IMG/VR virus record: IMGVR_UViG_2974603165_000001
Coordinates: 2,589-66,588 of that record
DNA length: 64,000 nucleotides
Origin: a virus
Taxonomy: Duplodnaviria > Heunggongvirae > Uroviricota > Caudoviricetes
Strand: one strand, 5' to 3'
Positions 1 to 64,000 of the stretch are shown here, piece by piece. The translations under genes and the position numbers were made by a program. Numbering within the stretch: the stretch's first letter is position 1; the number at the start of each line of letters is the position of its first letter. The notes under the pieces were generated by a model that saw only the letters and a list, made by a program, of their open reading frames with translations, did no database searches and was not told the DNA's origin.

Positions 1-112
1 GCAATGTACCATAGAACGGACGAACGGATAACAAAGCAATACGTGCCGCCTGGACACGCCGACGAGCCTCTGGCTCTTGTTCTTTGATCATCTCATATTC
101 ATCAATGTGCAT
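1..112 (-). CDS. N-terminus (truncated by window) of probable DUF2201-type metallopeptidase/VWA protein
   Basis: Manual translation MHIDEYEMIKEQEPEARRRVQAARIALLSVRPFYGTL after GAGGAG; resembles the 'AR..LL..PF(F/Y)G.L' start of DUF2201/VWA partners of AAA ATPases. Confidence 0.5.
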   Translation of the reverse strand, partial: MHIDEYEMIKEQEPEARRRVQAARIALLSVRPFYGTL

Positions 113-167
113 TTCATTTTCTCCTCAAATAAAAAAGGCCATCATTAGATGGCCTAAGTATACTGAA

Positions 168-434
168 TTATGCTGTAGTTGCAACCTTTTTGAAGAAGTC
201 TTGCGGATAATAATCCGTTTGACCTTTCATGCGGAGACCCCACACATAACCCTGCTCTGGTATCTTGAACAGTACGAAACTGTCAATCTCTCCATTGCCT
301 GTTTGGTGGTTACCCTCAACCTGATCCCCGATTCGGAAATTAGGTACAAAGTTGTCCGCGATTGCTTCACGTTCGATGGGGGCTGGCTCCCGCCCCAGAA
401 TCTTCTCTGGGGTCTCAGTGCTCAGATTATTCAT
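168..434 (-). CDS. hypothetical protein
   Basis: ORF; start moved to ATG 434, which overlaps the upstream stop (TAATG). Confidence 0.6.
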   Translation of the reverse strand: MNNLSTETPEKILGREPAPIEREAIADNFVPNFRIGDQVEGNHQTGNGEIDSFVLFKIPEQGYVWGLRMKGQTDYYPQDFFKKVATTA

Positions 435-1417
435 TATCCCACCACCTTGTTCAGCATACCCCAAATACGTGGGACGCTAAAGCCAGTGCTGATCATCATA
501 GTGGTGATCGCGTTGCCAATCTTGCTTCCCACAACGATGAAGTTGTCCTTTGCAAACCCGATCTTGAGGTCGAGTACCAGGATGAACTTCGGATCGTCAA
601 GCAGTTCTTCACCCGTTAATGCACAGACCTTGCGGATGTACTTGGATTTGAACTGGGCAAACGACACAGTGACATTCATACCCACCGCAGCAAACTCGGT
701 GCAGTATTTGGCATATGCTTTCGCAATCGCCACGTCATCTGGTACAGTTTGCGCTACCTCTTCTTCCTCAACCTCGTCCTGGGTATCAGAATCATCGGCT
801 ACTACCGGAGGCGCTGGCGGAACATCCGCTACAGGGGCTTTGAATTCCTCTGCTTCTGCAACCGGGCCTAAAGGCTGTGGTTCTTGAGCGACGAAGCTCT
901 CAACCACTGGTGTGTCAAGGCTACCGTCATTTTGCATTGCGAGTTCCACGGCTGGCTTCTCCTCTGGTTCTTCTTCCACTGGTGGAAGGTATTTGGTTTT
1001 CAGTGTCTCCATGTGAGCACTGGACATGTTCAGCATCAACGCTTTGACAATCTCACGATCAGTCGGGTCGATGATGGTGGTTGCAATACGCTTGTCAACT
1101 AAGTTATCTTTCAACTCATTTGCACGACGCATAACAACACAGACGTTGCCACGAACGTAGCCAACTTTGTCGTTAATACGCTCAATGGTTGGGTACTTAG
1201 CGTGATCTGGCTGGCTACCTGCGATGATGGTGCTAAAGCTCAGGTTGGTGTAATCACAATTACCGTGACCCAACAACTTGAAGCCCAACATCAAGATGTC
1301 TTCCATAGTCAAAGTGCATTCAATACCACGTTCTGCTGCATTGCGTTGTTTTGCTACCAGACGGCGACCTAAACGTAACTGCTCATCGGTGGTAAATTTC
1401 TTCATCAGTTCTTGCAT
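434..1417 (-). CDS. Srd-like putative anti-sigma factor with duplicated His-Me-finger-like domain
   Basis: KQRNAAERGIECTLT..CDYT..ERINDKVGYVRGNV..RANELK resembles T4 Srd-type proteins; degenerate second copy at C-terminus after acidic Pro-rich linker. Confidence 0.5.
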   Translation of the reverse strand: MQELMKKFTTDEQLRLGRRLVAKQRNAAERGIECTLTMEDILMLGFKLLGHGNCDYTNLSFSTIIAGSQPDHAKYPTIERINDKVGYVRGNVCVVMRRANELKDNLVDKRIATTIIDPTDREIVKALMLNMSSAHMETLKTKYLPPVEEEPEEKPAVELAMQNDGSLDTPVVESFVAQEPQPLGPVAEAEEFKAPVADVPPAPPVVADDSDTQDEVEEEEVAQTVPDDVAIAKAYAKYCTEFAAVGMNVTVSFAQFKSKYIRKVCALTGEELLDDPKFILVLDLKIGFAKDNFIVVGSKIGNAITTMMISTGFSVPRIWGMLNKVVG

Positions 1418-1467
1418 ACTATTTTCTCCTACTCATGTTCTGGGACAATCCCGTTTCGTTGAGATGG

Positions 1468-1527
1468 ATTATGACAGGTTGGAAAATTCTGTCAACCACT
1501 TGATTGAAAATTTTTTAGTAGTATAGT
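1468..1527. promoter_or_regulatory. divergent sigma70-like promoters
   Basis: minus: TTGACA(1495-1490)-16-CATAAT; plus: TTGATT(1500-1505)-16-TATAGT; AT-rich gap at strand switch. Confidence 0.5.
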
Positions 1528-1556
1528 TAGCGAACAATTTTGATAAGGAGAGCGTA

Positions 1557-2669
1557 ATGAAGAGTAAAATCGACATAGACAACATGCTGTATACTGGGGT
1601 TGATTGGGCAAAGACTGGCAAGGATCAGGAGCTACTTCACAGGATAACCTTAGATATGATGAGGGCAGAGATGTTGCAGTCAAGGTTCAACACCGAACAC
1701 CACAGTTCAAACAGCGCGGAGAAGTGGGCAGAGATGATACCTGTCCATAAGAGAGGTGTGGATCTCTCATTGCCGGGTATCATTTCCAGTCTCTCACACG
1801 CCAATGAGCGCTACTTCACCCTTGAGGATGGATATGGGCCTGATTCAAACCCCTTTGAGAGCATGAACAGGTTCACTGGTTACTTCGGTGGTTTGCAAAT
1901 TGAACAGGAAGGGGGACGTTCAGCTTGGGATAAGAAAAAACACCGCGTGACTGGTATGGTTTCTTTGCCATCAGGCACTCCTTGGCCTGTATTTTACGGC
2001 CTCTCTCGGTTTGTTGATCGCCACCACCGACCGCATGACAGTGTAAGGCACCCGCCACGCGGTGGTTTTCTTCTTCACCTTTTGGAGAAACATGGTTGGT
2101 TTGATAAAAAACACACAGATGTTTTCTTCCAGGCAAACATTGAAGCGTCCCCGAGTATTTCTTGGCAGAATCTTGGAGGCAGAAAATACTCCGACTATGG
2201 AAGGTACGAAGAACCGGATTGGAATTTAACCTCTTGTTCTATGCACATCGGCCCCTGGAGATTCGAGCAGGACACCCGGCTGCGTAGTGGGTCGTTCCAA
2301 GGAGTGATGCGGAGCATCGGCTGGAGTGACCAGATAGTCATCTCTAAGGAACGTGGTAAGCAAATGGAAAGCATAATCCTGTACTTGGACACCTCTGGAC
2401 GTGGAGAGGCTTTGTGGGAGCCTTACAGAGAGGAGGAGCTACGCAGCCATATTGATGGTGACACCTGGACGGAGAATGACCTGCGTCTTTTAGAAATGTT
2501 GGATCTTCGTGATGAAGTTTTCCTTGACAAGCCTGAACAGTTCCCTATACTGAGCGGCATAGGGCGAGTTACCGAGGACTTTGTACGGTCGGCTACGGAA
2601 ATTCGTCGATTCAAAATATTCGATACCTTTGGTAAAGGCACAATCAAGAGAGGAGACTTATTGTCATGA
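1557..2669 (+). CDS. hypothetical protein (370 aa)
   Basis: long ORF with AAGGAG RBS; no family recognised. Confidence 0.8.
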   Translation: MKSKIDIDNMLYTGVDWAKTGKDQELLHRITLDMMRAEMLQSRFNTEHHSSNSAEKWAEMIPVHKRGVDLSLPGIISSLSHANERYFTLEDGYGPDSNPFESMNRFTGYFGGLQIEQEGGRSAWDKKKHRVTGMVSLPSGTPWPVFYGLSRFVDRHHRPHDSVRHPPRGGFLLHLLEKHGWFDKKHTDVFFQANIEASPSISWQNLGGRKYSDYGRYEEPDWNLTSCSMHIGPWRFEQDTRLRSGSFQGVMRSIGWSDQIVISKERGKQMESIILYLDTSGRGEALWEPYREEELRSHIDGDTWTENDLRLLEMLDLRDEVFLDKPEQFPILSGIGRVTEDFVRSATEIRRFKIFDTFGKGTIKRGDLLS

Positions 2670-3172
2670 GTAAGATTATTCAGGATCTCAACCCGGCACA
2701 AGAACTGGCCCTGGCTATCAAACTGGCAGCAGAAGGCCACCTGAATCAGAAAGATAAGGGTGGTAACCCGTACATCCTGCACCCAATCAAGGTGATGCAC
2801 TACCTGAAAACTGACGACTATCAGTTGATGGCGATTGGTGTGATGCACGACTTGTTGGAAGATACCGACATGATCGCAGCAGATCTCGTACTTTTAGGCT
2901 TCTCTCAGCGCGTGATCAGCGGCGTCATTTATTTGACTAAGAAACCTGATCAGTCGCCGGATGAATACCTGAATGGTATCCTGTCGTCTTATGACGCGAT
3001 CCGTGTCAAGCTGTGCGACTTACGTCACAACACTGATGTGCGTCGTCTGAAAGGGATTGGTCACAAGGATCTGCTACGTATCCAGAAATACCACGATATG
3101 TATGTTCGTCTGAAAAAGGCCAAAGAACTGCACGAGTCCTTAAACGATTTGTCTACAGGGGTCGTATCATGA
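2666..3172 (+). CDS. HD-domain (p)ppGpp hydrolase-like protein (SpoT/Mesh1-type small alarmone hydrolase)
   Basis: H..QKDKGGNPYILHP, MHDLLEDT, VKLCDLRHN motifs. Confidence 0.85.
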   Translation: MSKIIQDLNPAQELALAIKLAAEGHLNQKDKGGNPYILHPIKVMHYLKTDDYQLMAIGVMHDLLEDTDMIAADLVLLGFSQRVISGVIYLTKKPDQSPDEYLNGILSSYDAIRVKLCDLRHNTDVRRLKGIGHKDLLRIQKYHDMYVRLKKAKELHESLNDLSTGVVS

Positions 3173-3366
3173 GCACATGTAACACAGCATTCGCTTTCGG
3201 CCTGACCGGGAACGAGTTCATCATCCTCTGTATCGCCCTGGGCGCATTCATTGGGATGTTCTGCGCTTTGGTTCGCTACCTTAATGGCCCGTACCCGATT
3301 GACTTCATTGATGTCGATCTGTACACTAAGGATGAACTGCGTCGAATGAGGCTGCAAAGAAAATGA
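3169..3366 (+). CDS. small membrane protein
   Basis: one hydrophobic helix; ATGA coupling. Confidence 0.65.
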   Translation: MSTCNTAFAFGLTGNEFIILCIALGAFIGMFCALVRYLNGPYPIDFIDVDLYTKDELRRMRLQRK

Positions 3367-3596
3367 GTGCAATGGGAAAGAAGGTGACACCTTACTTAGT
3401 CCATCCCTTTGACCCAAAGAACAAGGCGGTGATACACCGCCGCTGGGTAGAGAAGCGGATGACCAAATGCCCGGTTCCCCAGGCTCAGAAATACAACAAG
3501 GAGTACACCGCAGAATATGTGGAGTACACTTACATCAACGGTAAAGGTAAGCCTGTCCATGTGGAAGAGTTTATCTTGTGGATCAAGTGGGAGTAA
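3363..3596 (+). CDS. hypothetical protein
   Basis: coupled ORF in operon. Confidence 0.65.
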   Translation: MSAMGKKVTPYLVHPFDPKNKAVIHRRWVEKRMTKCPVPQAQKYNKEYTAEYVEYTYINGKGKPVHVEEFILWIKWE

Positions 3597-3598
3597 TC

Positions 3599-3814
3599 AT
3601 GACCGATAAAAGAGTGACAGCTAAAGTCTTCATGCGCCTGACAGTGGAAGTGCATGTTGGAAACTGGGAAGGCGGCACGGACTTCAACAGCCTGTATGCC
3701 CAAGCCCAGCGTGAAGCACAGAAATCTGTGGCTCACATCTGTCGTAATTCAAACGTGCGTTTATTGGACACCCATAAAGGTGAGATGAACGTACACATTC
3801 AGGAGGGACATTAA
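3599..3814 (+). CDS. hypothetical protein
   Basis: coupled ORF in operon. Confidence 0.6.
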   Translation: MTDKRVTAKVFMRLTVEVHVGNWEGGTDFNSLYAQAQREAQKSVAHICRNSNVRLLDTHKGEMNVHIQEGH

Positions 3815-5028
3815 TGTCACGTAACATTTTTACCGAAAACCAAATCAACCTGCGGGAACTGGATGACGTTGTGTCGTTCTGCGCCCGTCATAAAATCTCA
3901 CTGCTGATTTATGGTGGCCCAGGCTTGGGTAAGAGCCAGAAGATCCAACAGTTGGCGGACAAACTCTTTGGTAAGCGTACCGAAGGTCAGTTGCCGAACG
4001 TTGTTGACTTCCGTTTATCGGATAAAGAGCCTTCTGACGTTGTTGGACACCAGATCCCAACAGAGGTTAACGGTCAACTGCGTACTGTCTACGCCCTGCC
4101 GGACGTGTGGCCTAACGATCCTGACTGGGAAGGCTTTGTCTTTATGGATGAACTGCTCAATGCGGAGCCGTACCTCCAGAACACTGCATTCCAGATCATG
4201 CTGGATCGCAAGATCGGTAACTACACCTTCCCGAAAGGTGCTGTGATGGTTGCTGCGGGTAACCGTGATGGAGATGGTGGTGCTACTCACGCAATCATCC
4301 CGGCGCTGGCTAACCGTATGATGCTGGTCGAACTCTACTATGACACTAAGGTGTTCTTAGAAGACTATGCGATCCCGTTTGGCATCCATCCGACAATCAT
4401 CACCATGCTCAAATCAGAGAGCCACCTGATTGAGAACTACGAGAAGCAGAGTGTCGATGGTGGCTCCCCATCCTTCTGTACCCCACGATCTTTAGAACGC
4501 GCCAGCAAGGTGCTCTATGATCTGGATGACAAGTTGATTTCTGACCGCATGAAGTCGGTAATGCTGCAAGGTTTGGTCGGTAAAATTGTGTCTGACACAT
4601 TAAGCACTTACCATCGCAACCGTAAGCTACCAGAAATCGAAGGTATCATGAAGGGTACAGTGACCCACGCAGACGATGTATCAGAAGATATGCAGTTTGT
4701 TCTGGGTATGGAAGGCACCCGCTATCTGCGCCGGGAGGTGATGGATGATTCAGTGCCGGATGATAAGATCATCGACCAGGCTAAGAACTTCTTGGCGTAT
4801 CTGCAAAACAACTTCGCCAGTACGAACGCGGACTTTGTGATGTCAATCTTCCTGACATTCCTGAATCCGTCATCTGCTGGGCCAGCGCTGCTGAAAGCAA
4901 ATACACGGCGTGAGAAGCTGATACCTAAACTCGCCAACAAATACGATGTCGTGATGGAGATCGTTAACGAGTACATGGATCAGTATGCAGAAGCGGTGAA
5001 AGCTGCAAAAGCTGCATCCCAAGGTTAA
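3814..5028 (+). CDS. MoxR-like AAA+ ATPase
   Basis: Walker A GGPGLGKS, Walker B FVFMDE, AAGNR sensor, LANR. Confidence 0.85.
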   Translation: MSRNIFTENQINLRELDDVVSFCARHKISLLIYGGPGLGKSQKIQQLADKLFGKRTEGQLPNVVDFRLSDKEPSDVVGHQIPTEVNGQLRTVYALPDVWPNDPDWEGFVFMDELLNAEPYLQNTAFQIMLDRKIGNYTFPKGAVMVAAGNRDGDGGATHAIIPALANRMMLVELYYDTKVFLEDYAIPFGIHPTIITMLKSESHLIENYEKQSVDGGSPSFCTPRSLERASKVLYDLDDKLISDRMKSVMLQGLVGKIVSDTLSTYHRNRKLPEIEGIMKGTVTHADDVSEDMQFVLGMEGTRYLRREVMDDSVPDDKIIDQAKNFLAYLQNNFASTNADFVMSIFLTFLNPSSAGPALLKANTRREKLIPKLANKYDVVMEIVNEYMDQYAEAVKAAKAASQG

Positions 5029-5035
5029 AAATAAG

Positions 5036-5064
5036 TTGACAGCCTCTTCGGGGGCTGTTAGTCT
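5036..5064 (+). promoter_or_regulatory. sigma70-like promoter whose spacer forms a hairpin
   Basis: TTGACA-17-TAGTCT; ACAGCC-TCTTCGG-GGCTGT inverted repeat overlaps -35 and spacer. Confidence 0.5.
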
Positions 5065-5094
5065 TTCTGCACTAACCCAAAAAGAGGAATTATC

Positions 5095-5436
5095 ATGCAG
5101 ATCACTAACGAATTAAACAGCGAACAACGCCTTCTTGACCGTGAATTGGCAGGACAGTTGAAACACTCCTTCTCAGTTTATGCTGAAATGGAAGAGGCGG
5201 GTTTCTCGGTCGAATTCTTTGACACCAAGAGTTTTGGTGGCCTGAGTGTTGTACCTTCCACCCAGCGGGTGCGTGTTAAAATCAACACATCCCTAATGGA
5301 CAGCCTTAACTACCGCCGCGTGGTCTCCAAGAAAATCAGCAACTCTTTTGCTGATCGTTTGGATAATCCAAACTTCTTAGCTGGTAACAAGCAGTCAACT
5401 CGCTTCCGTAAACCAAAAACGTGGGGTAAAAAGTAA
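5095..5436 (+). CDS. hypothetical protein
   Basis: ORF with GAGG RBS. Confidence 0.7.
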   Translation: MQITNELNSEQRLLDRELAGQLKHSFSVYAEMEEAGFSVEFFDTKSFGGLSVVPSTQRVRVKINTSLMDSLNYRRVVSKKISNSFADRLDNPNFLAGNKQSTRFRKPKTWGKK

Positions 5437-5987
5437 TGCAAGAACCGATTGATATCGACAGGATCTGCATGGATATGTCTGATCGCTACATGCTGGGGTC
5501 TATTGGTCAACCCGAGCCAACAGCAGAAGAAAAAGAGCGCCTCTCTCAACTCTTTGATGAGATGAAAGAGAAGTTAAAAGATGTGGATTTCAAGGTTGTT
5601 CTGCCCAAAGCGGACTACAATCCGATTGAGAAAAGAGCCAGGGACTTCCTGGAAAGCTCTCAACTGTGGGATGATCGTATCCTCGGTGCTGATGAAGAGT
5701 ACGTTGAGGTTTGCTCTGACCCAGAGGTGCTTAAATTGGGCCGTCAGTTAGATCAGGAGCGCTTAGAAGAAGAAAAGAAGGTCGTCGTACTGGGTTGTGG
5801 GCCGAAGCGCGTAGGAGGGGCTGTAGGCGTTCTCATGGCATTCGCTCAAAACCGTGCAACGCTCTTCGATAATGATTTCTTCGCTGTCGAGGAAGAGAAA
5901 CTTCCGATGTTCGACAAGGACTACAGCCAGGTTAAGCTCCGCAAAGGCCGGGGCCATAACAAATTGAAGAAGGGAAAGCGTAAATGA
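5436..5987 (+). CDS. hypothetical protein
   Basis: coupled ORF (TAATG). Confidence 0.7.
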   Translation: MQEPIDIDRICMDMSDRYMLGSIGQPEPTAEEKERLSQLFDEMKEKLKDVDFKVVLPKADYNPIEKRARDFLESSQLWDDRILGADEEYVEVCSDPEVLKLGRQLDQERLEEEKKVVVLGCGPKRVGGAVGVLMAFAQNRATLFDNDFFAVEEEKLPMFDKDYSQVKLRKGRGHNKLKKGKRK

Positions 5988-6256
5988 CAGATCGTGAACT
6001 CATCTCTGCCTGCCGTAAGCTGATCGGAATGTATGGCACATTGCGTTATTGTTCCGGTGGTTGGTGTGCCTGCATGGGTTGTGTCAACTCTACCTTGACA
6101 AAAAGTCAGTACGAATATGCCTTGACTTTACCCGAAGTCCAGGAGATGATTGAAGACCCAAGCCTTGCCCGTCTTGATTTTATCACAGACAATAGTCTGG
6201 AGGGCAGGCTGAAACGCTACAAGGAGAAGAAGCATGGCAAAGCCAAAGCTGAATAA
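5984..6256 (+). CDS. hypothetical protein (Cys-rich GGWCACMGC)
   Basis: coupled ORF. Confidence 0.65.
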   Translation: MTDRELISACRKLIGMYGTLRYCSGGWCACMGCVNSTLTKSQYEYALTLPEVQEMIEDPSLARLDFITDNSLEGRLKRYKEKKHGKAKAE

Positions 6257-6407
6257 AGATCTCCTGAAAGAATATTGGGAGATTGACCGCTTTGACATGT
6301 GCCTTGGCGGTCTTAAATATAACGGTCAACGGGTCTACTCCATGTGTGCAAAGACACGCAAGGAAGTTCAGGACGGTATCGCTGACTACATCAAACGTAT
6401 GTGCTAA
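6234..6407 (+). CDS. hypothetical protein (57 aa)
   Basis: manual ORF MAKPKLNK.. with AGGAG RBS, fills gap. Confidence 0.55.
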   Translation: MAKPKLNKDLLKEYWEIDRFDMCLGGLKYNGQRVYSMCAKTRKEVQDGIADYIKRMC

Positions 6408-6418
6408 AGGAGACCAAA

Positions 6419-6931
6419 ATGGTTGAATTAAAGATGGACACAGCAGCCCTGAATGCCCTATTCCCAGAAGGGACAGAGGCTCGTGTTGCTTTGCAGCAGG
6501 CGGTGATCAACAACATCACCAAGAACCTGTTGAGCAAACACCTGAACCAGGACATCAAAGACCAGGTTGCAGAAGCAGCCAAGGCTTTGGGCCTGCAATA
6601 CAACTTCCAGGAACTCATCCAGAAAGAGCTGGGAACTTATCTTGACCGTCGTGGCTGGGCCTCTACGTATCCTCTCCAGGAATCACGTAAGGAAGAACTC
6701 GCCAAGTCTATTCGTCAACAGGTTAGCACCGTTGCGAGTTCCGAGTTCCACGCTCTCAGCAAGAAGATCACTGGCGAAGCCGTTGAAAACTTTAACAACG
6801 GTGTTGAGCGTAAGATTGCTTACGCGCTGGAGAATGTTCAAGGACTGGCGACAGCACGTCTAAACACCGGGTGGAACGAAATCATGGACAAAGCGATTGC
6901 TGATCGCCTTGGATTGCAGGTGAAATCATGA
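6419..6931 (+). CDS. hypothetical helical protein
   Basis: ORF; start set at ATG after AGGAG. Confidence 0.7.
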   Translation: MVELKMDTAALNALFPEGTEARVALQQAVINNITKNLLSKHLNQDIKDQVAEAAKALGLQYNFQELIQKELGTYLDRRGWASTYPLQESRKEELAKSIRQQVSTVASSEFHALSKKITGEAVENFNNGVERKIAYALENVQGLATARLNTGWNEIMDKAIADRLGLQVKS

Positions 6932-7437
6932 GTTTAGTCTACAAGGTGGGCGATCTGATTAAGGCCGCACAGTCAGGTGAGGTGAATGTCATTGCTCACG
7001 GATGCAACTGCTACTGCACAATGGGTAGTGGTATTGCACCCCTAATCAAAAAGGCATTCCCAGAAGCATATGCTGCCGACCTGAAAACCAAGAAAGGAGA
7101 CCTTGATAAGAAAGGAACTCTCTCTTGGGGGCAGAGTGGAGAGGTAACCATTGCCAATCTTTACTCACAAGGCGGGTACTGGGGACGTAATGAGGGTATT
7201 CGTGACTTGGATTACGATGCTCTGTATGATTCCTTAGTGCGTTTCGCTGGCCTGGCGAAGAACATTCGCGGAAATGAAACGCGTATTGGTCTTCCGAAGA
7301 TCGGTGCAGGACTGGCTAAAGGGGATTGGGAAGTCATCGAGACGATGATCAAGACAACCCTCAGAGGTTTGGACGTGACTATCTACGTTCTTGACCAGAA
7401 AGAAATCCCATCAGGTGCGGAGGTGATCTGTGATTAA
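6928..7437 (+). CDS. macrodomain (ADP-ribose-binding/hydrolase) protein
   Basis: YKVGDL, IAHGCNC..TMGSGIA, ANLYSQ, LPKIGAGLAKGDW. Confidence 0.9.
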   Translation: MSLVYKVGDLIKAAQSGEVNVIAHGCNCYCTMGSGIAPLIKKAFPEAYAADLKTKKGDLDKKGTLSWGQSGEVTIANLYSQGGYWGRNEGIRDLDYDALYDSLVRFAGLAKNIRGNETRIGLPKIGAGLAKGDWEVIETMIKTTLRGLDVTIYVLDQKEIPSGAEVICD

Positions 7438-7642
7438 CTTACAAGCAGGCATGGTGGCCCATGCCAAACGGCTGGATCTGCATGACTCCAACGGCAATAC
7501 CTTTGGATTCTCTGCCCCGCGTGGGCAGAAGTTCAGTGTTCTTCTGCTGGGTGCAGAAGATCCTAAATCTTTGTCACGGATCAGTGCGGAGGAGTTCCTT
7601 CGTAATGCGGGTTGGACGTTCGAAGAGGACACCACCCAATGA
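7430..7642 (+). CDS. hypothetical protein
   Basis: coupled ORF. Confidence 0.6.
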   Translation: MINLQAGMVAHAKRLDLHDSNGNTFGFSAPRGQKFSVLLLGAEDPKSLSRISAEEFLRNAGWTFEEDTTQ

Positions 7643-7869
7643 AGAAAAAAGGTCAGAAGGAGATCTTTGTGATCTTCGACACGGAGGAACAGTTATTCTG
7701 GCGCTCCGCTAATGACAAGTTGTCCTGGTCAACTAAGGGTGTGGCTAAAACCGCCTTTAGTTCAAGCCAGAACAACCCAACAAAACAGCCTTTCGCACAA
7801 CAAACGCGGTATAAGATCGCGAAAGTTGAAGCGTCAGGGATTAAATTTATCGACGAGGTCGAGAAATGA
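7639..7869 (+). CDS. hypothetical protein
   Basis: coupled ORF (ATGA). Confidence 0.6.
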   Translation: MKKKGQKEIFVIFDTEEQLFWRSANDKLSWSTKGVAKTAFSSSQNNPTKQPFAQQTRYKIAKVEASGIKFIDEVEK

Positions 7870-8453
7870 AGCACAAAGCATATGTCCTGAGCGAGGATTA
7901 CCCAACATCACCAAGTGCGAAAGCTGGTGCGGTTGTGTATCACCTGCGTAAGTCAGATTTTGGGTTGGCCCGTGACGACACCGAAGAGACGGGAATCCAG
8001 CATTCATCTGTGACTTTAAGCCCGGAAGGGGACTACCCTTCCTTTACTTATCCAACCCACCTACTGCGTGAGGTTGTTGAAGAGGAGAAGAAAATGAGCA
8101 TGAGCAAATCCGCAACTGGTTTCGGTGAGGGCGAAGTGATTGAGATTGGTGGTAAGCGTTTCGCCGGAACCTTGGTAAACGCACGTCCCTTCGTAGAACT
8201 ATGGCCTCGTTGCATTTACGGCTTCTTAGCGGGTCGTGATTTCAAAGGTCGCGGTTTCGATAACGGCGATGTTCGTACCTCTACTGTGCAAAAACTGCAT
8301 ATTGAGAACGGCAAGCTGTACGCGATCACTCTGAACAGCGCCTATTGCCTGGCGAGTGTTGACCTGATGAAGTTCCTGAACTGCCCGGAGTGGTTGGACG
8401 ACATCGAAGACCTGATCGGTCAAGCAGTAATTGCTGCATCTCAGGGGGTGTAA
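7866..8453 (+). CDS. hypothetical protein
   Basis: coupled ORF. Confidence 0.65.
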   Translation: MKHKAYVLSEDYPTSPSAKAGAVVYHLRKSDFGLARDDTEETGIQHSSVTLSPEGDYPSFTYPTHLLREVVEEEKKMSMSKSATGFGEGEVIEIGGKRFAGTLVNARPFVELWPRCIYGFLAGRDFKGRGFDNGDVRTSTVQKLHIENGKLYAITLNSAYCLASVDLMKFLNCPEWLDDIEDLIGQAVIAASQGV

Positions 8454-8454
8454 T

Positions 8455-9492
8455 TTGACTAAACCAATCAAATACCCAAGCACGAACCAGCTTCGTCAGG
8501 TAGTCCGCACCGTCAAGGAGGCTCTAACCTTCGACGGTCTGGACGAGGATAACAACATCAAGCGCAAGACGCCGGATAGTTGGATTGTCCCTTACTTCGG
8601 CACGGTGAAACTGCACGGTACTAACGGCTCAATCGTCTTCTACAGTGAAGATGAGATTGTCTACCAGTCAAAAGAGCGTACTCTGGAGATCGGACAGGAC
8701 AACCAGGGCTTCATGGCCCGTATGCTGCACATCGACCACAAGCGCCTGCTTGACCAAGTGAAGTACATCTGCGAGACCCGTGGTGTGCAATTCGCCTTCC
8801 CGGTCGAAGTAGCGGGTGAGTGGGCAGGCCGTGGCATCCAAAAGGGTGTGGCGATCAGTGAGGTTGACCCGTTCTTTGCAATCTTCCGCGTCGCGGTAGG
8901 TCGTGATGAGCATGAAAACCTGAAATGGTTACCGCCTGCGTTCCTGATGGGCTTGACAATGGCGGAAGAAGACCGTATCTTCAACATCCTCGACTTCGGT
9001 TTCTGGATGCTGGATATCGACTTCTCTCAGCCGGAGATGTTCACTAACGGCCTGATCGACGTGACGAACAAAGTCGAAGCGGAATGCCCAGCGGGTAAGA
9101 AGTTCGGCATCAGCGGTGTGGGTGAAGGCGTTGTCTGGTCTCCAATGAACCCGGCAATGGCCCAGAACTCTGGTTTCTGGTTCAAGGTGAAGGGTGAAAA
9201 GCACTCTGTATCCAAGGTGAAGACGTTAGCTGCGGTAGACCCGGAGCGTTTAGCGACCATCCAGGACTTCGTTGAATACGCTGCCACTGAGAACCGTCTC
9301 AAGCAGGGCATGGATGAAGTTGGCAAGGACATCACTAAGATCGGTGAGTTCCTTAGCTGGGTGAACCGTGACATCATCAAAGAGGAAGGCGATGTCCTGA
9401 AAGAAAGCAACCTGGTGATGAAAGATGTAGCCAAGTTCCTGTCTAATAAGGCTCGTGCCTGGTATCTCGCCAAGTTGAATGAGGGGCTGTAA
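8455..9492 (+). CDS. RNA ligase, Rnl2-like family
   Basis: nucleotidyltransferase motifs TVKLHGTN, GEWAG, GEGVVW, FKVK; TTG start inferred. Confidence 0.8.
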   Translation: MTKPIKYPSTNQLRQVVRTVKEALTFDGLDEDNNIKRKTPDSWIVPYFGTVKLHGTNGSIVFYSEDEIVYQSKERTLEIGQDNQGFMARMLHIDHKRLLDQVKYICETRGVQFAFPVEVAGEWAGRGIQKGVAISEVDPFFAIFRVAVGRDEHENLKWLPPAFLMGLTMAEEDRIFNILDFGFWMLDIDFSQPEMFTNGLIDVTNKVEAECPAGKKFGISGVGEGVVWSPMNPAMAQNSGFWFKVKGEKHSVSKVKTLAAVDPERLATIQDFVEYAATENRLKQGMDEVGKDITKIGEFLSWVNRDIIKEEGDVLKESNLVMKDVAKFLSNKARAWYLAKLNEGL

Positions 9493-9671
9493 TGGCCCTT
9501 ATCATCTCAACCTCACGCGGTGTCGGCAACAACGGGAAGAGCATCAAGGCTGAGTCTGAGACGCTCATTTACTTAAACGAAGAGGAGGGACGAAAATTTG
9601 TTCAAGAAAACAAAGGCTTGGTTCTCCACGTTCAAAAGGGGAAAGTTGTCGATGAACAACGTAACGATTAA
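9492..9671 (+). CDS. hypothetical protein (59 aa)
   Basis: manual ORF MALIISTSRG.. coupled by TAATG. Confidence 0.5.
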   Translation: MALIISTSRGVGNNGKSIKAESETLIYLNEEEGRKFVQENKGLVLHVQKGKVVDEQRND

Positions 9672-10005
9672 TGGTCAGGTGATCAGTGGCGATCTGGTTG
9701 CTGGCAAGACTATCAACGTCACTTCTGATGGTGACAAGATCATCATCAACGGTAAAACCGTGATGACCACCAGTGATAAGAATATCACTGTGGTTGTGAA
9801 TGGTGATGTCCGTGGTAGTGTGGAGACTGCATCCGGCGACGTTAACGTCTACGGTAATGTCATCAACGATGTGAAAACCATGTCGGGGAATGTCCACATT
9901 GAAAAAGAAACTGCCGGGAACGTAAAAACCATGTCTGGTGACGTGACAGCAGGTTCTATTGGTGGTAGTGTTAACACCATGTCGGGTAACATCCGTACTC
10001 GATAA
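9652..10005 (+). CDS. beta-repeat (DUF4097/adhesin-like) protein
   Basis: repeated (V)KTMSG(N/D)V units. Confidence 0.6.
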   Translation: MNNVTINGQVISGDLVAGKTINVTSDGDKIIINGKTVMTTSDKNITVVVNGDVRGSVETASGDVNVYGNVINDVKTMSGNVHIEKETAGNVKTMSGDVTAGSIGGSVNTMSGNIRTR

Positions 10006-10011
10006 GTATTG

Positions 10012-10032
10012 AAGCCCCTATTGCAGGGGCTT
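10012..10032 (+). terminator. hairpin, probable intrinsic terminator
   Basis: AAGCCCCT-ATTGC-AGGGGCTT followed by AT-rich run. Confidence 0.5.
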
Positions 10033-10052
10033 ATTAATTTGGGAGCAACAAC

Positions 10053-10577
10053 TTGAATAAGATCATCCTGGCAACCGCCTGTGCCATTTCTCTAACCACC
10101 GCCCCGGCTATGGCTACAGAAAGTGCAAAGAAGCCAAAGGTGTTACACGTCTGCAAGAAGACGGATACTGCGGTTAACATTTTGGCCTGCAACATCTACC
10201 GTGAGTCTCGTGGAGAGAGCGATTACGGCATGCTTGCTGTTGGTTTTGTAACCATCAATAGGAAAGACCATGAAAAATTCCCGGCAACGATAGGTAAGAT
10301 TGTCTATCAGGCAGGACAATTCTCTTGGACATCCCACGGTGGCACTTTCAAGGTGCATGAAAAAGAGACATGGGATAAGGCAAAAGACTTTGCTTCAACC
10401 CTGATCCAACTGCACAGCACAAATAAAATTGTGTACGACACCCTTGACATCACCAAGGGTTCGACTTATTATCACTCAAAGAAGGTTCGACCTTACTGGA
10501 CAAAAGTGATGACACGCACTGTCCGTATCGACAACCACATTTTCTACAAAGAGAAACCAACCCCACAAGGGGTTTAA
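10053..10577 (+). CDS. SleB-like cell wall hydrolase (Hydrolase_2) with signal peptide
   Basis: LACNIYRESRGE, AVGFVTINR, YQAGQFSW, GSTYYH, IDNHIFY; hydrophobic N-terminus ending PAMA. Confidence 0.9.
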   Translation: MNKIILATACAISLTTAPAMATESAKKPKVLHVCKKTDTAVNILACNIYRESRGESDYGMLAVGFVTINRKDHEKFPATIGKIVYQAGQFSWTSHGGTFKVHEKETWDKAKDFASTLIQLHSTNKIVYDTLDITKGSTYYHSKKVRPYWTKVMTRTVRIDNHIFYKEKPTPQGV

Positions 10578-10590
10578 CAAAGGAGCTATC

Positions 10591-10821
10591 ATGAAATATT
10601 TCCGCCCAACTTTACTGGTTCTGCTCAACCTGACTGTGTTCGTTATTATGTGGGTTCTGTTTGGCAATCTCGCCGAAGCGATGATCCACAAATACATGAA
10701 CGACACCATCATGCTGCCCCAAGCATTCGCTTTAGGCGCGGTGTCCTATCTTCTGTCTAACCTCATCGCGATTGGCATTGAAACCTTCGTTGAGTGGGTG
10801 GTGTGGGGGAAATCTGAATGA
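10591..10821 (+). CDS. membrane protein
   Basis: two hydrophobic helices. Confidence 0.65.
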   Translation: MKYFRPTLLVLLNLTVFVIMWVLFGNLAEAMIHKYMNDTIMLPQAFALGAVSYLLSNLIAIGIETFVEWVVWGKSE

Positions 10822-12800
10822 TCGTAAACCGCGAATACACGGAGGCTTCGGTCTCCGCTAACGTGGAGTCTTACGCCGGGGGCATCGCCCTCAATGCGGA
10901 GACTTTCCGCATTGTCATCTCAGGGATCTACAAAGACAAGCGTTTAGCTGCGGTTCGTGAGCCGCTGTTCAACGCATTTGACAGTCATATTGAGTCCAAA
11001 AAGACTGATGTGCCTATCGAGATCCACAGCCCTACCAACTTGGAGCCTTGGTTCTCTGTTCGTGACTTCGGTCTGGGCATGGATAAGGAGATGGTAACCA
11101 AAACCTTTATGATTTTGGGTGTCTCTACCAAGCGTAACAACAACGACGTAGTGGGCGCTAAAGGCATTGGATCGAAGGCTCCTTGGGCATACACTGATAT
11201 GTTCACGGTGACCTCTATCCATAACGGTCAGAAGACGGCTTACTCCGCCTATCTGCACAAAGGTTTGCCACGTATTGCGGTGCTGAATGAGTCGTCAACT
11301 ACAGAATGCAACGGCGTAGAGATCAAGTTCTCTGTCGAGCCTGCGGATGTTGACTCTTTCCGTACAGCGTTGAAGAGTTGTCTTCGTTATGTGAAGGCTC
11401 CGTATGAGATCAACGATCCTTACGTGCAACGCCTGATCCAAGATGAAGCCCCGGTCTGCTGGCACCGCCAGGAAGTAGATGGTTGGATTGTAGAGTTCTA
11501 CAACAAGCGCCCTGGTCACCAAAACGTTGTGATCATGGGACAGCAGCCCTACATCTCTGAGGCTCTGAAAGAGTATCCAGATTGCTCCGTAACGCTGCCT
11601 ATCGGCGCTTGTGATGTGTCACCGGGTCGTGAGTACACCGAAGAAGGTGATGAGGATGGGGGCTTCGGAGAGAAACTCTCTGCGGTGGTGAAGCAGGTTG
11701 CGGACAGTATTGGTGATGTGATCATCGCTGGTCTGGAAGAGACCAAGGATATCCGAGAGGCCAAAGTCTATCTCGACAGTAAGCCTAAAGGATACTTCCT
11801 CAGTTTCTACGGTTATAAATGGCTCCGTAAAAAGATGGAGTCCATTATTGGTCAGAATGCCGGGTATGCTACCAAGACCTCCTACCGTAAAGGTTATCGT
11901 GGTTGGAAGATTGACTACGATACAGGGTTGGGTGCTTGGGAGATGCTGATGGCTCCGGCAGTCCTTTTTGCTGACAAGAAGGCTTCCTTGAAGAGTCGAG
12001 CTGTGTTCCTGGCAGAAAAGCACAGTATGGACAGGATTCACGTTGTGCATGTTGATAGTTATGGCGCTGCACTGGCAGAAGATGATTACTTCAAGCCGTT
12101 ATTCGTGTATGCTACATCGTTCAACGCACCAAAACTGCCTACAGTTCGTGCATCCCGCAGCGGTAACATCCGTGTTTGCGTCTTTGAGCGTGACGGTGAT
12201 GGCTACCAGCAGTGGGTGAACAAGGATGCCTTGGCAGATGTGGAGCACTACATGGTCAAGACAGCCAAGAATCAGGGTGACTCCACCTGGTTGGGAGAAT
12301 GGAGCGGTGCTCGTTCTTACGTGAAGACCCAGTTTGACAATTTGGGTGTGGATGGTGATGAGATTTGGCTGGTGACCCCAGCGGCTCAGAAGTATCTCCC
12401 GCCGACAGCTAAGTTGGTGACCAAACAAACTTGGATTGAGAATACCAAGGAGAGCTACCACGAGTGGTTCATCAGGCACAACCTGATAAGCACGGTTGAG
12501 GTTAAGCGTAAAATGCGTAAACTGTTTGGTACTCGAACGTTGAACTACCGACCAGTGTACGATAGTTACCCTCATCGGCTTGGTAAGTACATGACAGCAG
12601 CCCACCTGCACGATGTATCTCGGGAAACTGAATTTGTGCAGGCGGTACGTGCTCGATACGAGAAACAACTGAAAAAGTTGAAGGATGAAGCAGAGAAACG
12701 CTATCCTTTGATTACCAAGGTTAGTTTCCGCCACTGGAATTCCCCGGATTTCAAAGAATACCGGGACTTAATTGACGCAAAGGAGAATAAGAATGGCTAA
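10818..12800 (+). CDS. rIIA: rIIA-like protein
   Basis: GHKL motifs (REPLFNAFDSH, VRDFGLG, STK..GAKGIGSKAP.AYTD.FTV); adjacent to rIIB. Confidence 0.9.
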   Translation: MIVNREYTEASVSANVESYAGGIALNAETFRIVISGIYKDKRLAAVREPLFNAFDSHIESKKTDVPIEIHSPTNLEPWFSVRDFGLGMDKEMVTKTFMILGVSTKRNNNDVVGAKGIGSKAPWAYTDMFTVTSIHNGQKTAYSAYLHKGLPRIAVLNESSTTECNGVEIKFSVEPADVDSFRTALKSCLRYVKAPYEINDPYVQRLIQDEAPVCWHRQEVDGWIVEFYNKRPGHQNVVIMGQQPYISEALKEYPDCSVTLPIGACDVSPGREYTEEGDEDGGFGEKLSAVVKQVADSIGDVIIAGLEETKDIREAKVYLDSKPKGYFLSFYGYKWLRKKMESIIGQNAGYATKTSYRKGYRGWKIDYDTGLGAWEMLMAPAVLFADKKASLKSRAVFLAEKHSMDRIHVVHVDSYGAALAEDDYFKPLFVYATSFNAPKLPTVRASRSGNIRVCVFERDGDGYQQWVNKDALADVEHYMVKTAKNQGDSTWLGEWSGARSYVKTQFDNLGVDGDEIWLVTPAAQKYLPPTAKLVTKQTWIENTKESYHEWFIRHNLISTVEVKRKMRKLFGTRTLNYRPVYDSYPHRLGKYMTAAHLHDVSRETEFVQAVRARYEKQLKKLKDEAEKRYPLITKVSFRHWNSPDFKEYRDLIDAKENKNG

Positions 12801-13968
12801 GAACCTCTTTTCCTCTCGCTCCGTAGCCCGTCGCTTTGCGGCGGAGCACGGTGGTAAGGTGAAAGATCGCGGGGCGTTCTTCGATAAAGAACGTTGGGCT
12901 GTGGAAGGTGCTGATGAAGCAGCACCAGAGACAACCATCCTGTCTCGCCAGAACAATATCGCATCACGCGGCGAAGCCCGTGAGATCGCCAAGAAACTGA
13001 ATGGCAAGGTGATCGATAATGCTCGTAACTGCGGTGACCACATCGTGCGTGACCTGGAGAAGAAAGGTCTCCGCTGGTCTGTTGAGTATGCTGAAAAGCT
13101 GCCAGTAGCCACGGAAGAAGACCGTGCGGTCTATCAGTCGATTGTAGATGACTACAAGGCTGAGACTGCACCGAAGGTAGAGGTGGCACCAGAGGCTGAT
13201 CCAATCGTCATCATGACGTTGAAGAACATCTCTGTCACCCTGCCAGACGGCAAGCAGTTGGTAATGTCTCGTGATCATGAGGATTTCAAGACTGTTGCTG
13301 CCCTGTTTGCTGATGGTGATGTTGACGCGGTTGTGGAACTCATGAACGTGGATAAAAAGCCTCGTGAGTGGTCGTTCGGTGAAGGCGACATCTGTGTTAT
13401 TGCTGGTACACTGTACCACTACGGCATGGAAGTTCCTCAGACCAATCTGGCTCGTCGTATCATCAACGACTGTGAAGCAGGTCAAGACCCGGTGAAGTTC
13501 GTGAACTTCTTCCGCAAGCTGATGAAGAACCCGTCGTTCCAATCTGTGAAGCATACTTATGACTTCTTGGAGCACAACGACCTGGAGATTCTGGAGAATG
13601 GTGACATTCGCGCCTGGAAGAAAGTTAACTCGGATGCTCGTGCCTATCGTGGTGTTCCTAACTACAAAGGTATGACCATCATGATGCCACGTAACCAGGT
13701 GGAAGATGACCCGAGCAAAACCTGTTCTCATGGCCTGCATGTAGCTGCGAAGCACTACTTCGGGCATGAATTCAAGAACGGTCTGCTGATCGAAGTGGCT
13801 GTTAGTCCTGCGGATATCGTTTCGGTTCCAACGGACTATAAAAACAGTAAGTGCCGCGCCTGCTCCTACACCGTCCTGACTGGACTGGAGCGCCCGGATG
13901 ACGTGCCACAAGTGCTGATCATCGACAAAGATGGTAACCGACTACAGGAGATCAAGACTGATGAGTGA
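12793..13968 (+). CDS. rIIB: rIIB-like protein
   Basis: FFRKLMKNPS, YDFL, G.IRAWK, MPRNQV.DDP..TCSHGLH, V.P.DIVSVP.DY..SK.R.C. Confidence 0.9.
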   Translation: MAKNLFSSRSVARRFAAEHGGKVKDRGAFFDKERWAVEGADEAAPETTILSRQNNIASRGEAREIAKKLNGKVIDNARNCGDHIVRDLEKKGLRWSVEYAEKLPVATEEDRAVYQSIVDDYKAETAPKVEVAPEADPIVIMTLKNISVTLPDGKQLVMSRDHEDFKTVAALFADGDVDAVVELMNVDKKPREWSFGEGDICVIAGTLYHYGMEVPQTNLARRIINDCEAGQDPVKFVNFFRKLMKNPSFQSVKHTYDFLEHNDLEILENGDIRAWKKVNSDARAYRGVPNYKGMTIMMPRNQVEDDPSKTCSHGLHVAAKHYFGHEFKNGLLIEVAVSPADIVSVPTDYKNSKCRACSYTVLTGLERPDDVPQVLIIDKDGNRLQEIKTDE

Positions 13969-15271
13969 TAGCTTCGGCGTAGGGACGGATGCTGCTGTTA
14001 AGGCAGTGTTAGGTGGTGATAATGTGTTTGTGACTGGCCCTGGTGGGACTGGCAAGACGCACACCATCAAGAAAATCCAAGCCCTCTACCCGGACTCAAC
14101 TCTGACAGTAGCCCCTACGGGGGTTGCTGCCTTAAACGTGGAGGGCATGACCGCCCACCGCGCTTTTGGGTTGAGCATGGGTGTATCTACCGATGAATGC
14201 GTGAGCGATATCAAGAAACGCCATGAGAAACTCATGAAGAGCCGTGATCTTGAGCGCATCATCATTGATGAAATCTCTATGATCCGTGCAGACAAACTGT
14301 GGGAGATCGACGAGAAACTCAAACTTGTCCGTAAGAATCCAAAACCGTTTGGTGGATTGCAGATGATCATGTTTGGGGACTTCTTCCAAAACCTTCCGGT
14401 GCTTACCAATGCAGAGGAAGATCTGTATCGCGGACTGTTCAACACTGAATTAAGCTGCTGGTCTGACACCTGGAAGAATGCCCAGATGTACCCTGTGTTG
14501 CTGGAGAAGATGTACCGCCAACAGAGTGATAACTTTGCACGTATGCTTAACTGTCTGCGTCGAGGTGAGCGCTTAGATGATGTGGTTGCCTACATCAATG
14601 ACAACTGCTACAAGCCGTTGAACAACCCGCAGGCGATTACACTGACCTCTACCAACGCTCAAGCGGAGCGGATCAACAAGAAATTCTTCGACGAGATCAA
14701 GAGTCCTGTAAAGGTCTTCAAGTCTAAAGTTGAAGGTGACTTCAAATCCCGCCCCGGCCCGGACGAGTTGGAACTGAAAGAAGGTTTGAAGGTGATGATC
14801 ACCGCTAACCAAATGTGTCAGCCCAACGAAGACCCGGCGTATGTCAATGGTTCAATCGGCTTCATCAAGAAGATGTTCACTACTTATGTGGTTGTGGAAC
14901 TCTTGGATGGAACCGTTGTTGATGTGGCAGAGAACATCTGGGAGAATGTGGAATACACCCCGGAGAAATACATTGACCCGGCAACAGGGAAGCAGAAGTC
15001 CAAGATCGGTAAGAAAGTTATCGGTCAGTTCGCTGCCCTTCCTCTCCGTGCTGCCTACGCTGTGACAATTCACAAAGCACAGGGCTTGACTTTGCCAGCG
15101 GTTAATATAGACTTCGGGTATGGAACCTTCTCACCGGGTATGGCTTATGTGGCCCTCAGTCGTGCAACTCACACTGGCGGACTACGGATGATCAAACCGT
15201 TGAAGAAGCGTGATATTATGGTTGACCCACGAGTCATCCAATTTTACAACCAGACCTTCCCAGGTAAATAA
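13961..15271 (+). CDS. Pif1/RecD-like SF1B helicase
   Basis: TGPGGTGKT, APTGVAA, IIDEISM, GDFFQ.LPV, AYAVTIHKAQG.T, YVALSR. Confidence 0.9.
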   Translation: MSDSFGVGTDAAVKAVLGGDNVFVTGPGGTGKTHTIKKIQALYPDSTLTVAPTGVAALNVEGMTAHRAFGLSMGVSTDECVSDIKKRHEKLMKSRDLERIIIDEISMIRADKLWEIDEKLKLVRKNPKPFGGLQMIMFGDFFQNLPVLTNAEEDLYRGLFNTELSCWSDTWKNAQMYPVLLEKMYRQQSDNFARMLNCLRRGERLDDVVAYINDNCYKPLNNPQAITLTSTNAQAERINKKFFDEIKSPVKVFKSKVEGDFKSRPGPDELELKEGLKVMITANQMCQPNEDPAYVNGSIGFIKKMFTTYVVVELLDGTVVDVAENIWENVEYTPEKYIDPATGKQKSKIGKKVIGQFAALPLRAAYAVTIHKAQGLTLPAVNIDFGYGTFSPGMAYVALSRATHTGGLRMIKPLKKRDIMVDPRVIQFYNQTFPGK

Positions 15272-15281
15272 GGAGAAAATC

Positions 15282-15737
15282 ATGGCTTCATTAGCTCGTC
15301 TTGAACTGGTCACCAAGTTCCGCAAGGAACTTGAAGACTTCAACGCTTTCAGTGCTCTTCGTGCAGAGAACAGCATGGACACAACCCATATCCAGATGGC
15401 GTCTTTAGACGAGATGATGTCAGCCTATGGTTATGTTCCTCGCCGCCTGGCGAAGTACCCGAAAATCACTGACGGTCGTTTCGGCTACAGTCTGGCATTC
15501 CCGGCTAAAGGCCGTCCTCTTCACCTCAGTTTGGAGGCGGCAGTTCAGTTGCACAACGGGAGTATGGTGCGCCCTCGCACCGTCTCTCGTAAGCAGATGG
15601 AAGAGAGTCCGGCAGTCTTTGCACGGAAGAACCGGATCGTGGAGACAGTCTCCATCCAGCGTAACAAGCGCTGGGGTAATGACGGTTCCGGCATCAAATC
15701 CCAAACCCGTTGGGTTAAGTTCCTGGAGGGAGAATGA
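15282..15737 (+). CDS. hypothetical protein
   Basis: ORF after AGGAG. Confidence 0.7.
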   Translation: MASLARLELVTKFRKELEDFNAFSALRAENSMDTTHIQMASLDEMMSAYGYVPRRLAKYPKITDGRFGYSLAFPAKGRPLHLSLEAAVQLHNGSMVRPRTVSRKQMEESPAVFARKNRIVETVSIQRNKRWGNDGSGIKSQTRWVKFLEGE

Positions 15738-16093
15738 TAGAACTTTCAGATCGTCCTGCGGACATGATGGTCAGGAAACTCCGTAAGGAGAGTCGTAACC
15801 CTGAACTATCCCCTGACCATGCACAATTGATGAATCGCGCTGCGGATATGGTCAATGCCCTTGATATCTTGAGTTACCAGTGTGTGGTTGCTTGCAAACG
15901 GATGGGGTTTGTGTATGATGATACAGTTCGAGAAAGTGAGTTCCATCAAGCCTTCTTCTGGTTGCAGGAGAAGGGTGCTGCTGCACATGAAGCCACCTTA
16001 GCGGACAGCAAGTATCAGATGGTGCTCGGTGTAGAGCAGCGCGTAAACGAATTGTATAAATTCTTCCAGGAGAACAAAAATGGACAAGGTTGA
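15734..16093 (+). CDS. hypothetical protein
   Basis: coupled ORF. Confidence 0.65.
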   Translation: MIELSDRPADMMVRKLRKESRNPELSPDHAQLMNRAADMVNALDILSYQCVVACKRMGFVYDDTVRESEFHQAFFWLQEKGAAAHEATLADSKYQMVLGVEQRVNELYKFFQENKNGQG

Positions 16094-16250
16094 AGACTTT
16101 AGCGATCTGAAATCCGTCAGTGATGAGAAACTTCTCAAGCTGCGAGATGTGGCGACAAGCAACGCTGCACGGCTGAACCAAGAAGCTGCGGACGCAATGT
16201 CTCGTCTGCGTGATATTTTGAACGAAATTGAGGAGAGAAAGAATGTTTAA
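16080..16250 (+). CDS. hypothetical coiled-coil protein (56 aa)
   Basis: manual ORF MDKVEDFS.. after AGGAG. Confidence 0.55.
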   Translation: MDKVEDFSDLKSVSDEKLLKLRDVATSNAARLNQEAADAMSRLRDILNEIEERKNV

Positions 16251-16527
16251 ATGGTTGATTTCATTCCTTTTTCCAACCAAGGAAGAAGTTGAGACGCCTG
16301 GTGTGTTGATTCATGACTTCACTGACCGTGTAGTCGGTCATGATATCGCGATGACGATCCGCCCAACTGACGGCACAGCCGATGCTCTGATTACCTCGCT
16401 GGAGAAGATCCAGGTGGGTGAGATCATTGCTGTTGTGGTTGGTGATGAACCGATGGACTTCTTCGTGAAGGAAGTCGAAGAGTTGGAACCGATGGTGTTC
16501 CGTGCCAAGCTGGAGACGGCCCAATGA
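16243..16527 (+). CDS. hypothetical protein
   Basis: ORF MFKWL.. after GAGGAG. Confidence 0.65.
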   Translation: MFKWLISFLFPTKEEVETPGVLIHDFTDRVVGHDIAMTIRPTDGTADALITSLEKIQVGEIIAVVVGDEPMDFFVKEVEELEPMVFRAKLETAQ

Positions 16528-16898
16528 TCACCATAGACGAATTCCGGGCTTTGCCAGCCGGAACCATCTTTTACGTTGCTGCACCCGGCAACTTGGCAAT
16601 TGAGTCCAACACCTTGTCGGAGGAGCGGTTCGTTAAGGTGATTGACAGCCCTAACGGTATCCATCTTCAACTAACTGGTGGTGGGATCTCTTACAAATAC
16701 GGTAAAGAAGGCAAGTCCTTCTTCCTGGACAAGGATGAGGCCATTGCTTTCATGGAAGAGCGTCATCTTGTTCGTTACAACAACAATGTGATGTACCATG
16801 CCACCCAGATTGAGAAGTTGAAGGCGGCGCTGGAGAAGTTACAAGCAGAAGGCCCAGGTGAGCCTAACTATAAATTCCATGCAAGGAGTGATGTATGA
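16524..16898 (+). CDS. hypothetical protein
   Basis: coupled ORF. Confidence 0.65.
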   Translation: MITIDEFRALPAGTIFYVAAPGNLAIESNTLSEERFVKVIDSPNGIHLQLTGGGISYKYGKEGKSFFLDKDEAIAFMEERHLVRYNNNVMYHATQIEKLKAALEKLQAEGPGEPNYKFHARSDV

Positions 16899-17173
16899 GT
16901 CAACGCGTTGAACTGGACTTTGCCTATGACCATGCTGAGGCAGGTTCGGTAACCGTAGAAGCTCTGTACACCGTGCAGGCTCCTGATCGTTCATCAAGGG
17001 ATAGCGACTGGGATTACAACGGCTTCCAGGATTTGGAATATTATGCTGTATTCCAAAATGGCAAGCAGATCTACGTTGACATTCCCGATGATGTTCTGTA
17101 CCATGAACTTCGAAACAAACTCCGAAATGTAGAAATTTCGGGCTGTTATTCTCAAGAGAGAGGAGAAATTTAA
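16895..17173 (+). CDS. hypothetical protein
   Basis: coupled ORF, AGGAG RBS. Confidence 0.65.
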   Translation: MSQRVELDFAYDHAEAGSVTVEALYTVQAPDRSSRDSDWDYNGFQDLEYYAVFQNGKQIYVDIPDDVLYHELRNKLRNVEISGCYSQERGEI

Positions 17174-17178
17174 AAATC

Positions 17179-17448
17179 ATGAAGAACATTGTGAAAATCG
17201 TCGATTTCAACCGTCGCTCAATGAAGCGTGAAGATGCAGAGAAACAACTTGCTGATCTGCTGGACGAAGGTTACTCCATTGCGGCTGCAACTGACAATGG
17301 GGATTTTAGCTCTTACACTCTTGTCATGCGTCAAGTTGATCTGACGTTCGCGGTGGATGAGCACATCCCTGCGGTAGACCTCTTGGCAGGTCAGATCCAC
17401 ACCGGGTCTCCGATTGCACCACGCTCAACTACAACGAGCGTACACTGA
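17179..17448 (+). CDS. hypothetical protein
   Basis: ORF after GAGGAG. Confidence 0.65.
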   Translation: MKNIVKIVDFNRRSMKREDAEKQLADLLDEGYSIAAATDNGDFSSYTLVMRQVDLTFAVDEHIPAVDLLAGQIHTGSPIAPRSTTTSVH

Positions 17449-17828
17449 TGTTTAAGGACTACCCGGCACAGCCGGGTGTGTCTTTAGACACCATCCCAGC
17501 AATCTGCGTGAAAACATGGGACAACATCCGTGTTCAGCGTAAGATTGTTTGTGCAGCGAATGTGTTCCGTCTGATCAACGATGAGAAGATTGTGATCCCT
17601 GCCTCGCGCCACTACAGCAAGATCATGGGTGGGTTGGCTAAGATGCTTAAAGAGAAAGGTATCATCCAAACCAACATTGTTGCAGGCGATAACCAAGGCT
17701 TCATCGATCAGTTTGATGACTATCATACTCGTGAAGACGCCTTTATCATTGCACAACACTCAGGTCAGCCGTTCGATGCAGAACGCAACGGACATAACCG
17801 TGAACTTTTCAGCGAGGGACTATACTGA
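17448..17828 (+). CDS. conserved phage hypothetical protein
   Basis: IVCAAN..RH, QGFIDQF..YHTREDA..IA, LFSE.LY pattern. Confidence 0.75.
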   Translation: MFKDYPAQPGVSLDTIPAICVKTWDNIRVQRKIVCAANVFRLINDEKIVIPASRHYSKIMGGLAKMLKEKGIIQTNIVAGDNQGFIDQFDDYHTREDAFIIAQHSGQPFDAERNGHNRELFSEGLY

Positions 17829-17977
17829 TGATCATTTTCCATTCTGCTCTTGCCGCACTTTGTATGTTGGGGACATACATGAACATCAAAACCAATCCAG
17901 CCTTGGCCGGGTTGACGGCGGTGTGTGTTGGTATCAACATTGGCATGATTATCGGCTATGCCTCGGGGGTAATGTGA
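17828..17977 (+). CDS. small membrane protein
   Basis: manual ORF, hydrophobic, TGATG coupling. Confidence 0.55.
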   Translation: MIIFHSALAALCMLGTYMNIKTNPALAGLTAVCVGINIGMIIGYASGVM

Positions 17978-18138
17978 TGATTCTGACAATCCTCAACACT
18001 GTCTGCATCTTTGTGAGTTGCTACTTTGCGTATAAGGCTTACGTCTGGGGCCAGCACGGTGCGATCATCGCACTGAACATTGCAGCCGCCGTACTGAACT
18101 TGGTGGTTGTCTTGGCCCGTACCGGGGTGATTGGATGA
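17977..18138 (+). CDS. small membrane protein
   Basis: hydrophobic, TGATG coupling. Confidence 0.55.
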   Translation: MILTILNTVCIFVSCYFAYKAYVWGQHGAIIALNIAAAVLNLVVVLARTGVIG

Positions 18139-18314
18139 ATCGCGGCAAGGTACGTATCGTAGCAGCGCCTCGCGCTGTTCCAAAGGTTGTTGTAGGGGAA
18201 ACCTATGACGTAATCGTTCGCGGCGGTAAGGAGTTCATCTTGGACGGCTATGGAGGCTATGTGCCATTAGCTGCCGTGAAGGAATGTGAGATCACACTGG
18301 AGAATCTGCAATGA
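18135..18314 (+). CDS. hypothetical protein (59 aa)
   Basis: manual ORF, ATGA coupling on both sides. Confidence 0.55.
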   Translation: MNRGKVRIVAAPRAVPKVVVGETYDVIVRGGKEFILDGYGGYVPLAAVKECEITLENLQ

Positions 18315-18682
18315 GCACATTGACCGAAGTGGATATTGCTACAATCCAAAAGGCTTGGGATCATCTCGCTCTCTGCCAGCAACGCGGTGAAGACGTGGTT
18401 AAACGCCTGAAAGAGCAGACGGTCACGATTAAGCGCTGGTTCATCTTCGAGAAGACAATCTCTAAATGGGACTTCTACGTGAGTAACTCAGTGTCTTGGC
18501 ACAGCCCAGCCTTCTGTGCTGCCCGCGATGAAGTGATCACTGAAAGTGAGGCCCGTTGTGTTGATCTTCGTCGTCGCTGCTACGACTTCGACAACATCAT
18601 AAAGCAGGGGAAACGTGCTTTCCTTAACTCGTCGGACTTACGAGCGCTTTGCCACATTCTGGATACAAAATTGGAGGACTGA
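18311..18682 (+). CDS. hypothetical protein
   Basis: coupled ORF. Confidence 0.65.
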   Translation: MSTLTEVDIATIQKAWDHLALCQQRGEDVVKRLKEQTVTIKRWFIFEKTISKWDFYVSNSVSWHSPAFCAARDEVITESEARCVDLRRRCYDFDNIIKQGKRAFLNSSDLRALCHILDTKLED

Positions 18683-19408
18683 TTGACAAAGAAGGTTATC
18701 ATCCTGTACGATTATACGTCCGTCATGGCACAGCCTTGGCTACGTGCAGGATATGAGGTGTGGACTTTTGATGGTCAACACCCGATAGGTATCACCCGTG
18801 ACGGCGATCTGGTCAAGGTAGGTATGTGGTTTTACCACGACAAAACCTTAGAGCAGGCCAAAGAGATCCGAGATATGGTTGGTGAAGGTGTTGAGGTAGT
18901 CTTCGGATTCCCTGAATGCACCCACTTAACCAATGCCGGATCTCGTCACTGGGCCAAGAAACGAGCAGCAAACCCAAACTTCCAAGTAGAAGCGATGGAG
19001 TTGTGTCTGTTGGTAGAGAAGGTAGGCAACCAGTACGAGGTGCCTTGGGCATTTGAGAACCCGGTAGGTGTTCTTTCGTCCATGTATCGCACCCCAGACT
19101 ACTACTTTGACCCGAAAGATTACGGTCAATACCTCCCAGAGGATGACGTACATCCGATCTACCCACAGATTTATCCCCCACGGGATCAGTACAACAAGAA
19201 AACTTGTATCTGGATGGGTAATGGTGCCAAACAACCATTGAAGAAGCCACTACCAGCCCTACATAAAGCAAATCCTGGCTGGGCATTGTGTGGTGGAAAA
19301 TCTACCAAGACGAAGAATATCCGTAGCTGCACACCTCGCGGCTTTGCGGAAGCATTCTTCCATGACAATCAAAAGGTCGAAGATGAGAAACTTGGAAGAA
19401 CTGAGTAG
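18683..19408 (+). CDS. DNA cytosine-C5 methyltransferase-like protein (divergent, compact)
   Basis: GFPECTHL (motif IV-like Cys), FENPVG (motif VI-like), KKTC.W, RSCTP.GFA. Confidence 0.7.
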   Translation: MTKKVIILYDYTSVMAQPWLRAGYEVWTFDGQHPIGITRDGDLVKVGMWFYHDKTLEQAKEIRDMVGEGVEVVFGFPECTHLTNAGSRHWAKKRAANPNFQVEAMELCLLVEKVGNQYEVPWAFENPVGVLSSMYRTPDYYFDPKDYGQYLPEDDVHPIYPQIYPPRDQYNKKTCIWMGNGAKQPLKKPLPALHKANPGWALCGGKSTKTKNIRSCTPRGFAEAFFHDNQKVEDEKLGRTE

Positions 19409-19559
19409 AAACGTACACATCCTCACTACAAACGGAGTTTTCCGTGTGCAGGAGATGCAGAGACTGCTCAATCAAGCCTTTGATCAAGGCTACTCGCTAT
19501 CAGGTGGACTGACTGCGATTGGAACCACGCTTCACGCTGTGGTGACTAAACCATTTTAG
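19383..19559 (+). CDS. hypothetical protein
   Basis: short ORF between MTase and primase. Confidence 0.5.
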   Translation: MRNLEELSRNVHILTTNGVFRVQEMQRLLNQAFDQGYSLSGGLTAIGTTLHAVVTKPF

Positions 19560-19567
19560 GGAGGAAC

Positions 19568-21496
19568 ATGGACGCAGGTCTGTTTGGTGGCTACAAAGAG
19601 GGGTATAAAAACCCCAAGGCATTCAAGAAAGGTGGAGGCGGAGTGACGTTTAAGGTCGAAGAGACTATCGAGGACATCTCAGGGTATCCTTGCCTGGCAA
19701 TCCCAGAGCGTGGTATTACCCGTGAGACTGCGGAACACTTTGGTATTCGTGTCAAGCTGGACGGTCAGACGGGGATGCGGCATGACGCCCACTACTTCCC
19801 GTACTACTACGACGGCAAACTGGCGGGATACAAGAAACGTGATCTGACTAAACCGAAGGCAGATAAAGGACACTTTACCGTTGTGGGCTTCCAGTCTGTA
19901 GCGTGTGAGATGTTTGGTCTGCAAGCGGCTAACTCAACAGGTGGCAAGCGTGTGTTCATCACAGAAGGTGAATATGATGCGGCGATCCTGTACCAGGTTC
20001 TGAAAGAGAAATACCCGCGTGGTAACCCAAGCGTGGTGTCAATCTCCAACGGTACTTCAAACGCAGTGCAGAACATCGGGCAGAAGGTAAACCAGAAGTT
20101 TATCAAACGTCATGGTGAGATCGTCATGTGCTTTGATGCGGATAAGGCTAACGAGGCCGAAAAGCAGAAGAAGATCATGAAAGGTCGTGATGCAACAGCA
20201 GCGGTTTACTCTCTGATGCCAGAGATTAAGGTTGCTGACTTCCCAGACGATCTTGACCCGTGCGACATGGTTGCACAAGGTCTGTCTGAACAGCTTTACT
20301 GGTCTGCAATGAAGCCCGTAGAGTATGTGCCGGAAGGTTTCCGAACCTATGACCAGATCCGTAACAAGGCGCAAGAACTGCCTCGTTTGGGTCGCCCGTG
20401 GCCTTGGCCTACAATGACCAAGATGACTCTGGGTCGTCGTGAGGGTGAAGGATACTTCATCGGTGCTGGCGTTAAGATGGGCAAATCCGAATGGCTGAAC
20501 CAGCTTGCGGAACACATCTTCAAAGTCGAAGGGACAAAGGTTGCTTTGTTCAAGTTCGAGGAAGAGAACGCCATTACCTGTAAGAAGATCGCGGGTAAAC
20601 TGTTCCATAAAGACTTCACCAACGCAGAGAAAGTCTGCTTGCCTGATGGTCTGGGTGGATGGATCGACGTTTGGGGCAACCCGGTTACACCGGATATGCG
20701 TGGCTATTTTGTCCAGGAAGAACTGGTCAATGCTACGGATCAGGTGGGTGATAACATCATCTACTACTCAAACTACGGTCGTGCGGTTTGGGATGAAGTG
20801 AAGGGTGCGATTCGTCACGCAGTGCTCGTAGAGGGCGCGAAGGACGTGTTCATTGACCCGATCACTCGACTGACTCAGGGCATGACAGCCTCGGAAGCCA
20901 ACACCGAACTGGAGCGTTTCTCTGATGAGATCTCCAAAATGGCGAAGGAACTGGGCTTCACATACTACTGCTTCTGTCACCTGAACAAGCCGGAAAACGG
21001 TAAGCCACACGAATTTGGTGGTCAGGTTCAGTCTGCTCAGTTCGCTGGTTCTCGTGCCATGATGCGTAACACGTATTACATGGTCGGTATCGAGCGTAAC
21101 AAAGACCCAGAACTGTCACCGAAAGAGCGTAACACCTCTTACTTCGTGATTCTGGATGACCGTAAGCATGGTCGTGCTGGTAAATTCCCGGTGTTCTACG
21201 ATGTAGACACGGGCGATTACTTAGAGCCGCCAGAAGGATTCTTGGAGTCTGATTGCCAGACACTGCGTGAGTGGTACAACATTCACCCAGAGACCAAGGA
21301 CGTAGTGAATAGTGGTGCTCTACAGGAACTGTCTTCGGACAACCAAGAGAACCAGCATTACACAGACCTGTCTGAGGAAGACATTCCTAAAGATGAGGAC
21401 GGAGACACTAAACTGACTCCTGTCACAAACTCAGCTTTGGTTGTGCCAGAAATCGGTCAGGTATTCACCGGAATGGATGACGACGCCCCATTCTAA
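19568..21496 (+). CDS. T7 gp4-like DNA primase/helicase
   Basis: TOPRIM ITEGEYDA..SISNG..CFDAD, DPCD; helicase GVKMGKS, FIDPIT, HLNK, FAGS. Confidence 0.92.
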   Translation: MDAGLFGGYKEGYKNPKAFKKGGGGVTFKVEETIEDISGYPCLAIPERGITRETAEHFGIRVKLDGQTGMRHDAHYFPYYYDGKLAGYKKRDLTKPKADKGHFTVVGFQSVACEMFGLQAANSTGGKRVFITEGEYDAAILYQVLKEKYPRGNPSVVSISNGTSNAVQNIGQKVNQKFIKRHGEIVMCFDADKANEAEKQKKIMKGRDATAAVYSLMPEIKVADFPDDLDPCDMVAQGLSEQLYWSAMKPVEYVPEGFRTYDQIRNKAQELPRLGRPWPWPTMTKMTLGRREGEGYFIGAGVKMGKSEWLNQLAEHIFKVEGTKVALFKFEEENAITCKKIAGKLFHKDFTNAEKVCLPDGLGGWIDVWGNPVTPDMRGYFVQEELVNATDQVGDNIIYYSNYGRAVWDEVKGAIRHAVLVEGAKDVFIDPITRLTQGMTASEANTELERFSDEISKMAKELGFTYYCFCHLNKPENGKPHEFGGQVQSAQFAGSRAMMRNTYYMVGIERNKDPELSPKERNTSYFVILDDRKHGRAGKFPVFYDVDTGDYLEPPEGFLESDCQTLREWYNIHPETKDVVNSGALQELSSDNQENQHYTDLSEEDIPKDEDGDTKLTPVTNSALVVPEIGQVFTGMDDDAPF

Positions 21497-21510
21497 TCTA
21501 AATAAATCCA

Positions 21511-21541
21511 GGACGGGCGGCGATACAGCCCAGCCCGTTCC
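21511..21541 (+). promoter_or_regulatory. GC-rich stem-loop directly upstream of polymerase RBS
   Basis: GGACGGGC...GCCCGTTCC, no U-tract, then GGAGG and TTG start. Confidence 0.35.
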
Positions 21542-21552
21542 ATACGGAGGCA

Positions 21553-24255
21553 TTGTTGAAAGGTTTATTTATTCATGACACCGAAGCTGACGGTCTGTTA
21601 GATGAGGTGACTAAGTACCACTGTACCCTGCTGAAAGAGTACGGTGTGAACAACTGGAACTTGTTCCTTGACCCGTCGCACGAAGAGTACGAGAGTGCTG
21701 TGAACTTCGCCAACAATCAAGGTGTCAATCTGACAATTCGTTCTTACGATGAGTTGGAATCGTTCCTCAAGACTTGTAAAGGTCTTGCGTGTCATAACTC
21801 GTTTGGATACGATCACCCGTTGTGGTTAAAGCTCTCGGGCATTACCTACGACATGTTCAAAGATAAGGGTTGTCGCGGTACGATTGGCGACGCACAGGTT
21901 GACCTGTACGACACATTATCTATGAGCCGTGTTCTGTTCCCAGACCGTTTGCTGCCAGCGGGTTGCCCGGACAGTGTGATGAACCCGGTAACTGGCAAGC
22001 GCCAGAAGGTCGGCCCTCACGGACTGTTAGCATGGGGTTACCGTGTAGCCAACAAGAAAGTGCAGATTGATGACTGGCGTAACCAACCACTATGGGAATA
22101 CGTTCACCGTGTGTGGGAAGACGTGCTGATCAACGAAGCCGTATGGTCTGAGTTGATGAAAGAAGCATCTGGTAAACGCTGGCCCGAGGATTTGGCTTTC
22201 ATGTACACTGACAAGCCGTCAGGCATGAAGCAAATCAACTGGAAAGTCGCTCTTCGTCGGCGTATGCTGACGGACTACTTAATGATTGAGCAGGAACGTC
22301 AAGGCGTTAAGTTCGATGAGGAAGGTGGTAGGGCGCTATGTGCGTATGCAGATGAGCAAATGCACAATATCGAATCGGAAGTGGAGCCTCAGTTGCCACC
22401 AAAAGAGATGTCAAAGTCTCAGCAACCTAAATTCCCTGCTTCACCGTTCGATGGTTCCGGTAACATCTCGCACCACGGCTGGAACTGGCTTGAATACAAG
22501 CTCGGTTACCCGGTGAACCGCGAGGCACTGGAGTACAAAGCTCCTCCGAAGACTGCATTTAAGGCAGACGGCACAGTGAGTGCAGCGGGGGAGAACTACT
22601 GCAAGAAGAATGGGATTGAAGACCCAACACTTTTCGCAGAGTTCATTCGCTCACAGCGTCAGTTGGAACAAAACCTTGAGGCATTGCCTCCTGACTTGAT
22701 GGAAAAGGCGAAGATCGACCTGCGTAACCAGGTGATGCCTGACTTGATGGTTCCGATGAAGATCTCGAACCAGGATGACATCAAGAAATACCTGATCCGC
22801 GACGCGGGTTGGAAGCCAACCATGTGGCGTGTGAAGGACGTTACCCGAGACCAATTCAAGAAGTCCCGCTCCGAGGCGGAGATCAAAGAGTTGGTCACCA
22901 AATACCTGGAAGAGTTGGATGTGTCAGAGTACAAAACCCTGATCATTGAGCATCTCAACCAGACGGATGAGAAGTTTAAGATCGGACAGAGAAAGTTCGA
23001 TCACCGAAAGGATAACTTCAAGACCGAGGAAGAGGTCTTCAAGAAGTTCTTGCGTAAAGCGCGACAGCTTCCAACCTCTCCGCAGTTGAAGGATAACTTC
23101 GGCAAGCTCTGCCCGAACCTTGAGAAGATCGACGTTCACCTGGCGAAGATGATTGTGAAGTGGTTATCATACCGCAACCGTCGTTCTGTCCTTGATCCTA
23201 TCGACGAGGATAAGAATGATACGGGGCTGTTGAACCACCCGCGATTGAAGATCGACGGTAAACTCCCGGCAAGATTCTCTGGGATCACCAACACCGGGCG
23301 TTGTAAGCACACCGTGTGTGCGAACATGCCAAAGCCTGACCCTAAAGTTCTCTTGGGTAAAGAGATGCGTGGGTTGTGGGGTGTTGACACCGAGAAATAC
23401 TACCAGGTTGGTATCGACGGATCGAACCTCGAAGGGATGGTTGCAGCGTGGGGTGCTTACCAGTTCGATAACGGTGAATACCTGCGAATTATGGAGAGCG
23501 GTGACGCTCACGCACGAAACGCAGAAGCCTACACCAAAGCAGCGGGTAAAGAAGTAACCCGTAACGGCGGTAAGGGTGTCACCTACGGGATTATGTACGG
23601 TGCTCAGGCGGCTAAGATTGCCTCGATGCTGGACATCTCGATGGAAGCGGCACAGCGCGTAATTGATGCCTTCTGGGATAGCAACTACGGGTTGAAAGGT
23701 CGTAAAGAATGGCTGGAGTCATTCTACGAGGCCACAGGGAAACGCTTCATCCCTGGCATTGATGGTCGTAAGATCTGGTGTCGTTCTAAGCACTCACTGC
23801 TGAACGCTTACCAACAGAATGGTGGTGCCTCACTGTTCGATTTGGTTGGGATCTTGCTCCATTGGGAACTGGTTAAACGCGGTTGGTATGATGATGACGT
23901 TCGTCGTATCATCTACTACCACGATGAATATCAGTTGCAGGTGCCTAAGAAGTACCTCCAGAAGTGGGAGTTCGATACTCTTGAGGAGGCTGATGCCTTT
24001 GCCGCAGCGTGTGCTGCTAAAGGTCGAGTGCTCGATGGTCATGACTACAAAGAGCCTCTGAAAGACCTGGAAGGCAACAAGATCAAAGGCCAGTTTACCC
24101 CTGTGCTGAATGAGAATGGAAAAATTCAAATTCAGTATTGCCCTGTCGGTGAGATGGTGGTAAAGTGTGTTGAGAAGGCAGCGAAGATGATGGGGTCACC
24201 TGTCCACATCACCGGAGCATACTTGACTGGTAACAACTGGGCTGAGTGCCACTAA
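21553..24255 (+). CDS. DNA polymerase, family A (T7-like) with 3'-5' exonuclease
   Basis: Exo I HDTEADG, Exo II HN..GYD, Exo III DV.IN; motif A DGSNLE, motif B R...K...YG..YG, motif C YHDE. Confidence 0.95.
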   Translation: MLKGLFIHDTEADGLLDEVTKYHCTLLKEYGVNNWNLFLDPSHEEYESAVNFANNQGVNLTIRSYDELESFLKTCKGLACHNSFGYDHPLWLKLSGITYDMFKDKGCRGTIGDAQVDLYDTLSMSRVLFPDRLLPAGCPDSVMNPVTGKRQKVGPHGLLAWGYRVANKKVQIDDWRNQPLWEYVHRVWEDVLINEAVWSELMKEASGKRWPEDLAFMYTDKPSGMKQINWKVALRRRMLTDYLMIEQERQGVKFDEEGGRALCAYADEQMHNIESEVEPQLPPKEMSKSQQPKFPASPFDGSGNISHHGWNWLEYKLGYPVNREALEYKAPPKTAFKADGTVSAAGENYCKKNGIEDPTLFAEFIRSQRQLEQNLEALPPDLMEKAKIDLRNQVMPDLMVPMKISNQDDIKKYLIRDAGWKPTMWRVKDVTRDQFKKSRSEAEIKELVTKYLEELDVSEYKTLIIEHLNQTDEKFKIGQRKFDHRKDNFKTEEEVFKKFLRKARQLPTSPQLKDNFGKLCPNLEKIDVHLAKMIVKWLSYRNRRSVLDPIDEDKNDTGLLNHPRLKIDGKLPARFSGITNTGRCKHTVCANMPKPDPKVLLGKEMRGLWGVDTEKYYQVGIDGSNLEGMVAAWGAYQFDNGEYLRIMESGDAHARNAEAYTKAAGKEVTRNGGKGVTYGIMYGAQAAKIASMLDISMEAAQRVIDAFWDSNYGLKGRKEWLESFYEATGKRFIPGIDGRKIWCRSKHSLLNAYQQNGGASLFDLVGILLHWELVKRGWYDDDVRRIIYYHDEYQLQVPKKYLQKWEFDTLEEADAFAAACAAKGRVLDGHDYKEPLKDLEGNKIKGQFTPVLNENGKIQIQYCPVGEMVVKCVEKAAKMMGSPVHITGAYLTGNNWAECH

Positions 24256-24259
24256 TTTG

Positions 24260-24277
24260 GATGCCCTTCGGGGCATC
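24260..24277 (+). terminator. hairpin after polymerase
   Basis: GATGCCC-TTCG-GGGCATC. Confidence 0.55.
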
Positions 24278-24296
24278 TCTCAACTGAGGAGTAAAC

Positions 24297-24695
24297 ATGA
24301 CACACGAATTGAGCAAAGAATTCAAAGACTTCATGATCGCGCTGAAAGCATGGGTAGATGAAGGTTGCCCTGAACCAACCGAAGATCAAAAACACATCGG
24401 TATGGGTTTCCGTAAGGATGACAGCATCTGCTTCCAGATTAGTCGTTGGACGGAAGATGAAGATGCTATTGAGCAGATCGACGATGACCTGCAACATCTG
24501 TTCAAAAAGCAATTCGAAAAGGTAGATTTCCCATTCAACAAACTGGATGGCGACTTCGGTAACTCTGCGGAATACGACGCAGAGATTGAAAACGAAACCC
24601 ACTATCAAAACCCAGAGCGTTTGAAGTGGATTAATGATACCGTCGCTTCTTTTGAGGAGAAAGCGGATGAAAATTCGCGAGAACAAAACGTTTGA
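24297..24695 (+). CDS. acidic hypothetical protein
   Basis: ORF after GAGGAG. Confidence 0.7.
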   Translation: MTHELSKEFKDFMIALKAWVDEGCPEPTEDQKHIGMGFRKDDSICFQISRWTEDEDAIEQIDDDLQHLFKKQFEKVDFPFNKLDGDFGNSAEYDAEIENETHYQNPERLKWINDTVASFEEKADENSREQNV

Positions 24696-24840
24696 CACGT
24701 TAGAGGAATTAGTTCAGTATTTAGGTGACCCGGAGCGTGTTGGCAAGAACAACACCTGGGTCGCTAAGAACTATTCTCTGGCACAATTGATTTACGATTT
24801 GAGGAGAATAAATGAGCAAGACAATGATCAACTACGGTGA
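24667..24840 (+). CDS. hypothetical protein
   Basis: short overlapping ORF after GAGGAG. Confidence 0.5.
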   Translation: MKIRENKTFDTLEELVQYLGDPERVGKNNTWVAKNYSLAQLIYDLRRINEQDNDQLR

Positions 24841-25198
24841 CTTCGTAGCTATCCAGAAAAAGTCAGGCAGCAACAACGCAGCCAAGCACCTGTTCAAACA
24901 GGTTGTGGCGCTCAACGGGTTGAAGCGTAATGTGGGTGACCGCCGTCAGAACATCATTTTCAATGGTGATCTTTACGGGGTGTCTGTAGGTGTGAAACCA
25001 GAGTGTCGTCAGTTTGATGATGACTACGTTGGGCTTATTCACATTGACCCATTATTCGGTACGATTGAGATGTCTCAACGTCACGACCTGAAAGAGAACC
25101 CGAAGCACAACTTGATCCGCTCTACCGGAGTCAAGGCCCGGACGGTTAAAATCCAGACTTCATATCCGACAGGATTTAAAATCTGGCAAAAAGTTTAA
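24812..25198 (+). CDS. hypothetical protein
   Basis: ORF after GAGGAG. Confidence 0.7.
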   Translation: MSKTMINYGDFVAIQKKSGSNNAAKHLFKQVVALNGLKRNVGDRRQNIIFNGDLYGVSVGVKPECRQFDDDYVGLIHIDPLFGTIEMSQRHDLKENPKHNLIRSTGVKARTVKIQTSYPTGFKIWQKV

Positions 25199-25206
25199 AA
25201 TAAGTA

Positions 25207-25235
25207 TTGACGAGAAGATAAAAGGAGAACATAAT
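25207..25235 (+). promoter_or_regulatory. sigma70-like promoter
   Basis: TTGACG-17-CATAAT. Confidence 0.65.
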
Positions 25236-25384
25236 GCTCTACATCAACAGCGCGATATTCGTTACCAAGTGGTTTGCACTGATTGAACCAGTGAATGACA
25301 ACTTCGGTGGCGACGGCAAACGCGCCAGAACACGTTTCTACTCGTAAGTTAAACTGACTAAAACATTCTCAGAAGGAGAAAATA

Positions 25385-27427
25385 ATGACTGCAACTGCAC
25401 AATACCCACAGAACCCGACTTTCACTCAGTTCCGTGATGCGATCAAAGCACAATTCGAAGTGCTGAAAACCCTGGGTGAACTGTACCTCGTTGACCTGGT
25501 GAAGGACGACCTGTACCAGTTCTATCTGGATTCTTATCCAGAAGGAACCAACGTGATCTATCGTGAGCGTCTGGAGTATGACGGTAACTACGATAAGAGC
25601 TTCATCCGCACTGCTGGTCGTGTGGTAGCGATCCACAACGGTAAGCTGGTCTCTGTGTGGGATGTCCAGATCGGTGGTTATTACCAAGTCGTTGCTGATG
25701 CAATGAAAGAAATGGTTGAAGGTGCTCAGATCAAAGACCGCTTCTTCCACTTCGAAAGCAAAGTCGGCATGGAAAGCAACATCGAACTAAATCAGGAGAC
25801 GGGTAAAACCAAAACCTGGCGTCACTTCCATGTTCAACTGCCTTCGGCTGTGGTGAAGGATGGTTCTGAGATCCCAACCTTACGTGGTGAACTCCGTACC
25901 AACTACGAGATGTTGTCTCGTTCCCTGAAAGACTTCACCGTCGATGCAGCGGATACCATTCTGGATCTGATTGCTCAGGACTCTCTGTACAAAGGTGCTG
26001 AGAAAAAGGGTATCGTGGAAGCGTTCCTTAAAGCGAAAAAGGCTTACGACAAAACCCCAGTTGAGCAGCGAGAGTTGTTCTGCTGGAAAGAAAGCGAGAA
26101 GCTGGGTAAGAAAGGCCGCTTCCGTGGTGATGTAGTCGGCACTCTGCTGGGTGACCTGTCAGAAGGTAAGGATCTGGAAGCGGCGGTAGCCAGCTTTGAG
26201 AGCAAAGTTGACAGCACCAACTACAAACGCACCACTGCGTTGATCACTCCTGCTATGGTTAAGTCCGCACAGGAGAAGGTTGTAGCGCTGGGCTTGCAGG
26301 ATTCCTTGGCTCGTCGCTTTGCGGTGACCTCTGATCTGACTATCAACAACGTTCTGTTTGCGGATCGCACAGCGAAAGCACAGATGAACGTGTTCGACCA
26401 GTTGGCTTCGGATACCAAAACCGCGCCGAAAAAGCTGGATAAGGTTGAAGAGATCAGCATCGCTGACTTCATCAAGAATGTCCTGCCGAAAGCACAGACA
26501 TTAGAACTGTTGGTTGAGAACCGCTTGCAGCCGAACTTGGTTAGCTTGATTGCTCCGGCAAACGAAGGCGCACCGAACCTGTTCAAGTGGGATAACGGCT
26601 TCTCTTGGTCGTATAACGGCGAAGTGACCGACTCAATCAAAGAGCGTGTGAAAGCCGCTGGCGGTAATGTAACGGGTGACCTGCGTGTATCCCTGTCCTG
26701 GTACAACTCGGACGACCTGGATCTGCATGTTCATGAGCCGCGTGGTGGTGAAATCAGCTACTGCAACAAGAAAGGTTCCTCAACAGGTGAACTTGATGTG
26801 GATATGAATGCCTTTGGCAAGTCTGACCCACACAACCCGGTTGAGAACGTGACCTGGCAGGATGCTGCACGTATCACCGAAGGCGAATACCGTGTTGTGG
26901 TGAACAACTACAACAAGCGTATGTCTGACCGCGTAGGCTTTGAAGTGCAGATGGAGTTCAAAGGTCAGGTGTTCAGCTTCGCCTACCCACAAGCGGTGCC
27001 TAACAAAGGCAATGTGGAAGTGGTACGCTTCAAGTATACTCGTGCGAATGGTGTTGAAATCATCAAGAGCCTGGGTCATACTCAGAAGAGCCAAGATGCT
27101 TGGGGTATCAAGACTGAGACCTTCCAGAAGGTTGCATTAGTCCTGAACTCACCGAACTTCTGGGATGACCAGACTATCGGTAACCAGCACTTCTTCTTCA
27201 TGCTGGAAGGTTGTCAGAACCCTGAGTCAACTCGCGGCTTCTACAACGAATACCTGCGTGATGAGCTTCACGAACACCGCAAGGTCTTCGAGATGCTGGC
27301 TGGTAAGCTGAAAGCTGACTTCACCGAAGATCAGTTGAGCGGCCTGGGCTTCTCCGTTACCAAGCGTAACGAAGTGGTGGTTAAAGTGACTGGTTCCTTC
27401 AACCGCACACTGAAAATTAAATTCTAA
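25385..27427 (+). CDS. large phage protein with C-terminal YfaP/DUF2135-like domain
   Basis: LSW..SDDLDLHV.EP.G..I.Y..K....G.LDVD..PVEN..W...GEYRV.VNNY. Confidence 0.7.
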   Translation: MTATAQYPQNPTFTQFRDAIKAQFEVLKTLGELYLVDLVKDDLYQFYLDSYPEGTNVIYRERLEYDGNYDKSFIRTAGRVVAIHNGKLVSVWDVQIGGYYQVVADAMKEMVEGAQIKDRFFHFESKVGMESNIELNQETGKTKTWRHFHVQLPSAVVKDGSEIPTLRGELRTNYEMLSRSLKDFTVDAADTILDLIAQDSLYKGAEKKGIVEAFLKAKKAYDKTPVEQRELFCWKESEKLGKKGRFRGDVVGTLLGDLSEGKDLEAAVASFESKVDSTNYKRTTALITPAMVKSAQEKVVALGLQDSLARRFAVTSDLTINNVLFADRTAKAQMNVFDQLASDTKTAPKKLDKVEEISIADFIKNVLPKAQTLELLVENRLQPNLVSLIAPANEGAPNLFKWDNGFSWSYNGEVTDSIKERVKAAGGNVTGDLRVSLSWYNSDDLDLHVHEPRGGEISYCNKKGSSTGELDVDMNAFGKSDPHNPVENVTWQDAARITEGEYRVVVNNYNKRMSDRVGFEVQMEFKGQVFSFAYPQAVPNKGNVEVVRFKYTRANGVEIIKSLGHTQKSQDAWGIKTETFQKVALVLNSPNFWDDQTIGNQHFFFMLEGCQNPESTRGFYNEYLRDELHEHRKVFEMLAGKLKADFTEDQLSGLGFSVTKRNEVVVKVTGSFNRTLKIKF

Positions 27428-27433
27428 CAGGTA

Positions 27434-27462
27434 TTGACCTGTAACGTGGGAGGGGATATACT
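27434..27462 (+). promoter_or_regulatory. sigma70-like promoter
   Basis: TTGACC-17-TATACT. Confidence 0.75.
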
Positions 27463-27502
27463 CCTCCTACAAACTTAAAAACTGCAAAGGAGAAACAAAA
27501 CA

Positions 27503-27907
27503 ATGGCTATCACTACTGCACCTGAACTGTTCGAACTGGCTACTCGTCAGAAACTGCGTTTCGAATCACCACGCGGCCTGCTGACCGTTGAAGACCTGTG
27601 GGATCTGCCGATGACTGGCGCGGTGTCCTTAGATATCGTATCCAAGCTGGCAAACCGCGATGTGAAAGCATCGGAAGAAGAGAGCTTCGTGACCGCCTCA
27701 ACAGCGCAGAGCACTAAAGCCCTCCTGAAACTGGAAGTGCTGAAATACATCATTGCCGTCCGTAAAGACGAGATCGCACAGCGTCAGCTTGTGGCTCAGA
27801 AAGCGGAACGTAAGCAGAAACTTCTGTCTCTGCTGGCGGAACAGGATGAAGCCGCAGATAAGAAACTGTCTCGCGACGAGATCCTGAAAGAACTGGCAGA
27901 CCTGTAA
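27503..27907 (+). CDS. conserved phage hypothetical coiled-coil protein
   Basis: FELATRQKLRF.SPRGLL.VEDLWDLP pattern; AAGGAG RBS. Confidence 0.8.
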   Translation: MAITTAPELFELATRQKLRFESPRGLLTVEDLWDLPMTGAVSLDIVSKLANRDVKASEEESFVTASTAQSTKALLKLEVLKYIIAVRKDEIAQRQLVAQKAERKQKLLSLLAEQDEAADKKLSRDEILKELADL

Positions 27908-27921
27908 TAGGGTTACCTTCC

Positions 27922-27946
27922 AAAGCCCCTTATAGGGGCTTTTCTT
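27922..27946 (+). terminator. intrinsic terminator
   Basis: AAAGCCCCT-TAT-AGGGGCTTT + T run. Confidence 0.75.
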
Positions 27947-27966
27947 GTATCTGAGAGGAGAAAAAT

Positions 27967-28470
27967 ATGTTGGCTACAATCAAAGAGATCATGGCAGAGG
28001 CTGCTGGACTCCCTGAATGCGATGAAATTTTTTCAGAAAAACATAAGTACGTTGTTTTTGCTCACGATTCAATTCTGGATTTAAAAGAGTGGACTGCTGG
28101 CGATTTTTTCCGGGTAGATGACCAGGTTTATGTAATGGGTAACAAGGGACAGTTCCGTCGTGCCAATAACCACCCAGCGAACCCTTGGCGTGTAGAGATG
28201 GGGATGCTTTACCATGAGAACCCCGGCTACCATAAGAAAAAGATTGCGAAACGCAACTACGGCTCTTGGGGTAAGATTCTGGAGGAGTTGGAAGAACTGA
28301 ACGATGCTCATGAGCAGGGCAGCAAGATCATGCAATTGGTCGAACTCTCTGACCTCTACGGTGCCATTGAAGGTTACCTTGAAGAACGATTCCCAGGTAT
28401 GAAGATGCACGACCTGAAAAAGTTCTCTGACATCACCAAACGTGCATTCAGAAGCGGAGAACGGAAATGA
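27967..28470 (+). CDS. protein with C-terminal MazG-like NTP pyrophosphohydrolase domain
   Basis: KILEELEEL.DA.....IMQLVELSDLYGA (EExxE..ExxD all-alpha motif). Confidence 0.75.
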   Translation: MLATIKEIMAEAAGLPECDEIFSEKHKYVVFAHDSILDLKEWTAGDFFRVDDQVYVMGNKGQFRRANNHPANPWRVEMGMLYHENPGYHKKKIAKRNYGSWGKILEELEELNDAHEQGSKIMQLVELSDLYGAIEGYLEERFPGMKMHDLKKFSDITKRAFRSGERK

Positions 28471-29039
28471 ATATCGACTTGTCGTTGATCCAAAAAGCGA
28501 TCCGGCACTACGAGGAGGAGGGTGTTCTTCTCGCGAAGGTGCCGTACTTGGTTGACCCGGATATTATGGCGTTCACTTGCCCTCCAAATGTTATCGACAA
28601 ACGTCTTACCCATTCTAACGGTAAACAGTACGTTGCCTCGGCGGAGCAGTCTTTCCTCCAGTTGGAGAAGGACGGCAGGCTGGATGAACTTCCGCCCCTC
28701 ATGATGGCACTGACGCCCTGCTATCGGGATGAGTCCACCCTGGATGATGTTCACCTGAATATCTTCTTGAAGCTGGAGATCTTCCACTACAACCCGCAGG
28801 AGCTTCGCGGGATCAACTGGGCGTACTTCTGGGCGGAGTGTATGCAATCATTCTTTGCGGATGAAGGTGTGTGGACGCACATAGTCGGCACAGACGCAGG
28901 CTACGACGTTCTAACGAAGTCAGACTTGGAGTTGGGTTCCTTTGGCTACAGAACCTCTCCAAAGGGCGTACAGTACGTTTACGCCACAGGTCTGGCTGAA
29001 CCCCGTGCTTCTATCGCTATTGAGGAAGAGAATGGCTAA
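28467..29039 (+). CDS. class II aminoacyl-tRNA-synthetase-like catalytic core (no anticodon domain)
   Basis: motif 2-like PCYRDE....HLNIFLKLE, ELGSFG, motif 3-like TGLAEPR; only 190 aa. Confidence 0.7.
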   Translation: MNIDLSLIQKAIRHYEEEGVLLAKVPYLVDPDIMAFTCPPNVIDKRLTHSNGKQYVASAEQSFLQLEKDGRLDELPPLMMALTPCYRDESTLDDVHLNIFLKLEIFHYNPQELRGINWAYFWAECMQSFFADEGVWTHIVGTDAGYDVLTKSDLELGSFGYRTSPKGVQYVYATGLAEPRASIAIEEENG

Positions 29040-29370
29040 GGTTCTGAACTTCTACCACATCGGGAAGGTGATCCCTCCCGGTGCGGCGTATATGGGTAGA
29101 GCAATGCCTCACTTGGGACTCAAGCAGTCCAAATTTGCCAATCCTTTCAAACTCTCCGAGGACGAACCACGCGGTGCGACCATCGAAAGATACCGGGTGT
29201 GGTTGTGGGAACAAATACGCACAGGTAGAATTACTGTGCAAGATTTGCTTGACTTGGACGGTAAAGACCTTGTATGCTTCTGTAAACAGCCAAACAAAGA
29301 GGTGGCCTGCCATTGTGATGTTATCTTGGCAGCTATCGAGTGGGCCAAAAAACAGAGGAGAAAACCATGA
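29032..29370 (+). CDS. DUF4326 family protein
   Basis: YMGR..SKFANPF..R...IERY..WL..L.GKDLVCFC..ACH.DVI. Confidence 0.85.
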   Translation: MAKVLNFYHIGKVIPPGAAYMGRAMPHLGLKQSKFANPFKLSEDEPRGATIERYRVWLWEQIRTGRITVQDLLDLDGKDLVCFCKQPNKEVACHCDVILAAIEWAKKQRRKP

Positions 29371-29570
29371 AGATGTGGGTAAAAATTCTTATTGGGGTGG
29401 TTATTTTTATCTGCGTGGCACAATTCGTGCTTGACATGCAGGATACATACACTCATAATTGCAAGCCTAACGGTCAGCAACGCATGGTGAACACCATCGA
29501 CGGGCTGAAAGTAGAGGATCAGTTAGTCTGCGACGGTGGTCGCACTAAATGGACTCTTCAATACAACTAA
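29367..29570 (+). CDS. small membrane-anchored protein
   Basis: N-terminal TM, two Cys. Confidence 0.6.
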   Translation: MKMWVKILIGVVIFICVAQFVLDMQDTYTHNCKPNGQQRMVNTIDGLKVEDQLVCDGGRTKWTLQYN

Positions 29571-29592
29571 ATATTCTCAGAAGGAGAAAACT

Positions 29593-29784
29593 ATGGTTCA
29601 GGTCGTATCACCACAAAAACCAATGGAAGCCACTTGCTATAAGTGCAAAGCAGGTCTGTCGTTCGTGTACACCGAAATCCAGGAAAAGACTACGCACGAT
29701 TACGGCGGTGGTCGCGATCTGGTGAAGTATATCGTCTGCCCGTGCTGCGGCCACGAAGTACAGGTCAAGGGGTATCACTCATGA
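29593..29784 (+). CDS. zinc-ribbon protein
   Basis: CYKC...CPCCG. Confidence 0.7.
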   Translation: MVQVVSPQKPMEATCYKCKAGLSFVYTEIQEKTTHDYGGGRDLVKYIVCPCCGHEVQVKGYHS

Positions 29785-30878
29785 GCCAACCAGTAAACGG
29801 ACTCATCTTCGGTAAGTTCGCCCCGCTGACCCTGGGTCATATTGAGCTTATTGACCGGGCGATCAGTCATTGCGACCATCTGTACCTGTTCCTCTCCTTC
29901 GACCAGAAGTTTGTGGACACACAACCTGTATGGATCAGAGAGAAACTTTCTTTGGTTAACCGTCTGCGGGATCTGAAAGACCTGGTACGCGATGCCAATG
30001 AGAATGTTCGTGACAAGATCACGGTTCTCTATGTGGATGAGTCCAACATCCCAGGCTACCCGGAAGGTGCCAAGGCTTATGAAGGTCTAATCCGTGACGC
30101 ATTACCTGACGGTGTTGTGCTGCACAAGGCGTTCTCCTCTGAAAAGGAGTACGATGCCTACTTCTCTGCACACTTCCCAGAGTGTGAGCACGTAGTTATT
30201 GACCCGGATCGCGATGCAGTGCCGATCTCTGCGACGAAGATCCGCAACGATGTGTTCAACAACTTCAACATGCTATCGCCCCCGGCGAAGAAGCGCTTTG
30301 TGAAGAAGGTTGCTATCGTGGGTGTTGAGTCTACAGGAAAAACAACCTTAGCCATGAACCTGGCGAAGCATTACAATGCCCGTTACACATCTGAGATTGG
30401 TCGGACTATCTGCGAGGAGGATTACCATTCCTCTGAGTTCCTGATGAACCGTGCAGATTATCTTAACATCGCTCTTGACCATCGTCAGGTGGAAGAGTGG
30501 CATGTGCGCCAGTCCGAAGTGGGTGTAACCTTCTCGGATACCACCAACCTGATCACACATTTCTCTGCCGTTTGTGCGGGGAAGGCCGGGATTATTGACC
30601 AAACATTTGAAGCGTTGAGCAAAGAAGAGGGCGATAACTTCTACGACCTGGTGCTCTACCTGCAACCGGATGTGCCTTGGGTTGCTGATCCTTTACGTTT
30701 GCAGGACACCGCAGAAAAACGAAAAGGGACTAACTTTATCCTTGACAGGATGATCCGCCACTATTACAATCGTGTCCATGTAGTGAAGATTAGCGGTGGT
30801 GACTTTGAACAGAGAACTCTGGATGCAATCCGGGCTGTTGAAGCGCTTCTTAATGGTACTTTGCCGGAGATTGAATAA
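29781..30878 (+). CDS. nadR: NadR-like NMN adenylyltransferase / ribosylnicotinamide kinase
   Basis: GKFAPLTLGH (HIGH-like), ISAT.IR, P-loop GVESTGKTT, DT, PDVPWV.D.LR; no N-terminal HTH. Confidence 0.9.
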   Translation: MSQPVNGLIFGKFAPLTLGHIELIDRAISHCDHLYLFLSFDQKFVDTQPVWIREKLSLVNRLRDLKDLVRDANENVRDKITVLYVDESNIPGYPEGAKAYEGLIRDALPDGVVLHKAFSSEKEYDAYFSAHFPECEHVVIDPDRDAVPISATKIRNDVFNNFNMLSPPAKKRFVKKVAIVGVESTGKTTLAMNLAKHYNARYTSEIGRTICEEDYHSSEFLMNRADYLNIALDHRQVEEWHVRQSEVGVTFSDTTNLITHFSAVCAGKAGIIDQTFEALSKEEGDNFYDLVLYLQPDVPWVADPLRLQDTAEKRKGTNFILDRMIRHYYNRVHVVKISGGDFEQRTLDAIRAVEALLNGTLPEIE

Positions 30879-31282
30879 TGGGTATCAAGTATAACGTGCA
30901 GGGGTATTACCCCAACGCAAGAGAGCCGGGGTGGTGTGATTGGGTGGTGAACCTGGATCGTGAGAAGGCAGAACGCCTTTACCACCAAGGCAAGATTGTG
31001 TCGAAGGCCAAGCAAAGCCTCTTCACAGATGTTCGCCTGGTGGAGGTTAGCTCTCAGATCGTTGAGCCGATGCCATTCATCTGGCGAGATGCTCACGGAT
31101 TCCAGAGCCGCGTCAGTCATATGTCGAATGAGCATATCAACAACGCGATCACTTGGCTTCTGTATGACCAATCCGGGCCGGAGGAATGTTTCTCTGATCT
31201 GGATGAGCAATACGAAGGCCACACAATTGGTGATTGGATCAATCACCTCACTAACGAACTGTATCGTCGCATAGGAGCCTAA
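30878..31282 (+). CDS. hypothetical protein
   Basis: coupled ORF. Confidence 0.65.
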   Translation: MGIKYNVQGYYPNAREPGWCDWVVNLDREKAERLYHQGKIVSKAKQSLFTDVRLVEVSSQIVEPMPFIWRDAHGFQSRVSHMSNEHINNAITWLLYDQSGPEECFSDLDEQYEGHTIGDWINHLTNELYRRIGA

Positions 31283-31283
31283 C

Positions 31284-32000
31284 ATGAACAACACAAAGCT
31301 GTACATTAAGACAGCAGTAACCGACTTCTACGGTTGGAGCAAGATGGAATACTTATGGCTTTTCATCTGTTCTGCTGCAATCGCCCTGACATCTGTGATT
31401 ATGGGCGGCGGGGTGATTGAGTTCATCTCCTCGGTTACTGGGATCATCGGGGCTATTCTCGTAGCAAAGGGTAAACTCTCCAGCTACTACTGGGGCTTCG
31501 TGGCTACGGTTCTGTACGCTTACATCTCTTTCACGTATCAATTGTACGGAGAGACGATCATGTACACCATCCTGTTCACCCCAATGCAGGTGATCGGCGG
31601 TATAATCTGGGCGCGTAAGCTGACAGTATCGGATGATGGTGAACGTGCAGACGTTATCAAGAAGTATCTGACCAATAAGCAGCGTTGGTTGCTCGGTATC
31701 GGCACTCTGATTGTGATTGCTTTATACGCTGAGTTCGTTAGCCTGCTGAAAGGTGCTGCACCGGGGCTGGATTCTGCGACTGCAATCCTGTCAATCTTAG
31801 CCACCTGGCTGATGATGGTTCGTTACGCAGAACAATGGTACGTGTGGATCGTGGTTAACATCGTGGCGGTTGTGCTCTGGGTACAAACGGCACTCCATCA
31901 CGAGACACAAGGTTGGGCTGTGCTTGCTATGTGGGTTGCATTCCTGCTAAACTCTATCTTCGGAGCCTATCAGTGGCGTCAACTGGAGAAGAAAGCATGA
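31284..32000 (+). CDS. pnuC: PnuC nicotinamide riboside transporter
   Basis: multi-TM; LVAKGK...Y.WG, LDS....SI.A..LM..RY.EQW..WI..N motifs; near nadR. Confidence 0.92.
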   Translation: MNNTKLYIKTAVTDFYGWSKMEYLWLFICSAAIALTSVIMGGGVIEFISSVTGIIGAILVAKGKLSSYYWGFVATVLYAYISFTYQLYGETIMYTILFTPMQVIGGIIWARKLTVSDDGERADVIKKYLTNKQRWLLGIGTLIVIALYAEFVSLLKGAAPGLDSATAILSILATWLMMVRYAEQWYVWIVVNIVAVVLWVQTALHHETQGWAVLAMWVAFLLNSIFGAYQWRQLEKKA

Positions 32001-32212
32001 AAAAGATGGTCACTTACTTATTTATGGCATTGGGGATCTTGGTCTCCTGCCTTTTCCTGGCGGCTCTGATTGCAACAGGTGTTGCTTTCAGCGGTGGATA
32101 CACCTTCGGAACACCAGAGTTCGGTCATTACATGGAGAACGCTGTGTTAGGTGGCCTGTTCTTGGGTTTTGTTGCTTGCGCCATCACAGGCGTAGTCACG
32201 ATGGAGAGCTGA
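31997..32212 (+). CDS. small membrane protein
   Basis: two TM helices. Confidence 0.6.
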   Translation: MKKMVTYLFMALGILVSCLFLAALIATGVAFSGGYTFGTPEFGHYMENAVLGGLFLGFVACAITGVVTMES

Positions 32213-32213
32213 T

Positions 32214-32399
32214 ATGAAAATGGTTCTGGGTTTTATCGTAGCATTCTTCTTCATTATGCTGTGTTTCGTTGGCCTGGCCTTCTGTGGCGGGATGCAGTTT
32301 GGTACTCCACCTTTCGGATGGTTGATGGGGTTTGGGGTGATGATTGGCGTTTTCTGTGGTGTCGGCGTAGCTGCGGCGATTGACCACGCAGACTTGTAG
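32214..32399 (+). CDS. small membrane protein (probable paralog of preceding gene)
   Basis: TM-GG(Y/M)(T/Q)FGTP.FG-TM motif shared with 31997..32212. Confidence 0.6.
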   Translation: MKMVLGFIVAFFFIMLCFVGLAFCGGMQFGTPPFGWLMGFGVMIGVFCGVGVAAAIDHADL

Positions 32400-32410
32400 A
32401 GGAGAAGATA

Positions 32411-32827
32411 ATGTTAGGATTCTGGGATTGGATTGTGACCCATAATAACTGGGTCGTTGCATTGGTTACTTTCGCTGTGTGCGCCTTTTGGGGATTCGCT
32501 ATGGGGCTTGGTGAAAACAAGAAGACCAAGCGGACGATTATGTTTCTCACGGTGCTTATCTTTGGTACTGGTTTGAACTATCTCGCATTGTACAAAGATG
32601 GTTACAGAAACTACAAAAACAACTACATCACTTGTTCTAAGCCGGAAGCGGTGGCTGCGTTCTACATCTTCGATGCGAACAAAGAGCGTTGCCTGAAACC
32701 TTTTGTCGGCTTCGTTCCGGTGAATTCACAAGATTTGGTTCCCGTCAACGAACCAGAGAAACAACCGACGGCTGAAAAGCCGTTGTATCAACTGACAAAA
32801 CAACTCGATGGAGAACCTTATGTTTAA
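32411..32827 (+). CDS. membrane protein
   Basis: two TM helices plus soluble tail. Confidence 0.65.
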   Translation: MLGFWDWIVTHNNWVVALVTFAVCAFWGFAMGLGENKKTKRTIMFLTVLIFGTGLNYLALYKDGYRNYKNNYITCSKPEAVAAFYIFDANKERCLKPFVGFVPVNSQDLVPVNEPEKQPTAEKPLYQLTKQLDGEPYV

Positions 32828-33380
32828 ATGGCTTGCCAAGATCCTTGGCCTCCAAAAGAAAGACCCGTATCAACTGACACCGGATCAGGCTGCTCAGATT
32901 GTGATGGAAGCATCGCGACGTGTGGCTGAGAAGCAGGCCCGTGACGAAGCACGTATTCGAGAGATGATGCGTCCGAACCAAGGTTTTACCAAACCAACAC
33001 AACCTGCTGACCCGGCTCCACGGGTAGCGACGAAGTGTGGCTCTGCGACAGGTAAACCTCTGGACACAGCCGCTTTGAAAGAGCACTTGGAGGTGCGTCG
33101 ATCTCAGCAACAGCGTGTTGAGCCTCCTCAGTACACTCGTCGTGGGGTGCGGATTCCAACACCGGAAGAGTCAAGACGCGCTCGTCCTGCTACTCCTCCC
33201 CCGGCACCTCCGAGTCCGCCTGCCAGCGATTCAGGTAGCAACCTGATGATGGCTGCGGTTGTGTTGAGCACAATGGATAGCACTCCAAGCTATTCACCAC
33301 CCAGTCACGATACCACGCCAAGTGGTGGATATGACTCCGGCTCATGTGATGGTGGTGGCGGTGGAGGGTCTTGCGATTGA
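32820..33380 (+). CDS. hypothetical protein with low-complexity Pro/Gly-Ser C-terminus
   Basis: MFKWL start; ends GGYDSGSCDGGGGGGSCD. Confidence 0.65.
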   Translation: MFKWLAKILGLQKKDPYQLTPDQAAQIVMEASRRVAEKQARDEARIREMMRPNQGFTKPTQPADPAPRVATKCGSATGKPLDTAALKEHLEVRRSQQQRVEPPQYTRRGVRIPTPEESRRARPATPPPAPPSPPASDSGSNLMMAAVVLSTMDSTPSYSPPSHDTTPSGGYDSGSCDGGGGGGSCD

Positions 33381-33571
33381 GAAAGATGCGAGACTTCAAG
33401 TGCGAGGTCTGTGGACTGATTCATGAATCTCTGGTTTATGATGAGGTGAAAGAACTGGACTGTCCTGAATGCGGTATCAAAGATGCCTCCAAGCGACAGT
33501 TATCTGCGCCGTCAGGTAGTGGCAATGCTGCCCACGGCTATATGCACAAACAAACAGGAGTGAAAAAATGA
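33377..33571 (+). CDS. FmdB-family zinc-ribbon protein
   Basis: DFKCEVCG...CPECG. Confidence 0.7.
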   Translation: MRKMRDFKCEVCGLIHESLVYDEVKELDCPECGIKDASKRQLSAPSGSGNAAHGYMHKQTGVKK

Positions 33572-33768
33572 AATTTTTCGGATGGTTAGCTCTGGCCTTT
33601 ATCGTCCTGAAACTGTGTGGCGTGATCACATGGTCTTGGTGGCTGGTGCTGTTGCCACTCTATTGGGTCGTAGCGCTGATCCTTATCGCCGTGGCGGGTG
33701 TATTTGGATTTGCCTTCATCGCTGATGGTGTGGACAAGGTGAAAAGTTATTTCGGAAAGTCGAAATAA
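33568..33768 (+). CDS. membrane protein
   Basis: IVLKLCGVITWSWWLVLLP pattern. Confidence 0.75.
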   Translation: MKFFGWLALAFIVLKLCGVITWSWWLVLLPLYWVVALILIAVAGVFGFAFIADGVDKVKSYFGKSK

Positions 33769-33772
33769 CCTA

Positions 33773-33801
33773 TTGACATAGAAAAGCGAAGAGTGTATGA
33801 T
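33773..33801 (+). promoter_or_regulatory. sigma70-like promoter
   Basis: TTGACA-17-TATGAT. Confidence 0.8.
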
Positions 33802-33831
33802 GGTCTCTTCGCTTGATTCAAAGGAGAGAGA

Positions 33832-34185
33832 ATGTCAGCAGCAAATCAAGAACAAACCACTTCGGCTTACCTGGGCATGAACCCTGGTCAATTCGGAATG
33901 GTAATGTGCCTTACCAGCTTATCACGTCAAATGCAGACGTTGGTAGAAGGTGAGGATATGCAAAACCTGATGGCTAAACTCATCAGTGAGCATGGGGAAA
34001 AGACCACAGCGGAAACGCTTGAATGGGTTCGTTCCCAACGCAATCACATCCTGAATGTCCTGCACGGTGTTCTGGTGGCACAGAACCTTCTGGCACAGGT
34101 TGATGATGCACTGGTAGCAACTCTGGTTGCACCAACTTCCACGGCGGATGCCGATAACAATCAAAATGAAAACTCGGGAGAGTAA
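33832..34185 (+). CDS. hypothetical protein
   Basis: ORF after AAGGAG. Confidence 0.7.
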   Translation: MSAANQEQTTSAYLGMNPGQFGMVMCLTSLSRQMQTLVEGEDMQNLMAKLISEHGEKTTAETLEWVRSQRNHILNVLHGVLVAQNLLAQVDDALVATLVAPTSTADADNNQNENSGE

Positions 34186-35361
34186 ATGAGCGTAATTAAC
34201 GAATACAAAGACCCTATGTCCGGCAAAGTGAACAACTTCGCTAAAGGCAGCATCAAGTTCATCAGCATCAAGCCTGTGCGAAATGCTGATCCAGATGGGG
34301 TCAAGCGTACTCACATCCCTGCCAAAAACGGTCAACCTGCGAAGGTTATCGAGGCAACCCACAACATCAGCTTCCTGATGCAGGCTGTAGACGCGGATAA
34401 CAACGTGATCGACCCAGCAGGCCAAGGTGAGTGGATCGGAATGGGTGAAAAGAAACTTCATGCCAGCCACACCGACAAGGTGCAGGTGAAGTTCGATGCG
34501 GGATACAAAGACATCCTTCCAGGGATGATTGTCTCCTTCCCACTGAAAGTGAGCAAGACCGGGGATAAAACCTACGTGAACGGCACATTAAGTGGTAAAG
34601 TGTTCAATATTCTGGATGAGAGCAAAGCAGGTGCTCCCGCTCCTCGTGCTCCAGCTAACGGTTCTTCCTCTTCTGCTCCGGCAGCAGGTGGTTCTGTTAA
34701 GATCTACGGTGAGATCACTGCATTGAATGGCAACACAGCGACCGTCCAAGACGAAAAGCTGGGTGCTGGTGATGTGGTTCTGAGTGATGAGCAGTTAGCT
34801 CAAGTAGCGGTAGGTGGTCGTCTGACTGCTTTCATCGTGAAAGAGACTGGTGCAATCACTGGTGGTTTCAAAGCCTACGGCCCTGCTGGTCAGAACTCCA
34901 ATTCTGGTGGCAAAGGTAAAAAGGCTCCGTATGATCCGGTAGGTGTGTCAACTGGTCATGCGCTTAATGTGCTGGCTAACCTGCGTCTGGCAGGCTACAA
35001 GGGTGACCTTGTTGAAGCAGGTAAGATTTCGCATGATGTGACTGCCAAGCTGATCAAGGAATTCTCCGATGCCTCCGGCAAGGACGAAGGAATGTCAGTT
35101 GGTAATGCTGTGAAGTTCGCTGCAACAGGTATTGCTGTAAAAGGCAAGACTATCGTAGCAGACGACTTGGAAGCGGCAACACGCGAAGCATACGCACTTG
35201 CAGGGACTATTCGTGAGTACATTGGCTCAACCACACAGGCTGAACCTCAGAGTGCTCCACAGAGCGTCCCAGAGCCTCTGGCACAGGCTCCACAAAACGT
35301 CCAGACTCCTCCGGTAGATTTCGATCCTCCGGTTGACTTTGACGATGATATCCCCTTTTAG
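34186..35361 (+). CDS. probable single-stranded DNA-binding protein
   Basis: beta-rich N-terminal domains; C-terminus DFDDDIPF as in enterobacterial SSB tail. Confidence 0.65.
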   Translation: MSVINEYKDPMSGKVNNFAKGSIKFISIKPVRNADPDGVKRTHIPAKNGQPAKVIEATHNISFLMQAVDADNNVIDPAGQGEWIGMGEKKLHASHTDKVQVKFDAGYKDILPGMIVSFPLKVSKTGDKTYVNGTLSGKVFNILDESKAGAPAPRAPANGSSSSAPAAGGSVKIYGEITALNGNTATVQDEKLGAGDVVLSDEQLAQVAVGGRLTAFIVKETGAITGGFKAYGPAGQNSNSGGKGKKAPYDPVGVSTGHALNVLANLRLAGYKGDLVEAGKISHDVTAKLIKEFSDASGKDEGMSVGNAVKFAATGIAVKGKTIVADDLEAATREAYALAGTIREYIGSTTQAEPQSAPQSVPEPLAQAPQNVQTPPVDFDPPVDFDDDIPF

Positions 35362-35366
35362 TATAT

Positions 35367-35390
35367 AAGCGCCCCAAAGGGCGCTTTTTT
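35367..35390 (+). terminator. intrinsic terminator
   Basis: AAGCGCCC-CAAA-GGGCGCTT + T run. Confidence 0.8.
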
Positions 35391-35409
35391 AGTTATATGA
35401 GGAGAGAGA

Positions 35410-35823
35410 ATGAAGTGCAATAAGTGTGGAGAGGATAAACCGGAGACGGACTACTACCCAAGAAACAAAGTATGCAAAGAGTGTTACAAGAAACGTGTGC
35501 TGGCTTACCAAAAGAACGAAGGTCTTGAGGGGAAGAGGGTTAGATGCCGGAGGTATGCAAACTCTGAGAAGGGATTAGTGCTGTCAAGGGTGAGGGTGAA
35601 GCGATACTCTGAGAAGCACCCCAAGAAGAGAAGAGCAAAAGACGCTTTGAATTATGCAGTGAGGTCAGGTAAGATCAAAAAAATGCCTTGTGAGATTTGT
35701 GGAGAGAAAAAAGCACACGGACACCATGACGACTATGACAAGCCGTTGGAAGTGAGGTGGTTGTGTCCCATTCACCACAAGCAATGGCACTCCGCCCACG
35801 GCGAAGCACTAAATGCTACATAA
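35410..35823 (+). CDS. HNH-type endonuclease with Zn-binding motifs
   Basis: CNKC..CKEC; CEICG...HGHHDDYDKPLEVRWLC..HH..WH. Confidence 0.75.
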   Translation: MKCNKCGEDKPETDYYPRNKVCKECYKKRVLAYQKNEGLEGKRVRCRRYANSEKGLVLSRVRVKRYSEKHPKKRRAKDALNYAVRSGKIKKMPCEICGEKKAHGHHDDYDKPLEVRWLCPIHHKQWHSAHGEALNAT

Positions 35824-35825
35824 AG

Positions 35826-35853
35826 AAAAGGCTCCCTTTTGGGAGCCTTTTTT
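35826..35853. terminator. bidirectional terminator at convergence of early and late blocks
   Basis: AAAAGGCTCCC-TTTT-GGGAGCCTTTTTT. Confidence 0.85.
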
Positions 35854-35854
35854 A

Positions 35855-38800
35855 TTATGTGGATGGTACAGTTACAATCGGAGTCATCGTGATGACAGAC
35901 CCTTTGATTGCGTTACACCAATCACCTGTGTTGATTTTTCCTTGGAACTGCGGCCCGTTAGTACCGTAGTAAGAAGAGTGCATGATCCCATCAACAATGA
36001 TTGTGCTGTCCTGGTCGAACAGTTCAACCGTCATTGCTCCAGAAGCCTGGGTAGAACGGGCAGACCCGATAGTACCGTCAGCTTTGGTGAAGTGCGCTCT
36101 CATGCGGAAGATGTCCGGCCCGATGTCAGTCAACGTCAGATCAACTTTAGCACCTGCTGGCCCTTGCAACAGGAGAACAGCAGAGAACTTATAAAGCATC
36201 GTGCTGTCAATTGTTGTCGTACCCGCAGTCATTGCGATTGTTGTCGCAGATGAAGCATTAAGACTGATCGTGTTAGTTAGCTGACCCGCTGTGAACACAG
36301 CCGCGCCGCCACCTCCACCAGAACCACCTGCTGGAACCGCCCAAGTTGCATCCTCACGGAGGAATTTGGTAGTACCTGCCGTTGCACCTGGATCAGGAGC
36401 CAGACCTGCTGCGTGTCCCGTACCGGACGCCTTCATAACAGCCGCTGTACCACTACCACCAACTGCTACCCAAGAAGTCCATGTTCCGTTGTTGTTGAAA
36501 CGGACATAGGTTGCCCCTGTGTCGTTGACGATACCCAACTGAGTGGCATATCCTGTCCCTGCTGGGATCATGATTCCTCGACCGTAAGAACTCGCCACTG
36601 GTGTGTTAGTGGAAGAGGCTCCCCAGTTAAAGAACTGACCTTTCGTCAGGGTGTTCAGGTTTGCAACTTCGTTGGTGTAAGTAGATCCGAAACCTAAAGG
36701 CTCGAACTGCTCACGAGTACGTGCTGGAGACATTGCCACCGTAGTGGATGTGCCTGCCTGTGCTTCCGCAGTGGTTGCAAACGTTACAGAACCTCCGCTT
36801 CCACCGGACGCCTGCGCCCATGCACCCCATGTACCATTTGTCTGGTAACGAATGAACATCAGATTGGAGTCATTCTCAATGGCAAGCTGTGTGACATATC
36901 CTGTCCCAGAAGGGATTGCGATACCACGACCATAGCCACCAGTTCCGGGGATGTTCAGGGTTGTGCTGGCATAGTTGAACAGATCGCCCGTCACAACGCT
37001 GTTCAGGTCAGTTGCCTGGGTTGTGAAGGAAGCTGTAAAACCATGTTTCTCCATGAACTCACGGGTTCTTGCCGGAGACATAACAACAGTGGTTGATGTT
37101 GCGGCTTGGGCCTCTGCTGTTGTTGCGAAAGTGACTGATCCTCCTCCTGTAACAGAGATAGTACCATCAGCCGCGATGCTAACACCAGAACCGATCTTCA
37201 CACCACCCAATACGGTTGCAGAAGCAATCGGTAAGGTGTATGAGGAACCTGACCCTGCTGGCCCACGGATGTTACCTACGGATGTCCAAGAGCCGGACGC
37301 CTTCTGATAAACGTTTCCGTTTGTAGAGGCAGTTGTGTCCGTTGTAAGAACCAAGTAGAGGTCGCCATTCTTCCCTACAGTTGAGGTTGGTGCGGCTGTA
37401 CCTGTGATCCAGACAGAACCTTGAAGGTTGGTGATAACACTCCAAGCGTTGGAAACCTTTTTGTAGACATCCAGAGCGGTTGTGTCAAGGTAGAAGTCAC
37501 CATTAGCTCCTGTCGCAGAAGCAGGTGCTCCTGACCCATTATACCAAGTTGAACCATTGACACCTGGTGTTCCTGCATCCCCTTTGAAAGGAATACCGTC
37601 TGACCAGTCCGCAGAGGTCGCTGAGTTTTTGATGTAAAGCAACCCGGTTGTTGTATCCAGGAATGCAAAACCTTTGGCCTCAGTGTCGTAGTTGTCACGT
37701 TCTGCTGTTGTACCCGTAGCATTCACAGTGAATGAACTACCCTGGAGAGAGGCAAGCCACTCTTGCTGCGTCATCGGTGTTTCACCTTCCGGCACAGTCC
37801 CCAGATAGATCTCATATGCAGAAGCGCCGGGAGCACCATCGTTACCGTCAGTACCTGGCTCACCTTGGAACTGCTGCCAAGCTGCCCATGTCCCGTCTGC
37901 ACTGTAACGGATGTACATGTTCCCTGCAACGTTCTCGATCACAAGTTGAGTAGCGTTACCTGGAGAAGTAGGCAGTACGATACCTCGCCCTCCGGCACCA
38001 GAAGTAGGAGCATTCTCAGCACCTGAACTATAGCTGAAACCACTACCAACAGTCACATCGTCGAGATCCGCCACGTTGGTCAGGGAGTCTGTCCCAATAC
38101 CGTACTGAGCCACAAAAGCAGCCATACCAGCAGGAGAGACAGCGATGTTGGTTGCCGTACCTTCAACCGCTTCTGCGTTAGAGGAGATAGCGTTCTTCCA
38201 AGCCGACCATGTTGTACCGGAAAGTACACGAGTCCAAGGAGAGGTCTCCCCATCAGGCCATGTGACTTGGGTAACATCTGTCGCTGTTTTTGCGATAGAG
38301 ACACCTTTACCAGAAGACCCGAGGATCGGTGTGTTTAAGGATGTCGCATCCCACACAAAGTTGTCGTTACCAACAACGGAGTCGAGATCCGCAGATACAG
38401 CAACAGTCCCAGCGGAACCGATATTGGTCAGGTCTACAACCGTCCCATCTCCCAGCAGGATTGTTTTGTCCGCAATCTGGAATGTACCGTGCAGTGTGGT
38501 GTCACCACCAACTTCCAATTTCTCGGTTGTTGTGATACTCTTTGGAGCGATGTCTTCACCATCAACAGAGGTCTGGATACCAGTAACTTCACCAAGGATT
38601 TCGAGATCCTGTACGGTCAGTTTTCCAGTAACGGCTGCATCTGTTGCAGATAAGTTGAAAATTGAAGCGTCACCTGTTACAGTGATGGTTGCAGCGTCAA
38701 TTTTTTCTGCGTTGATGTCTTGGAAGACTTTGAGGATCAGTGCGTTTACGAAAGCTGTAGTTGCAATCGAGGTGCTGTTGTCGTCATCGTCCATTGTTGG

Positions 38801-39223
38801 TGCTGTTGGCAGACCTGTGAAGTTAGGGCTGTCAATTGTCGCATACAGACCTGTCAGTGTCGCAGAGTCCAGAACTACACGCCAGTTAGAATCTGTCGCT
38901 GGGCTATCGCCCATGCTTACCGGGTTGGTAGCGGTGGCGCTCGGAGCGTACCACCAAGACACTGCGTTGGAGGTCGGTTCTGTAAAGGCGTACAGTTGGT
39001 TGAAGACCTGGGTAACACTCCCTTTCTGCCAGTCCAGCACCGGGGTCTTGTAATACAGGTTTTCCAACATCGCTTTACGCAGGGAGGGAATCAGACTGCC
39101 GTCTTCAACGGTGATAGTCTCTGCGGCGGTGCCGTTGATTACCTTGTGCATTCTCCCAGCATCAACAACCAACTGGTCAATTGCGTCACTGGTAGAAGAG
39201 TTGATTGTGGACATGTCGGACAT
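35855..39223 (-). CDS. long tail fibre (1122 aa)
   Basis: fibre N-terminus, short collagen-like segments, three knob-like repeats ending RY..GTW..W, two TFATTAEAQA..SPARTRE repeats. Confidence 0.85.
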   Translation of the reverse strand: MSDMSTINSSTSDAIDQLVVDAGRMHKVINGTAAETITVEDGSLIPSLRKAMLENLYYKTPVLDWQKGSVTQVFNQLYAFTEPTSNAVSWWYAPSATATNPVSMGDSPATDSNWRVVLDSATLTGLYATIDSPNFTGLPTAPTMDDDDNSTSIATTAFVNALILKVFQDINAEKIDAATITVTGDASIFNLSATDAAVTGKLTVQDLEILGEVTGIQTSVDGEDIAPKSITTTEKLEVGGDTTLHGTFQIADKTILLGDGTVVDLTNIGSAGTVAVSADLDSVVGNDNFVWDATSLNTPILGSSGKGVSIAKTATDVTQVTWPDGETSPWTRVLSGTTWSAWKNAISSNAEAVEGTATNIAVSPAGMAAFVAQYGIGTDSLTNVADLDDVTVGSGFSYSSGAENAPTSGAGGRGIVLPTSPGNATQLVIENVAGNMYIRYSADGTWAAWQQFQGEPGTDGNDGAPGASAYEIYLGTVPEGETPMTQQEWLASLQGSSFTVNATGTTAERDNYDTEAKGFAFLDTTTGLLYIKNSATSADWSDGIPFKGDAGTPGVNGSTWYNGSGAPASATGANGDFYLDTTALDVYKKVSNAWSVITNLQGSVWITGTAAPTSTVGKNGDLYLVLTTDTTASTNGNVYQKASGSWTSVGNIRGPAGSGSSYTLPIASATVLGGVKIGSGVSIAADGTISVTGGGSVTFATTAEAQAATSTTVVMSPARTREFMEKHGFTASFTTQATDLNSVVTGDLFNYASTTLNIPGTGGYGRGIAIPSGTGYVTQLAIENDSNLMFIRYQTNGTWGAWAQASGGSGGSVTFATTAEAQAGTSTTVAMSPARTREQFEPLGFGSTYTNEVANLNTLTKGQFFNWGASSTNTPVASSYGRGIMIPAGTGYATQLGIVNDTGATYVRFNNNGTWTSWVAVGGSGTAAVMKASGTGHAAGLAPDPGATAGTTKFLREDATWAVPAGGSGGGGGAAVFTAGQLTNTISLNASSATTIAMTAGTTTIDSTMLYKFSAVLLLQGPAGAKVDLTLTDIGPDIFRMRAHFTKADGTIGSARSTQASGAMTVELFDQDSTIIVDGIMHSSYYGTNGPQFQGKINTGDWCNAIKGSVITMTPIVTVPST

Positions 39224-39239
39224 TTAGATCCTCTCTTTG

Positions 39240-39491
39240 TTATTCCGGTTCGTTAGATTTCTGCTCTGTTGTGATTCCATATCGCAGAGAGATCAACTTA
39301 CTGATGAGTTGTGGAGCCGCCACCGTTGGGGCGTAGACCCAGAGATACCACTCAGTGAGTATCCCTTTGAATCCCCAATACAAAAAGACAGCAGTCATAG
39401 CTGCCATCCCGATGTTGCTCCAGAATTTGGTGTGTGATGCCTTCGAGGGATCAACGGGTGATCGAACAAGGTCTTTAATGAATTTTAACAT
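39240..39491 (-). CDS. holin-like membrane protein
   Basis: two TM helices, SHTKFWSNIG pattern, late region. Confidence 0.55.
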   Translation of the reverse strand: MLKFIKDLVRSPVDPSKASHTKFWSNIGMAAMTAVFLYWGFKGILTEWYLWVYAPTVAAPQLISKLISLRYGITTEQKSNEPE

Positions 39492-39506
39492 AATCCCTCA
39501 AGAATT

Positions 39507-39980
39507 TCAATGCAGTAGCATCGGAATAAACCGGGCTAAGACTAAGGCGCTGATGATGACACAGGTTTTTAGCCACTCTTTGATTGTTGAATCTTTGAAC
39601 GAGGCACACAGGATCACCATCTCCATCATTGTTGGATAAGATGATTCGACCACGAAACCAAAGATGTCTGGCAGTACATTTGGATACTGCAACGCAAGCA
39701 TTTGCGAGAACAGCACAGGAACCGAGACAGCCAGCGTAAGTTTCTTTCTCCAGCCTTGCAGCACACAAGCAGAAGAGAACAATAACCCTATGTCAAGGAA
39801 CCAGCAGCCCGTGAGGTAAAGGTTCCAGTCGAAATACTGGATGTGTTCTGAGAACCACCAATAGAGTCCATTTTCCGAAAGAATATGAATCATGCCGAAG
39901 ACCGACATGATCCGTATTCCCTTGTCTGTGTGAAACAGCAAGACTACAAAGCACACGAAGTACAATGCAGACGCTATCAC
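39507..39980 (-). CDS. multi-pass membrane protein
   Basis: about five hydrophobic segments. Confidence 0.7.
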   Translation of the reverse strand: MIASALYFVCFVVLLFHTDKGIRIMSVFGMIHILSENGLYWWFSEHIQYFDWNLYLTGCWFLDIGLLFSSACVLQGWRKKLTLAVSVPVLFSQMLALQYPNVLPDIFGFVVESSYPTMMEMVILCASFKDSTIKEWLKTCVIISALVLARFIPMLLH

Positions 39981-40291
39981 CGGACTTGTTTCTCCATGAG
40001 CATCTGGAATTGGCGACTGAGGTCTTGTCGAAGATCCCCAACGTCGTCCTTGATGTCCTTACGAAGATCTGAAACGTCATCACGCACGGTTTTCAGTTTC
40101 TTATCCAGGATGTCATCCAGTTTTTCCTTTGTCACCATCTCTGCTTTAATCCTGATGATGTCTTTGTCAAGCTCGTCAAGCCTCCCTTGCGTCTTCTTGT
40201 AGTCTGAATAGACAACTCTCAACACCCCTACGAGTGCAAAAGAGATGACTGCCCAAACCGCCTTGAGGACGGCAAACAGATCGATGGACAT
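39977..40291 (-). CDS. membrane-anchored coiled-coil protein (holin/anti-holin-like)
   Basis: one TM plus coiled coil. Confidence 0.6.
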   Translation of the reverse strand: MSIDLFAVLKAVWAVISFALVGVLRVVYSDYKKTQGRLDELDKDIIRIKAEMVTKEKLDDILDKKLKTVRDDVSDLRKDIKDDVGDLRQDLSRQFQMLMEKQVR

Positions 40292-40303
40292 TCTTCTTTC
40301 TCC

Positions 40304-40846
40304 TTACGGCGTTTTAGGCCATTCAGGGTCTTTTTGACTAATGTCAACCCGGTTAACAGTGATCATCAACTTTTCCAGATATTCCTTTTCCTGTCTCTCC
40401 TCTGGAGTCAAAGAACCATATTTCTCTGCGAGATTCAATGGCTCAAGGTGCTCCATCAGGGATCGGATAAGTTTTCTCTTCGTTTTGGTATTAGATTGTT
40501 TGACTTCCTCATCGCTAAGGACTAAACTCTCAAATTCAAAAGTGTTGATGTTAAAAATGTACTCGTTGTGAATACTGTAGGCTGTTTTTCCCTGCGGAAG
40601 TTTCTCAACAGGGATAACCACAACATCAAAAGAGCACTCTGGTGAGAAGGAGATCTCGGTTGCGTCCTCAGCCAGGCTGAGAATGCTACCCTCCTTACTC
40701 AGTAGCATCTTCACACCCTTCGGGAGTTCCTTTAGGATATCCGTCCAGAGGTTCCCCAACCCATCTTTGAATTGGGGGAATGCCAGTCTACTCTCACCCA
40801 TCTCCATAATCAGGTCATGGGAATAGTGAATGTCTTTGATTAACAA
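40304..40846 (-). CDS. tail fibre assembly chaperone
   Basis: C-terminal V..VDISQKDPEWPKTP; TTG start after GGAGG immediately following fibre stop. Confidence 0.7.
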   Translation of the reverse strand: MLIKDIHYSHDLIMEMGESRLAFPQFKDGLGNLWTDILKELPKGVKMLLSKEGSILSLAEDATEISFSPECSFDVVVIPVEKLPQGKTAYSIHNEYIFNINTFEFESLVLSDEEVKQSNTKTKRKLIRSLMEHLEPLNLAEKYGSLTPEERQEKEYLEKLMITVNRVDISQKDPEWPKTP

Positions 40847-40856
40847 GAAGCCTCCA

Positions 40857-41798
40857 TTATCTGGCGAGGGCAGTTGTGTAGGCAGCGGTCTGCCAGTTTC
40901 CATCAATGAGATACTGGAGAGGTCGGCTGTAGTAAGAACCATCATCCGCACCAAAGTCTCCACCGCCCGTAAGAACGTGTCCGTTTTCAAACTCAGCGGT
41001 CGGGCCACCTTGTCGTCTAAACACAGCCGCGCCGAAACGAATACCCATAATCCCTTGTGCTGGGAAGGTGATCGTGATGTTACCGTTCGCATCTGCGTTG
41101 TTGCCATTTACAGAACGGGCTACATGTTTCCCCGCTACAGTCGCACTGTTGTTGTTGACAACAAGGTTTGCAGTGGTTGTAGACCCTGCTACGGTTGCAT
41201 TACCTGTTGACTCAAGAGAGCCTCCACGCACAGTAGCTTGTGTCACAAGGGAACCGTTACCTGTGATAGTCAACCTTCCTGTCTCTGTCGTGCCATCAGC
41301 ATTTACGTTTCGGAAGACAAAGCCCCCGGCACCGCCGCCTTGGTTGTTGACAAAGAATGAAGCACCAGATCCGTTCGTTTCATTCCAACGAAGAATCAAC
41401 CCTTGTGTTGTCAGAGAGGTATTTGCTGATCCTGCGACCTTCAAACCACCAGACAGCGCACCACCCGTCAGTTGCAGGTAGCGGTCATCTGTCTCTGCTT
41501 TGGAGTAAACACCGAGGTTTTGGCGTGAAGCCGGAAGATCCATAAGATCAGACAGGCTTTGATTGCGTTGCAAGTACAGATTGCTCAGACCAGGTAGCTG
41601 TTCTTCCTGCATGTATTTCAGCCAAGAAGACAACATGAACCAGACGTAGTTCCATCCCTGTGCATCAGGTTTCTCGCCCATATCATAACCCTTATCCCAC
41701 AGGTCGCTGATCGGACGAATTTTATTTTTAGTCAAGGCATTAGGGAGGTCATAATCCTGTTCTGCCCACACTTCGATTTCGATATCCGGTTGTGCCAT
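40857..41798 (-). CDS. short tail fibre
   Basis: W.KGY..GEKP.AQ..N baseplate-anchor N-terminus; RSVNG..AD..GNI; RPLQYLIDGNW tip. Confidence 0.8.
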   Translation of the reverse strand: MAQPDIEIEVWAEQDYDLPNALTKNKIRPISDLWDKGYDMGEKPDAQGWNYVWFMLSSWLKYMQEEQLPGLSNLYLQRNQSLSDLMDLPASRQNLGVYSKAETDDRYLQLTGGALSGGLKVAGSANTSLTTQGLILRWNETNGSGASFFVNNQGGGAGGFVFRNVNADGTTETGRLTITGNGSLVTQATVRGGSLESTGNATVAGSTTTANLVVNNNSATVAGKHVARSVNGNNADANGNITITFPAQGIMGIRFGAAVFRRQGGPTAEFENGHVLTGGGDFGADDGSYYSRPLQYLIDGNWQTAAYTTALAR

Positions 41799-41808
41799 AA
41801 TGCCCTCG

Positions 41809-42162
41809 TTATACTGTTGTTAATACCGCGTCGCTGATGCTGATTACCGGAATTGGGCCTGCATCGGTTGTGTAGATCGTACACACCGCTCTGAGACGGG
41901 CGATTTTTGTGATGAGTTTTCGATATTTTGATGGGTTGGAGAGGTCGAGGAAGAACGTGATTGGAGGCGTTCCTTTCGGCTTTGTATACACATCAATAGG
42001 AATTTGTACCTGGACGGTACTGGCAGTCATGACGATTCGACCAGACTTTGCTACGTAATCGACTCCAGCTTTGGCTGTCCCATCCGTAGTCTTGTAATCC
42101 AGTGAACTCTCTTCTGCGAAGTTGTCCCTTGTGAGGGTAAAGATAGCTGTTACCGTAGCCAT
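41809..42162 (-). CDS. stand-alone Calx-beta domain protein
   Basis: DYKTTDGTAKAGVDY.AKSG, TFFLDLSNP; C-terminal ISISDAVLT strand. Confidence 0.75.
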   Translation of the reverse strand: MATVTAIFTLTRDNFAEESSLDYKTTDGTAKAGVDYVAKSGRIVMTASTVQVQIPIDVYTKPKGTPPITFFLDLSNPSKYRKLITKIARLRAVCTIYTTDAGPIPVISISDAVLTTV

Positions 42163-42172
42163 TGGTATCTCC

Positions 42173-42201
42173 AAAAAAGAGGGCGGTTACCCGCCCCTCT
42201 T
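42173..42201 (-). terminator. intrinsic terminator after GH48 gene
   Basis: GC stem (AGAGGG(G)CGG..CCGCCCTCT) + T run on minus strand. Confidence 0.65.
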
Positions 42202-42203
42202 GA

Positions 42204-44624
42204 TTATAGCTCGTCGTTGAAGTAACGGTGGAGAGCAGCAAGGCTGATTGCAAACTCGGACTGCGCCCAGAAACGGTGGTATCTGAACACTGGCGGAGTC
42301 GTGCTCGCCCCTGTCGCATATGCTGCCACTTCTGCCCATTTCGGGTCGTTATGCAAGAAGGTACGAAGCTCATGGAACTTAACACCACTCTTGATCTGCT
42401 CACCGTTAGGCATTGTACCAGTGAAGATCTCTGGAACGTAAACCTCATCAAAGAGGCGTTTGTAGCCTGGCTGAGGAGAGTCAATCGCCAGACCAACGTC
42501 ATCCACGTACAGGTTCCACATACGATCCAGCAGTTCTTTAGCGAACAGCATAGCTGTTTCTGCTGTGTGGTTTGTGCTCTTGATCTTGCTGGTGTACTTG
42601 CCAAGATTCTTTTTCGCTTTCGCGTAAGTGATCAGTAAGTATGCCAGGGATGAAGCAACACCCAGGTCAGTTGCATACTCAACAATAGAGCAATGCAGGT
42701 TCGGGTTAGGAACCGTTGACGCGTTCCAGAAGGATGCTTGGTTACCTGTCCCGTCCCAGTTCAGAGATGGCAGATATTCGTACACACCTTCATGGTTAGG
42801 CGTTGTAGCCGTCTGACCAACAACCTGCGTTGGAGAAACCCAAGACAGTGTACCAGGAAGCTGGAATGAACCGTCTGAGGTCAACGTAGAGTTGTTCAGG
42901 AACCACACCACTAATGGGTCAAGGATGATCTCCAAGTTGGCTTTCAGCGTCACAGCCAGTGGAGTCGTCTTGTCCGAAACCTCAAGGAACAGATCCGCAG
43001 TACGGCCCTGACCCCAAGTCTGGAAACCAACCCAGTCGTTAGACGGTGGATCGTGCCAAACCGGTGCGTAGGTATAAACCATTCCGTAGAACTTGGCGTT
43101 CTGACGACCATCGGTAGGTGTCTCGTAACGTGCGTTCCAGGAGTTAGTCACACCACCCGCTAATGGGCCTTCTGGTGATTGTAGCCAACGAAGCATTTCC
43201 ATCTGACGGTAGACAGAGCCTAACCAAATGTCAGAAGCACTTGGAGAGAGTGAAGTGAATCCACCACCACCAGTAGCCATGAAGTAAGCTGAGTCAATCG
43301 CTTGGTAGCCTTGGTGACACTCGGAAGAACCGATGCGGTAAGACCAAGAACCTGTAGCACCGGAAGCCGGAATCTCACCGCCCCATGCTGCGTACCAGTT
43401 TACCAGATAATGGCAACTTTCGTAACCCTTTCCACCAACTTGATTGTCTCCAATCTTGCGGAAATACTTATCAAACAGGTTGTAACGCATGTAGTCGCCC
43501 ATTTTCTTCGCTTTCGTAGTTGAAGCGGAGATGGTGGTTGACGCGCCCTGTTCGGTTGCAAACTTCTGCGCCCAGAATGACCACTGGATCGCACGGCCTT
43601 CTGCATCGGGAGCGTTAGTGTATGACCACTTCTTGCCCCAGTCGTTAGCTGCCGCTGGATACCACTGTGTACCTTGGGTGAATAATGGGTCATATCCGTA
43701 GATTGAACCACCGTTCGCAAAGTCGTTCCACGCCGGGTGAGTTACCGTCTCGAAAGAAGATTCCTGCATACCGCGTTCGTAGGTGTTGATGAAGACGTTT
43801 TGCTTCGTACCATCGCCGTTACGGAAGTTATACAGACCTTCAACATCCAGAATCCAGTGCATCAGATACATACGCTTGTTTCCATAAGTGGACTCAAGCT
43901 CATCTGCCAATGGATCGGCACCTTTCGCTGCTGTTGGGTCACCAAGTGTTGGGTAAACGCTTGGGGTATCCCCTTCCGGTGTATAGTCCGCTGGTGAAGA
44001 CGGTGTATACACAGCGATAGGCTGGTTAGTCGGAGAAGGTACATAGAACTGATCGATACGGTTCCATGCGTTGTTGTAGCCTGTCCAGTCCGCTGTTCCT
44101 AACTGACCAGTGACATATCCGTTCCATGCTTCCAGACCAACCCAGAAAGAAGCGGTTTCTGATACGGTTTCACCACCGTGGTCAGGCGCTTCGTTAATGA
44201 TGATGCTGTCTACACCCGGAATGTGTCGTGGCAGTGTACGTGCGTTTGCACCTGTCTGCGGCCCGAAGTATTTGTTATCTACGTTGTGGACTTTATCATA
44301 GATCGTTTTGAAACGTTCCAGATAGTTGATCGCCACCGGGGTGTCTGAACCAGGGATGGTTGCAGTACCGGATGAAGTCCCTAAGACCCCGTTAACCGGG
44401 GACGAAAGGACAACGTAGAAGTTGGTCTCTGTTTCTGCCGGAGCATCATCGTTGACCAAGACAATAATGTCTTTGGAGGTCTCACCTACCGCAAACGTTA
44501 CTGTCCCCGATTTAGCTGTGTAGTTATCAGGTGCTACCGCAGATCCGTCTTGAGTAGCATAGTTAACCGTGACCAGCGAATCGCTGGCCTGGTTAAGGGT
44601 TGTCTTGAATGTAGCCTGTCTCAT
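42204..44624 (-). CDS. Calx-beta + glycoside hydrolase family 48 (processive exocellulase)
   Basis: EAPDHG.ETVSE, MHWILDV, INTYERG.QES..ETV.HP, YTNAPDAEGRAIQ, HYL..WY.AWGG, H.GYQ, GG.TNSW, YHRFWAQ. Confidence 0.93.
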   Translation of the reverse strand: MRQATFKTTLNQASDSLVTVNYATQDGSAVAPDNYTAKSGTVTFAVGETSKDIIVLVNDDAPAETETNFYVVLSSPVNGVLGTSSGTATIPGSDTPVAINYLERFKTIYDKVHNVDNKYFGPQTGANARTLPRHIPGVDSIIINEAPDHGGETVSETASFWVGLEAWNGYVTGQLGTADWTGYNNAWNRIDQFYVPSPTNQPIAVYTPSSPADYTPEGDTPSVYPTLGDPTAAKGADPLADELESTYGNKRMYLMHWILDVEGLYNFRNGDGTKQNVFINTYERGMQESSFETVTHPAWNDFANGGSIYGYDPLFTQGTQWYPAAANDWGKKWSYTNAPDAEGRAIQWSFWAQKFATEQGASTTISASTTKAKKMGDYMRYNLFDKYFRKIGDNQVGGKGYESCHYLVNWYAAWGGEIPASGATGSWSYRIGSSECHQGYQAIDSAYFMATGGGGFTSLSPSASDIWLGSVYRQMEMLRWLQSPEGPLAGGVTNSWNARYETPTDGRQNAKFYGMVYTYAPVWHDPPSNDWVGFQTWGQGRTADLFLEVSDKTTPLAVTLKANLEIILDPLVVWFLNNSTLTSDGSFQLPGTLSWVSPTQVVGQTATTPNHEGVYEYLPSLNWDGTGNQASFWNASTVPNPNLHCSIVEYATDLGVASSLAYLLITYAKAKKNLGKYTSKIKSTNHTAETAMLFAKELLDRMWNLYVDDVGLAIDSPQPGYKRLFDEVYVPEIFTGTMPNGEQIKSGVKFHELRTFLHNDPKWAEVAAYATGASTTPPVFRYHRFWAQSEFAISLAALHRYFNDEL

Positions 44625-44635
44625 TGTTACTCCTC

Positions 44636-46825
44636 TCAGTCGGACAATGCCGGGGCGAGTAGATTCAGCTTAACAGTTTGAGGGGTTGTCCAGTTATCCT
44701 GAACCAGACCGCCTGTGTCTCCACTGTTAGGGTTGTAACACCAGTAGCTGTAAGAAATTCCTTTCTTCCCTGCTGCCAGGTCACGAACACCGTCGCCGTT
44801 AAAGTCGCCGTTCCAATAAGTGATCAGATTACTGAGCCATTGCTTCTCGTAAGTCGCATGAGGTTTGGTCAGGTTTCCAGATCCGTCAACACCGAAGTGT
44901 CCACCGAACTCTCCTACCCAAACTGGCGCAATATTCTGTGTGAAGATGTAGCCCCACATTGGTTCCCAAACACCGTACAGGTTAGAAGGCCAGTTCGCCG
45001 GAGGGGTCTGGTTATCATAAGCCAGCCAAGACTGACTTCCAACGCTTTGTCCATATTCGTGAGGGCTGTAAGCCACACGGTTAGGCTGCGTCAGAGTAAC
45101 CGGACGTGATGCAACACCTTGAAGTTGACCGCCCCACCAGTAGCTGACGTTGTTGTACTGACCGACACCTTCAACGAAGATGATCCAATCGGTAGTCACT
45201 GCGTGGATTGCGTTACCTGCTTGTTCAGCATAGCTCGCCCACGTTGACCAATCCAGATCGTGCGGTTCGTTATGAACGTCTGCCCCGATAACGTTGATTG
45301 CTGACTTGTAGCGTGTCGCAAGTTTCGTCCAAGAGGAAATCCACTGACTCAATGTGTAGCTTCCGTCAACCGGAGAGCCATCTGCCCCATCTCCCGCTGT
45401 ACGACGGTGGTGATCAAGGATAACATAAATCTCTTTCGTGTTGCAATAGTCGATGATGAGATCCAAGATCTCCAACGCCGTCTTGCCTACAAACTCAGAG
45501 TTTACTTCCCAATCGACTGCCGCTGTTGGTGGGTAAGGGTTGTTCTGCACCACCTCACCAGATAATGGGATACGGATCGTGTTGAATCCGAATGTCTTAA
45601 TCTGATCGATGATGTCTTTCCAGTAACGAGCACCGAGCCATGTTCCGTGAGGAGTATAGTTCGTACCTTCCATACCAAACCAGTTTACAGATTTGATGCG
45701 GAAATTCTCAGAAGTCTGGGTTGTTACAAACTGGTTTCCAGATGTCACCAGGCGCTGTAGTCCAACAACTGGGGCTGCTTCACCTACACCAGAAAGCGCA
45801 ACAGTCAATGAAGCTGCATGTCCGATTGTAGTGATCGCCAGGTTGCCAGAGACAATACCTACCGATTGTGGATTGAACACGATTGCCACGTCCGCAGTTT
45901 TGCGTGGGGCGATCACTGTTCCCGTTTGAGCGCTTCCAGAGGCAAGACTGTAGCCTGTAGGCAGCGTCAGTGTACCAATGGTCACATTCACATCTGTGTC
46001 GTTACTGATGGTCACAAGTTTACTCGCTGTTGGTGTTCCAACAATCGAAGAACCAAATGCCATAGTTAACGGAGAGATTGTTACACTATCAGCGGATTCT
46101 GTCAATACAGCATCAGAGATAGAGATGATAATGCCAACCGGAGGAATTTCAGAAGCATCGACGGTGATATCCTCGACAGAGACAGTCATGATGTAGCCTG
46201 TGTTCTCTTCATCGGAGGTGTAAACCAGTCGGGAGATCCCGCCTTGAGTGGTCTTTGTTTTATCAGCATTAACAGAGGAGAACCCAAAGGTGTCATCGTC
46301 TCCATTAAAACCGAATGCCCTTCCGTATGACTCAATCAAACGTAAGTGCGTTGGAAGAGGAAGCATGTCCTTGATTTCTTCAAGCAGGTCTTCCAGCTTG
46401 AAACAGGTTGACATTACATGGATGTCAACACGGTAATTCTCACCCTTCCAGGTGGTAAAGTTTTGGTCACCAAAGAGTTGACGGAGAGTCTGGATCACTT
46501 CCGGGCGTGTACCGTGCTTTGATGCACTCGCCAAAAGGATAGTGATCTGAGCACGATAGCTGTCATCGCCCATTCCGTTTCTGTCAACACCAAGTTGTCT
46601 ACCGATCTCATCCAGGTTCATGTACGTGGCGTTTGCCAGTAAACGACCCTCAGACAGCTTGACTAACATCTCATCAATCGCTTTAAGGCGATTCAGATAC
46701 ACACTTAGAAAAGTGGTGAGATTTTCCTTATCACGAAGGAAATCTCCAGGTAGGTAGTCAAGACCGTCTTGGACAAAATCTGGCAGCACATGAATGTGGT
46801 TGACATCCTGTAATGTATCTGCCAT
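44636..46825 (-). CDS. baseplate wedge-type subunit fused to Ig-like domain and GH5 endoglucanase
   Basis: N-term LD.IG..LG..R....D..YR..I (DUF2612-like); C-term VNWFGME..PHG, GFNTIRIP, LDHH, NEPH, YSPHEYG, GEFGG, YWCYNPNSGDTGG. Confidence 0.93.
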   Translation of the reverse strand: MADTLQDVNHIHVLPDFVQDGLDYLPGDFLRDKENLTTFLSVYLNRLKAIDEMLVKLSEGRLLANATYMNLDEIGRQLGVDRNGMGDDSYRAQITILLASASKHGTRPEVIQTLRQLFGDQNFTTWKGENYRVDIHVMSTCFKLEDLLEEIKDMLPLPTHLRLIESYGRAFGFNGDDDTFGFSSVNADKTKTTQGGISRLVYTSDEENTGYIMTVSVEDITVDASEIPPVGIIISISDAVLTESADSVTISPLTMAFGSSIVGTPTASKLVTISNDTDVNVTIGTLTLPTGYSLASGSAQTGTVIAPRKTADVAIVFNPQSVGIVSGNLAITTIGHAASLTVALSGVGEAAPVVGLQRLVTSGNQFVTTQTSENFRIKSVNWFGMEGTNYTPHGTWLGARYWKDIIDQIKTFGFNTIRIPLSGEVVQNNPYPPTAAVDWEVNSEFVGKTALEILDLIIDYCNTKEIYVILDHHRRTAGDGADGSPVDGSYTLSQWISSWTKLATRYKSAINVIGADVHNEPHDLDWSTWASYAEQAGNAIHAVTTDWIIFVEGVGQYNNVSYWWGGQLQGVASRPVTLTQPNRVAYSPHEYGQSVGSQSWLAYDNQTPPANWPSNLYGVWEPMWGYIFTQNIAPVWVGEFGGHFGVDGSGNLTKPHATYEKQWLSNLITYWNGDFNGDGVRDLAAGKKGISYSYWCYNPNSGDTGGLVQDNWTTPQTVKLNLLAPALSD

Positions 46826-46835
46826 GCTATCCCCA

Positions 46836-48335
46836 TTAAGTAATCTGTTGGAACAGGATGTTTGTCGTGTCGAGAGCAAACACTTCACGCATTCCCAATG
46901 TAACGTCCGCAGTGGTGTACGCAGTCGTTGGTTCAGAAGCCTTCTTCACTTGAGCCACAAGCTGTGTGAAGCGCCCTGCTGCCAACGATCCGGCTACAGC
47001 AGCGATCAACTGGATGTTGTACAGAGTATCAGCAATGCTGAGTCCGTCTGTCATCGTCTTAATCGCTGAACGAATTGAATCCTGTTCGGTGGATGAAAGC
47101 GTCTTACCCTGGTATTTGATCAGGATGTTGTAGTTAGTCGCTGCCGCTTTACTGTGGTAAATACGCTCAACACCATCATCTTCTGTGGTGATATCATAGA
47201 ACGTGTTTCCGTAAGTGGCGTTTGACAACGCAATCGTGTTGTAAAGTGCTTTGCTGATCTCCTCGGTCACACCGCCGTAAACAACTGTCTCGAACTTGTA
47301 TTTCGGGACGCCGTATTGGTCACGTTGGTCGGTGTTGTTCGCGAAAATCTTAACCTTCTGGACACCATCCACATTCAGCAGTGCCGAGATAACCGCAGGT
47401 CTTGTGGCTTTGGATGCCTCTGAGGTGATGGAGGATGCACGAAGTTTGTATTCGTTATCCGTCTCAACATCTGTACCAGATGCAAAGGACTCTGAGTTGT
47501 TCAGAGACAGGAAGCCGCTTGGTGTAGGGGAGATCTGTGTAACTGTGTTCTCTTCACGAGACAGTACGCCAGCCTCTACCGCAACAACCTCAAAGGATAA
47601 CGTCCTTGTTCCCACAATAGGTGAGGATCGGAAGTCGATACGACTGTTCAGACCAACAAACTCCTTAGCGGAGTTGTAACCAATGTACAGTGCTCCAGCG
47701 GCGGAGTCAATGTAAATCAGGTCAGAGTTTAAGTCTGTTGTGTTCGTAACGATAAAGTCTTTGATTGAGGACAGGAACGTGTTAAGTTCTGCTGAACCGG
47801 GTGTTTTGTTACGCAGTGTCAGAGACAAGCTCTTCATTGCATTGTCTGCTGAACTCAGGATCTGGAAGGTGTATTTACCCAGAACCAAATCGGAGTTGAG
47901 GATCTGCTGTGCAACAACGGAGCCTGCTACGGTTGCGTTACCAGTCAGTACGAATGTTCCGTTGTCAACGGTGAAGGAATCTGGTGTGTAGATAAGGTTG
48001 TATGGAACAGTGGTGTTCACTGTCATCTCAATCGTACCTGTGCTCTTGGTCTTACCGCGACGATAAATACCACGACGGCCCAGAAGCTCGTCAAGGTAGA
48101 TACCTTCGGCACCCGCCAGAGTCCCAGAGGTGAAGATCGCTGCTCCAAGCAGGATCAGTTGATATTCACGTTCATTCAGGATCGTTGTCAGCTTGTCGAT
48201 CACAGAGTTTGACTGGGTGTTGAAGGTTTCCCCGAAAGCGGCGATCAACATTGTCTTCGTGTCGGAGATCAGTGTATCAAGTGCGGGAACCTTGAAGCCG
48301 TAGTCGTTCAAACCATAGGTGTTTTGATCGGCCAC
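46836..48335 (-). CDS. baseplate J-like wedge protein
   Basis: G..LD....GI.R, G.DVETD.EY..R, AL..VDGV..V..F.N motifs. Confidence 0.9.
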   Translation of the reverse strand: MADQNTYGLNDYGFKVPALDTLISDTKTMLIAAFGETFNTQSNSVIDKLTTILNEREYQLILLGAAIFTSGTLAGAEGIYLDELLGRRGIYRRGKTKSTGTIEMTVNTTVPYNLIYTPDSFTVDNGTFVLTGNATVAGSVVAQQILNSDLVLGKYTFQILSSADNAMKSLSLTLRNKTPGSAELNTFLSSIKDFIVTNTTDLNSDLIYIDSAAGALYIGYNSAKEFVGLNSRIDFRSSPIVGTRTLSFEVVAVEAGVLSREENTVTQISPTPSGFLSLNNSESFASGTDVETDNEYKLRASSITSEASKATRPAVISALLNVDGVQKVKIFANNTDQRDQYGVPKYKFETVVYGGVTEEISKALYNTIALSNATYGNTFYDITTEDDGVERIYHSKAAATNYNILIKYQGKTLSSTEQDSIRSAIKTMTDGLSIADTLYNIQLIAAVAGSLAAGRFTQLVAQVKKASEPTTAYTTADVTLGMREVFALDTTNILFQQIT

Positions 48336-48378
48336 CTTCGCCTCCTTTTCAATTTGTCAAGAGTAATAACATGTTGCT

Positions 48379-48407
48379 ATTTTATCATACAGGGTATTGA
48401 TTTGCAA
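48379..48407 (-). promoter_or_regulatory. extended -10 promoter
   Basis: TTGCAA-17-TAAAAT with TG at -15/-14. Confidence 0.6.
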
Positions 48408-48408
48408 C

Positions 48409-48429
48409 AAAACCCGCCGAAGCGGGTTT
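48409..48429 (-). terminator. intrinsic terminator
   Basis: AAACCCGC-TTCG-GCGGGTTTT. Confidence 0.75.
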
Positions 48430-48432
48430 GTA

Positions 48433-48966
48433 TTAGTTGGTAGCCCAAGTGTTGTACCAAGTGCTGTCGCCAGGACGAGGTAAACGGAAGTTGACGAGGT
48501 AATACAGTTTGTTAGACCAAGATACCCAGCCATCTTCTCCACACAGGGAGGAAGGTGTTGTCGCGTCATCAGGGTTTGGATAGAAGTAAGCGTCTGAACT
48601 TCCCATGAAGGCAATGCGAACAATTTCCTGCTCCACTGTCAACACTTCGAAATACGCCTCATAAGAACGACCAGTCCTGTCCATTGTGGAACTGAAATCA
48701 TTGATAGAGAGCACATCGCTTTCCAGACGGGTAATCTCCTTGATTTTGTTGTCAAGGATCGTCTTCATCACTTTCTGACCTAAGTACGTTCGGTACGGGA
48801 ACCCAATGGTCTCATCGAAGTACCAATCACCTTGCCAGATATTGAAGCGTAGATAAAGTCTTTGACGTAGACTCACTACGTTTGTGTCAATCAACTGCAA
48901 CCCGCTGGAGACATCTAAGTCTCCAGTTACTGGGTCAAGAAGAAGGTCACTAAATAAGGTTGACAT
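48433..48966 (-). CDS. baseplate wedge protein (gp25/gpW-like)
   Basis: DL.LD..TGDL, LRQRL..R.....G.WYFD...G.PY. Confidence 0.8.
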   Translation of the reverse strand: MSTLFSDLLLDPVTGDLDVSSGLQLIDTNVVSLRQRLYLRFNIWQGDWYFDETIGFPYRTYLGQKVMKTILDNKIKEITRLESDVLSINDFSSTMDRTGRSYEAYFEVLTVEQEIVRIAFMGSSDAYFYPNPDDATTPSSLCGEDGWVSWSNKLYYLVNFRLPRPGDSTWYNTWATN

Positions 48967-48977
48967 CGTTTAGTTCC

Positions 48978-49679
48978 TTATGTATTAGGTGCCTGAGTGG
49001 TTCCAGTGCCTGCTGGGTCAGTCCAAGTGTAGTTGTGACCGTGGCGTTTAAACCATGCGTAGAACTCGTCGAGGTTGGTTCCGCTCTTGGTAATCACGTT
49101 CCCATCTGGGGTTACTTTCGCACCGTTCATGTCAAAGTTTCCATCGGTCTGGGCTGTGAACTTTGCAGCGCCGTTGTCGAATGTCCACACCCCGGCCTTG
49201 TCTACCTTCAAAGTTCCAACCGGGCCAGTCAGTGTGTAATCACCTTCCGGGGTTAGGCTGAAATGAACTTTGTCGTTCCACAGCTCAACGTTGTCAGGAT
49301 CGATTGCGATTGCGTTTCCATCCGAGAAGATCTGAGATACCGCCCAACCTGCAAACAGGCCGTGGGTGGACATATCAGTCTTGCTTCCTTCGTTACGTTC
49401 AGAGAAGGACAAACCAACCTGGTCACCTGCTTTGATGGGCATAGTCAGTCTTGCCTTACCTGCATTACCTGACGGCATCTGCAATGGGACATCAAAGACT
49501 GCCGGGTAAGCATCAATAGTCCCGTCTGAGAACTCAGTGCTGGCATTCGGTTGCACCGTCACTGACGGCACACTGTAATCCACATCCACCACCGTTCCTC
49601 TGACGTTGGTATGAAATTCACGAAGGGTCTTGTTAATAAACAGACCCATCGCTGCATCCAATCTTTGTACGACTGCCAT
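48978..49679 (-). CDS. baseplate central spike (Gp138/gp45-like)
   Basis: DVP...P......LT.PIKAGD.V.L.FSER OB fold; HGHNY..T..P metal-binding tip. Confidence 0.85.
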   Translation of the reverse strand: MAVVQRLDAAMGLFINKTLREFHTNVRGTVVDVDYSVPSVTVQPNASTEFSDGTIDAYPAVFDVPLQMPSGNAGKARLTMPIKAGDQVGLSFSERNEGSKTDMSTHGLFAGWAVSQIFSDGNAIAIDPDNVELWNDKVHFSLTPEGDYTLTGPVGTLKVDKAGVWTFDNGAAKFTAQTDGNFDMNGAKVTPDGNVITKSGTNLDEFYAWFKRHGHNYTWTDPAGTGTTQAPNT

Positions 49680-50671
49680 TATTCCTCCACCGTTCCACCA
49701 CGGGTTTCTGATAGACCAAGCTCCGTGATCCAATCACCACCTTCGAGAGAACCTTTGTGTGTCAGGTAGACAACCTTGTAAAAGCCTGTATACTTATCAC
49801 TCTTGAGGTAGACCGTGCTTTCGGGTAAGATCGCACCATTCAGTTCTGTGGTGACGACCAGCCCCGCATCCTCTTTGATTTCAGCAGCGGTCTTTTGGTG
49901 GGGTTTGGATGTTGAAGCCTTCTTGTTCTTTTTCTTCTCCAAGCGGCGCTTGGCTGGTTCCGGGTTCTGCGGAGTAGGGGAGTCGTGCATCCCTGTCTCA
50001 GCGCTGATCTCGTAGACAGACTGCTTGAATCGCTTACCCTGCTTTGTCCAATAGACGGCACCATCTTGAACACTGAAAGTTGATCCAGTGTTAGCTGCCA
50101 ATTTGTCAAGATTGGTGGCGGCGTTGCCAGAGAAGGCCATTGCCTGGGTGGTAGTCTCTGCCCCGAAAGGAATGATCTTACCTTTGGGTAATTTCAGATC
50201 AGAGATTAGATCGTTCAGAATGACATCCATAGATGTCCCTTTGCGATACGATCTGGAACTCTTTGCTGTCAAGAGATTTGTTGTCGCGTCACCCAAAATC
50301 ATTTTGGTTTGACGTGTGTGTCCTTCCCACTTATCTTGGACGAACTCAACCGTACCGGAGAATAAGGTTTTGTTGTCGCCGTCAAAACCTGCTTCAAGGA
50401 CGATAGCTAATGATTCTCGTTGGTTTGCATCGAGGTAGCTAACTGTGTCATCGGAGAGGTTGTAGATGGTGACATAACCCTTATTGGGTTCCTTTGAGTT
50501 ATCTTTCTTCAACTCGAAGTCGATATTCGCAGGGCCATTCTCATTGCTCACAACGTAAGCGTTGTTTTCACCGCCCTTGTTCACATAAGAGGCGATGTTC
50601 GTGGCATTGTCACCAATGTAGACTGGCTTGCCGATTGTTAGTTTGTAAGTTCTGACCCTGTACTTTGCCAT
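49679..50671 (-). CDS. baseplate hub protein
   Basis: F...K......N.G.V.IYNLS, LEAGF, LFSG.V; position. Confidence 0.8.
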   Translation of the reverse strand: MAKYRVRTYKLTIGKPVYIGDNATNIASYVNKGGENNAYVVSNENGPANIDFELKKDNSKEPNKGYVTIYNLSDDTVSYLDANQRESLAIVLEAGFDGDNKTLFSGTVEFVQDKWEGHTRQTKMILGDATTNLLTAKSSRSYRKGTSMDVILNDLISDLKLPKGKIIPFGAETTTQAMAFSGNAATNLDKLAANTGSTFSVQDGAVYWTKQGKRFKQSVYEISAETGMHDSPTPQNPEPAKRRLEKKKNKKASTSKPHQKTAAEIKEDAGLVVTTELNGAILPESTVYLKSDKYTGFYKVVYLTHKGSLEGGDWITELGLSETRGGTVEE

Positions 50672-50672
50672 C

Positions 50673-51035
50673 TTACGCGTCCTCGTCCTCGGTGTCAAGG
50701 TTCTCTTCAAGGGTTACGTAAACCATTTGAAGCTCTGACATGTATCCGATATTATAACGCCCCACACGCTTCTTGATGTCTGTGAAAGACACAACCATCA
50801 ACTTGCCGGAGGGGATATTTTCCAGGTATTGGTAGGGCTTGAAGACATCCACGAAGGCGGTCAACTTGAAGGAGATGGTTGGGTCTGAACCCACATCACC
50901 AAAGTAGACAAGCCACGATTCGTCTCTCTCGTTCCACTGGAAACGCATTTCATACGTCTGGCTGTCCAACACCACACGCATAATTTGGTCTGCGTAACCG
51001 TCAATATCCCATGTAAAAGTGATCTCGTTCGCCAT
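50673..51035 (-). CDS. baseplate protein
   Basis: V.LD...Y..RF.WNER..W pattern; position. Confidence 0.7.
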   Translation of the reverse strand: MANEITFTWDIDGYADQIMRVVLDSQTYEMRFQWNERDESWLVYFGDVGSDPTISFKLTAFVDVFKPYQYLENIPSGKLMVVSFTDIKKRVGRYNIGYMSELQMVYVTLEENLDTEDEDA

Positions 51036-51044
51036 TTAATTTCC

Positions 51045-51938
51045 TTACGGTAAAGCGTTTCCGTTCAGATCAAGGAATTTACCATCTGAGGTGTAAGTCC
51101 CCACCTTCTGCAAGCTGGTAGTCTTATCTTCTGTTCCGAGAACGTTGGAAACTTTCTGATAACCTTCCGCAGAATCTCCGATGAAGATCGTTCTCTTCTG
51201 CATGATGTCAGCTTCTTGCTGAGTTGTTGAACTGTTGACAGCACCCTTTTGCTTCGTTCCAGATTTCTTTGCATCTGAGAAGTTCGTCGCCAGGACTGTC
51301 TTTCCCAAGATGAAGGTACGGAACTCAGTGAACTCCAGTTGGAACACTAAAGCATCGCCTTCTTCGCTCGAACGATCCGCTGTCATTGACGTGCAGATGT
51401 AGTTCTCCAGGATGATATCTTCGGTGACTAAGGTCACCAGTTCACGGTCACTGATCATCTTGTTCAGTGCATCCAGCGCCTTTTGAGGTCGTTTGGATTG
51501 CATAGGGTTGTTTGAGTCAGTATCTTTGTCGATGTAGTTGTTCTGGATCAGATACATCGGTGAACTGTTAACCCTTGCTGTGAATGAGAACTTGCCGTCG
51601 TCAATGACTGCATGGTCAGAGTAGTTGACTTTATTCTCAGCCGCGTATTGCGTCTTGCTCACACTTCTGCTATAACTATGGGTATCAACAACGTCAAAGA
51701 TGATCGCGAGGTCAGTAGACGTGTTCTTATTTTTAAGCTCTACGTCTCGTCCTCCGTGGTTGAGTCCACTGGCAAATAAGGTGTAGGTAACGTTGTTTGC
51801 GGTTTTAGCGGCATCATCACGTTTGGTGTAAAGATTACTCGTGCTGTCCTTGGTCTTCAAGGTGCTGGTCGAGATCTTCATATTCTCTTCGGCAGCAATC
51901 TTATTGATTGCGTCCTGCATAGCTGTATAGTCTGCCAT
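51045..51938 (-). CDS. tail tube initiator/Dit-like baseplate protein
   Basis: follows tape measure; LVT......NY, F.L.F.E pattern. Confidence 0.7.
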   Translation of the reverse strand: MADYTAMQDAINKIAAEENMKISTSTLKTKDSTSNLYTKRDDAAKTANNVTYTLFASGLNHGGRDVELKNKNTSTDLAIIFDVVDTHSYSRSVSKTQYAAENKVNYSDHAVIDDGKFSFTARVNSSPMYLIQNNYIDKDTDSNNPMQSKRPQKALDALNKMISDRELVTLVTEDIILENYICTSMTADRSSEEGDALVFQLEFTEFRTFILGKTVLATNFSDAKKSGTKQKGAVNSSTTQQEADIMQKRTIFIGDSAEGYQKVSNVLGTEDKTTSLQKVGTYTSDGKFLDLNGNALP

Positions 51939-51967
51939 TTCAGCCTCCTGACTAATGGTTCATTACG

Positions 51968-51996
51968 ATTTTATCATAAATGAGTAGATAAAACAA
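51968..51996 (-). promoter_or_regulatory. extended -10 promoter
   Basis: TTGTTT-17-TAAAAT with TG. Confidence 0.55.
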
Positions 51997-51997
51997 C

Positions 51998-52020
51998 AAA
52001 AAAGGGGCCGAAGCCCCTTT
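51998..52020 (-). terminator. intrinsic terminator
   Basis: AAAGGGGC-TTCG-GCCCCTTTTTT. Confidence 0.8.
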
Positions 52021-52023
52021 GAG

Positions 52024-54438
52024 TTAGTACGGTGGTACACCTGCCAAGAGGTTGATATCCTGCATGGTTGAAGTCTTGATTTGCTGAGAAATCATATCTT
52101 CCAATGCTCCGGCATCGACCTTGGTTGTCACCTCTACCTCGACCTTCTGAGGTGGTGGTGCTGCGAGTGCTCCGCCTGAACCAGATCCGCCAGTAGGCAT
52201 CAAACCGTTCTTTTGGAGGTAGTCAAGTCTGTTGGCGTCGGTCTGACTTCTTTGTCCTGCAAGCCAATCCCAACCACGGCCTGCCCAAGTGTTCTTCTTG
52301 AGGTTACCGCCAGCAGTGGTCTCAGTTCCAAAGGTGTCATCACTGTAGTTTTGTGCTGCATCGAAGACGACATCTCCAAGCAACATACTACCACCAATGA
52401 TTGATCCGATGATCCCGCCCTTCTTCATCAGACCTTTGGCTTTGTTACCGAAGCCATTCTTCTTCTTCTTGCTTCCACCCTCGTCGTCATCGTCCCCATC
52501 TCCACCACCGAACAGTGATTTTAGCAGTTTAAGGGTCGCGCCCATACCCGCAATAGCTTTGATGATCCCGAGGATACGCGCCAAGGCGTTCGCAAACAGA
52601 AGTGCTCCAACAATCATACCCGCCCAGTTCCAGATGTTGTTCATGCTATCCTTCTGCATACCCAACTTCTCAAGGAACTTGTCGATGATCGCAGTGATCA
52701 GTGTGAAGGTGTTGAAAGCATGTTCAACAATCAGACGCATGATTCGGACGAACCCGCCACCGAACTCACCAAGTGCTTTTCCTAATGGCCCACTACTGTG
52801 GAGCGCCGCAGCCAAGGTGTTGAACAGTTTGGTCATCTCGTCACCGAAACCACCTTCAAAGATCTCAGCCTTGAACTTCATCCAGGACTGACGCATACGC
52901 TCCATCGCAACTCGGTTGGAGTTCATCTGAGCAGTTAAAGCCCCGTTCTTACGAGCGGCTTCTGCAAACTCATTTGCAACCAGAGGGAGGATGTCCTTCG
53001 CCAACAGCTTACCGTTCTTCATCAAGTCTTGCAACTCTGGAACGCCAATCTTATCGTCTTTGAAGTATTTCTGAGCGGCCCTAACGAATGCCTGCATTGA
53101 GCCAGGCAGTGCTTCGGAAAGCTGTCCTTTCAGTTCTTCGGCCTGAATCTGCCCTTTACCAAGCATCTGCCCGATAGCGGTGATACCACGTTGGTATTTA
53201 ACGGAGTCTGCACCAGAAGCGGTTGCGAACTCAGAAAGGGATTTGAACAGGTTATTGGTGTCTTTGTCAGAGATTACACCCTTAGCAGAGACTGCCATCT
53301 GTGTAAAGCCCTGAGATGCGACTTTCAGATCTAAGCCCAGACGATATGACTGGTCTTGAACGAACTGCATCTTCTTACCAGCTTCCTCGGTAGTGTCGGA
53401 AACCATTAACATGGTTGCCTTTGTACTCTCGAAGAATTGACCTGCTGCCAGAACACTGGCGGCACCGTTGAAAGCAGAGTATGCTGCGGTAACACCAATC
53501 AGTGTACGGCGTAGGTTTTTGATGCTATCACCTAACGTCACTGTTTGCCCAGCCGCATTCTTAGCGTTGCGGATCATCTGACCAATCTGGCTGTTGAACT
53601 GGGAGATGTCACCCTTGTTCAAAGCGAAAGAATCAGCGAGGCTGTCAAAGCCTTTAACTTTCTTTCTCCACTTTGGCCCCAGTTGGTTTTCCAGACGACG
53701 CTGTGCGTTACCTACGACGATATCACGACGTTTGATCGCTGCTTCATCAGCGCGGTCGGCCTTGTCTCTTGCTGCTTTGTCCTTGGCACGTTGTTTCTGT
53801 GCATTGGCACTGCTCTTCGCTGCTTGAGCTTCGCGCTTTTTCTCTTCCGCTGCCATCTGACGATGACCACGGTTCATTGCATCAACCTGGGCTTTTGCCG
53901 CTCTTCCTTCTGGGTCGGCCTGTTGACCAGGCTTACCGAAGTGGTTAAGTCCAGACGGTGAGTACCCGGCAGGGGAGTTCATCTGAATAGGACGACGAGG
54001 TTGACCGTTATTGCGATCAGGGCCGTGCTCTTTCTCAAGAGATTTATACCAGTTGCGAAGCTGACTGTACTCTGCTTTACCTTCTGGCGACCTGTTGTTC
54101 GTCAGTCCCCCGACCGCCTGCTTACGTCGAGCGCTCTCGCGTTTTGCAATCGTTGCACGGGCATTGGCTTCTTTCTTGGCTAAAGCAATCGCATGAGCTG
54201 TTGATTTAGCTGCCTCGTTACGCTCTGTCTGAGCAAGGCGCTTAGTCACCAGTTTAGCTTGTTGTGCAGCAGTGAGCAATTTCTCTGCTGGATTATTCTT
54301 TCTGGCAACACTGGAGCCGACCTTCTCCCACTCTTTCTTGAGAGACTTGACTTGCTTTAGTGCTTTGCCGTATGCTGTTTTGTCTACCTGCCACGTTACT
54401 TTGTTGACAGTAGTGGTTACAATGATATTGCCTGCCAT
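52024..54438 (-). CDS. tape measure protein
   Basis: Ala/Lys-rich helical; QMLGKGQIQAEEL.GQLSE.LPG tape-measure motif. Confidence 0.9.
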   Translation of the reverse strand: MAGNIIVTTTVNKVTWQVDKTAYGKALKQVKSLKKEWEKVGSSVARKNNPAEKLLTAAQQAKLVTKRLAQTERNEAAKSTAHAIALAKKEANARATIAKRESARRKQAVGGLTNNRSPEGKAEYSQLRNWYKSLEKEHGPDRNNGQPRRPIQMNSPAGYSPSGLNHFGKPGQQADPEGRAAKAQVDAMNRGHRQMAAEEKKREAQAAKSSANAQKQRAKDKAARDKADRADEAAIKRRDIVVGNAQRRLENQLGPKWRKKVKGFDSLADSFALNKGDISQFNSQIGQMIRNAKNAAGQTVTLGDSIKNLRRTLIGVTAAYSAFNGAASVLAAGQFFESTKATMLMVSDTTEEAGKKMQFVQDQSYRLGLDLKVASQGFTQMAVSAKGVISDKDTNNLFKSLSEFATASGADSVKYQRGITAIGQMLGKGQIQAEELKGQLSEALPGSMQAFVRAAQKYFKDDKIGVPELQDLMKNGKLLAKDILPLVANEFAEAARKNGALTAQMNSNRVAMERMRQSWMKFKAEIFEGGFGDEMTKLFNTLAAALHSSGPLGKALGEFGGGFVRIMRLIVEHAFNTFTLITAIIDKFLEKLGMQKDSMNNIWNWAGMIVGALLFANALARILGIIKAIAGMGATLKLLKSLFGGGDGDDDDEGGSKKKKNGFGNKAKGLMKKGGIIGSIIGGSMLLGDVVFDAAQNYSDDTFGTETTAGGNLKKNTWAGRGWDWLAGQRSQTDANRLDYLQKNGLMPTGGSGSGGALAAPPPQKVEVEVTTKVDAGALEDMISQQIKTSTMQDINLLAGVPPY

Positions 54439-54453
54439 TGATTTCCTCTCAAT

Positions 54454-54485
54454 AAAAAAGCCAGGCTCCCGAGGAAACCTGGCTT
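54454..54485 (-). terminator. intrinsic terminator
   Basis: AAGCCAGG..CCTGGCTT + T run. Confidence 0.65.
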
Positions 54486-54489
54486 GAGA

Positions 54490-54882
54490 TTAACCTCTTC
54501 TGCCTGTACGCGCTCTGTTGGCGGCAGCTTGTGCTTTAGCCGTAGCTTCTTGATCTCGCTCATTGACATCGTTGATGAATTCTTCAACGTCAAGATACTC
54601 GTTCAGTTTCAGGAGGTATGCCATATCTGCACTTTCGAGAGACATGTAGCTTTCACCCTTGAATTGCTTCAAGGCTCTGCACCATAGGTAGTCGAACCAC
54701 GTAAGGGAGCTATTTTTCCTTGCGTACTCAATAGCGCGGAGGACAACCTTGGAAACTTTGGCTGGCGTTACTCCGCTACCGCTTCCGGCTGATCCTGATC
54801 CATCGTGTTCACTTGATGAACCATCCCCATTTTGCCCAGAAGCCCCTTGAGGTCTGCGAAACCGCCCTTCGTGAAAAAACAT
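54490..54882 (-). CDS. tail assembly chaperone, -1 frame extension (G-T type)
   Basis: overlaps chaperone in -1 frame; immediately precedes tape measure. Confidence 0.6.
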   Translation of the reverse strand: MFFHEGRFRRPQGASGQNGDGSSSEHDGSGSAGSGSGVTPAKVSKVVLRAIEYARKNSSLTWFDYLWCRALKQFKGESYMSLESADMAYLLKLNEYLDVEEFINDVNERDQEATAKAQAAANRARTGRRG

Positions 54883-55244
54883 CCGTAGTTGATCTCCAGG
54901 ACACGGGTGACCAGTTTAATCAGGTCAAACACTTTGTCTTGGAAAATACCGTCGATGTCCACTTTACCAACACCGTCAACGATAACATCTTCAAGGATGA
55001 GGTTGAACAGCTTGGTCAGGTCGTCTTCTTCCATCTGCTCAAACAGATAGAGGATTGCGGTTGGAAGAGCCTCTGAAAGGTTCTGTCCACCATTCATCAT
55101 AGATCCACCGATGGTTGCCATCGGTACAGCCACATATCGACCGATCTTCGGCAGGTTCTTCATTACCTTGGTCGGAGACCAGTGGGTGATTTCGAAGTTG
55201 TGACCAGCCAGATCAATCTCTGTAGTTGGTTTGAAAAATGCCAT
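54768..55244 (-). CDS. tail assembly chaperone
   Basis: between tube and tape measure; EINYGCFF motif. Confidence 0.85.
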   Translation of the reverse strand: MAFFKPTTEIDLAGHNFEITHWSPTKVMKNLPKIGRYVAVPMATIGGSMMNGGQNLSEALPTAILYLFEQMEEDDLTKLFNLILEDVIVDGVGKVDIDGIFQDKVFDLIKLVTRVLEINYGCFFTKGGFADLKGLLGKMGMVHQVNTMDQDQPEAVAE

Positions 55245-55323
55245 CGTTTACGCTCCTGCGTCTTTAGTTTATAATGTCCATGCGTGATTGAAAGGCCACG
55301 TCCATGTGGCTCACGAAACACTG

Positions 55324-55797
55324 TTATACGATTCCAGCCAGACCAGCCAGACCGAAGCCTGTTGCAGTCAGGGAATCTGAACTCAGCCATGCGTCCAGGA
55401 TGCCGATTTCCCAGTCCATCTGACCAACCTCGGTGCCGTATGTCAGGTCGGGTTGACGCTGAATCCAGCCGATAGTTGACAGACCAAGACCCTGAGAACC
55501 TTCCAGGAGAACCGGGAAGAAGATCAGACCTGTGATGGATGCTTGCTTCTGCCAAGAGGAGAAGTAGCCGTTCCATTTGGATGTGTTCTGTAGGGAAACC
55601 GTCAGGACACCAGACTGGTTACGGGATAGTGCAGCAGATAGCTCACCATCAACCCCCATGTGGGGGATGATGTTATCTTCGTTACGAGCAACGACGATTT
55701 TGGTGTCCGCAGCAAAACCAGTAACACGCTGAGTCATCAGGTAAAGGCGTACTTTCTTTGGATCATACGCGTAGGGGGTTAGGATAGCTGTATCCAT
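55324..55797 (-). CDS. tail tube protein
   Basis: YDPKKV.L, ITVAR.ED, GVDGE; follows sheath. Confidence 0.85.
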   Translation of the reverse strand: MDTAILTPYAYDPKKVRLYLMTQRVTGFAADTKIVVARNEDNIIPHMGVDGELSAALSRNQSGVLTVSLQNTSKWNGYFSSWQKQASITGLIFFPVLLEGSQGLGLSTIGWIQRQPDLTYGTEVGQMDWEIGILDAWLSSDSLTATGFGLAGLAGIV

Positions 55798-55812
55798 TAT
55801 TCACTCCTGATA

Positions 55813-57237
55813 TTAAACGGTTGCTGTGGTTGTTTGACCAGTAGAGGTCGCTGAACCAGTCTTGTCCAGAAGAACCGTGATGCGGATCTTAATGAAGTGC
55901 AGAGCGCCGTTGTAAACAACTTCGACCTTCACATTGTTCAGAGTACGCGTCGCCAGATCGTTGGACGGAATGCTTGAACGAGTCGGGATAGTGATCACCG
56001 GATCGTAGAACACTTTATTGGTTTCGTCGTAACCAGTCAGAATTGCACCGTTAGCGATACCAGTGTTGATCGGAGAGTTCATCATCACAGACTTGAGGTT
56101 CGGCAGGTCATCGTCACTCATCTTGACGCTCAGGCCAAGGTTAGAACGGCGAGACATGTACGCGAAGAGAGATTCTTCGGTACGGTACTTCATCCAGTGT
56201 CCGAAACGGATAACGTCAACGTATTGACCGGATGCCACCTTGCCTTCCCAGAACGCACCGACACCGTTGATTGTACGGTAGAAGTTAACGTTCTGTCCCC
56301 AGATGTTTGCACGTTGGGTCAGGGTCAGTTCTGGAGCAACAACACCTGACATGATTTTCAGGTGGATGGAGTCACCGTAGGACGGGTCGTTAGACGCCAT
56401 CGCACCGATGATGCCTGCTTCCGGGAACGTAGTGTCGGCAGTTGGATCGTACATACCGATTGAGGTATCATACGCCAGTGCTTTCAACTGAGCCGCGATG
56501 CTGTCATCTTCGTTTGCCGGGATGCCTGCGTCTTGACTTGAATAAACGTGTAGTTTATAGTTCGTAGAAGCATATGCAGCCGCTGCCAGGATTGTCGCGT
56601 CAGCGTGAGATTCTGTGGTCAGGAAATACCAGTCAGAAGAACTCGCGTTGATCGCTGGGATCACTGAGTTGAATGTTTCGTTGGTAGTGCTGGTCACAAC
56701 ATAGTTGCCCTGGTCTTTACCAATGCTGAACAGACCACCATTCGCTGCTACAACAGTAACCTTGCCAGCGTCGGCAGCAGTACCTGCGGTTGCAGTCAGA
56801 ACGTCGTCCAGAGTTGTGTCTGCGGAGATCGCTGCCACCAATGCGGTCGCCAGGGACGCAGGGGTAGATTCAGCAGTTACCGGAAGGACAAAGCTGGTGG
56901 AGTAGTTGCCAGAGACAACGTTAACGCCAACAGGCACTGTCGGATCGATGTTGCTTTGCCCAGTGAAATCAATCACGGTGTTGACAAGACCCATACGCCC
57001 AATACGGATGTACTGAGGTGGGAACTTACCAGCAAAGGCTTTGGTTGCGTAGATGTACGCCGGGGAGCCGGGAGCGAAACCATCAGCTACCATTGAGTCT
57101 GTGTCACCGTAGATACGCTGACGCTCTGCAAAGGCGTTGTGAATGGAGACGAACAGAGGAGTTTCAAACCCTTCTGTGGTAATCGGCTGCGTCCCGAGGT
57201 CAACTGTTACATCAACCACTTTATCGTTATAAGCCAT
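55813..57237 (-). CDS. tail sheath protein (DUF3383-type)
   Basis: F.TPLF, DWYF, PEA, ANIW..N.NFY, GKV.SG.YVDV.R..HW. Confidence 0.9.
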   Translation of the reverse strand: MAYNDKVVDVTVDLGTQPITTEGFETPLFVSIHNAFAERQRIYGDTDSMVADGFAPGSPAYIYATKAFAGKFPPQYIRIGRMGLVNTVIDFTGQSNIDPTVPVGVNVVSGNYSTSFVLPVTAESTPASLATALVAAISADTTLDDVLTATAGTAADAGKVTVVAANGGLFSIGKDQGNYVVTSTTNETFNSVIPAINASSSDWYFLTTESHADATILAAAAYASTNYKLHVYSSQDAGIPANEDDSIAAQLKALAYDTSIGMYDPTADTTFPEAGIIGAMASNDPSYGDSIHLKIMSGVVAPELTLTQRANIWGQNVNFYRTINGVGAFWEGKVASGQYVDVIRFGHWMKYRTEESLFAYMSRRSNLGLSVKMSDDDLPNLKSVMMNSPINTGIANGAILTGYDETNKVFYDPVITIPTRSSIPSNDLATRTLNNVKVEVVYNGALHFIKIRITVLLDKTGSATSTGQTTTATV

Positions 57238-57356
57238 TGATATCCTCTTCTTTATATCTGCTCATACAGTTATTGACCAGCACAGGTGTGCCATATTTGG
57301 AGGCCGAAGCCTCCGATACGATCACTAATAAGCGTGTGCTTACCAATAACCGACTG

Positions 57357-57896
57357 TTAGGTTGTCGTCGGATCATTGAAAGAATAAACCATTTGCATGT
57401 TGATCTTATCAATGTCTTCAAACGCTTGGGTGTCCACAGCCATGAAGTTCACGTTGAAGGTGATGATCACCACAGCGCGGTTTTCAAACTTCTGCATGTT
57501 CAACGGAATTCTCAGACGAGAGATCGTCGAAGATGAAGAATATGCAAAGGCAGATGGACTCGGGAAGTATTTTTCGTAGAAGAACGGGAGGTTGAGGGAT
57601 TGTAATACTTTCGTCAGATCAGCGAATGCTTTTCCACGGTAAGCGGTCAGCGTGTACGTCACCTCATAGTTGTGAGACACGGCTGCATTTCCTAACTCAT
57701 CCTGCCACTCATTGTCTGTCCAATCCAACTGGGTTGCAGCGGTCTGGGAGACTAAAATGAACTCTTCATCTACCTTTGGAATCGTCTCGTCATCGTCGAG
57801 CACAACCTTGCGCCCGGTAACCTCTTTGGAGAGGCGACCAAGCGTTTTGGTCAGGAGGTCGAAGACCTCATCTGTGTTTACGAATCCTGCCATCAC
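57357..57896 (-). CDS. tail terminator/completion protein
   Basis: position between neck genes and sheath. Confidence 0.7.
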   Translation of the reverse strand: MMAGFVNTDEVFDLLTKTLGRLSKEVTGRKVVLDDDETIPKVDEEFILVSQTAATQLDWTDNEWQDELGNAAVSHNYEVTYTLTAYRGKAFADLTKVLQSLNLPFFYEKYFPSPSAFAYSSSSTISRLRIPLNMQKFENRAVVIITFNVNFMAVDTQAFEDIDKINMQMVYSFNDPTTT

Positions 57897-58330
57897 ATAC
57901 CCCCTGATGTTCCGGCTGGCACAGCGACCACAAAGGATCGGAATCTTGCCACACCGGATGAGGGATATGGGTCAGCCTTGATTACGGTGAACCAAGTCAT
58001 TACGCCCGTAGTTGATGGTAGGTAGATTTGGTCAGCGAGATCCATAGAACCTTCAACCGGGCCGCGTAGCGGGATTGAAGAGTAAACAGTGAACGAGTCA
58101 TACTGCTTACCACCTTCCAACATAAGCTGAGAGGTGTAGTCTCTTGCTGCCTTGCCTGTCATCGGTTGTACAACGCACTCAATCACATCGAATGGAGTGT
58201 ACGTCAATTCAACACCACCGTTCTCAAACGGGTTGTCGTCATCAACCTTGACATATTCCCTGTGACGACCCTGGTAGGTGGGACGGGGAATCAATCTGTT
58301 CTTTCCGATCAGTTTATAACCGACTGCCAT
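57893..58330 (-). CDS. head closure protein
   Basis: VQP..G, F.VYS..PL pattern; position. Confidence 0.7.
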   Translation of the reverse strand: MAVGYKLIGKNRLIPRPTYQGRHREYVKVDDDNPFENGGVELTYTPFDVIECVVQPMTGKAARDYTSQLMLEGGKQYDSFTVYSSIPLRGPVEGSMDLADQIYLPSTTGVMTWFTVIKADPYPSSGVARFRSFVVAVPAGTSGGM

Positions 58331-58806
58331 TATTCCTCCTTATCCTTTCCTTTACTCACCTTGAACGTTGCGGAATCTCTCAGGTCTCCGTAGTGGATCA
58401 ATGCCTCACTGAAACCTTTGACATCTGCCCATCCTTCTGATACTGTCGGGTGTGGGAACTTACCAGCATCAATAACAAATTTGATCTTTTCGGCACCAGC
58501 CTTTCCGATCATATTGAATATTGCAGCCGGGTTCTTACCGCCAGCGGCGAAGTAAGTAAAAAGATCTCTCTGGAACTTTTTAAGTGGCTTGTCGAACAAG
58601 ACTGCCGTGCTGGTCATGAACGAACGTGCTGGCAACCCGCCCCAACCCTGCTCATGAATAGCTGCAAGCGTTGCAGTATTAAGGCCGGAGTAGTGCGGGT
58701 CGTCATAGAATCCGTAGGTCACCTGGCGGTAATCGAGAACTTTAACAGCTTTGAAAAAGTTTTCGAATTGGCTCAAATCTTGTTTGCTTGTGAATTTCAC
58801 AGTCAT
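58330..58806 (-). CDS. neck/tail completion protein
   Basis: ATLAAIHE.G..G.PARSFM, ALIHYGDL. Confidence 0.8.
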   Translation of the reverse strand: MTVKFTSKQDLSQFENFFKAVKVLDYRQVTYGFYDDPHYSGLNTATLAAIHEQGWGGLPARSFMTSTAVLFDKPLKKFQRDLFTYFAAGGKNPAAIFNMIGKAGAEKIKFVIDAGKFPHPTVSEGWADVKGFSEALIHYGDLRDSATFKVSKGKDKEE

Positions 58807-58824
58807 AGCCGTATCCGTTTAGGT

Positions 58825-58853
58825 ATTTTACCACGTTATCTTAGCAAAATCAA
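58825..58853 (-). promoter_or_regulatory. extended -10 promoter
   Basis: TTGATT-17-TAAAAT with TG. Confidence 0.6.
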
Positions 58854-58860
58854 TGGGATT

Positions 58861-59385
58861 TTACCAGCGGGGAGAGTAAGCAGGCAAATTACTCGGATAG
58901 CGACGTGGAATACACGGAATACCTGTCTGAGGAACAATGCCACCAACGTCATAAAGACTCTTGGAATTAGGATCATTCTTCACACGACGGAACTCGTCTT
59001 GACGCACACCACCGATAATAACGAAGCTGCTCACCGCATTCAGCGAAGGATCAACGTAGTCAGGGTTTGCTAATAGCCAGTCAAGGAAGTCTTTCCAGTT
59101 CTGGAATGAAGAACCGCCTTTTACCTGGATGGTTTCGTCACCGATCTTCTCCATACGTTCTGTGATGCTTGCTTCACCGCTTGCAATCTCTTGCATGATC
59201 AGCCAACGAACACAGGAAACCAGTGTGTTATAAATCACCAGAGGTAGTCGCTCTGGATGGTTTACCAGATCCTGTCTTACCTTCTCCATTGCGAGGAAGG
59301 TTTGAATAGTCAGGTCTGGAAGCGCCTCGTCGGAGATAGACCCCAGCAGTAGGCGGATGTAGTCGATAATCTCTTGATCTGTCAT
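58861..59385 (-). CDS. head-tail adaptor
   Basis: IRLLLG..SD..L.D..I pattern; EKIGDE; position. Confidence 0.75.
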   Translation of the reverse strand: MTDQEIIDYIRLLLGSISDEALPDLTIQTFLAMEKVRQDLVNHPERLPLVIYNTLVSCVRWLIMQEIASGEASITERMEKIGDETIQVKGGSSFQNWKDFLDWLLANPDYVDPSLNAVSSFVIIGGVRQDEFRRVKNDPNSKSLYDVGGIVPQTGIPCIPRRYPSNLPAYSPRW

Positions 59386-59421
59386 GAGGATCTCCGGTTG
59401 ACAAAATATGAGCCTGTATTG

Positions 59422-59450
59422 ATTTTAACATGAAAACCAATATTTTTCCA
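59422..59450 (-). promoter_or_regulatory. extended -10 promoter
   Basis: TGGAAA-17-TAAAAT with TG. Confidence 0.5.
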
Positions 59451-59463
59451 TTGTACAGATACG

Positions 59464-59485
59464 AAAAAAGCCCCGAAGGGCTTTT
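59464..59485 (-). terminator. intrinsic terminator
   Basis: AAAAGCCC-TTCG-GGGCTTTTTT. Confidence 0.8.
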
Positions 59486-59487
59486 GA

Positions 59488-62067
59488 TTAGGTGATCGTC
59501 ACCGCTACAGCATTCGTGGTCGCCTGGTTCGTAGTGACAGTGGAATCTGCCGCTCCAAGTTGACCCTTGATGATTGCACGGTATTGACCTGCGTCTCCAG
59601 CCACAACAGACGCCTTGGTGTAGGTAGCAGCAGTTGCTCCGCTGATATCCGTCCAAGTGCTTCCTGAATCGGTAGACTTCTGCCACTGGTAACGCGCTGC
59701 ATCGTTCGCTGCGGTTGTCAGTGTTAGAGTTCCTCCGGTTGCCACTGTTTGAGCAGTCGGCTGTGTTGTAATCACAGGGGTGTAGGCGTAGTATGGCATT
59801 GCATACTCAATCCCGTTGATGTTCACACGCAGCCACTGACGCGGTTTTGATGTGTCCACCGGAACTGTGCCGGAAGCCTGTGAGCGACTTTGGATGGCAG
59901 CGACATCGCCCTTAGCTCCAAATCCAGCCTCTCCAGTATGGAACGCAAAGCGTCCAGGGATCTGGTTAAGACCTGGGTTTGCTGCCTGAGAAACACCGGA
60001 AGGTGTAAACGCAGCAGGGATGCCAGCTTCTTTCCTTGTCAGGCCAGTTCCTTCAACGAAGATGGTGAACTCACCACAACGCGCTCGGATAGGAATCCAA
60101 ACTGCCGGGATGATGTCATTCGAAGATTGAGTCTGGTATTGCGGGTAGATTGTTGAAGTCACCGCAGCCAGAGGCCCAGCACCCTCAGTGTACCAAGACA
60201 CTTTCGGTACGTTACCTGTTCCTCGTCCGATATTGATGACTGCCTCACCTTGGAGGTTGTCTGTCAACATGGTTTGTGTTGAACTGGTATTGTAGAAAGA
60301 ACCACCTAAGATTCTGACTCGCCACAAACCACCGTTCGTAGGGTTACGGAAGGAACCGACGTTTACCCACAAAATGTTGTCTGTGTTGTTGGTGCCACGC
60401 AGATACCCACGTCCCCATTGATAAACAACCGGGCAATCGAAGTATGCACCGTAGCTCATCATCAGCCAGTAACCTTGGTCGTAACCGCCAGTCCAAGCTG
60501 TGATGTCAGATCCGTCTGGGTTCTTAGGATAACTTGCCCATGTCCCGCTGGTCGGTGAACTTCTGTCGAAGTCATTTCCTGTTGGAACTGAAAGGGTGAT
60601 ACAAGTTGTCTTAGAATACCACATGTGCGGGTTCTTGCGACAGTCTTCGATGCAGATCATGCCCATATCCCATTGACCGTTGTTGATGTCAAAAGGAACG
60701 GTTCCGTGTTCGAACCAGCAGTTGTTCATGATCGCCTGAGCACAACGTGGTGCCCAAATTGCCGGAGCAACCATTGTTGAGAAGTTACAGTTTCTGATCT
60801 CAAGAGATGTCGAGTGATCCCAAACACCTGTTGTCTGTCCTGACCATCCTACCTGGATAACCGGGCCAGCAGTAATAGAACTGAAAATCTGTTCAACTTT
60901 GGAGTCCAACGTATCCAGCAGGTAGAAGGTGTACGACCCTGTGTTCACTGCGTTGATGCAGGAGATTCGAGCGTAACATCCACCAGGACATTCGTTTTTA
61001 AGGAATGGCTGTTTGTTGGAGGCTGTATCGTTGAAGATACCTTGTGTTGCACCTACCAGCAGGTTAGTGCCTGTAGGGTTTGACGTTGCGTTGTACTGAT
61101 CCACTTTTGTGGTTTGCTGACCATCCCAGATGAAGTTATGGAAAGAAACACGACGGTGGTTGATCAGGAAAACAGGCGCGTCTGATTTGTCAGAGATGAT
61201 TCGTGTTGCGATCATCTTGCCTGATTGTACAGCAACACCTTCGATGCGTAAAGAGGATGCGGCTGCGTAGCCTGATGGGTTGAATGCAAGGTCTGCTGAG
61301 TTGCTTGCCAGCTTCACACCGAACTTGTTATACTCACCAGGAGAGATGAAATAGGTTCCTGCACCAAAGCGTAGTGTCAGTGCCGGGGAATATCCACCTG
61401 CACCAGCGGAAGTCCCGCCTGTCTTAGCTCTTGCGTAGGCACCGAAGAGGAAGTTGATGTAGGCTTGGAACGCAGGCTGTGCGTCGGTAACACCGTCAGC
61501 AAGTCCACCGAAGTCACCAATGTAGAGGTCTTCGATGCTCTTGTCTCTTTGCCAGTGCCAACTACCACCCGCAGAAGCTACATATCCGCCATCATCTGCT
61601 TGTTTTGTTTTTCTGCCGATGAACCAGCCACCACCTTCCGGTAGGTAGATCGCCAGGGCCGCAGCAGTGTGACATTTGATGTACACACGCTCACCCTCAT
61701 AGGCGGGTTCTCGACTGCGAAGTGCTGCAAAGTTTGCCAGTCCGTCGATATCTGTCTTGACTACACCACCCAAGTTTGAAAGGGCCGTGCCTTTGTCAGT
61801 CAGATCGGATAGATTGTCTGCCTTCTTGGAGTACGGTGTCAAGTCAACATTCGACCCACCGCCTGTGGAGGATAGTGTTCCGTCTTCTGTGACAGAAAGA
61901 CCAGACCCTACCTTCACGCCACCAAGTGTGGTTTCAGTTGCAACCGGGAGATCTCCAGTTCCACCACCTGCACCATCTGCAAGCTGGGAGACTTCAATCA
62001 CGACCTTAGTCTTCAAATCGACCAACTTTGTTGCATAAACCACTCCACCAGAACCTGTAGTTGCCAT
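59488..62067 (-). CDS. WceF/AmsF-like tailspike-fold (beta-helix) polysaccharide enzyme with C-terminal Ig domain
   Basis: FAALR..P..EGER..GGG.F..DDGG..W.R then DFG..ADG.TDA.PAF (beta-helix cap), GAGTY; C-term PVIT.QP..YQWQK..DAGQYR I-set Ig. Confidence 0.7.
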   Translation of the reverse strand: MATTGSGGVVYATKLVDLKTKVVIEVSQLADGAGGGTGDLPVATETTLGGVKVGSGLSVTEDGTLSSTGGGSNVDLTPYSKKADNLSDLTDKGTALSNLGGVVKTDIDGLANFAALRSREPAYEGERVYIKCHTAAALAIYLPEGGGWFIGRKTKQADDGGYVASAGGSWHWQRDKSIEDLYIGDFGGLADGVTDAQPAFQAYINFLFGAYARAKTGGTSAGAGGYSPALTLRFGAGTYFISPGEYNKFGVKLASNSADLAFNPSGYAAASSLRIEGVAVQSGKMIATRIISDKSDAPVFLINHRRVSFHNFIWDGQQTTKVDQYNATSNPTGTNLLVGATQGIFNDTASNKQPFLKNECPGGCYARISCINAVNTGSYTFYLLDTLDSKVEQIFSSITAGPVIQVGWSGQTTGVWDHSTSLEIRNCNFSTMVAPAIWAPRCAQAIMNNCWFEHGTVPFDINNGQWDMGMICIEDCRKNPHMWYSKTTCITLSVPTGNDFDRSSPTSGTWASYPKNPDGSDITAWTGGYDQGYWLMMSYGAYFDCPVVYQWGRGYLRGTNNTDNILWVNVGSFRNPTNGGLWRVRILGGSFYNTSSTQTMLTDNLQGEAVINIGRGTGNVPKVSWYTEGAGPLAAVTSTIYPQYQTQSSNDIIPAVWIPIRARCGEFTIFVEGTGLTRKEAGIPAAFTPSGVSQAANPGLNQIPGRFAFHTGEAGFGAKGDVAAIQSRSQASGTVPVDTSKPRQWLRVNINGIEYAMPYYAYTPVITTQPTAQTVATGGTLTLTTAANDAARYQWQKSTDSGSTWTDISGATAATYTKASVVAGDAGQYRAIIKGQLGAADSTVTTNQATTNAVAVTIT

Positions 62068-62086
62068 TTTGTCCCTTACAGAAAAG

Positions 62087-62105
62087 AAAAGCCCCGAAGG
62101 GCTTT
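62087..62105 (-). terminator. intrinsic terminator
   Basis: AAAGCCC-TTCG-GGGCTTTT. Confidence 0.75.
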
Positions 62106-62107
62106 AA

Positions 62108-62386
62108 TTATGCGGTGATGATACCCGCAGAGCGGAGTTTACCCAACAGTGTGTTGAAGTCATCCGCTGTCGGAGCGGCGCTCAGGTTTGTCTGAGCAGC
62201 CTGCAACAGAACCCCACCACGCTGAGTAGCGGTTGGGACTTTGTTACCAGCCATCGCAGTGGTCGCAGTAGTCCCGATCTGAACACCCGCACCACCGACA
62301 AGATCAGACAGTTCAATCTTCTCGCCAGTTGCGATGTCAATCAGGGTACGTGCGTACACCAGTCCAGCTACACCAGAAGTTGCCAT
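62108..62386 (-). CDS. head fibre / capsid decoration protein
   Basis: AT..RGGVL..AA..AAPT.DDFN.LL.KLR.AGII head-fibre motif; near capsid gene. Confidence 0.75.
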   Translation of the reverse strand: MATSGVAGLVYARTLIDIATGEKIELSDLVGGAGVQIGTTATTAMAGNKVPTATQRGGVLLQAAQTNLSAAPTADDFNTLLGKLRSAGIITA

Positions 62387-62398
62387 GATTTTCTCCTA

Positions 62399-62935
62399 TT
62401 AGGCTTTTAGAGCGGCCTCAAAGTCCGCCAGTAGTTTGTCAAAGCCTTTGTTCCCTTTCAGGACAATGTTCTTTGACGCAGCGAAGTCGATCAGTTTCGC
62501 TTTGCTGCCTTGCTTGTCGTCTTCATCATTCAAGGCTGCTGCCTCGATGAGGATCGCTTCAATGCTCGGATTGGTGTCTTCCTGCGGTGGTTGAACCACA
62601 GATTCACCAATGATTTCACCGTCTTCGTTCTTAGCAACGATTGGCTCTGCCGCTACCACTTCGGAACCTGGCAGATCTTGCTCTTTGTTGAAGAAGATGA
62701 TGTAAGTACCCATGCGTATAGTTGACGCCTTGGTGTCGATATCCAGCCCGGTCAGTTCAGCCAGTGCTGCATAGAATTCTGGGAAGGTACGATACGCTTG
62801 CATCTTGTTGCCAATAGCCAGGCCGTTAATAGGCAGACGTGCAGATGCTCCAACGTTGATCGTGTCATTGTACTTACCGAAGAATTTGAACAGTTCAACT
62901 TTGTTCGGGAAGATTTTGTAATTCTGATTAGCCAT
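62399..62935 (-). CDS. hypothetical protein downstream of capsid gene
   Basis: start set at ATG after GGAG; acidic linker, helical C-terminal domain. Confidence 0.7.
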   Translation of the reverse strand: MANQNYKIFPNKVELFKFFGKYNDTINVGASARLPINGLAIGNKMQAYRTFPEFYAALAELTGLDIDTKASTIRMGTYIIFFNKEQDLPGSEVVAAEPIVAKNEDGEIIGESVVQPPQEDTNPSIEAILIEAAALNDEDDKQGSKAKLIDFAASKNIVLKGNKGFDKLLADFEAALKA

Positions 62936-62987
62936 GTTTCTGTCTCCGTTTCGTGACCTTATAAAACCCTTGACTTGTATTCGGGAG

Positions 62988-62996
62988 AGTTTATCA
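62988..62996 (-). promoter_or_regulatory. extended -10 element
   Basis: TGA-TAAACT just after capsid terminator; no clear -35. Confidence 0.4.
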
Positions 62997-63009
62997 TAAG
63001 GCAGATAAG

Positions 63010-63042
63010 AAAAAAGGGAGAGGTGATTTCTCACCTCTCCCT
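63010..63042 (-). terminator. intrinsic terminator after capsid gene
   Basis: AGGGAGAGGTGA..TCACCTCTCCCT + T run. Confidence 0.8.
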
Positions 63043-63055
63043 CTTAGAGGTACTA

Positions 63056-64000
63056 TTAGAAAGTACCGACTGAGCGAACTACCAGTTCCGGGCGGCAGTT
63101 AACCGTCAGGAAGGAAGTCTCAGATTCAACCTTCTGCTCACGGTGGTAAGCAGATTCTTTGTACCACAGGTACAGTTCCTCAGCCGGGGTGTTGGCTTCG
63201 TGAACGTCATCTGCTGGCGCATAGTGAATCTGGAACATGTCGTCGATGCCGCGAGGCAGGACGTATGCTTCACCGTTCGGGATGTACCCGGAGATGTCTT
63301 CGATAAAGGTGAAACCTTTATGAACGAACATACGGTTGTTGCTGTTTTCAGAACCGTCACCAAGACGACGACGCAGTGGCTCTTGGGTGCTGCTGTAGTA
63401 TTGGTACGCGTTCATGATCAGCGGGTGAGCGATCAGAGCAGCGAAATACTGACGAGAAGCGATAACCACGATGTCGTAGTTGTCTCCGTTGTCGCCTGCT
63501 TCGTCGATGATGAATCCACGAGCTTGCGCTTCCAGAAGGTCGGTTGGGTCAACAGCCACATCAGTAAAGTCTACTGGTGCCAGGTGCTGGCTTACGCCCC
63601 ACTCGGTGAAGTAGTTGTACTGTGCGGTAGGATCTTGTGGTGACCAGGATTTACCCATGATCGCCTGCAACATTGCCTTCTCTTTCAGTTGCTCATGGCT
63701 GATGCGGATACGACGAACCACACGGGCGATTGCATCCTGAACAGTCTTCGGAGCATCCACAGTGAAATACTGACGGAAGTTCTGAACGTCTGCCGCTGTG
63801 ATCTGACGATCCAGTGGGAAGAACGGAATGTTGAAGTTTTTCAGTTGGGCCTTTTCAGTACCAACATAGTTACGTTCGCCTTGACGACGACGCGCAGGGA
63901 AGTCAGTCACAACTTCATCAACACGTTCAACCTGAGCAACGGTAGTTACACCGTGATATGGGGTGAACAGGTTCATGTTAGTGATCAGACGGAACTGACG
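63056..64000 (-). CDS. major capsid protein (phage cap E-like; 5' end outside window)
   Basis: frame open to window edge; F.IPFF..D.QI.A.DVQ, T.E...QA..G, HYAP.D, ES.TS.L.V..RPE. Confidence 0.9.
   Translation of the reverse strand, partial: RQFRLITNMNLFTPYHGVTTVAQVERVDEVVTDFPARRRQGERNYVGTEKAQLKNFNIPFFPLDRQITAADVQNFRQYFTVDAPKTVQDAIARVVRRIRISHEQLKEKAMLQAIMGKSWSPQDPTAQYNYFTEWGVSQHLAPVDFTDVAVDPTDLLEAQARGFIIDEAGDNGDNYDIVVIASRQYFAALIAHPLIMNAYQYYSSTQEPLRRRLGDGSENSNNRMFVHKGFTFIEDISGYIPNGEAYVLPRGIDDMFQIHYAPADDVHEANTPAEELYLWYKESAYHREQKVESETSFLTVNCRPELVVRSVGTF

Follow-up and report, generated by a model that had tools for sequence, protein, structure and literature searches.

The window considered here is a 64,000-nt stretch of an IMG/VR virus record (IMGVR_UViG_2974603165_000001), in which three minus-strand genes make up a cellulase module flanked by the genes for wedge 2 (Baseplate_J-like) and the short tail fibre (Table 1). 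The open reading frames, coordinates and Pfam matches agree with the original prediction of a baseplate-GH5 fusion, a Calx-beta-GH48 gene and a Calx-beta-only gene between baseplate J and the fibres, and the predicted domain and baseplate assignments rest on matches far above chance. On the downstream side, the 72 N-terminal residues of the short-tail-fibre homolog match phiTE STF, and beyond it lie a tail-fibre assembly protein and a 1122-aa fibre. The nucleotide identity to Erwinia phage Hena1 (NC_048828) is 81%. The phage is a Henunavirus-like (Vequintavirinae) myophage, and this level of identity makes Erwinia the most likely host. Hena1 gp204, gp203 and gp202 have the same three-gene architecture and the same position, with 85, 90 and 84% amino acid identity, respectively, although at 81% nucleotide identity the two phages are not the same strain. 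For all three genes dN/dS against Hena1 is 0.07-0.08, i.e., all are under strong purifying selection. The Hena1 record annotates them merely as baseplate protein, glycoside hydrolase and hypothetical protein, and a literature search found no publication on gp204, gp203 or gp202.

Table 1. Features of the cellulase module and its flanking genes (positions are those of the window).
Feature	Coordinates	Strand	Evidence
Baseplate wedge 2 (gp6/Baseplate_J-like) gene, upstream	46836..48335	(-)	Pfam Baseplate_J; phiTE Wedge 2 PDB 9cuy_T E 3.5e-155
Fusion gene, 729 aa: wedge 1 + proposed donor-strand linker + Ig-like domain + GH5 endoglucanase	44636..46825	(-)	85% identical to Hena1 gp204
Wedge-1 (gp7-like) baseplate domain, residues 1-213	46187..46825	(-)	phmmer; phrog_4056 baseplate protein
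Linker with IIISISDAVLTES, Calx-beta strand-A-like motif, proposed donor strand	46094..46132	(-)	Motif scan
PapD/ASH-like Ig domain, residues 248-349	45779..46084	(-)	Pfam TMEM131_like_N/Cep192_D4/ASH
GH5 catalytic domain (Acidothermus E1 subfamily, GH5_1), residues 378-701	44723..45694	(-)	Pfam E 2e-45
Calx-beta-GH48 gene, 806 aa	42204..44624	(-)	Pfam Glyco_hydro_48 E 7e-195
Calx-beta core, GH48 protein residues 1-92, starting at strand B	44349-44624	(-)	Pfam Calx-beta E 9e-15
Terminator-like GC hairpin + U-run between GH48 gene and small gene	42180..42197	(-)	dG -19 kcal/mol, z -3.1; conserved in Hena1
Calx-beta-only gene, 117 aa; core without strand A + C-terminal VISISDAVLTTV tail (41812-41850)	41809..42162	(-)	Pfam Calx-beta E 9e-09
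Short-tail-fibre homolog, downstream	40857..41798	(-)	phrog_4465; phiTE STF residues 1-72, E 2e-12

The true ATG of the fusion gene is at 46825, and Hena1 gp204 is equally long. The N-terminal 213 residues match, over the full length, a subunit of solved baseplates (T4 gp7-like/phiTE Wedge 1/phi92 gp146); the phmmer E-values are 2.8e-66 for phiTE Wedge 1 (9mjn_dh, 214 aa; residues 6-209) and 6e-17 for phi92 gp146. The location between the wedge 2 and short tail fibre genes points to the same identity, and both the wedge 2 neighbor and the STF N-terminus are shared with phiTE. However, phiTE Wedge 1 (PDB 9CUY/9MJN) stops at 214 aa. The IIISISDAVLTES linker is modeled by AF2 as coil (pLDDT 58-71) and the Ig domain with a pLDDT of 97-98, its Foldseek matches being HYDIN/CEP192 PapD-like domains and the VesB Ig domain. 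The GH5 domain scores 155.8 bits against PF00150 (cut-off 23.5) and matches CelE2 (8fc0, E 1e-84) and E1 (1ece, E 1e-72) with both catalytic motifs aligned. The predicted acid/base, Glu520 in HNEPH (NEP), and the nucleophile, Glu639 in VGEFGG (GEFG), align with the E1 motifs, so that the GH5_1 domain is, as far as can be read from its residues, an intact endoglucanase added in frame to wedge 1. Such a covalent fusion was found only in Henunavirus-like phages (Hena1, the present genome and one ENA contig), and among 504 phage records with a wedge-1 homolog GH5 was also present only in Hena1. In the solved phiTE structure there is one wedge 1 copy per wedge, hence six per virion, and the STF docks on wedge 1 through its N-terminus (PMC11972413). 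Fusion to an essential wedge protein implies that at least GH5 sits on the virion, and this predicted location is supported.

The GH5 stop codon TGA is followed by GAGGAGTAACA and the GH48 ATG, and this junction bears out the predicted 11-nt gap and the GAGGAG ribosome-binding site. The predicted lack of signal peptides is likewise seen, neither enzyme having an N-terminal hydrophobic signal sequence on direct reading. The GH48 domain (residues 101-806) matches PF02011 over its full length with 649.6 bits, and 14 solved GH48 chains in the PDB match residues 100-802 with E-values down to 6e-147. Glu156 (SETASF) and Asp340 (NAPDAE) align with CelS Glu87/Asp255, and both columns are invariant among 39 phage GH48s. 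Thus, the catalytic residues of GH5 and GH48 are all retained and the GH48 domain is predicted to be intact as well. GH48 is a family of processive cellobiohydrolases, and an endoglucanase together with a processive exocellulase is the classic cellulase pair; certain animal GH48s, however, have been reported as chitinases. No phage GH48 enzyme has been assayed so far (PMC9544554), and cellulose is the probable substrate here by analogy with phage S6 discussed below. Acidothermus cellulolyticus E1/CelE2 (GH5_1) and Clostridium CelS/Cel48F (GH48) belong to the same families and share both catalytic residues in each. These bacterial enzymes are secreted and equipped with CBMs or dockerins, whereas the phage GH48 carries Calx-beta instead; phage GH48s form a separate monophyletic clade in which Calx-beta replaces CBM2.

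The Calx-beta assignment (PF03160, cut-off 27) is based on 55.2 bits for the GH48 protein and 35.8 bits for the small protein, and the AF2 model of the latter matches CALX CBD1 with a TM-score of 0.66-0.72. Since a conserved hairpin separates the GH48 gene from the small gene, the three genes may not form a single tight translational unit. The core of the small protein is closest (43-45%) to the GH48 N-termini of another sublineage (P0007/P0011), as would be the case if a second GH48 gene had been displaced here and its 5' part were left to decay. This origin is nevertheless most improbable, as the gene is under constraint: dN/dS is 0.08 at a dS of 1.7 against Hena1, the length of 117 aa is kept, the gene has a GGAG ribosome-binding site of its own, and its C-terminal motif is conserved in three clusters. 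Analogous small genes are also present in unrelated lineages, and a pseudogene remnant is rejected on the dN/dS value.

The closest experimentally studied system is that of Erwinia phage vB_EamP-S6 (Schitoviridae, Waedenswilvirus), which carries gp094 (Calx-beta + GH48) beside gp095 (GH5) (Knecht 2022, as described in PMC9544554). S6 depends on host bcs cellulose (PMC9544554, PMC13101476), and gp095 degrades carboxymethylcellulose (PMC9544554). The cellulose-dependent Erwinia podophage mentioned in the original prediction is thus consistent with the published record. S6 and the present phage share the two-gene cassette, its order and a gap of approximately 10 nt; the GH48 proteins are 64% identical end to end, Calx-beta included, the GH5 domains are approximately 65% identical, and the S6 GH5 protein also has an Ig-like domain and a strand-A-like motif upstream of GH5. 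S6 infects the genus inferred as host here, Erwinia, but it is an N4-like podovirus whose GH5 protein has another N-terminal anchor and two Ig-like domains, with no baseplate wedge. It is also devoid of the Calx-beta-only gene; gp093 was considered as a counterpart and rejected, being unrelated. In S6 the cellulose dependence and the GH5 activity are experimental; in the present phage both are predicted. A GH5 tail protein gene followed directly by a Calx-beta-GH48 gene is found in the present locus, in S6 and in Fifi067, and the cassette turns up again in further N4-like phages of Erwinia, in many podophages from metagenomes and in a P2-like prophage of Azotobacter. In all 13 IMG/VR loci (13/13) GH5 leads to Calx-beta-GH48 either directly or with one intervening gene having a Calx N-terminus. 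In the P2-like prophage of Azotobacter beijerinckii (locus L011) the order is V-W-J-I, GH5, a 198-aa gene, Calx-beta-GH48 and tail fibre H, i.e., the cassette occupies the homologous site in the baseplate operon of a contractile tail, with the gpI/wedge-1 equivalent on one side and the fibre on the other. There, however, GH5 is a separate, unfused gene after gpI, and the element is temperate and of the Peduoviridae type.

Neither the GH48 protein nor the small protein has the complete seven-strand Calx-beta sandwich with strand A. Their Pfam matches begin at profile positions 35 and 25 of 119, and in BLAST the alignment to complete bacterial Calx-beta domains begins after the PSISIADTTVAEGNSGTS segment, with approximately 17 N-terminal residues missing; all of about 85 phage Calx-GH48 proteins start at strand B. 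The strand ISISDAVLT is found in two places, the linker of the fusion protein and the C-terminal end of the small protein. These are the only two copies in 64 kb, identical in 9/9 residues but with different Ser codons, which rules out a recent DNA duplication or recombination scar. The tail of the small protein aligns in BLAST to strand A of the following domain in bacterial Calx-beta proteins. Across 32 GH5 tail proteins the linker motif is retained in the form PTISISDAVIE; in proteins that partner a GH48 it lies approximately 145 residues upstream of the GH5 domain, with 2-3 tandem copies being frequent, and GH5 proteins of the PEp14 type, from phages lacking GH48, do not have it. Neither copy is folded in cis in the AF2 models, and modeling lends no support to folding of the small-protein tail in cis as a circular permutation (tail pLDDT 44-53). 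In independent lineages, Calx-only proteins of 112-114 aa with a C-terminal donor-like strand adjoin the GH48 gene.

On these grounds GH48 may be plugged onto the fusion protein, a proposal for which the chances appear about even. Its strand-A-less Calx-beta domain would be completed in trans by a foreign ISISDAVLT strand, for which there are two candidate sources, the wedge-GH5 linker and the tail at the C-terminus of the small protein. Having both a socket and a plug, the latter protein could then act as an adaptor or extender. Somewhat short of an even chance, in our judgment, is the wider proposal that split Calx-beta domains are a general portable plug-and-socket of phages, in which an anchored strand-A peptide (PTISISDAVIE) completes the N-terminal Calx-beta of a cargo (GH48, fibres or other enzymes) and socket-plus-plug proteins such as the 117-aa one extend or branch the chain. 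In its way of working, with no homology claimed, this would resemble donor-strand complementation in chaperone-usher pili, where an Ig-like sandwich without one edge strand is completed by another polypeptide; subunits having both socket and plug could chain. In contrast to the pili, the missing strand is the N-terminal strand A of Calx-beta, no chaperone is evident and the binding is putative.

Alternatively, ISISDAVLT could be a mere inter-domain linker, or a junction left by recombination between tandem Calx-beta arrays, with no docking at all; the cores would be stable without strand A, and GH48 would be attached, if at all, in some other way. This reading, which we consider possible but the less probable of the two, would accommodate the small-protein core folding without its tail in the AF2 monomer model, as well as the PEp14-like phages, where a tail protein has a strand-A-less Calx-beta N-terminus but no donor motif was detected in the 17 kb examined. 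Donor and acceptor numbers are also sometimes unequal: they are the same (2 and 2) in two loci, yet locus L018 has 2 donors and 3 acceptors, and in several short contigs 2-3 donors go with 1 acceptor, ruling out a strict 1:1 rule. The linker or junction reading is harder to reconcile with the motif copies being identical in protein but synonymously different (e.g., TCT vs. AGC serine codons), which implies selection at the peptide level rather than the DNA level. Moreover, the motif is retained across proteins whose Ig domains are only approximately 30% identical, its occurrence follows that of a GH48 partner, and at least three lineages have evolved small proteins of the socket-plus-plug kind. 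There is also a natural fusion of GH5 and GH48 in a single chain, and it has no Calx-beta. If the docking is true, it would explain in mechanistic terms why the cassette is readily transferred between unrelated tail types (N4-like, SU10/PEp14-like, P2-like and rV5-like virions), the plug being placed on a different anchor in each, and it would provide a naturally occurring, compact tag-and-catcher pair with which enzymes could be attached to virions.

Taken as a whole, the locus is probably a host-polysaccharide module, an S6-type cellulase cassette grafted onto a myophage baseplate with GH5 on the virion and GH48 possibly docked. Six GH5 units per virion at the baseplate rim would bind and cut host bcs cellulose, as in S6. 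Cutting would allow the baseplate and short fibres to reach the outer membrane, or else cellulose would serve as the first receptor. It could be argued that only GH5 is a virion part, and that the other two products, GH48 and the small Calx-beta protein, are made late in soluble form and freed at lysis, loosening the cellulose matrix for progeny escape or the next infection and using Calx-beta for calcium or carbohydrate binding. GH48 has indeed no recognizable tail-anchor domain apart from Calx-beta, and the terminator-like hairpin follows its gene. We regard this as rather unlikely, given that in every lineage the GH48 gene lies in a tail or baseplate module, immediately behind the GH5 tail protein, and that PEp14-like phages have the same domain at the N-terminus of proteins with a tail-protein annotation. 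For a soluble enzyme it is also hard to see why the absence of strand A should be conserved together with a free strand-A motif in a neighboring protein.

The intended polymer could also be plant cell-wall cellulose or other environmental beta-glucans, e.g., for movement through plant tissue, instead of host cellulose. GH5_1 and GH48 are classic plant-biomass cellulase families, their closest solved relatives come from cellulolytic bacteria, and the probable host is a plant pathogen. Still, such a target is improbable: what genetics identified as required in the case of the homologous S6 cassette is the bcs operon of the host, and phages and prophages from settings not associated with plants also have the cassette, as do genomes of Azotobacter, Novosphingobium and Rhodoblastus. 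Six baseplate-tethered enzymes would presumably be ill-suited to bulk digestion of plant walls.

Host cellulose remains the preferred target, and the proposed virion pair of endo- and exocellulase acting on bacterial cellulose as a barrier or receptor stands in part, backed by the close homology to the S6 cassette (64-65%) and by the wedge fusion that places GH5. Its novelty was overstated: S6 gp094/gp095 had already been described (PMC9544554), the pair is widespread in phages, and the existing description of the same cassette that the original prediction had counted against itself is largely supplied by S6. A further part that did not hold is the suggested bcsG test, inapplicable in E. amylovora since bcsEFG is absent there. 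Searches of the literature (GH48 in bacteriophage, Vequintavirinae cellulase, Henunavirus) found no description of a baseplate-wedge cellulase fusion, and the undescribed part appears to be only this wedge-1 fusion. What is new relative to S6 is the mounting on the baseplate of a contractile tail, together with a possible attachment of the second enzyme by plug and socket.

The proven strategy of cellulase-carrying phages, in which the cellulose coat of the host is used or breached, would be extended from podoviruses to the contractile-tail baseplate, with the endoglucanase incorporated into an essential wedge subunit. For the biocontrol of fire blight, the prediction is that Henunavirus phages share the cellulose dependence of S6. 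It follows from such shared dependence that cross-resistance through bcs loss is to be expected between Henunavirus phages and S6, which would be relevant to cocktail design.

The window lies within a complete virus record of 147,321 bp, and its nearest named relative is the Erwinia amylovora phage Hena1 (Henunavirus, Vequintavirinae), with 81% DNA identity over the region. All genes of the region are on the minus strand. The original prediction described here a baseplate subunit fused to a GH5 domain, followed by a Calx-beta-GH48 gene and a Calx-beta-only gene, and this observation was correct in every detail (ORFs, 11-nt gap, GAGGAG, domain matches and neighbours). The same three genes are present in Hena1 (gp204, gp203 and gp202). 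Between the window and Hena1 the dN/dS of each of them is 0.07-0.08 at dS 0.9-1.7, with similar values for wedge 2, and all three, the small gene included, are therefore kept by selection.

Residues 1-213 of the fusion protein match the 'Wedge 1 protein' of Pectobacterium myophage phiTE over its full length (PDB 9mjn, 214 aa, E 2.8e-66), as well as phi92 gp146. Beyond it, a linker leads to an Ig domain of the PapD/ASH-like kind (Pfam TMEM131_like_N/Cep192_D4; AF2 pLDDT 97-98), which is matched by Foldseek to the Ig domains of HYDIN, CEP192 and VesB. The C-terminal domain is GH5 (PF00150, E 2e-45), the closest solved structures being CelE2 (E 1e-84) and Acidothermus E1 (E 1e-72). Its two catalytic motifs are preserved (NEP with Glu520, GEFG with Glu639). 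Upstream of the fusion gene is the wedge 2 gene (phiTE Wedge 2, E 3.5e-155), and downstream of the cassette are genes for a short-tail-fibre homologue, a protein of fibre assembly and a fibre of 1122 aa. Residues 1-72 of the first match the wedge-1-docking part of the phiTE short tail fibre, and two small conserved genes with no assigned function lie between the genes of the other two. Taken more widely, the window has the layout of an ordinary rV5-type late operon, including sheath, tape measure and hub.

Coordinates of features in the window and in compared loci
Feature	Sequence	Position	Strand	Remarks
Wedge 1-GH5 fusion gene	window	46825-44636	-	729 aa; start is the ATG of the Hena1 orthologue
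Terminator-like hairpin	window	42180-42197	-	GC-rich, then UUUUUU; between GH48 stop and small Calx-beta gene
Small conserved gene	window	39977-40291	-	phrog_5345
Small conserved gene	window	39507-39980	-	phrog_7451
EPS-depolymerase-like gene	window	59488-62067	-	859 aa; head/neck gene cluster
Calx-only gene	L024 (distant viral contig)	9995-10339		114 aa
Calx-only gene	L017 (distant viral contig)	9995-10333		112 aa
Azotobacter beijerinckii P2-like prophage locus	L011	7620-16237

Fusion of wedge 1 to GH5 occurs in only three clusters of the protein search, namely those of the window genome, Hena1 and one 145-kb ENA contig. Among the 504 phage records with wedge-1 homologues, GH5 is found alongside only in Hena1; wedge 1 of the relatives stops at about 214 aa and is followed by the fibre gene. 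In the phiTE baseplate wedge 1 is present as one copy per wedge with the short fibre docked on it, and the fusion thereby implies that six endoglucanases are attached covalently at the rim of the baseplate, beside the short fibres. Unless it is cleaved off, GH5 is almost certainly carried on the virion, and we infer the same location for GH48. No mention of the fusion was found in the searchable literature. What is new is GH5 fused to wedge 1 on a myovirus, the S6-type phage cellulase cassette being already known.

The novelty of the enzyme pair was overstated in the original prediction. In the Erwinia podophage S6 (Schitoviridae), gp095 (Ig-like domains and GH5) is directly followed by gp094 (Calx-beta and GH48), and exactly these two architectures have been described (PMC9544554). 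S6 gp094 is 64% identical to the window GH48 protein over everything from residue 2 onwards; identity between the GH5 domains is ~65%. In tblastn searches GH5 and GH48 were neighbours in all Erwinia N4-like phages of the collection (S6, Pastis, Fifi011/051/067/287/450, Kuerle and phiEaP8), and GH5 without GH48 was found in PEp14-like podophages of Erwinia, Klebsiella and Serratia. A set of 5.8 billion proteins holds ~90 clusters with the ~800-aa Calx-beta-GH48 layout, many on phage-sized contigs of 60-77 kb and some in bacterial genomes. The GH5 gene stands just before the GH48 gene in 13/13 recovered IMG/VR loci, either immediately or separated from it by a single further Calx-N-terminal gene. 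In the Azotobacter prophage (order V, W, J, I, GH5, 198-aa gene, Calx-beta-GH48, fibre H) the baseplate position is homologous to that in the window, although GH5 is unfused. The metagenomic protein P0058 (1326 aa) joins GH5, Ig-like and GH48 domains in one natural chain with no Calx-beta domain, a Rosetta-stone case that connects the two enzymes. In the GH48 tree the phage proteins form a single clade separate from the actinobacterial CBM2-GH48 enzymes, with the Henunavirus sequences nested in a radiation otherwise mostly from podophage-sized contigs. This nesting points to acquisition by the myovirus lineage, the direction being read from the nesting only.

The GH48 gene (806 aa) starts 11 nt past the fusion gene TGA, is preceded by GAGGAG, and encodes an N-terminal Calx-beta and a complete GH48 domain (PF02011, E 7e-195; solved GH48s at E down to 6e-147). 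Glu156 and Asp340 correspond to the CelS catalytic acid Glu87 and base Asp255, and both columns are invariant across 39 phage GH48 homologues. The hairpin that follows (dG -19 kcal/mol, z -3.1) is 92% conserved in Hena1 vs 81% for the whole region; it may be a partial terminator setting the expression ratio or, alternatively, the 3' edge of the imported cassette. The 117-aa gene 3' of it encodes nothing but a Calx-beta domain.

Both Calx-beta domains appear truncated, their matches starting at positions 35 and 25 of the 119-position Pfam profile. The GH48 protein, like about 85 homologues, begins with strand B, and alignment to complete bacterial domains skips the first ~17 residues, which make up strand A with the A-B loop. 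Within the 64 kb there are exactly two copies of ISISDAVLT, a sequence typical of strand A. One is in the linker that joins wedge 1 to the Ig domain in the fusion protein; the other is the tail at the C-terminus of the 117-aa protein, where it aligns to strand A of the following domain in tandem bacterial arrays. The copies are identical in 9/9 residues and differ in Ser codons (TCT vs AGC) and other synonymous sites, so selection is on the peptide and not on the DNA. The AF2 models show the linker motif as coil (pLDDT 58-71) beside the pLDDT-97 Ig domain, and the 117-aa tail at pLDDT 44-53 next to a well-folded Calx-beta core; in these models neither of the two motifs is confidently used in cis. 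Strand A could instead be donated in trans, whereby GH48 would plug onto the GH5 protein directly or via the small socket-plus-plug protein, a scheme to which we give about an even chance. The consensus PTISISDAVIE is kept ~145 residues upstream of GH5 in tail proteins with quite different anchors, sometimes two or three in tandem; it occurs in S6 and Fifi067 but not in the cellulase of PEp14, a phage without GH48. Some loci have two tandem motifs and then two acceptor-type genes. The Calx-only proteins of L024 and L017, which represent two further lineages and are encoded just before the Calx-GH48 gene, end in a donor-like strand (...VVSINNVSV...) and are analogues of the 117-aa protein. Against docking, donor and acceptor counts are not always equal across loci, and PEp14-type phages carry a tail protein of acceptor type for which no donor was found in the 17 kb examined. 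As a testable hypothesis, docking adds to the interest of the finding. In three other loci (L016, L018 and L022), genes placed either in between those for GH5 and GH48 or behind them encode 650-1050-aa proteins with a strand-A-less Calx-beta N-terminus, non-GH48 bodies and similar C-termini (...YDYTAAQKG...); these proteins may be additional cargo for such docking.

S6 infection requires host cellulose (bcs) and S6 gp095 degrades carboxymethylcellulose (Knecht et al., 2022, cited in PMC9544554); the cellulose dependence is restated in PMC13101476. As in S6, the virion-borne cellulases would bind and cut host bcs cellulose and let the baseplate reach the cell surface. This function, which the original prediction had also proposed, is in our view a good deal likelier than not, and putative endo/exo synergy of GH5 and GH48 is plausible from family knowledge. 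The bcsG mutants suggested earlier are unsuitable in E. amylovora, where bcsEFG is missing, and the relevant host test is therefore a bcs-operon deletion. Elsewhere in the window, the 859-aa protein has its match among phage EPS depolymerases (phrog_4250, E 2e-171), with a Hoc-like Ig domain at its C-terminus; by this match the phage seems equipped to attack another exopolysaccharide of the host in addition to cellulose.

Follow-up and report, generated by a model that had tools for sequence, protein, structure and literature searches.

A probable split Calx-beta joint for mounting cellulases on the baseplate of a Hena1-like Erwinia myophage

Introduction

How does a tailed phage hold on to its enzymes? 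The way in which receptor-binding enzymes are attached to phage tails decides, of course, which modules can be exchanged, whether in nature or by an engineer. The question is raised by a gene cluster in 64,000 nucleotides of DNA (the whole stretch analyzed, called here the window) from a Hena1-like Erwinia myophage. Here, a baseplate wedge protein is fused to a predicted cellulase of family GH5. The next gene encodes a predicted GH48 cellulase that opens with a Calx-beta domain, and a small gene after it encodes a second such domain. Both domains start late, and what they lack is found in other genes.

The initial annotation of the region had proposed that the pieces belong together, so that a strand carried by one polypeptide completes a domain carried by another. 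The comparisons reported below make it probable that three genes encode a split Calx-beta plug and socket, by which cellulases are mounted on the baseplate.

The gene cluster and its parts

The features of the cluster are collected in Table 1. All of the strand-A peptides that had been quoted for positions 41809-46190 are present, on the minus strand. In short form, the candidate donor peptides are TVSVEDITVDASE and ISISDAVLTE.

Table 1. Features of the cellulase cluster (positions in the window)
Feature	Positions	Strand	Basis or remark
Wedge-Ig-GH5 protein	44636..46825	-	729 aa
Wedge-1 domain, residues 1-212 of the 729-aa protein	46190..46825	-	Homology to phiTE wedge 1 protein
Donor strand D1, MTVSVEDITVDASE, type I orphan Calx-beta strand A	46148..46189	-	Matrix score and homology
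TVSVEDITV (in D1)	46160-46186	-	Residues 214-222 of the 729-aa protein
Donor strand D2, IIISISDAVLTES, type II orphan strand A	46094..46132	-	Matrix score and recurrence
ISISDAVLTE (in D2)	46097-46126	-	Residues 234-243 of the 729-aa protein
Ig-like domain (ASH / choice-of-anchor D type), residues 248-350	45776..46084	-	Pfam TMEM131_like_N, Cep192_D4, ASH
GH5 cellulase domain (predicted)	44723..45694	-	Pfam PF00150, E 2.1e-45
GH48 gene	42204..44624	-	Protein start MRQATFKTTL
Type II socket (Calx-beta without strand A), GH48 residues 1-92	44349..44624	-	PF03160, E 8.8e-15
GH48 catalytic domain (predicted cellulase)	42207..44324	-	Pfam PF02011, E 7e-195
Intrinsic-terminator-like hairpin and T run, between GH48 gene and small gene	42180..42197	-	Sequence
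Type I socket (Calx-beta without strand A), small protein residues 1-98	41869..42162	-	PF03160, E 8.9e-9
Donor strand D3, PVISISDAVLTTV then stop, type II orphan strand A, extreme C-terminus of small protein	41812..41850	-	Matrix score
ISISDAVLTTV then stop (in D3)	41812-41844	-	C-terminus of small protein
Short tail fiber, 313 aa, outside the Calx-beta system	40857..41798	-	Context only

[quoted passage not shown] It also matches phi92 gp146 (E 1.2e-17) and shares 55% identity with an rV5-like wedge protein. In the phiTE structure, the wedge 1 protein is present in one copy per wedge (PMC11972413). The Ig-like domain that follows is modeled by AF2 with a pLDDT of 96-98. Pfam places the two enzymes in families GH5 and GH48, and both are predicted to be cellulases.

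The small protein, 117 aa long, begins MATVTAIFTL at an ATG at 42162 (-), with a GGAG ribosome-binding site upstream. The hairpin and T run on the 3' side of the GH48 gene are also kept in a third Hena1-like phage (locus L030). Beyond the small gene, the short tail fiber, with the N-terminus MAQPDIEIEVWAE..LPN, matches the short tail fibers that follow wedge 1 in phages Mydo, CR8, and P7_Pc.

Calx-beta domains that lack their first strand

In the whole genome there are only two Calx-beta domains, the N-termini of GH48 and of the 117-aa protein. GH48 matches PF03160 with 55.2 bits and the small protein with 35.8 bits, against a cut-off of 27. Of the 119 profile positions, however, only 35-100 are aligned by the first and 25-102 by the second. 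Because the alignments begin only at positions 35 and 25, strand A is absent from both domains. Alignment with canonical Calx-beta domains likewise has both proteins begin at strand B, just as the initial annotation had read them, and neither holds a complete seven-strand Calx-beta sandwich in a single chain.

Might the starts simply have been placed too late? An upstream start that restored the strand would have undone the whole proposal. In the GH48 frame a stop codon precedes the start by 15 codons, and in the frame of the small protein by 8, so no upstream start could restore strand A. The residues between these stops and the two starts bear no likeness to that strand.

AF2 models the small protein with six strands, and the model matches the CBD1 structures of Calx (3rb5, 3gin, 2dpk) with E about 1e-6 and a TM score of about 0.65. 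This modeled fold, of fair confidence and with no partner, suggests a different reading, in which the Calx-beta domains need no strand A: six strands might be enough for a stable fold, and the modules would attach to the virion, or act, by other means. The strand-A peptides elsewhere would then be scars of shuffling, or linker or spacer strands, and it is in those peptides that this reading meets its difficulties.

Relatives of the small protein are few. Only two homologs have a similar length, and a locus search with the small protein alone returned only Hena1. When both sockets were used in an exhaustive profile search, the only matches were giant bacterial multi-Calx proteins, which are uninformative about phage N-terminal sockets. 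In a tree of sockets, two clades are separated with 100/99 support, and these agree with the two types of donor strand described below. The GH48 socket falls in the clade that contains all phage GH48 N-termini. The small-protein socket clusters with the N-termini of phi92 gp142-like fibers, again with 100/99 support.

Orphan strands in neighboring genes

From 250 bacterial Calx-beta domains we derived a position matrix for strand A (consensus PTLSVSDASVVEG), with which the 147-kb genome was searched in all six frames. Against a background with a mean of -6.5 and a standard deviation of 4.0, the top three of 178,854 windows are D2 (12.7 bits), D3 (12.5), and D1 (12.2), under a matrix that also gives moderate scores to the first strands of ASH-type Ig domains. 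All three fall in this gene cluster. Thus, the strand that the sockets lack does occur twice in the linker before GH5 and once at the C-terminus of the small protein, as had been claimed from inspection. Scars of shuffling would not remain the top strand-A peptides genome-wide in several lineages.

D2 and D3 also resemble each other. The peptide ISISDAVLT, noticed earlier as identical in two genes, is one of only two 9-mers common to different open frames of at least 80 aa in the genome. Its nine residues are the same in D2 and D3, yet 9 of the 27 bases differ, and both serines have switched between TCT and AGC codons. The pair is therefore not a recent DNA duplication, and scars would not hold identical residues across this many base changes. 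The ISISDA core recurs in six of the seven type II donors from three Hena1-like genomes; the seventh has ISLSDA.

D1 has different relatives. The rV5-like wedge protein, whose gene directly precedes that of a fiber with a Calx-beta domain lacking strand A, has a C-terminal tail, ...TIYCESITVNATRQEG*, that aligns with D1. In AF2 models D1 and D2 have a pLDDT of 51-61 beside the confident Ig domain, and neither has secondary structure; within their own chain they are disordered. Insertions of the D2 type (PTLSISNAVIE and similar) are found in phage GH5 proteins and are absent from bacterial tandem Ig arrays.

D3 is best understood by comparing the small protein with tandem Calx-beta arrays. The protein corresponds to strands B-G, a linker, and then strand A of the following domain, and D3 ends just before the canonical EG. 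This invites the thought that the small protein is a circular permutant that places its own C-terminal strand in its own groove, leaving only the wedge strands to dock. A linker of about nine residues tethers the strand to the domain, and AF2 gives the last seven residues a pLDDT of 84. In the same model, however, which was built on an alignment with rows from tandem arrays that may bias the tail away from folding back, DSSP assigns no strand to residues 97-117. The tail is also a type II donor, the type that goes with GH48, and the socket of the small protein is type I; the tail is aligned with strand A of the next domain in tandem arrays; and the homolog in L030 carries two tandem donor strands at its C-terminus, that is, D3 duplicated. 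A self-complemented monomer, which the initial annotation had itself offered as an alternative, thus seems improbable, and the tail of the small protein is better seen as a plug for another chain.

Tandem duplication is not peculiar to that tail, since another GH5 protein has three tandem donors; scars would not be duplicated in this way. A role for the tandem donors as trimeric beta-helix or shaft repeats was considered and rejected, since wedge 1 is a single copy per wedge and the peptides fit the Calx-beta strand A consensus.

Recurrence in other phages

An orphan strand in a gene adjoining one for a domain without strand A is also found in N4-like, GP4/SU10-like, and jumbo phages. In the N4-like phage phiEaP8, the top strand-A match of the genome lies in the GH5 gene, which adjoins a GH48 gene starting MRQARF. 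At loci L021, L023 (a 360-kb jumbo phage contig), L024, L026, L028, L029, and L031, donors lie in the gene beside the socket gene.

The rV5-like and phi92-like coliphages carry the strand as a tail at the very C-terminus of the neighboring protein. The 958-aa protein of phiWec188 and PD06-like phages has the C-terminus ...TIKDVTVDATE*, after which come the ribosome-binding site of its neighbor and MKQATF. L028 and PEp14 have small fiber proteins with a donor-like strand at the end. The C-terminal donors stop 0-2 residues past the canonical Glu, that is, in the A-B loop, and scars would not end so exactly. Some of the proposed donors are weak: the P0293 repeats, PEp14 gp20, and the wedge tail of the rV5-like phage have scores of only about 5 bits and are assigned by where they lie and by homology. 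For the PEp14 sockets there are two uncertain candidates, FSVKIGDVAISEP, which lies in a 119-aa protein, and LLLNITDAKLEGQ, at the C-terminus of gp20 (5.2 bits).

Co-occurrence can be followed in the wedge proteins themselves. In Mydo, CR8, and P7_Pc, wedge 1 is 209-214 aa long and has no donor; the adjacent gene is a short tail fiber, and there is no socket gene. In rV5-like and Hena1-like phages, donor and socket are both present. Scars would not be gained and lost along with a socket gene. The numbers of donors and sockets do differ in several loci, as self-sufficient modules would allow: three donors and two sockets in the present phage, and, in L023, L024, and L029, two to three donors for every visible socket. 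Any figure for the stoichiometry is thus guesswork. Even so, it is unlikely that the sockets are self-sufficient and the strands incidental. Every comparative test that was run supports the proposal that orphan strands complete the sockets in trans and would thereby dock GH48 and the small protein.

A junction in one lineage suggests how donor and socket could be joined within a single polypeptide instead. The rV5-like wedge protein, with the end ...ESITVNATRQEG*, overlaps the start of the gp142-like fiber, and its stop and the fiber start share TAATG, where a shift in frame would yield a normal A-B loop again. Recoding of this kind, whether by frameshift, read-through, or bypass, would give an intact domain. 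But some 500 codons separate D1 and D2 from the stop of their own gene, D3 lies after its own domain, and the GH48 and small genes each have their own Shine-Dalgarno sequence, with a terminator between. In phiWec188 there is a TAA stop, with an AGGAG ribosome-binding site and a spacer of 8 nt. These signals in phiWec188, and the in-frame stops above both socket starts, led us to reject recoding as a general explanation; it is very improbable indeed.

A proposed mechanism

How might such a joint work? The mechanism would begin with the wedge-1 protein, expected once per wedge and six times per virion, which is extended by a flexible segment bearing D1 and D2, then by the Ig-like domain and the GH5 endoglucanase. 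The Calx-beta sandwiches of GH48 and of the 117-aa protein, lacking strand A, should leave an open edge or groove. The groove of each socket would be filled in trans by the orphan strand of another polypeptide. The shortened domains, the identity of the orphan strands, their company with sockets in several lineages, and their disorder in cis are observations; from these we infer physical binding, its pairing specificity, and its stoichiometry.

The pairing is probably specific, judging from the agreement of donor types with socket clades: D1 with the small protein, D2 and D3 each with a GH48. D1, of type I, would have its origin in the tail at the C-terminus of rV5-type wedge proteins, and would take the small protein, itself presumably a truncated socket of the phi92 gp142 type. 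D2 and D3 are of type II, which appears to be the type of every phage GH5 protein with a GH48 gene after it, and each would take a GH48. The small protein, with its type I socket and type II plug, would therefore be an adaptor: once seated on a type I plug, it would offer one more plug of type II. Because its own plug and socket differ in type, a homopolymer is not expected; given specific pairing, it would be an extender and not a filament former. The predicted load per wedge is up to two GH48 and one GH5.

A wider reading is favored by a slight balance of the evidence. Here, a Calx-beta domain split at its A-B loop, in at least two specificities, would be a portable system by which unrelated tailed phages (rV5- and phi92-like myoviruses, N4-like and GP4/SU10-like podoviruses, and the phage of the 360-kb jumbo contig) hang enzymes on their virions and branch via adaptors. 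The same system would explain how fibers of the phi92 gp142 type are attached to the wedge.

Significance

If true, phages would dock their fibers in a new and very compact way, with a strand of 10-13 residues recruiting any protein whose truncated Calx-beta domain matches it. This would explain the attachment of gp142-type fibers in phi92- and rV5-like phages, and would account for the GH5 and GH48 pair moving as a unit between Erwinia podoviruses and myoviruses. The engineer, too, would gain a simple handle, with which virions could be loaded with enzymes or proteins assembled non-covalently. Our search of the literature on Calx-beta in tail fibers, tailspikes, or depolymerases, and on strand complementation in phage tails, found no paper on split Calx-beta docking.

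Comparison with known systems

Chaperone-usher pili and TasA fibers (PMC9674648) are built on the same idea, an Ig-like sandwich made without an edge strand, which another polypeptide then provides. They have very stable non-covalent joints and allow chains of subunits. The likeness to pilus donor-strand exchange that the initial annotation drew thus stands in principle, but not in detail. Pilins lack the C-terminal G strand and receive an N-terminal extension, whereas the phage domains lack the N-terminal A strand and their donors would be C-terminal tails or internal linkers. Pilins also need a periplasmic chaperone and an usher, whereas assembly of the proposed phage system would be cytoplasmic. 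Among the locus genes examined (Pfam on six proteins, and the Hena1 annotation of their neighbors), there is no chaperone or usher gene; these are baseplate, fiber, and hydrolase proteins only.

A GH5 and GH48 gene pair is also known from Erwinia phage S6, where gp094 is a GH48 with an N-terminal Calx-beta domain, gp095 is a GH5, and cellulose is the first receptor (PMC9544554). The gene pair and the N-terminal domain are thus the same, and the related N4-like phiEaP8 has a donor in its GH5 protein. In the S6 paper, the Calx-beta is called only a Na+/Ca2+-exchanger-type domain, with no mention of a docking role, a missing strand, or an orphan strand (PMC9544554). Unlike S6, the present phage has the cassette fused to a myovirus wedge protein and has an extra adaptor protein.

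The lateral tail fiber of the phi92 gp142 / rV5 type carries a PNAG-deacetylase domain (bioRxiv 10.64898/2026.04.02.716166). In the cryo-EM work on phi92, fibers I and II are unresolved and gp142 is not mentioned (PMC13450770). These fibers resemble the small protein in having an N-terminal Calx-beta socket of its clade, and the wedge-protein tail, homologous to D1, would be their partner strand in rV5-like phages. They differ in what comes after the socket, which is an enzyme in gp142 and only a second plug in the small protein.

Branched adaptors of receptor-binding proteins, such as TSP2/TSP4 of CBA120 and gp66-gp63.1 of G7C, have N-terminal modules that let a virion-bound protein carry more enzymes, giving a multivalent adsorption apparatus. 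These modules are complete folded domains of trimeric tailspikes, and no domain is split over two chains.

Last, there is the cellulosome. The three proteins have no Pfam match to cohesin or dockerin at E up to 0.1. As in a cellulosome, a GH5 endoglucanase and a GH48 processive cellulase would be held on one scaffold. Here, however, the joint would be a split Calx-beta domain, and the scaffold would be the baseplate of the virion.

Gene order in the window

The region is the baseplate and tail-fibre operon of an Erwinia myophage (147-kb source record) with ~80% DNA identity to phage Hena1, a member of the Vequintavirinae. Its features are collected in the table, together with those of related loci.

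Features of the operon in the window and of related loci
Feature	Position	Strand	Remark
Wedge 2 (Baseplate_J)	46836..48335	-	First in gene order
TGNATVAGS in wedge 2	47919-47945	-	
Wedge 1 + Ig-like domain + GH5	44636..46825	-	One 729-aa protein
GH48	42204..44624	-	806 aa
Terminator-like GC-rich hairpin + T run	42180-42197	-	Between GH48 stop and small gene's ribosome-binding site
Small Calx-beta protein	41809..42162	-	117 aa
Short tail fibre	40857..41798	-	
TGNATVAGS in short tail fibre	41181-41207	-	
267-aa open frame	40304-41107	-	~250 nt overlap with short tail fibre gene
Tail fibre	35855-39223	-	1122 aa
L030, Tail_spike_N + Peptidase_S74 gene	L030:2679-5309		876 aa; between sheath initiator and wedge 2
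L030, small protein	L030:11656-12045		129 aa
L028, GP4/SU10-like podovirus contig	L028:6001-14319		Balanced set: 2 donors, 2 sockets
L031, P0293	L031:1275-3311		GH5 protein, three tandem donors
L032 (rV5-like), wedge 1 stop/gp142-like fibre start	L032:4998-5003		Overlap as TAATG

The hairpin is kept in L030, a 145-kb contig from a third Hena1-like phage, and may reduce expression of the small protein and the downstream fibre genes relative to wedge-GH5 and GH48. The additional 876-aa gene of L030 is not found at the same place in Hena1 and has no counterpart in the window's list of open frames. Because the 267-aa frame overlaps the fibre gene, and its Hena1 homologue, annotated as a tail fibre assembly protein, has 166 aa, its true start is probably an internal ATG. 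The 1122-aa tail fibre carries repeated modules, each starting GGSVTFATTAEAQA.TSTTV.MSPARTRE and followed by a domain of ~100 aa; at least two copies are near-identical.

Calx-beta domains that start at strand B

The Pfam Calx-beta alignment begins at profile position 35 of 119 in GH48 and at 25 of 119 in the small protein; a whole-genome search found no Calx-beta domains beyond these two. Here, a start codon placed too far downstream might, of course, explain the missing strand A. An in-frame stop, however, lies 15 codons upstream of the GH48 start and 8 codons upstream of the small-protein start, the intervening residues bear no likeness to strand A, and each start has a Shine-Dalgarno sequence of its own. 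Thus, both domains truly start at strand B, as the initial annotation had claimed.

Orphan A strands elsewhere in the genome

A profile was built from 250 complete bacterial Calx-beta domains, including the 18 residues that precede strand B (consensus AAPTLSVSDASVVEGDSGTTTATFTVTLS). The 13 columns covering strand A served as a scoring matrix for the entire genome in all six frames (178,854 windows, mean -6.5, sd 4.0). The top three windows were IIISISDAVLTES (12.7 bits), PVISISDAVLTTV (12.5 bits) and MTVSVEDITVDAS (12.2 bits). These are the three peptides picked out in the initial annotation, all of which lie where they were reported: D1 (TVSVEDITV) and D2 (ISISDAVLTE) in the linker of the wedge-GH5 protein, and D3 (ISISDAVLTT) at the C-terminus of the small protein. 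The fourth window (10.8 bits) is on the opposite strand, away from the Calx-beta cluster.

Only two 9-mers, one of them ISISDAVLT, are common to different open frames (at least 80 aa) of the genome. Between the two copies of ISISDAVLT, 9 of 27 bases are different and the codon family is switched at both serines; this, in turn, means that the identity is kept at the protein level. The other 9-mer, TGNATVAGS, is in contrast nearly alike in DNA (4 of 27 bases differ).

AF2, run on wedge residues 196-360, gave no secondary structure to residues 196-235 (D1 with the first part of D2; pLDDT 51-61) or 236-245 (the rest of D2; pLDDT 71), and pLDDT 96-98 to the Ig domain that follows. D1 and D2 are thus predicted to lie outside any fold in cis.

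Against tandem Calx-beta arrays, the alignment of the small protein runs through strands B-G, the inter-domain linker and then the next domain's strand A, and the protein ends immediately ahead of the canonical Glu-Gly. It might therefore be asked whether D3 folds back to complete its own domain. AF2 predicts six strands in a Calx-beta fold (Foldseek match to CBD1 structures, E ~1e-6) and assigns no strand to residues 97-117. This counts weakly against self-complementation, since the model's alignment included tandem-array rows. Two observations count against it more strongly: the tail is duplicated in L030, and tail and socket are of different types, as described below.

The same split in other phages

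Hena1 and L030 retain all three donors and both sockets (the domains without strand A). The L030 small protein ends in two tandem donors, VISISDAVIG and VISLSDAVITTVP (...PVISISDAVIGPLTSTVISLSDAVITTVP at the stop), which suggests that the number of GH48 sites could grow through duplication of a 12-residue unit.

PTLSISNAVIETS (13.2 bits) outscores every other strand-A window in the 76-kb genome of phiEaP8, an N4-like podovirus. It sits in a GH5 protein whose gene lies directly 5' of GH48, which here starts MRQARFTVTL. The donor is present in nearly all phage-type GH5 homologues as an insertion ahead of the last Ig domain; the insertion was not found in the bacterial tandem Ig arrays compared with them. 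The genes downstream begin with a strand-A-less Calx-beta in L021, L023, L024, L026, L028, L029 and L031; in L021 and L024 that gene is GH48, and L023, a 360-kb contig, has two tandem donors. One L028 donor lies in a GH5-alginate lyase protein, and the other forms the C-terminus (...LSVSSVAVEDI) of a fibre protein of 123 aa; the L028 sockets are on a 772-aa protein and on GH48. P0293 of L031 runs from an Mtd_N fibre head through one complete Calx-beta, three orphan strands (ISISDGVLG, ISIADGVLG, ISIEDGILS) and Ig to GH5, and is followed by GH48 with a strand-A-less socket.

The split also occurs with fibres like gp142, which is known as the NGR-binding deacetylase fibre (bioRxiv 10.64898/2026.04.02.716166). 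In phi92-like coliphages (phiWec188, PD06-like), a 958-aa protein terminates ...LTVLTIKDVTVDATE; then come TAA, an AGGAG ribosome-binding site and the gp142-like socket, MKQATFTVTR. One rV5-like Vequintavirus has a wedge 1 of 228 aa, 55% identical to the window's wedge domain, with a tail, ...TTTIYCESITVNATRQEG, that aligns with D1; its end overlaps the gp142-like fibre, which begins MATAVFKPYRD. The TAATG overlap in L032 is typical translational coupling of plug and socket genes. No C-terminal plug stops more than two residues from the canonical Glu of the A-B loop.

In the related genera of Mydo, CR8 and P7_Pc, wedge 1 (209-214 aa) ends directly after the wedge domain, without a donor, and the short tail fibre follows with no socket gene in between. 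The solved phiTE wedge 1 likewise has only 214 aa; it is present as a single copy per wedge and binds the short fibre (PMC11972413). Plug and socket, together in some genera and both missing beside the wedge domain in these three, have thus been gained and lost jointly.

Two types of donor and socket

A maximum-likelihood tree built from 21 sockets has two clades (support 100/99). The small proteins of all three Hena1-like phages fall in one of them with the gp142-like fibre N-termini; the other takes in every GH48 N-terminus and all remaining sockets. The adjoining donors sort into matching types. Type I, ..[EK]D[IV]TV[DN]A[ST]..., includes D1 and the rV5 wedge and gp141-like tails; type II, ..[IL]SIS[DN][AG]V[IL]..., includes D2, D3 and the podovirus GH5 donors. 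By homology, then, the small protein would be the partner of D1, and GH48 that of D2 and D3. The small protein would thus be a gp142-type socket in which a second plug has taken the enzyme's place, an adaptor supplying one extra GH48 site. Donors outnumber visible sockets in several loci (three against two in the window), and some donors match the canonical matrix weakly.

A probable split-domain docking system

In phage S6, for which cellulose is the published first receptor, GH48 (gp094) has an N-terminal Calx-beta and GH5 is gp095; the paper assigns the gp094 Calx-beta no role (PMC9544554). In the phi92 cryo-EM study, fibres I and II are not resolved and gp142 is not mentioned (PMC13450770). 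Our literature search found no paper on split Calx-beta docking, and sequence searches of the PDB with a GH48-type socket profile and an rV5-like gp142-type fibre retrieved no structure of a phage Calx-beta socket.

The initial annotation proposed that separately encoded A strands dock GH48 and the small protein onto the baseplate wedge. Comparative evidence supports this: the split recurs in numerous independent contexts, its halves are gained and lost jointly, and their types match. Split Calx-beta is thus probably a docking system that works by fold complementation, with binding, pairing and stoichiometry all inferred. Such docking is related in principle to donor-strand complementation.

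Follow-up and report, generated by a model that had tools for sequence, protein, structure and literature searches.

Genomic organization of the GH48 locus

The locus studied here raises the question of what a glycoside hydrolase of family GH48 does in a phage, what it would cut and how it would be attached to the phage particle. The window, i.e., the whole 64,000-nucleotide stretch of DNA that was analyzed, belongs to a virus record of 147,321 bp that is rated 100% complete. At 147 kb, the genome is related to that of Erwinia phage Hena1, and the source phage is a Hena1-like Erwinia-type myophage of the Vequintavirinae.

The GH48 gene encodes an 806-aa protein, P0001, in which an N-terminal Calx-beta domain is followed directly by the GH48 domain (Table 1). 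In Pfam, P0001 matched Glyco_hydro_48 (PF02011) with an E-value of 7e-195 and 649.6 bits (cut-off 25), with profile positions 1–619 covered in two stretches, and its residues 14–79 matched Calx-beta (PF03160; E-value 9e-15). No signal peptide, CBM or dockerin was revealed in the translation or by Pfam. The same architecture, about 800 aa long and devoid of a CBM, was found in about 90 sequence clusters.

Table 1. Features of the GH48 locus (positions in the window)
Feature	Position	Strand	Basis
Calx-beta + GH48 gene, 806-aa protein P0001	42204..44624	-	ORF open over 806 codons; translation
N-terminal Calx-beta domain, residues 1–98, six strands, without canonical strand A	44331..44624	-	HMM, AlphaFold, Foldseek
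GH48 catalytic domain, residues 99–806, (alpha/alpha)6 barrel	42207..44330	-	phmmer, Foldseek
E145 codon, counterpart of Cel48F E44	44190..44192	-	Alignment to 1F9O
E156 codon, counterpart of the catalytic acid Cel48F E55	44157..44159	-	Alignment to 1F9O
D340 codon, counterpart of the proposed catalytic base Cel48F D230	43605..43607	-	Alignment to 1F9O
GAGGAG ribosome-binding site, 5 nt 5' of the GH48 ATG	44630..44635	-	Sequence reading
Terminator-like GC-rich hairpin with T-run, directly 3' of the GH48 stop codon	42172..42197	-	
Upstream GH5 partner P0002: baseplate protein domain, Ig-like domain and GH5 cellulase, 729 aa from ATG	44636..46825	-	
ISISDAVLTE peptide in P0002, resembling the missing strand A, candidate donor strand	46097..46126	-	
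Downstream 117-aa protein P0122/P0392: Calx-beta without strand A and C-terminal ISISDAVLT peptide	41809..42162	-	
C-terminal ISISDAVLT peptide of the 117-aa P0122	41818-41844	-	

The gene is located among genes for a baseplate wedge protein, a baseplate-GH5 fusion, a tail fibre and fibre assembly, all on the same strand, and is separated by a gap of 11 nt from the stop codon of the GH5 gene. The GH5 protein P0002 corresponds to baseplate protein phrog_4056 in its residues 22–238 and to the Pfam Cellulase domain in residues 399–722 (E-value 2e-45); its ORF extends to a GTG at 46888, whereas the protein on record has 729 aa. The downstream 117-aa protein P0122 contains a Calx-beta domain (Pfam E-value 9e-9) and was found in Hena1-like phages only. 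GAP31 and 4MG, which are relatives from Seunavirus, have the fibre gene directly after that of a 210-aa baseplate protein, with no genes between the two; thus, the GH5/GH48 cassette is an insertion into the structural module. The position of the gene suggests that P0001 is a component of the virion.

Fold and catalytic residues of the phage GH48

An AlphaFold model of P0001 (pLDDT 94.4) was compared with known structures using Foldseek. Over the whole chain it matched 4L0G, 1F9D and 1L1Y with target-normalised TM-scores of 0.93–0.96 and rmsd of 2.0–2.5 Å; for 4L0G, the GH48 domain of C. bescii CelA, the values were 0.95 and 2.0 Å at 41% identity. A phmmer comparison with GH48 chains from PDB gave E-values from 1e-147 to 1e-100. 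As judged by AlphaFold and Foldseek, the fold is an (alpha/alpha)6 barrel and not the trimeric beta-helix of a tailspike, which is the classical form of depolymerases. P0001 therefore lies outside the tailspike structural class, and it may work in a tailspike-depolymerase-like way.

The catalytic counterparts were assigned residue by residue against Cel48F (PDB 1F9O). E145, E156 and D340 were invariant in all 58 aligned members of the phage-type clade described below, which points to purifying selection on catalysis. Cellular GH48s have 146 alignment columns with conservation of 95% or more, and P0001 keeps 121 of these. Invariant Trp/Tyr/Phe columns, tunnel-lining or otherwise, are identical in 29 cases out of 31; the two exceptions are a Tyr replaced by Phe and, at residue 571, a Trp replaced by Leu. 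A sequence-only reading of this DNA had described a full-length GH48 in a phage genome, and the Pfam match, the catalytic residues and the viral nature of the record all bear this out. The motifs that it quoted were found where it had placed them: ETVSE at residues 152–156 (with the codon of E156 at 44157-44159), YTNAPDAEGRAIQ at residues 335–347 and YHRFWAQ at residues 782–788. It had also named loss of catalytic residues as a sign that would speak against it; on the alignment all three were present. Judging from sequence and model, P0001 is a full-length, apparently active GH48.

The surroundings of the active site have changed to some extent. Near the catalytic acid, TTSE has become TVSE in the clade (T to V, 96%; T154V in P0001), and near the catalytic base APDAD has become APDAE (D to E, 96%; D342E in P0001). 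In addition, the otherwise invariant His of the APDxGH motif is Gly in P0001 (H151G). Since clade-specific changes adjoin the catalytic residues, the specificity could differ from that of classical cellobiohydrolases. That the GH48 domain is a catalytically dead, lectin-like module for receptor binding is scarcely credible: apart from H151G, nothing specific speaks for it, and the invariance of the three acidic residues throughout the aligned clade members speaks against it.

The same (alpha/alpha)6 fold and catalytic residues are found in Cel48F of C. cellulolyticum, CelS of C. thermocellum, the CelA GH48 of C. bescii and Cel48A of T. fusca, at 37–41% identity. Unlike the cellular GH48 cellobiohydrolases, P0001 begins with a Calx-beta domain and has no signal peptide, CBM or dockerin; it contains about 75 extra inserted residues, including a clade-conserved segment of about 32 aa (597–628), and is substituted near the active site.

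Age and distribution of the phage-type GH48 clade

GH48 sequences were compared in a FastTree tree of 156 rows and an IQ-TREE tree of 60 rows. In both, a long branch with support 100 parts a phage-type clade that includes P0001 from the GH48s of Actinomycetota, Bacillota, Bacteroidota and Chloroflexota. The clade comprises about 94 sequence clusters, and the Calx-beta domain is present in all but a few of them. Identity within the clade goes down to 39%, which indicates that it is old. The GH48 gene was found in Hena1 (90% aa identity), in 11 records of N4-like Erwinia phages representing nine different phages and in about 90 metagenomic clusters; viral GH48s are already included in CAZy.

These data bear on the earlier proposal that the gene was captured from an environmental cellulolytic bacterium. 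In its strict form, this would be a recent capture by this phage from a cellulolytic Firmicute or Actinobacterium, aimed at crystalline (plant) cellulose. The cellular GH48s nearest to P0001 are indeed actinobacterial CBM2-GH48 enzymes, with 36–42% identity. However, the clade of about 94 clusters stands apart from all cellular GH48s and is internally diverged, the gene does not stand out from the rest of the phage in GC3 or in codon usage (z = 0.07, rank 23 of 49), and the protein lacks the CBM, dockerin and signal peptide. Recent horizontal capture was therefore rejected on the basis of the tree and codon usage, and we consider it extremely improbable. Given the depth of the clade and the phage-typical codon usage, any capture must have been old and made by something other than this phage.

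Relationship to known phage cellulase pairs

The closest relative of P0001 is gp203 of Hena1 (YP_009854372.1, annotated as "glycoside hydrolase"; genus Henunavirus, Vequintavirinae), which is 90% identical to it over 806 residues. The gene order in Hena1 is the same: baseplate wedge, baseplate-GH5, Calx-GH48, the 117-aa Calx-beta protein and tail fibre. Nucleotide identity over this 10-kb region is about 79%, so Hena1 is a separate phage.

A more distant relative is gp094 of Erwinia phage vB_EamP-S6, the type member of the phage-type clade. Its identity to P0001 is 63.5% along the whole protein; by domain, it is 67% for GH48 and as low as 43% for Calx-beta. Both proteins have the two-domain architecture, and their predicted catalytic Glu and Asp coincide. 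The GH5 domain of its partner gp095 is 62% identical to that of P0002, and the order of genes, GH5 and then GH48, is also the same. The two phages differ in several respects: S6 is an N4-like podovirus of the Schitoviridae, whereas the source phage is a myophage; the S6 GH5 protein carries Ig-like "choice-of-anchor D" domains, whereas P0002 carries a myovirus baseplate domain; and S6 has no small Calx-beta protein, its gp093 being unrelated.

The S6 cellulase pair was reportedly described by Knecht et al. in 2022. A commentary that cites this work covers both gp094 (Calx-beta and GH48) and its GH5 partner (PMC9544554). According to the commentary, S6 is unable to infect mutants in cellulose synthesis, bacterial cellulose being its first receptor; S6 virions degrade cellulose; and the GH5 protein gp095 is active, being the sole partner assayed there (PMC9544554). 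The sequence-only reading had held that its case would weaken if GH48 proved common in related phages and already characterized. To a large extent this is so, as Hena1 and N4-like phages carry the gene and the S6 pair gp094/gp095 is covered in the commentary on S6 (PMC9544554). Thus, other Erwinia phages were already known to carry the GH5/GH48 enzyme pair, and P0001 is a further member.

We examined the pairing of the two enzymes in eight loci, namely this window, Hena1, S6, a Novosphingobium prophage and loci L008–L011. A GH5 or GH5-like gene was located zero to two genes upstream of the GH48 gene in all eight. Two natural fusions with opposite domain order were also found, P0057 (GH5-GH48) and P0143 (GH48-GH5). 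The latter came, together with fusions P0139 and P0140, from a whole-protein search of representatives, which was dominated by giant Calx-beta-repeat proteins and also supplied the 1,688 canonical repeats that serve as a reference below. In podophage relatives the N-terminal part of the GH5 partner is the GP4 gp77 fibre-tail adaptor domain. The cassette has long been carried by phages and has passed as a module between phage types that are unrelated.

Some of these arrangements would also fit a soluble, non-virion enzyme, made late and freed at lysis, that dissolves the cellulose matrix of the biofilm so that the progeny can escape and spread to new cells. The fused protein P0057 (GH5-GH48-Ig) has no Calx-beta domain, and its gene lies between lysozyme and Rz-like genes on one side and terminase on the other; holin and endolysin genes come after the GH48 gene in S6 and L011; in the window, a terminator-like hairpin closes the gene. 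We nevertheless regard a soluble enzyme as unlikely. The gene lies inside the baseplate/fibre module, immediately after the gene of a baseplate fusion protein, its N-terminal domain is shared with neighbouring proteins that differ in their C-terminal parts, which is the usual mark of an anchor, and it is the S6 virions themselves that degrade cellulose, as stated in the commentary on S6 (PMC9544554).

The substrate might also be another beta-1,4-glycan, for instance, substituted (acetylated or phosphoethanolamine) cellulose, chitin-like material or another exopolysaccharide, with the specificity of the clade shifted accordingly. T154V, D342E and, in P0001, H151G flank the catalytic acid and base; relatives P0139, P0303 and P0314 are fused to GDSL/SGNH esterases; and some insect GH48s are chitinases. 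A CAZy family survey likewise marks characterized GH48 proteins with the chitinase number EC 3.2.1.14 (PMC11238990). Against this, P0001 retains the three acidic residues and nearly all the invariant aromatic ones, and the constant partner is a GH5 cellulase, whose S6 version is active on carboxymethyl-cellulose; S6 infection, moreover, needs the bcs operon (both from PMC9544554). Another glycan therefore appears quite improbable, and cellulose would be the substrate of this phage as well: the most likely target of P0001 is the cellulose coat around the host.

The Calx-beta domain and putative strand complementation

The N-terminal domain of P0001 matched the Calx-beta domains of integrin beta4 and NCX1 in Foldseek, and in the AlphaFold model its strands comprise residues 2–9, 18–26, 39–44, 50–57, 67–77 and 85–90. 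For comparison, we used a Calx-beta HMM of 131 positions built from 350 canonical repeats. The P0001 domain aligned only from HMM position 32, at residue 3 of the protein, and that of P0122 from position 30. Altogether, these loci contain 13 N-terminal Calx-beta domains; the HMM alignment of each begins at positions 28–33, and all of them consequently lack strand A. In canonical repeats the segment P-x-L-S-I-x-D-x-x-V-x-E-G stands immediately before the point at which the phage domains begin.

The sequence-only reading had assigned to this domain the targeting of the enzyme to the virion. As an anchor the domain is plausible: its strand-A-less form heads proteins of 653, 716, 615 and 1034 aa as well as small proteins in the same loci, and residues 2–125 of P0001 have matches in tail proteins of Klebsiella, Serratia and Erwinia phages. 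On the other hand, bacterial GH5 relatives also have Calx-beta domains, together with CBM2, so the domain could be a spacer or a sugar-binding module instead of an anchor.

Peptides resembling the missing strand were revealed in both neighbours of P0001 (Table 1). When all 79,110 14-mers of the genome were ranked with a matrix from 1,688 canonical repeats, which is blurred by register shifts, the P0122 peptide was first and the P0002 peptide third; a loose regular expression for strand A had seven matches in the genome. The canonical-repeat HMM gave no significant score for the 10-residue donor peptides in hmmsearch, so that the matrix ranks are the more useful measure. Among the GH5 proteins, strand-A-like peptides are present in those of the window, S6, L008 and another 13 relatives; among the small neighbouring proteins they occur C-terminally in the window, L008, L009 and L010. 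The AlphaFold model of P0122, based on three sequences, had a pLDDT of 56, too low to tell a C-terminal strand folded back in cis from a free one.

What is new here is the missing strand A together with matching peptides on neighbouring proteins, which suggests docking by strand complementation. The Calx-beta domains would be split, and the strand, P-x-[ILV]-S-[IV]-S-[DN]-[AG]-V-[ILV], would be supplied in trans by other virion proteins, either from the interior of the GH5 baseplate/fibre protein or from the C-termini of small proteins. It could thus serve as a portable plug-and-socket by which interchangeable enzymes are mounted on tails of phage types as unrelated as Vequintavirinae, N4-like and GP4/SU10-like phages, and in this locus P0002, P0122 and GH48 could be chained in that order. 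We put this forward tentatively, as an idea with a real chance of being right that falls slightly on the doubtful side. A related principle is known from GP4-, VP1- and A1002-like podophages, where formation of an augmented beta-sheet fastens the fibre subunits to a "rope" or adaptor protein (PMC13730344). In contrast to that docking, the one proposed here from sequence would complete a strand-A-less Calx-beta sandwich.

Proposed function and significance

Taken as a whole, the locus is probably best explained by a catalytically competent GH48 of the tail or baseplate that forms a two-enzyme cassette with GH5, is directed at host cellulose and is held by its Calx-beta domain. P0001 would act as a processive, cellobiose-releasing beta-1,4-glucanase of the tail/baseplate apparatus. 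The GH5 endoglucanase, fused in frame to a baseplate protein, would nick the secreted bacterial cellulose that the host makes through its bcs operon, and GH48 would start at the ends created by GH5 and remove chains processively, as in classical endo/exo synergy. In this way the baseplate could bind to the cellulose matrix and then tunnel through it to the cell surface, a route for which genetic evidence comes from the N4-like Erwinia phage S6. The attachment of GH48 to the virion is probably through its N-terminal Calx-beta domain, the missing strand of which may come in trans from the P0002 peptide, the C-terminus of P0122 or both.

A contractile-tailed phage of the Vequintavirinae thus represents the second morphotype with a GH5 and GH48 cellulase pair of the S6 type. 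The pair is a widespread, old and mobile phage module; its roughly 90 clusters come from phages and prophages that belong to Gamma- and Alphaproteobacteria. If docking by strand complementation is true, it would be a compact natural system for fixing cargo enzymes to phage tails. Such phages may help against cellulose-containing biofilms of plant-associated bacteria, and they may supply GH48 enzymes that are suited to cellulose of bacteria and not of plants.

An intact GH48 enzyme

The gene of P0001, the Calx-beta and GH48 protein, begins with an ATG that follows a GAGGAG ribosome-binding site by 5 nt and comes only 11 nt after the stop codon that closes the preceding gene. Its Calx-beta domain occupies residues 14–79 (Pfam, E 9e-15) and Glyco_hydro_48 fills the remainder (Pfam, E 7e-195, 649.6 bits, profile positions 1–619). 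The sequence-only reading was thus correct in reporting a full-length GH48 in a phage genome: its three quoted motifs are found where it placed them, and the catalytic-acid codon (44157–44159) encodes E156, the final residue of ETVSE. In a phmmer search against PDB sequences all solved GH48s matched P0001 (E 1e-147 to 1e-100).

Residue-level alignment with Cel48F (1F9O) paired E145, E156 and D340 of P0001 with E44, E55 and D230, E55 being the proton donor and D230 the candidate base. In an alignment of 62 cellular and 94 phage-type GH48 domains, 146 columns show at least 95% conservation among the cellular domains; P0001 is identical in 121 of these, among them 29 of the 31 with an invariant Trp, Tyr or Phe. 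Its departures are mostly common to the whole phage-type clade, in which TTSE has become TVSE (Val in 96%) and APDAD has become APDAE (Glu in 96%); peculiar to P0001 is Gly151, in place of the APDxGH His that is invariant elsewhere. The AlphaFold2 model (mean pLDDT 94.4; input of 58 clade members) superposes on the GH48s of C. bescii CelA, Cel48F and CelS with target-normalised TM scores of 0.93–0.96 and rmsd of 2.0–2.5 Å, about 75 extra residues forming insertions, the biggest of which (597–628) is conserved inside the clade. The aligned catalytic residues and the superposition therefore indicate that P0001 has lost neither catalytic residues nor fold elements; that its GH48 domain is a catalytically dead binding module is scarcely credible.

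Location in a conserved structural module

Features of the window around the P0001 gene
Feature	Position	Strand	Basis or remark
Baseplate wedge subunit	46836–48335		PHROGs/Pfam
P0002: baseplate protein, Ig-like domain and GH5 cellulase	44636–46888	-	PHROGs/Pfam
P0001 gene	42204–44624	-	ORF open for 806 codons
GC-rich hairpin (7 pairs, 6 G-C) and T-run, directly after the GH48 stop codon	42172–42197	-	
P0122: 117-aa protein, Calx-beta without strand A and C-terminal ISISDAVLT	41809–42162	-	
Tail fibre	40857–41798	-	PHROGs/Pfam
Fibre-assembly protein	40304–41107	-	PHROGs/Pfam

The virus record holding the window is 147,321 bp long and rated complete. The 10 kb around the P0001 gene have 79% nucleotide identity to Erwinia phage Hena1, a Henunavirus of the Vequintavirinae with E. 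amylovora as host. Hena1 has the same gene order (baseplate hub, spike, wedge, 'baseplate protein' gp204, gp203, 117-aa protein, tail fibre, fibre-assembly protein), and its gp203, which carries the annotation 'glycoside hydrolase', shares 90% identity with P0001. In P0002 the baseplate part (phrog_4056) covers residues 22–238 and the GH5 cellulase residues 399–722 (E 2e-45). The P0002 ORF opens at GTG 46888, while the recorded form starts at ATG 46825 (729 aa, MADTLQDV...); the initial 21 codons are probably not translated. The listed ORFs of the fibre-assembly protein and the tail fibre overlap by 250 nt; since the Hena1 fibre-assembly homologue has 166 aa, the true start of the window gene is probably internal.

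The P0122 gene sits behind the hairpin and has its own GGAG before the ATG at 42162, so its expression level may differ from that of both cellulases. P0122 was found in Hena1-like phages only (three clusters). In the related locus L010 an analogous 112-aa protein is encoded directly upstream of the GH48 gene.

In the Seunavirus relatives GAP31 and 4MG the baseplate protein has just 210 aa and is followed directly by the fibre gene. This arrangement implies that about 4.4 kb, made up of the Ig-GH5 extension and the genes for Calx-GH48 and the small Calx-beta protein, were inserted into a structural module that is otherwise conserved. The phages pEa_SNUABM_55, pEa_SNUABM_56 and pEp_SNUABM_01, Erwinia Vequintavirinae according to a review, were absent from the GH48 tblastn matches among phage records, and within Vequintavirinae the cassette seems confined to the Hena1 lineage.

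Described relatives and the phage-type clade

Full-length homologues of P0001 were detected by tblastn in 13 of 50,697 phage records: two of Hena1 and 11 of N4-like Erwinia phages (S6, Pastis, Kuerle, phiEaP8 and five Fifi phages; S6 and phiEaP8 each counted twice), the latter with identities of 55–64%. The order in S6, GH5 then GH48, is that of the window. According to a 2022 commentary (PMC9544554), S6 gp094 is a Calx-beta and GH48 protein with predicted Glu155 and Asp331, gp095 is a GH5 enzyme degrading carboxymethyl-cellulose, the only one of the two verified there by assay, and host cellulose is required as the first receptor. In a CAZy survey of domain architectures, GH48 already included viruses as well as an architecture of CalX-like type (PMC11238990). 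Thus, phage GH48s of this type are largely known, Hena1 gp203 and S6 gp094 being the closest described counterparts.

A search of 5.8 billion proteins revealed about 90 clusters with 39–82% identity to P0001, nearly all Calx-beta plus GH48 and many on contigs of 60–77 kb or 112–148 kb; the next matches were actinobacterial CBM2-GH48 enzymes (36–42%). FastTree, run on 156 GH48 domains, placed all 94 rows of the phage type on one side of a branch (support 100, combined length about 0.6), with Actinomycetota, Bacillota, Bacteroidota and Chloroflexota on the cellular side, and IQ-TREE recovered the identical split from 60 rows (SH-aLRT 100). The tree is unrooted and therefore names no donor.

Where GH48 matches fell in 'bacterial' records, they proved to be prophages. 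The copy of Novosphingobium sp. PhB55 is flanked by phage capsid, SU10 adaptor and Gp77-Ig-GH5 genes and by one for a giant 5,559-aa protein that combines SLT, helicase and LPD domains; a GH48 protein recorded for Rhodoblastus acidophilus is encoded, in exact sequence, by a metagenomic contig of 71 kb whose phage genes are similar. The P0001 GH48 domain is 68% identical to the alphaproteobacterial prophage copy and 67% to the S6 copy, and this near equality speaks for exchange between phages. Among 49 genes of the phage encoding at least 250 aa, synonymous-codon usage of the P0001 gene is ordinary (z = 0.07, rank 23/49; GC3 z = -0.6); recent capture from a cellulolytic bacterium is therefore unsupported and very improbable. 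The sequence-only reading is thus right in its observation and half right in its interpretation: the virion anchor is plausible, the origin from an environmental cellulolytic bacterium is wrong and the novelty was overstated.

Association with GH5

Each of the eight loci examined has a gene for a GH5 or GH5-like protein 0–2 genes upstream of GH48; in L011 this partner has 715 aa and, at 29% identity (E 5e-36), is a diverged GH5 relative. Two natural fusions have opposite orders, GH5-GH48-Ig (P0057) and GH48-GH5-Calx (P0143). Synergy of endo- and exo-acting cellulases is well known, and together with these 'Rosetta-stone' fusions it supports the view that GH5 and GH48 would act jointly on a single substrate.

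Relatives P0139, P0303 and P0314 carry a fused esterase domain of the GDSL/SGNH type (Calx-GH48-GDSL; GH5-GDSL), a hint that some hosts may make esterified (acetylated) cellulose needing prior de-esterification. A shift of P0001 itself to, for example, substituted cellulose, in keeping with these fusions and with the substitutions near its active site, is quite improbable.

Locus L005, a 13.5-kb contig also carrying HTH and RusA genes, encodes at 6853–10833 a 1,326-aa GH5, GH48 and Ig-like fusion without Calx-beta, between lysozyme/Rz-like genes and the small terminase gene. This fusion may represent a soluble form of the enzyme pair deployed at lysis. Its position beside lysis genes, the lysis genes next to the GH48 gene in S6 and L011 and the terminator-like hairpin would also suit a soluble P0001 freed at lysis, which we consider unlikely.

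Calx-beta domain and its proposed docking

Residues 2–125 of P0001 match the N-termini of Klebsiella, Serratia and Erwinia podophage 'tail proteins' with different C-terminal parts. This makes the proposed role of the domain as a virion anchor plausible, attachment itself being inferred. Among the fetched loci, proteins of 653, 716, 615 and 1034 aa and small ones of 112–117 aa open with a like domain; in the Novosphingobium prophage (L004, 64338–86758) the 716-aa, GH48 and 1,034-aa proteins are consecutive, each headed by a strand-A-less Calx-beta.

An HMM built from 350 canonical tandem repeats has the consensus ...DDD-AAPTLSIADATVTEG-DSGTTTATFTVTLS... All 13 N-terminal domains align from HMM position 28–33 at protein residue 3–7; strand A (PTLSIADATVTEG) is missing because the protein starts after it, and the P0001 domain has six strands in the AlphaFold model. 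Strand-A-like peptides occur in P0002 between the baseplate and Ig-like domains (ISISDAVLTE, residues 255–264), at the extreme C-terminus of P0122, in GH5 proteins elsewhere (LSVSDGVI in S6 gp095, INVSDAVIV in L008) and at the C-termini of small proteins encoded nearby in L008, L009 and L010 (VISVSNAVIVEA, VVSISNGVV and VVSINNVSV). The motif was aligned in 15 of 16 GH5 partners. When the 79,110 14-mers from all six-frame ORFs of this genome were scored with a position matrix derived from 1,688 canonical repeats, the P0122 peptide ranked 1 and the P0002 peptide 3.

Donor peptides and acceptor domains number 2:2 in the window and L008 and 1:1 in S6 and L009. These counts fit docking of Calx-beta on the virion by strand complementation in trans; the P0122 model has low confidence (pLDDT 56). 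Docking by beta-sheet augmentation has a precedent in chain-like fibres of GP4, VP1 and A1002 (PMC13730344). Alternatively, the domain may be a spacer or sugar-binding module, as Calx-beta domains stand next to CBM2 in bacterial GH5 relatives.

Proposed role

New here are (i) the recognition of the phage-type GH48 clade as broad, old and monophyletic; (ii) its constant GH5 partnership, fusions included; and (iii) sequence evidence for a putative split Calx-beta docking. P0001 is most likely a virion-borne processive beta-1,4-glucanase acting on host bacterial cellulose. On the virion it would work with six baseplate-fused GH5 endoglucanases; together they would bind and cut the bacterial cellulose of the host, which would let the baseplate reach the outer membrane.
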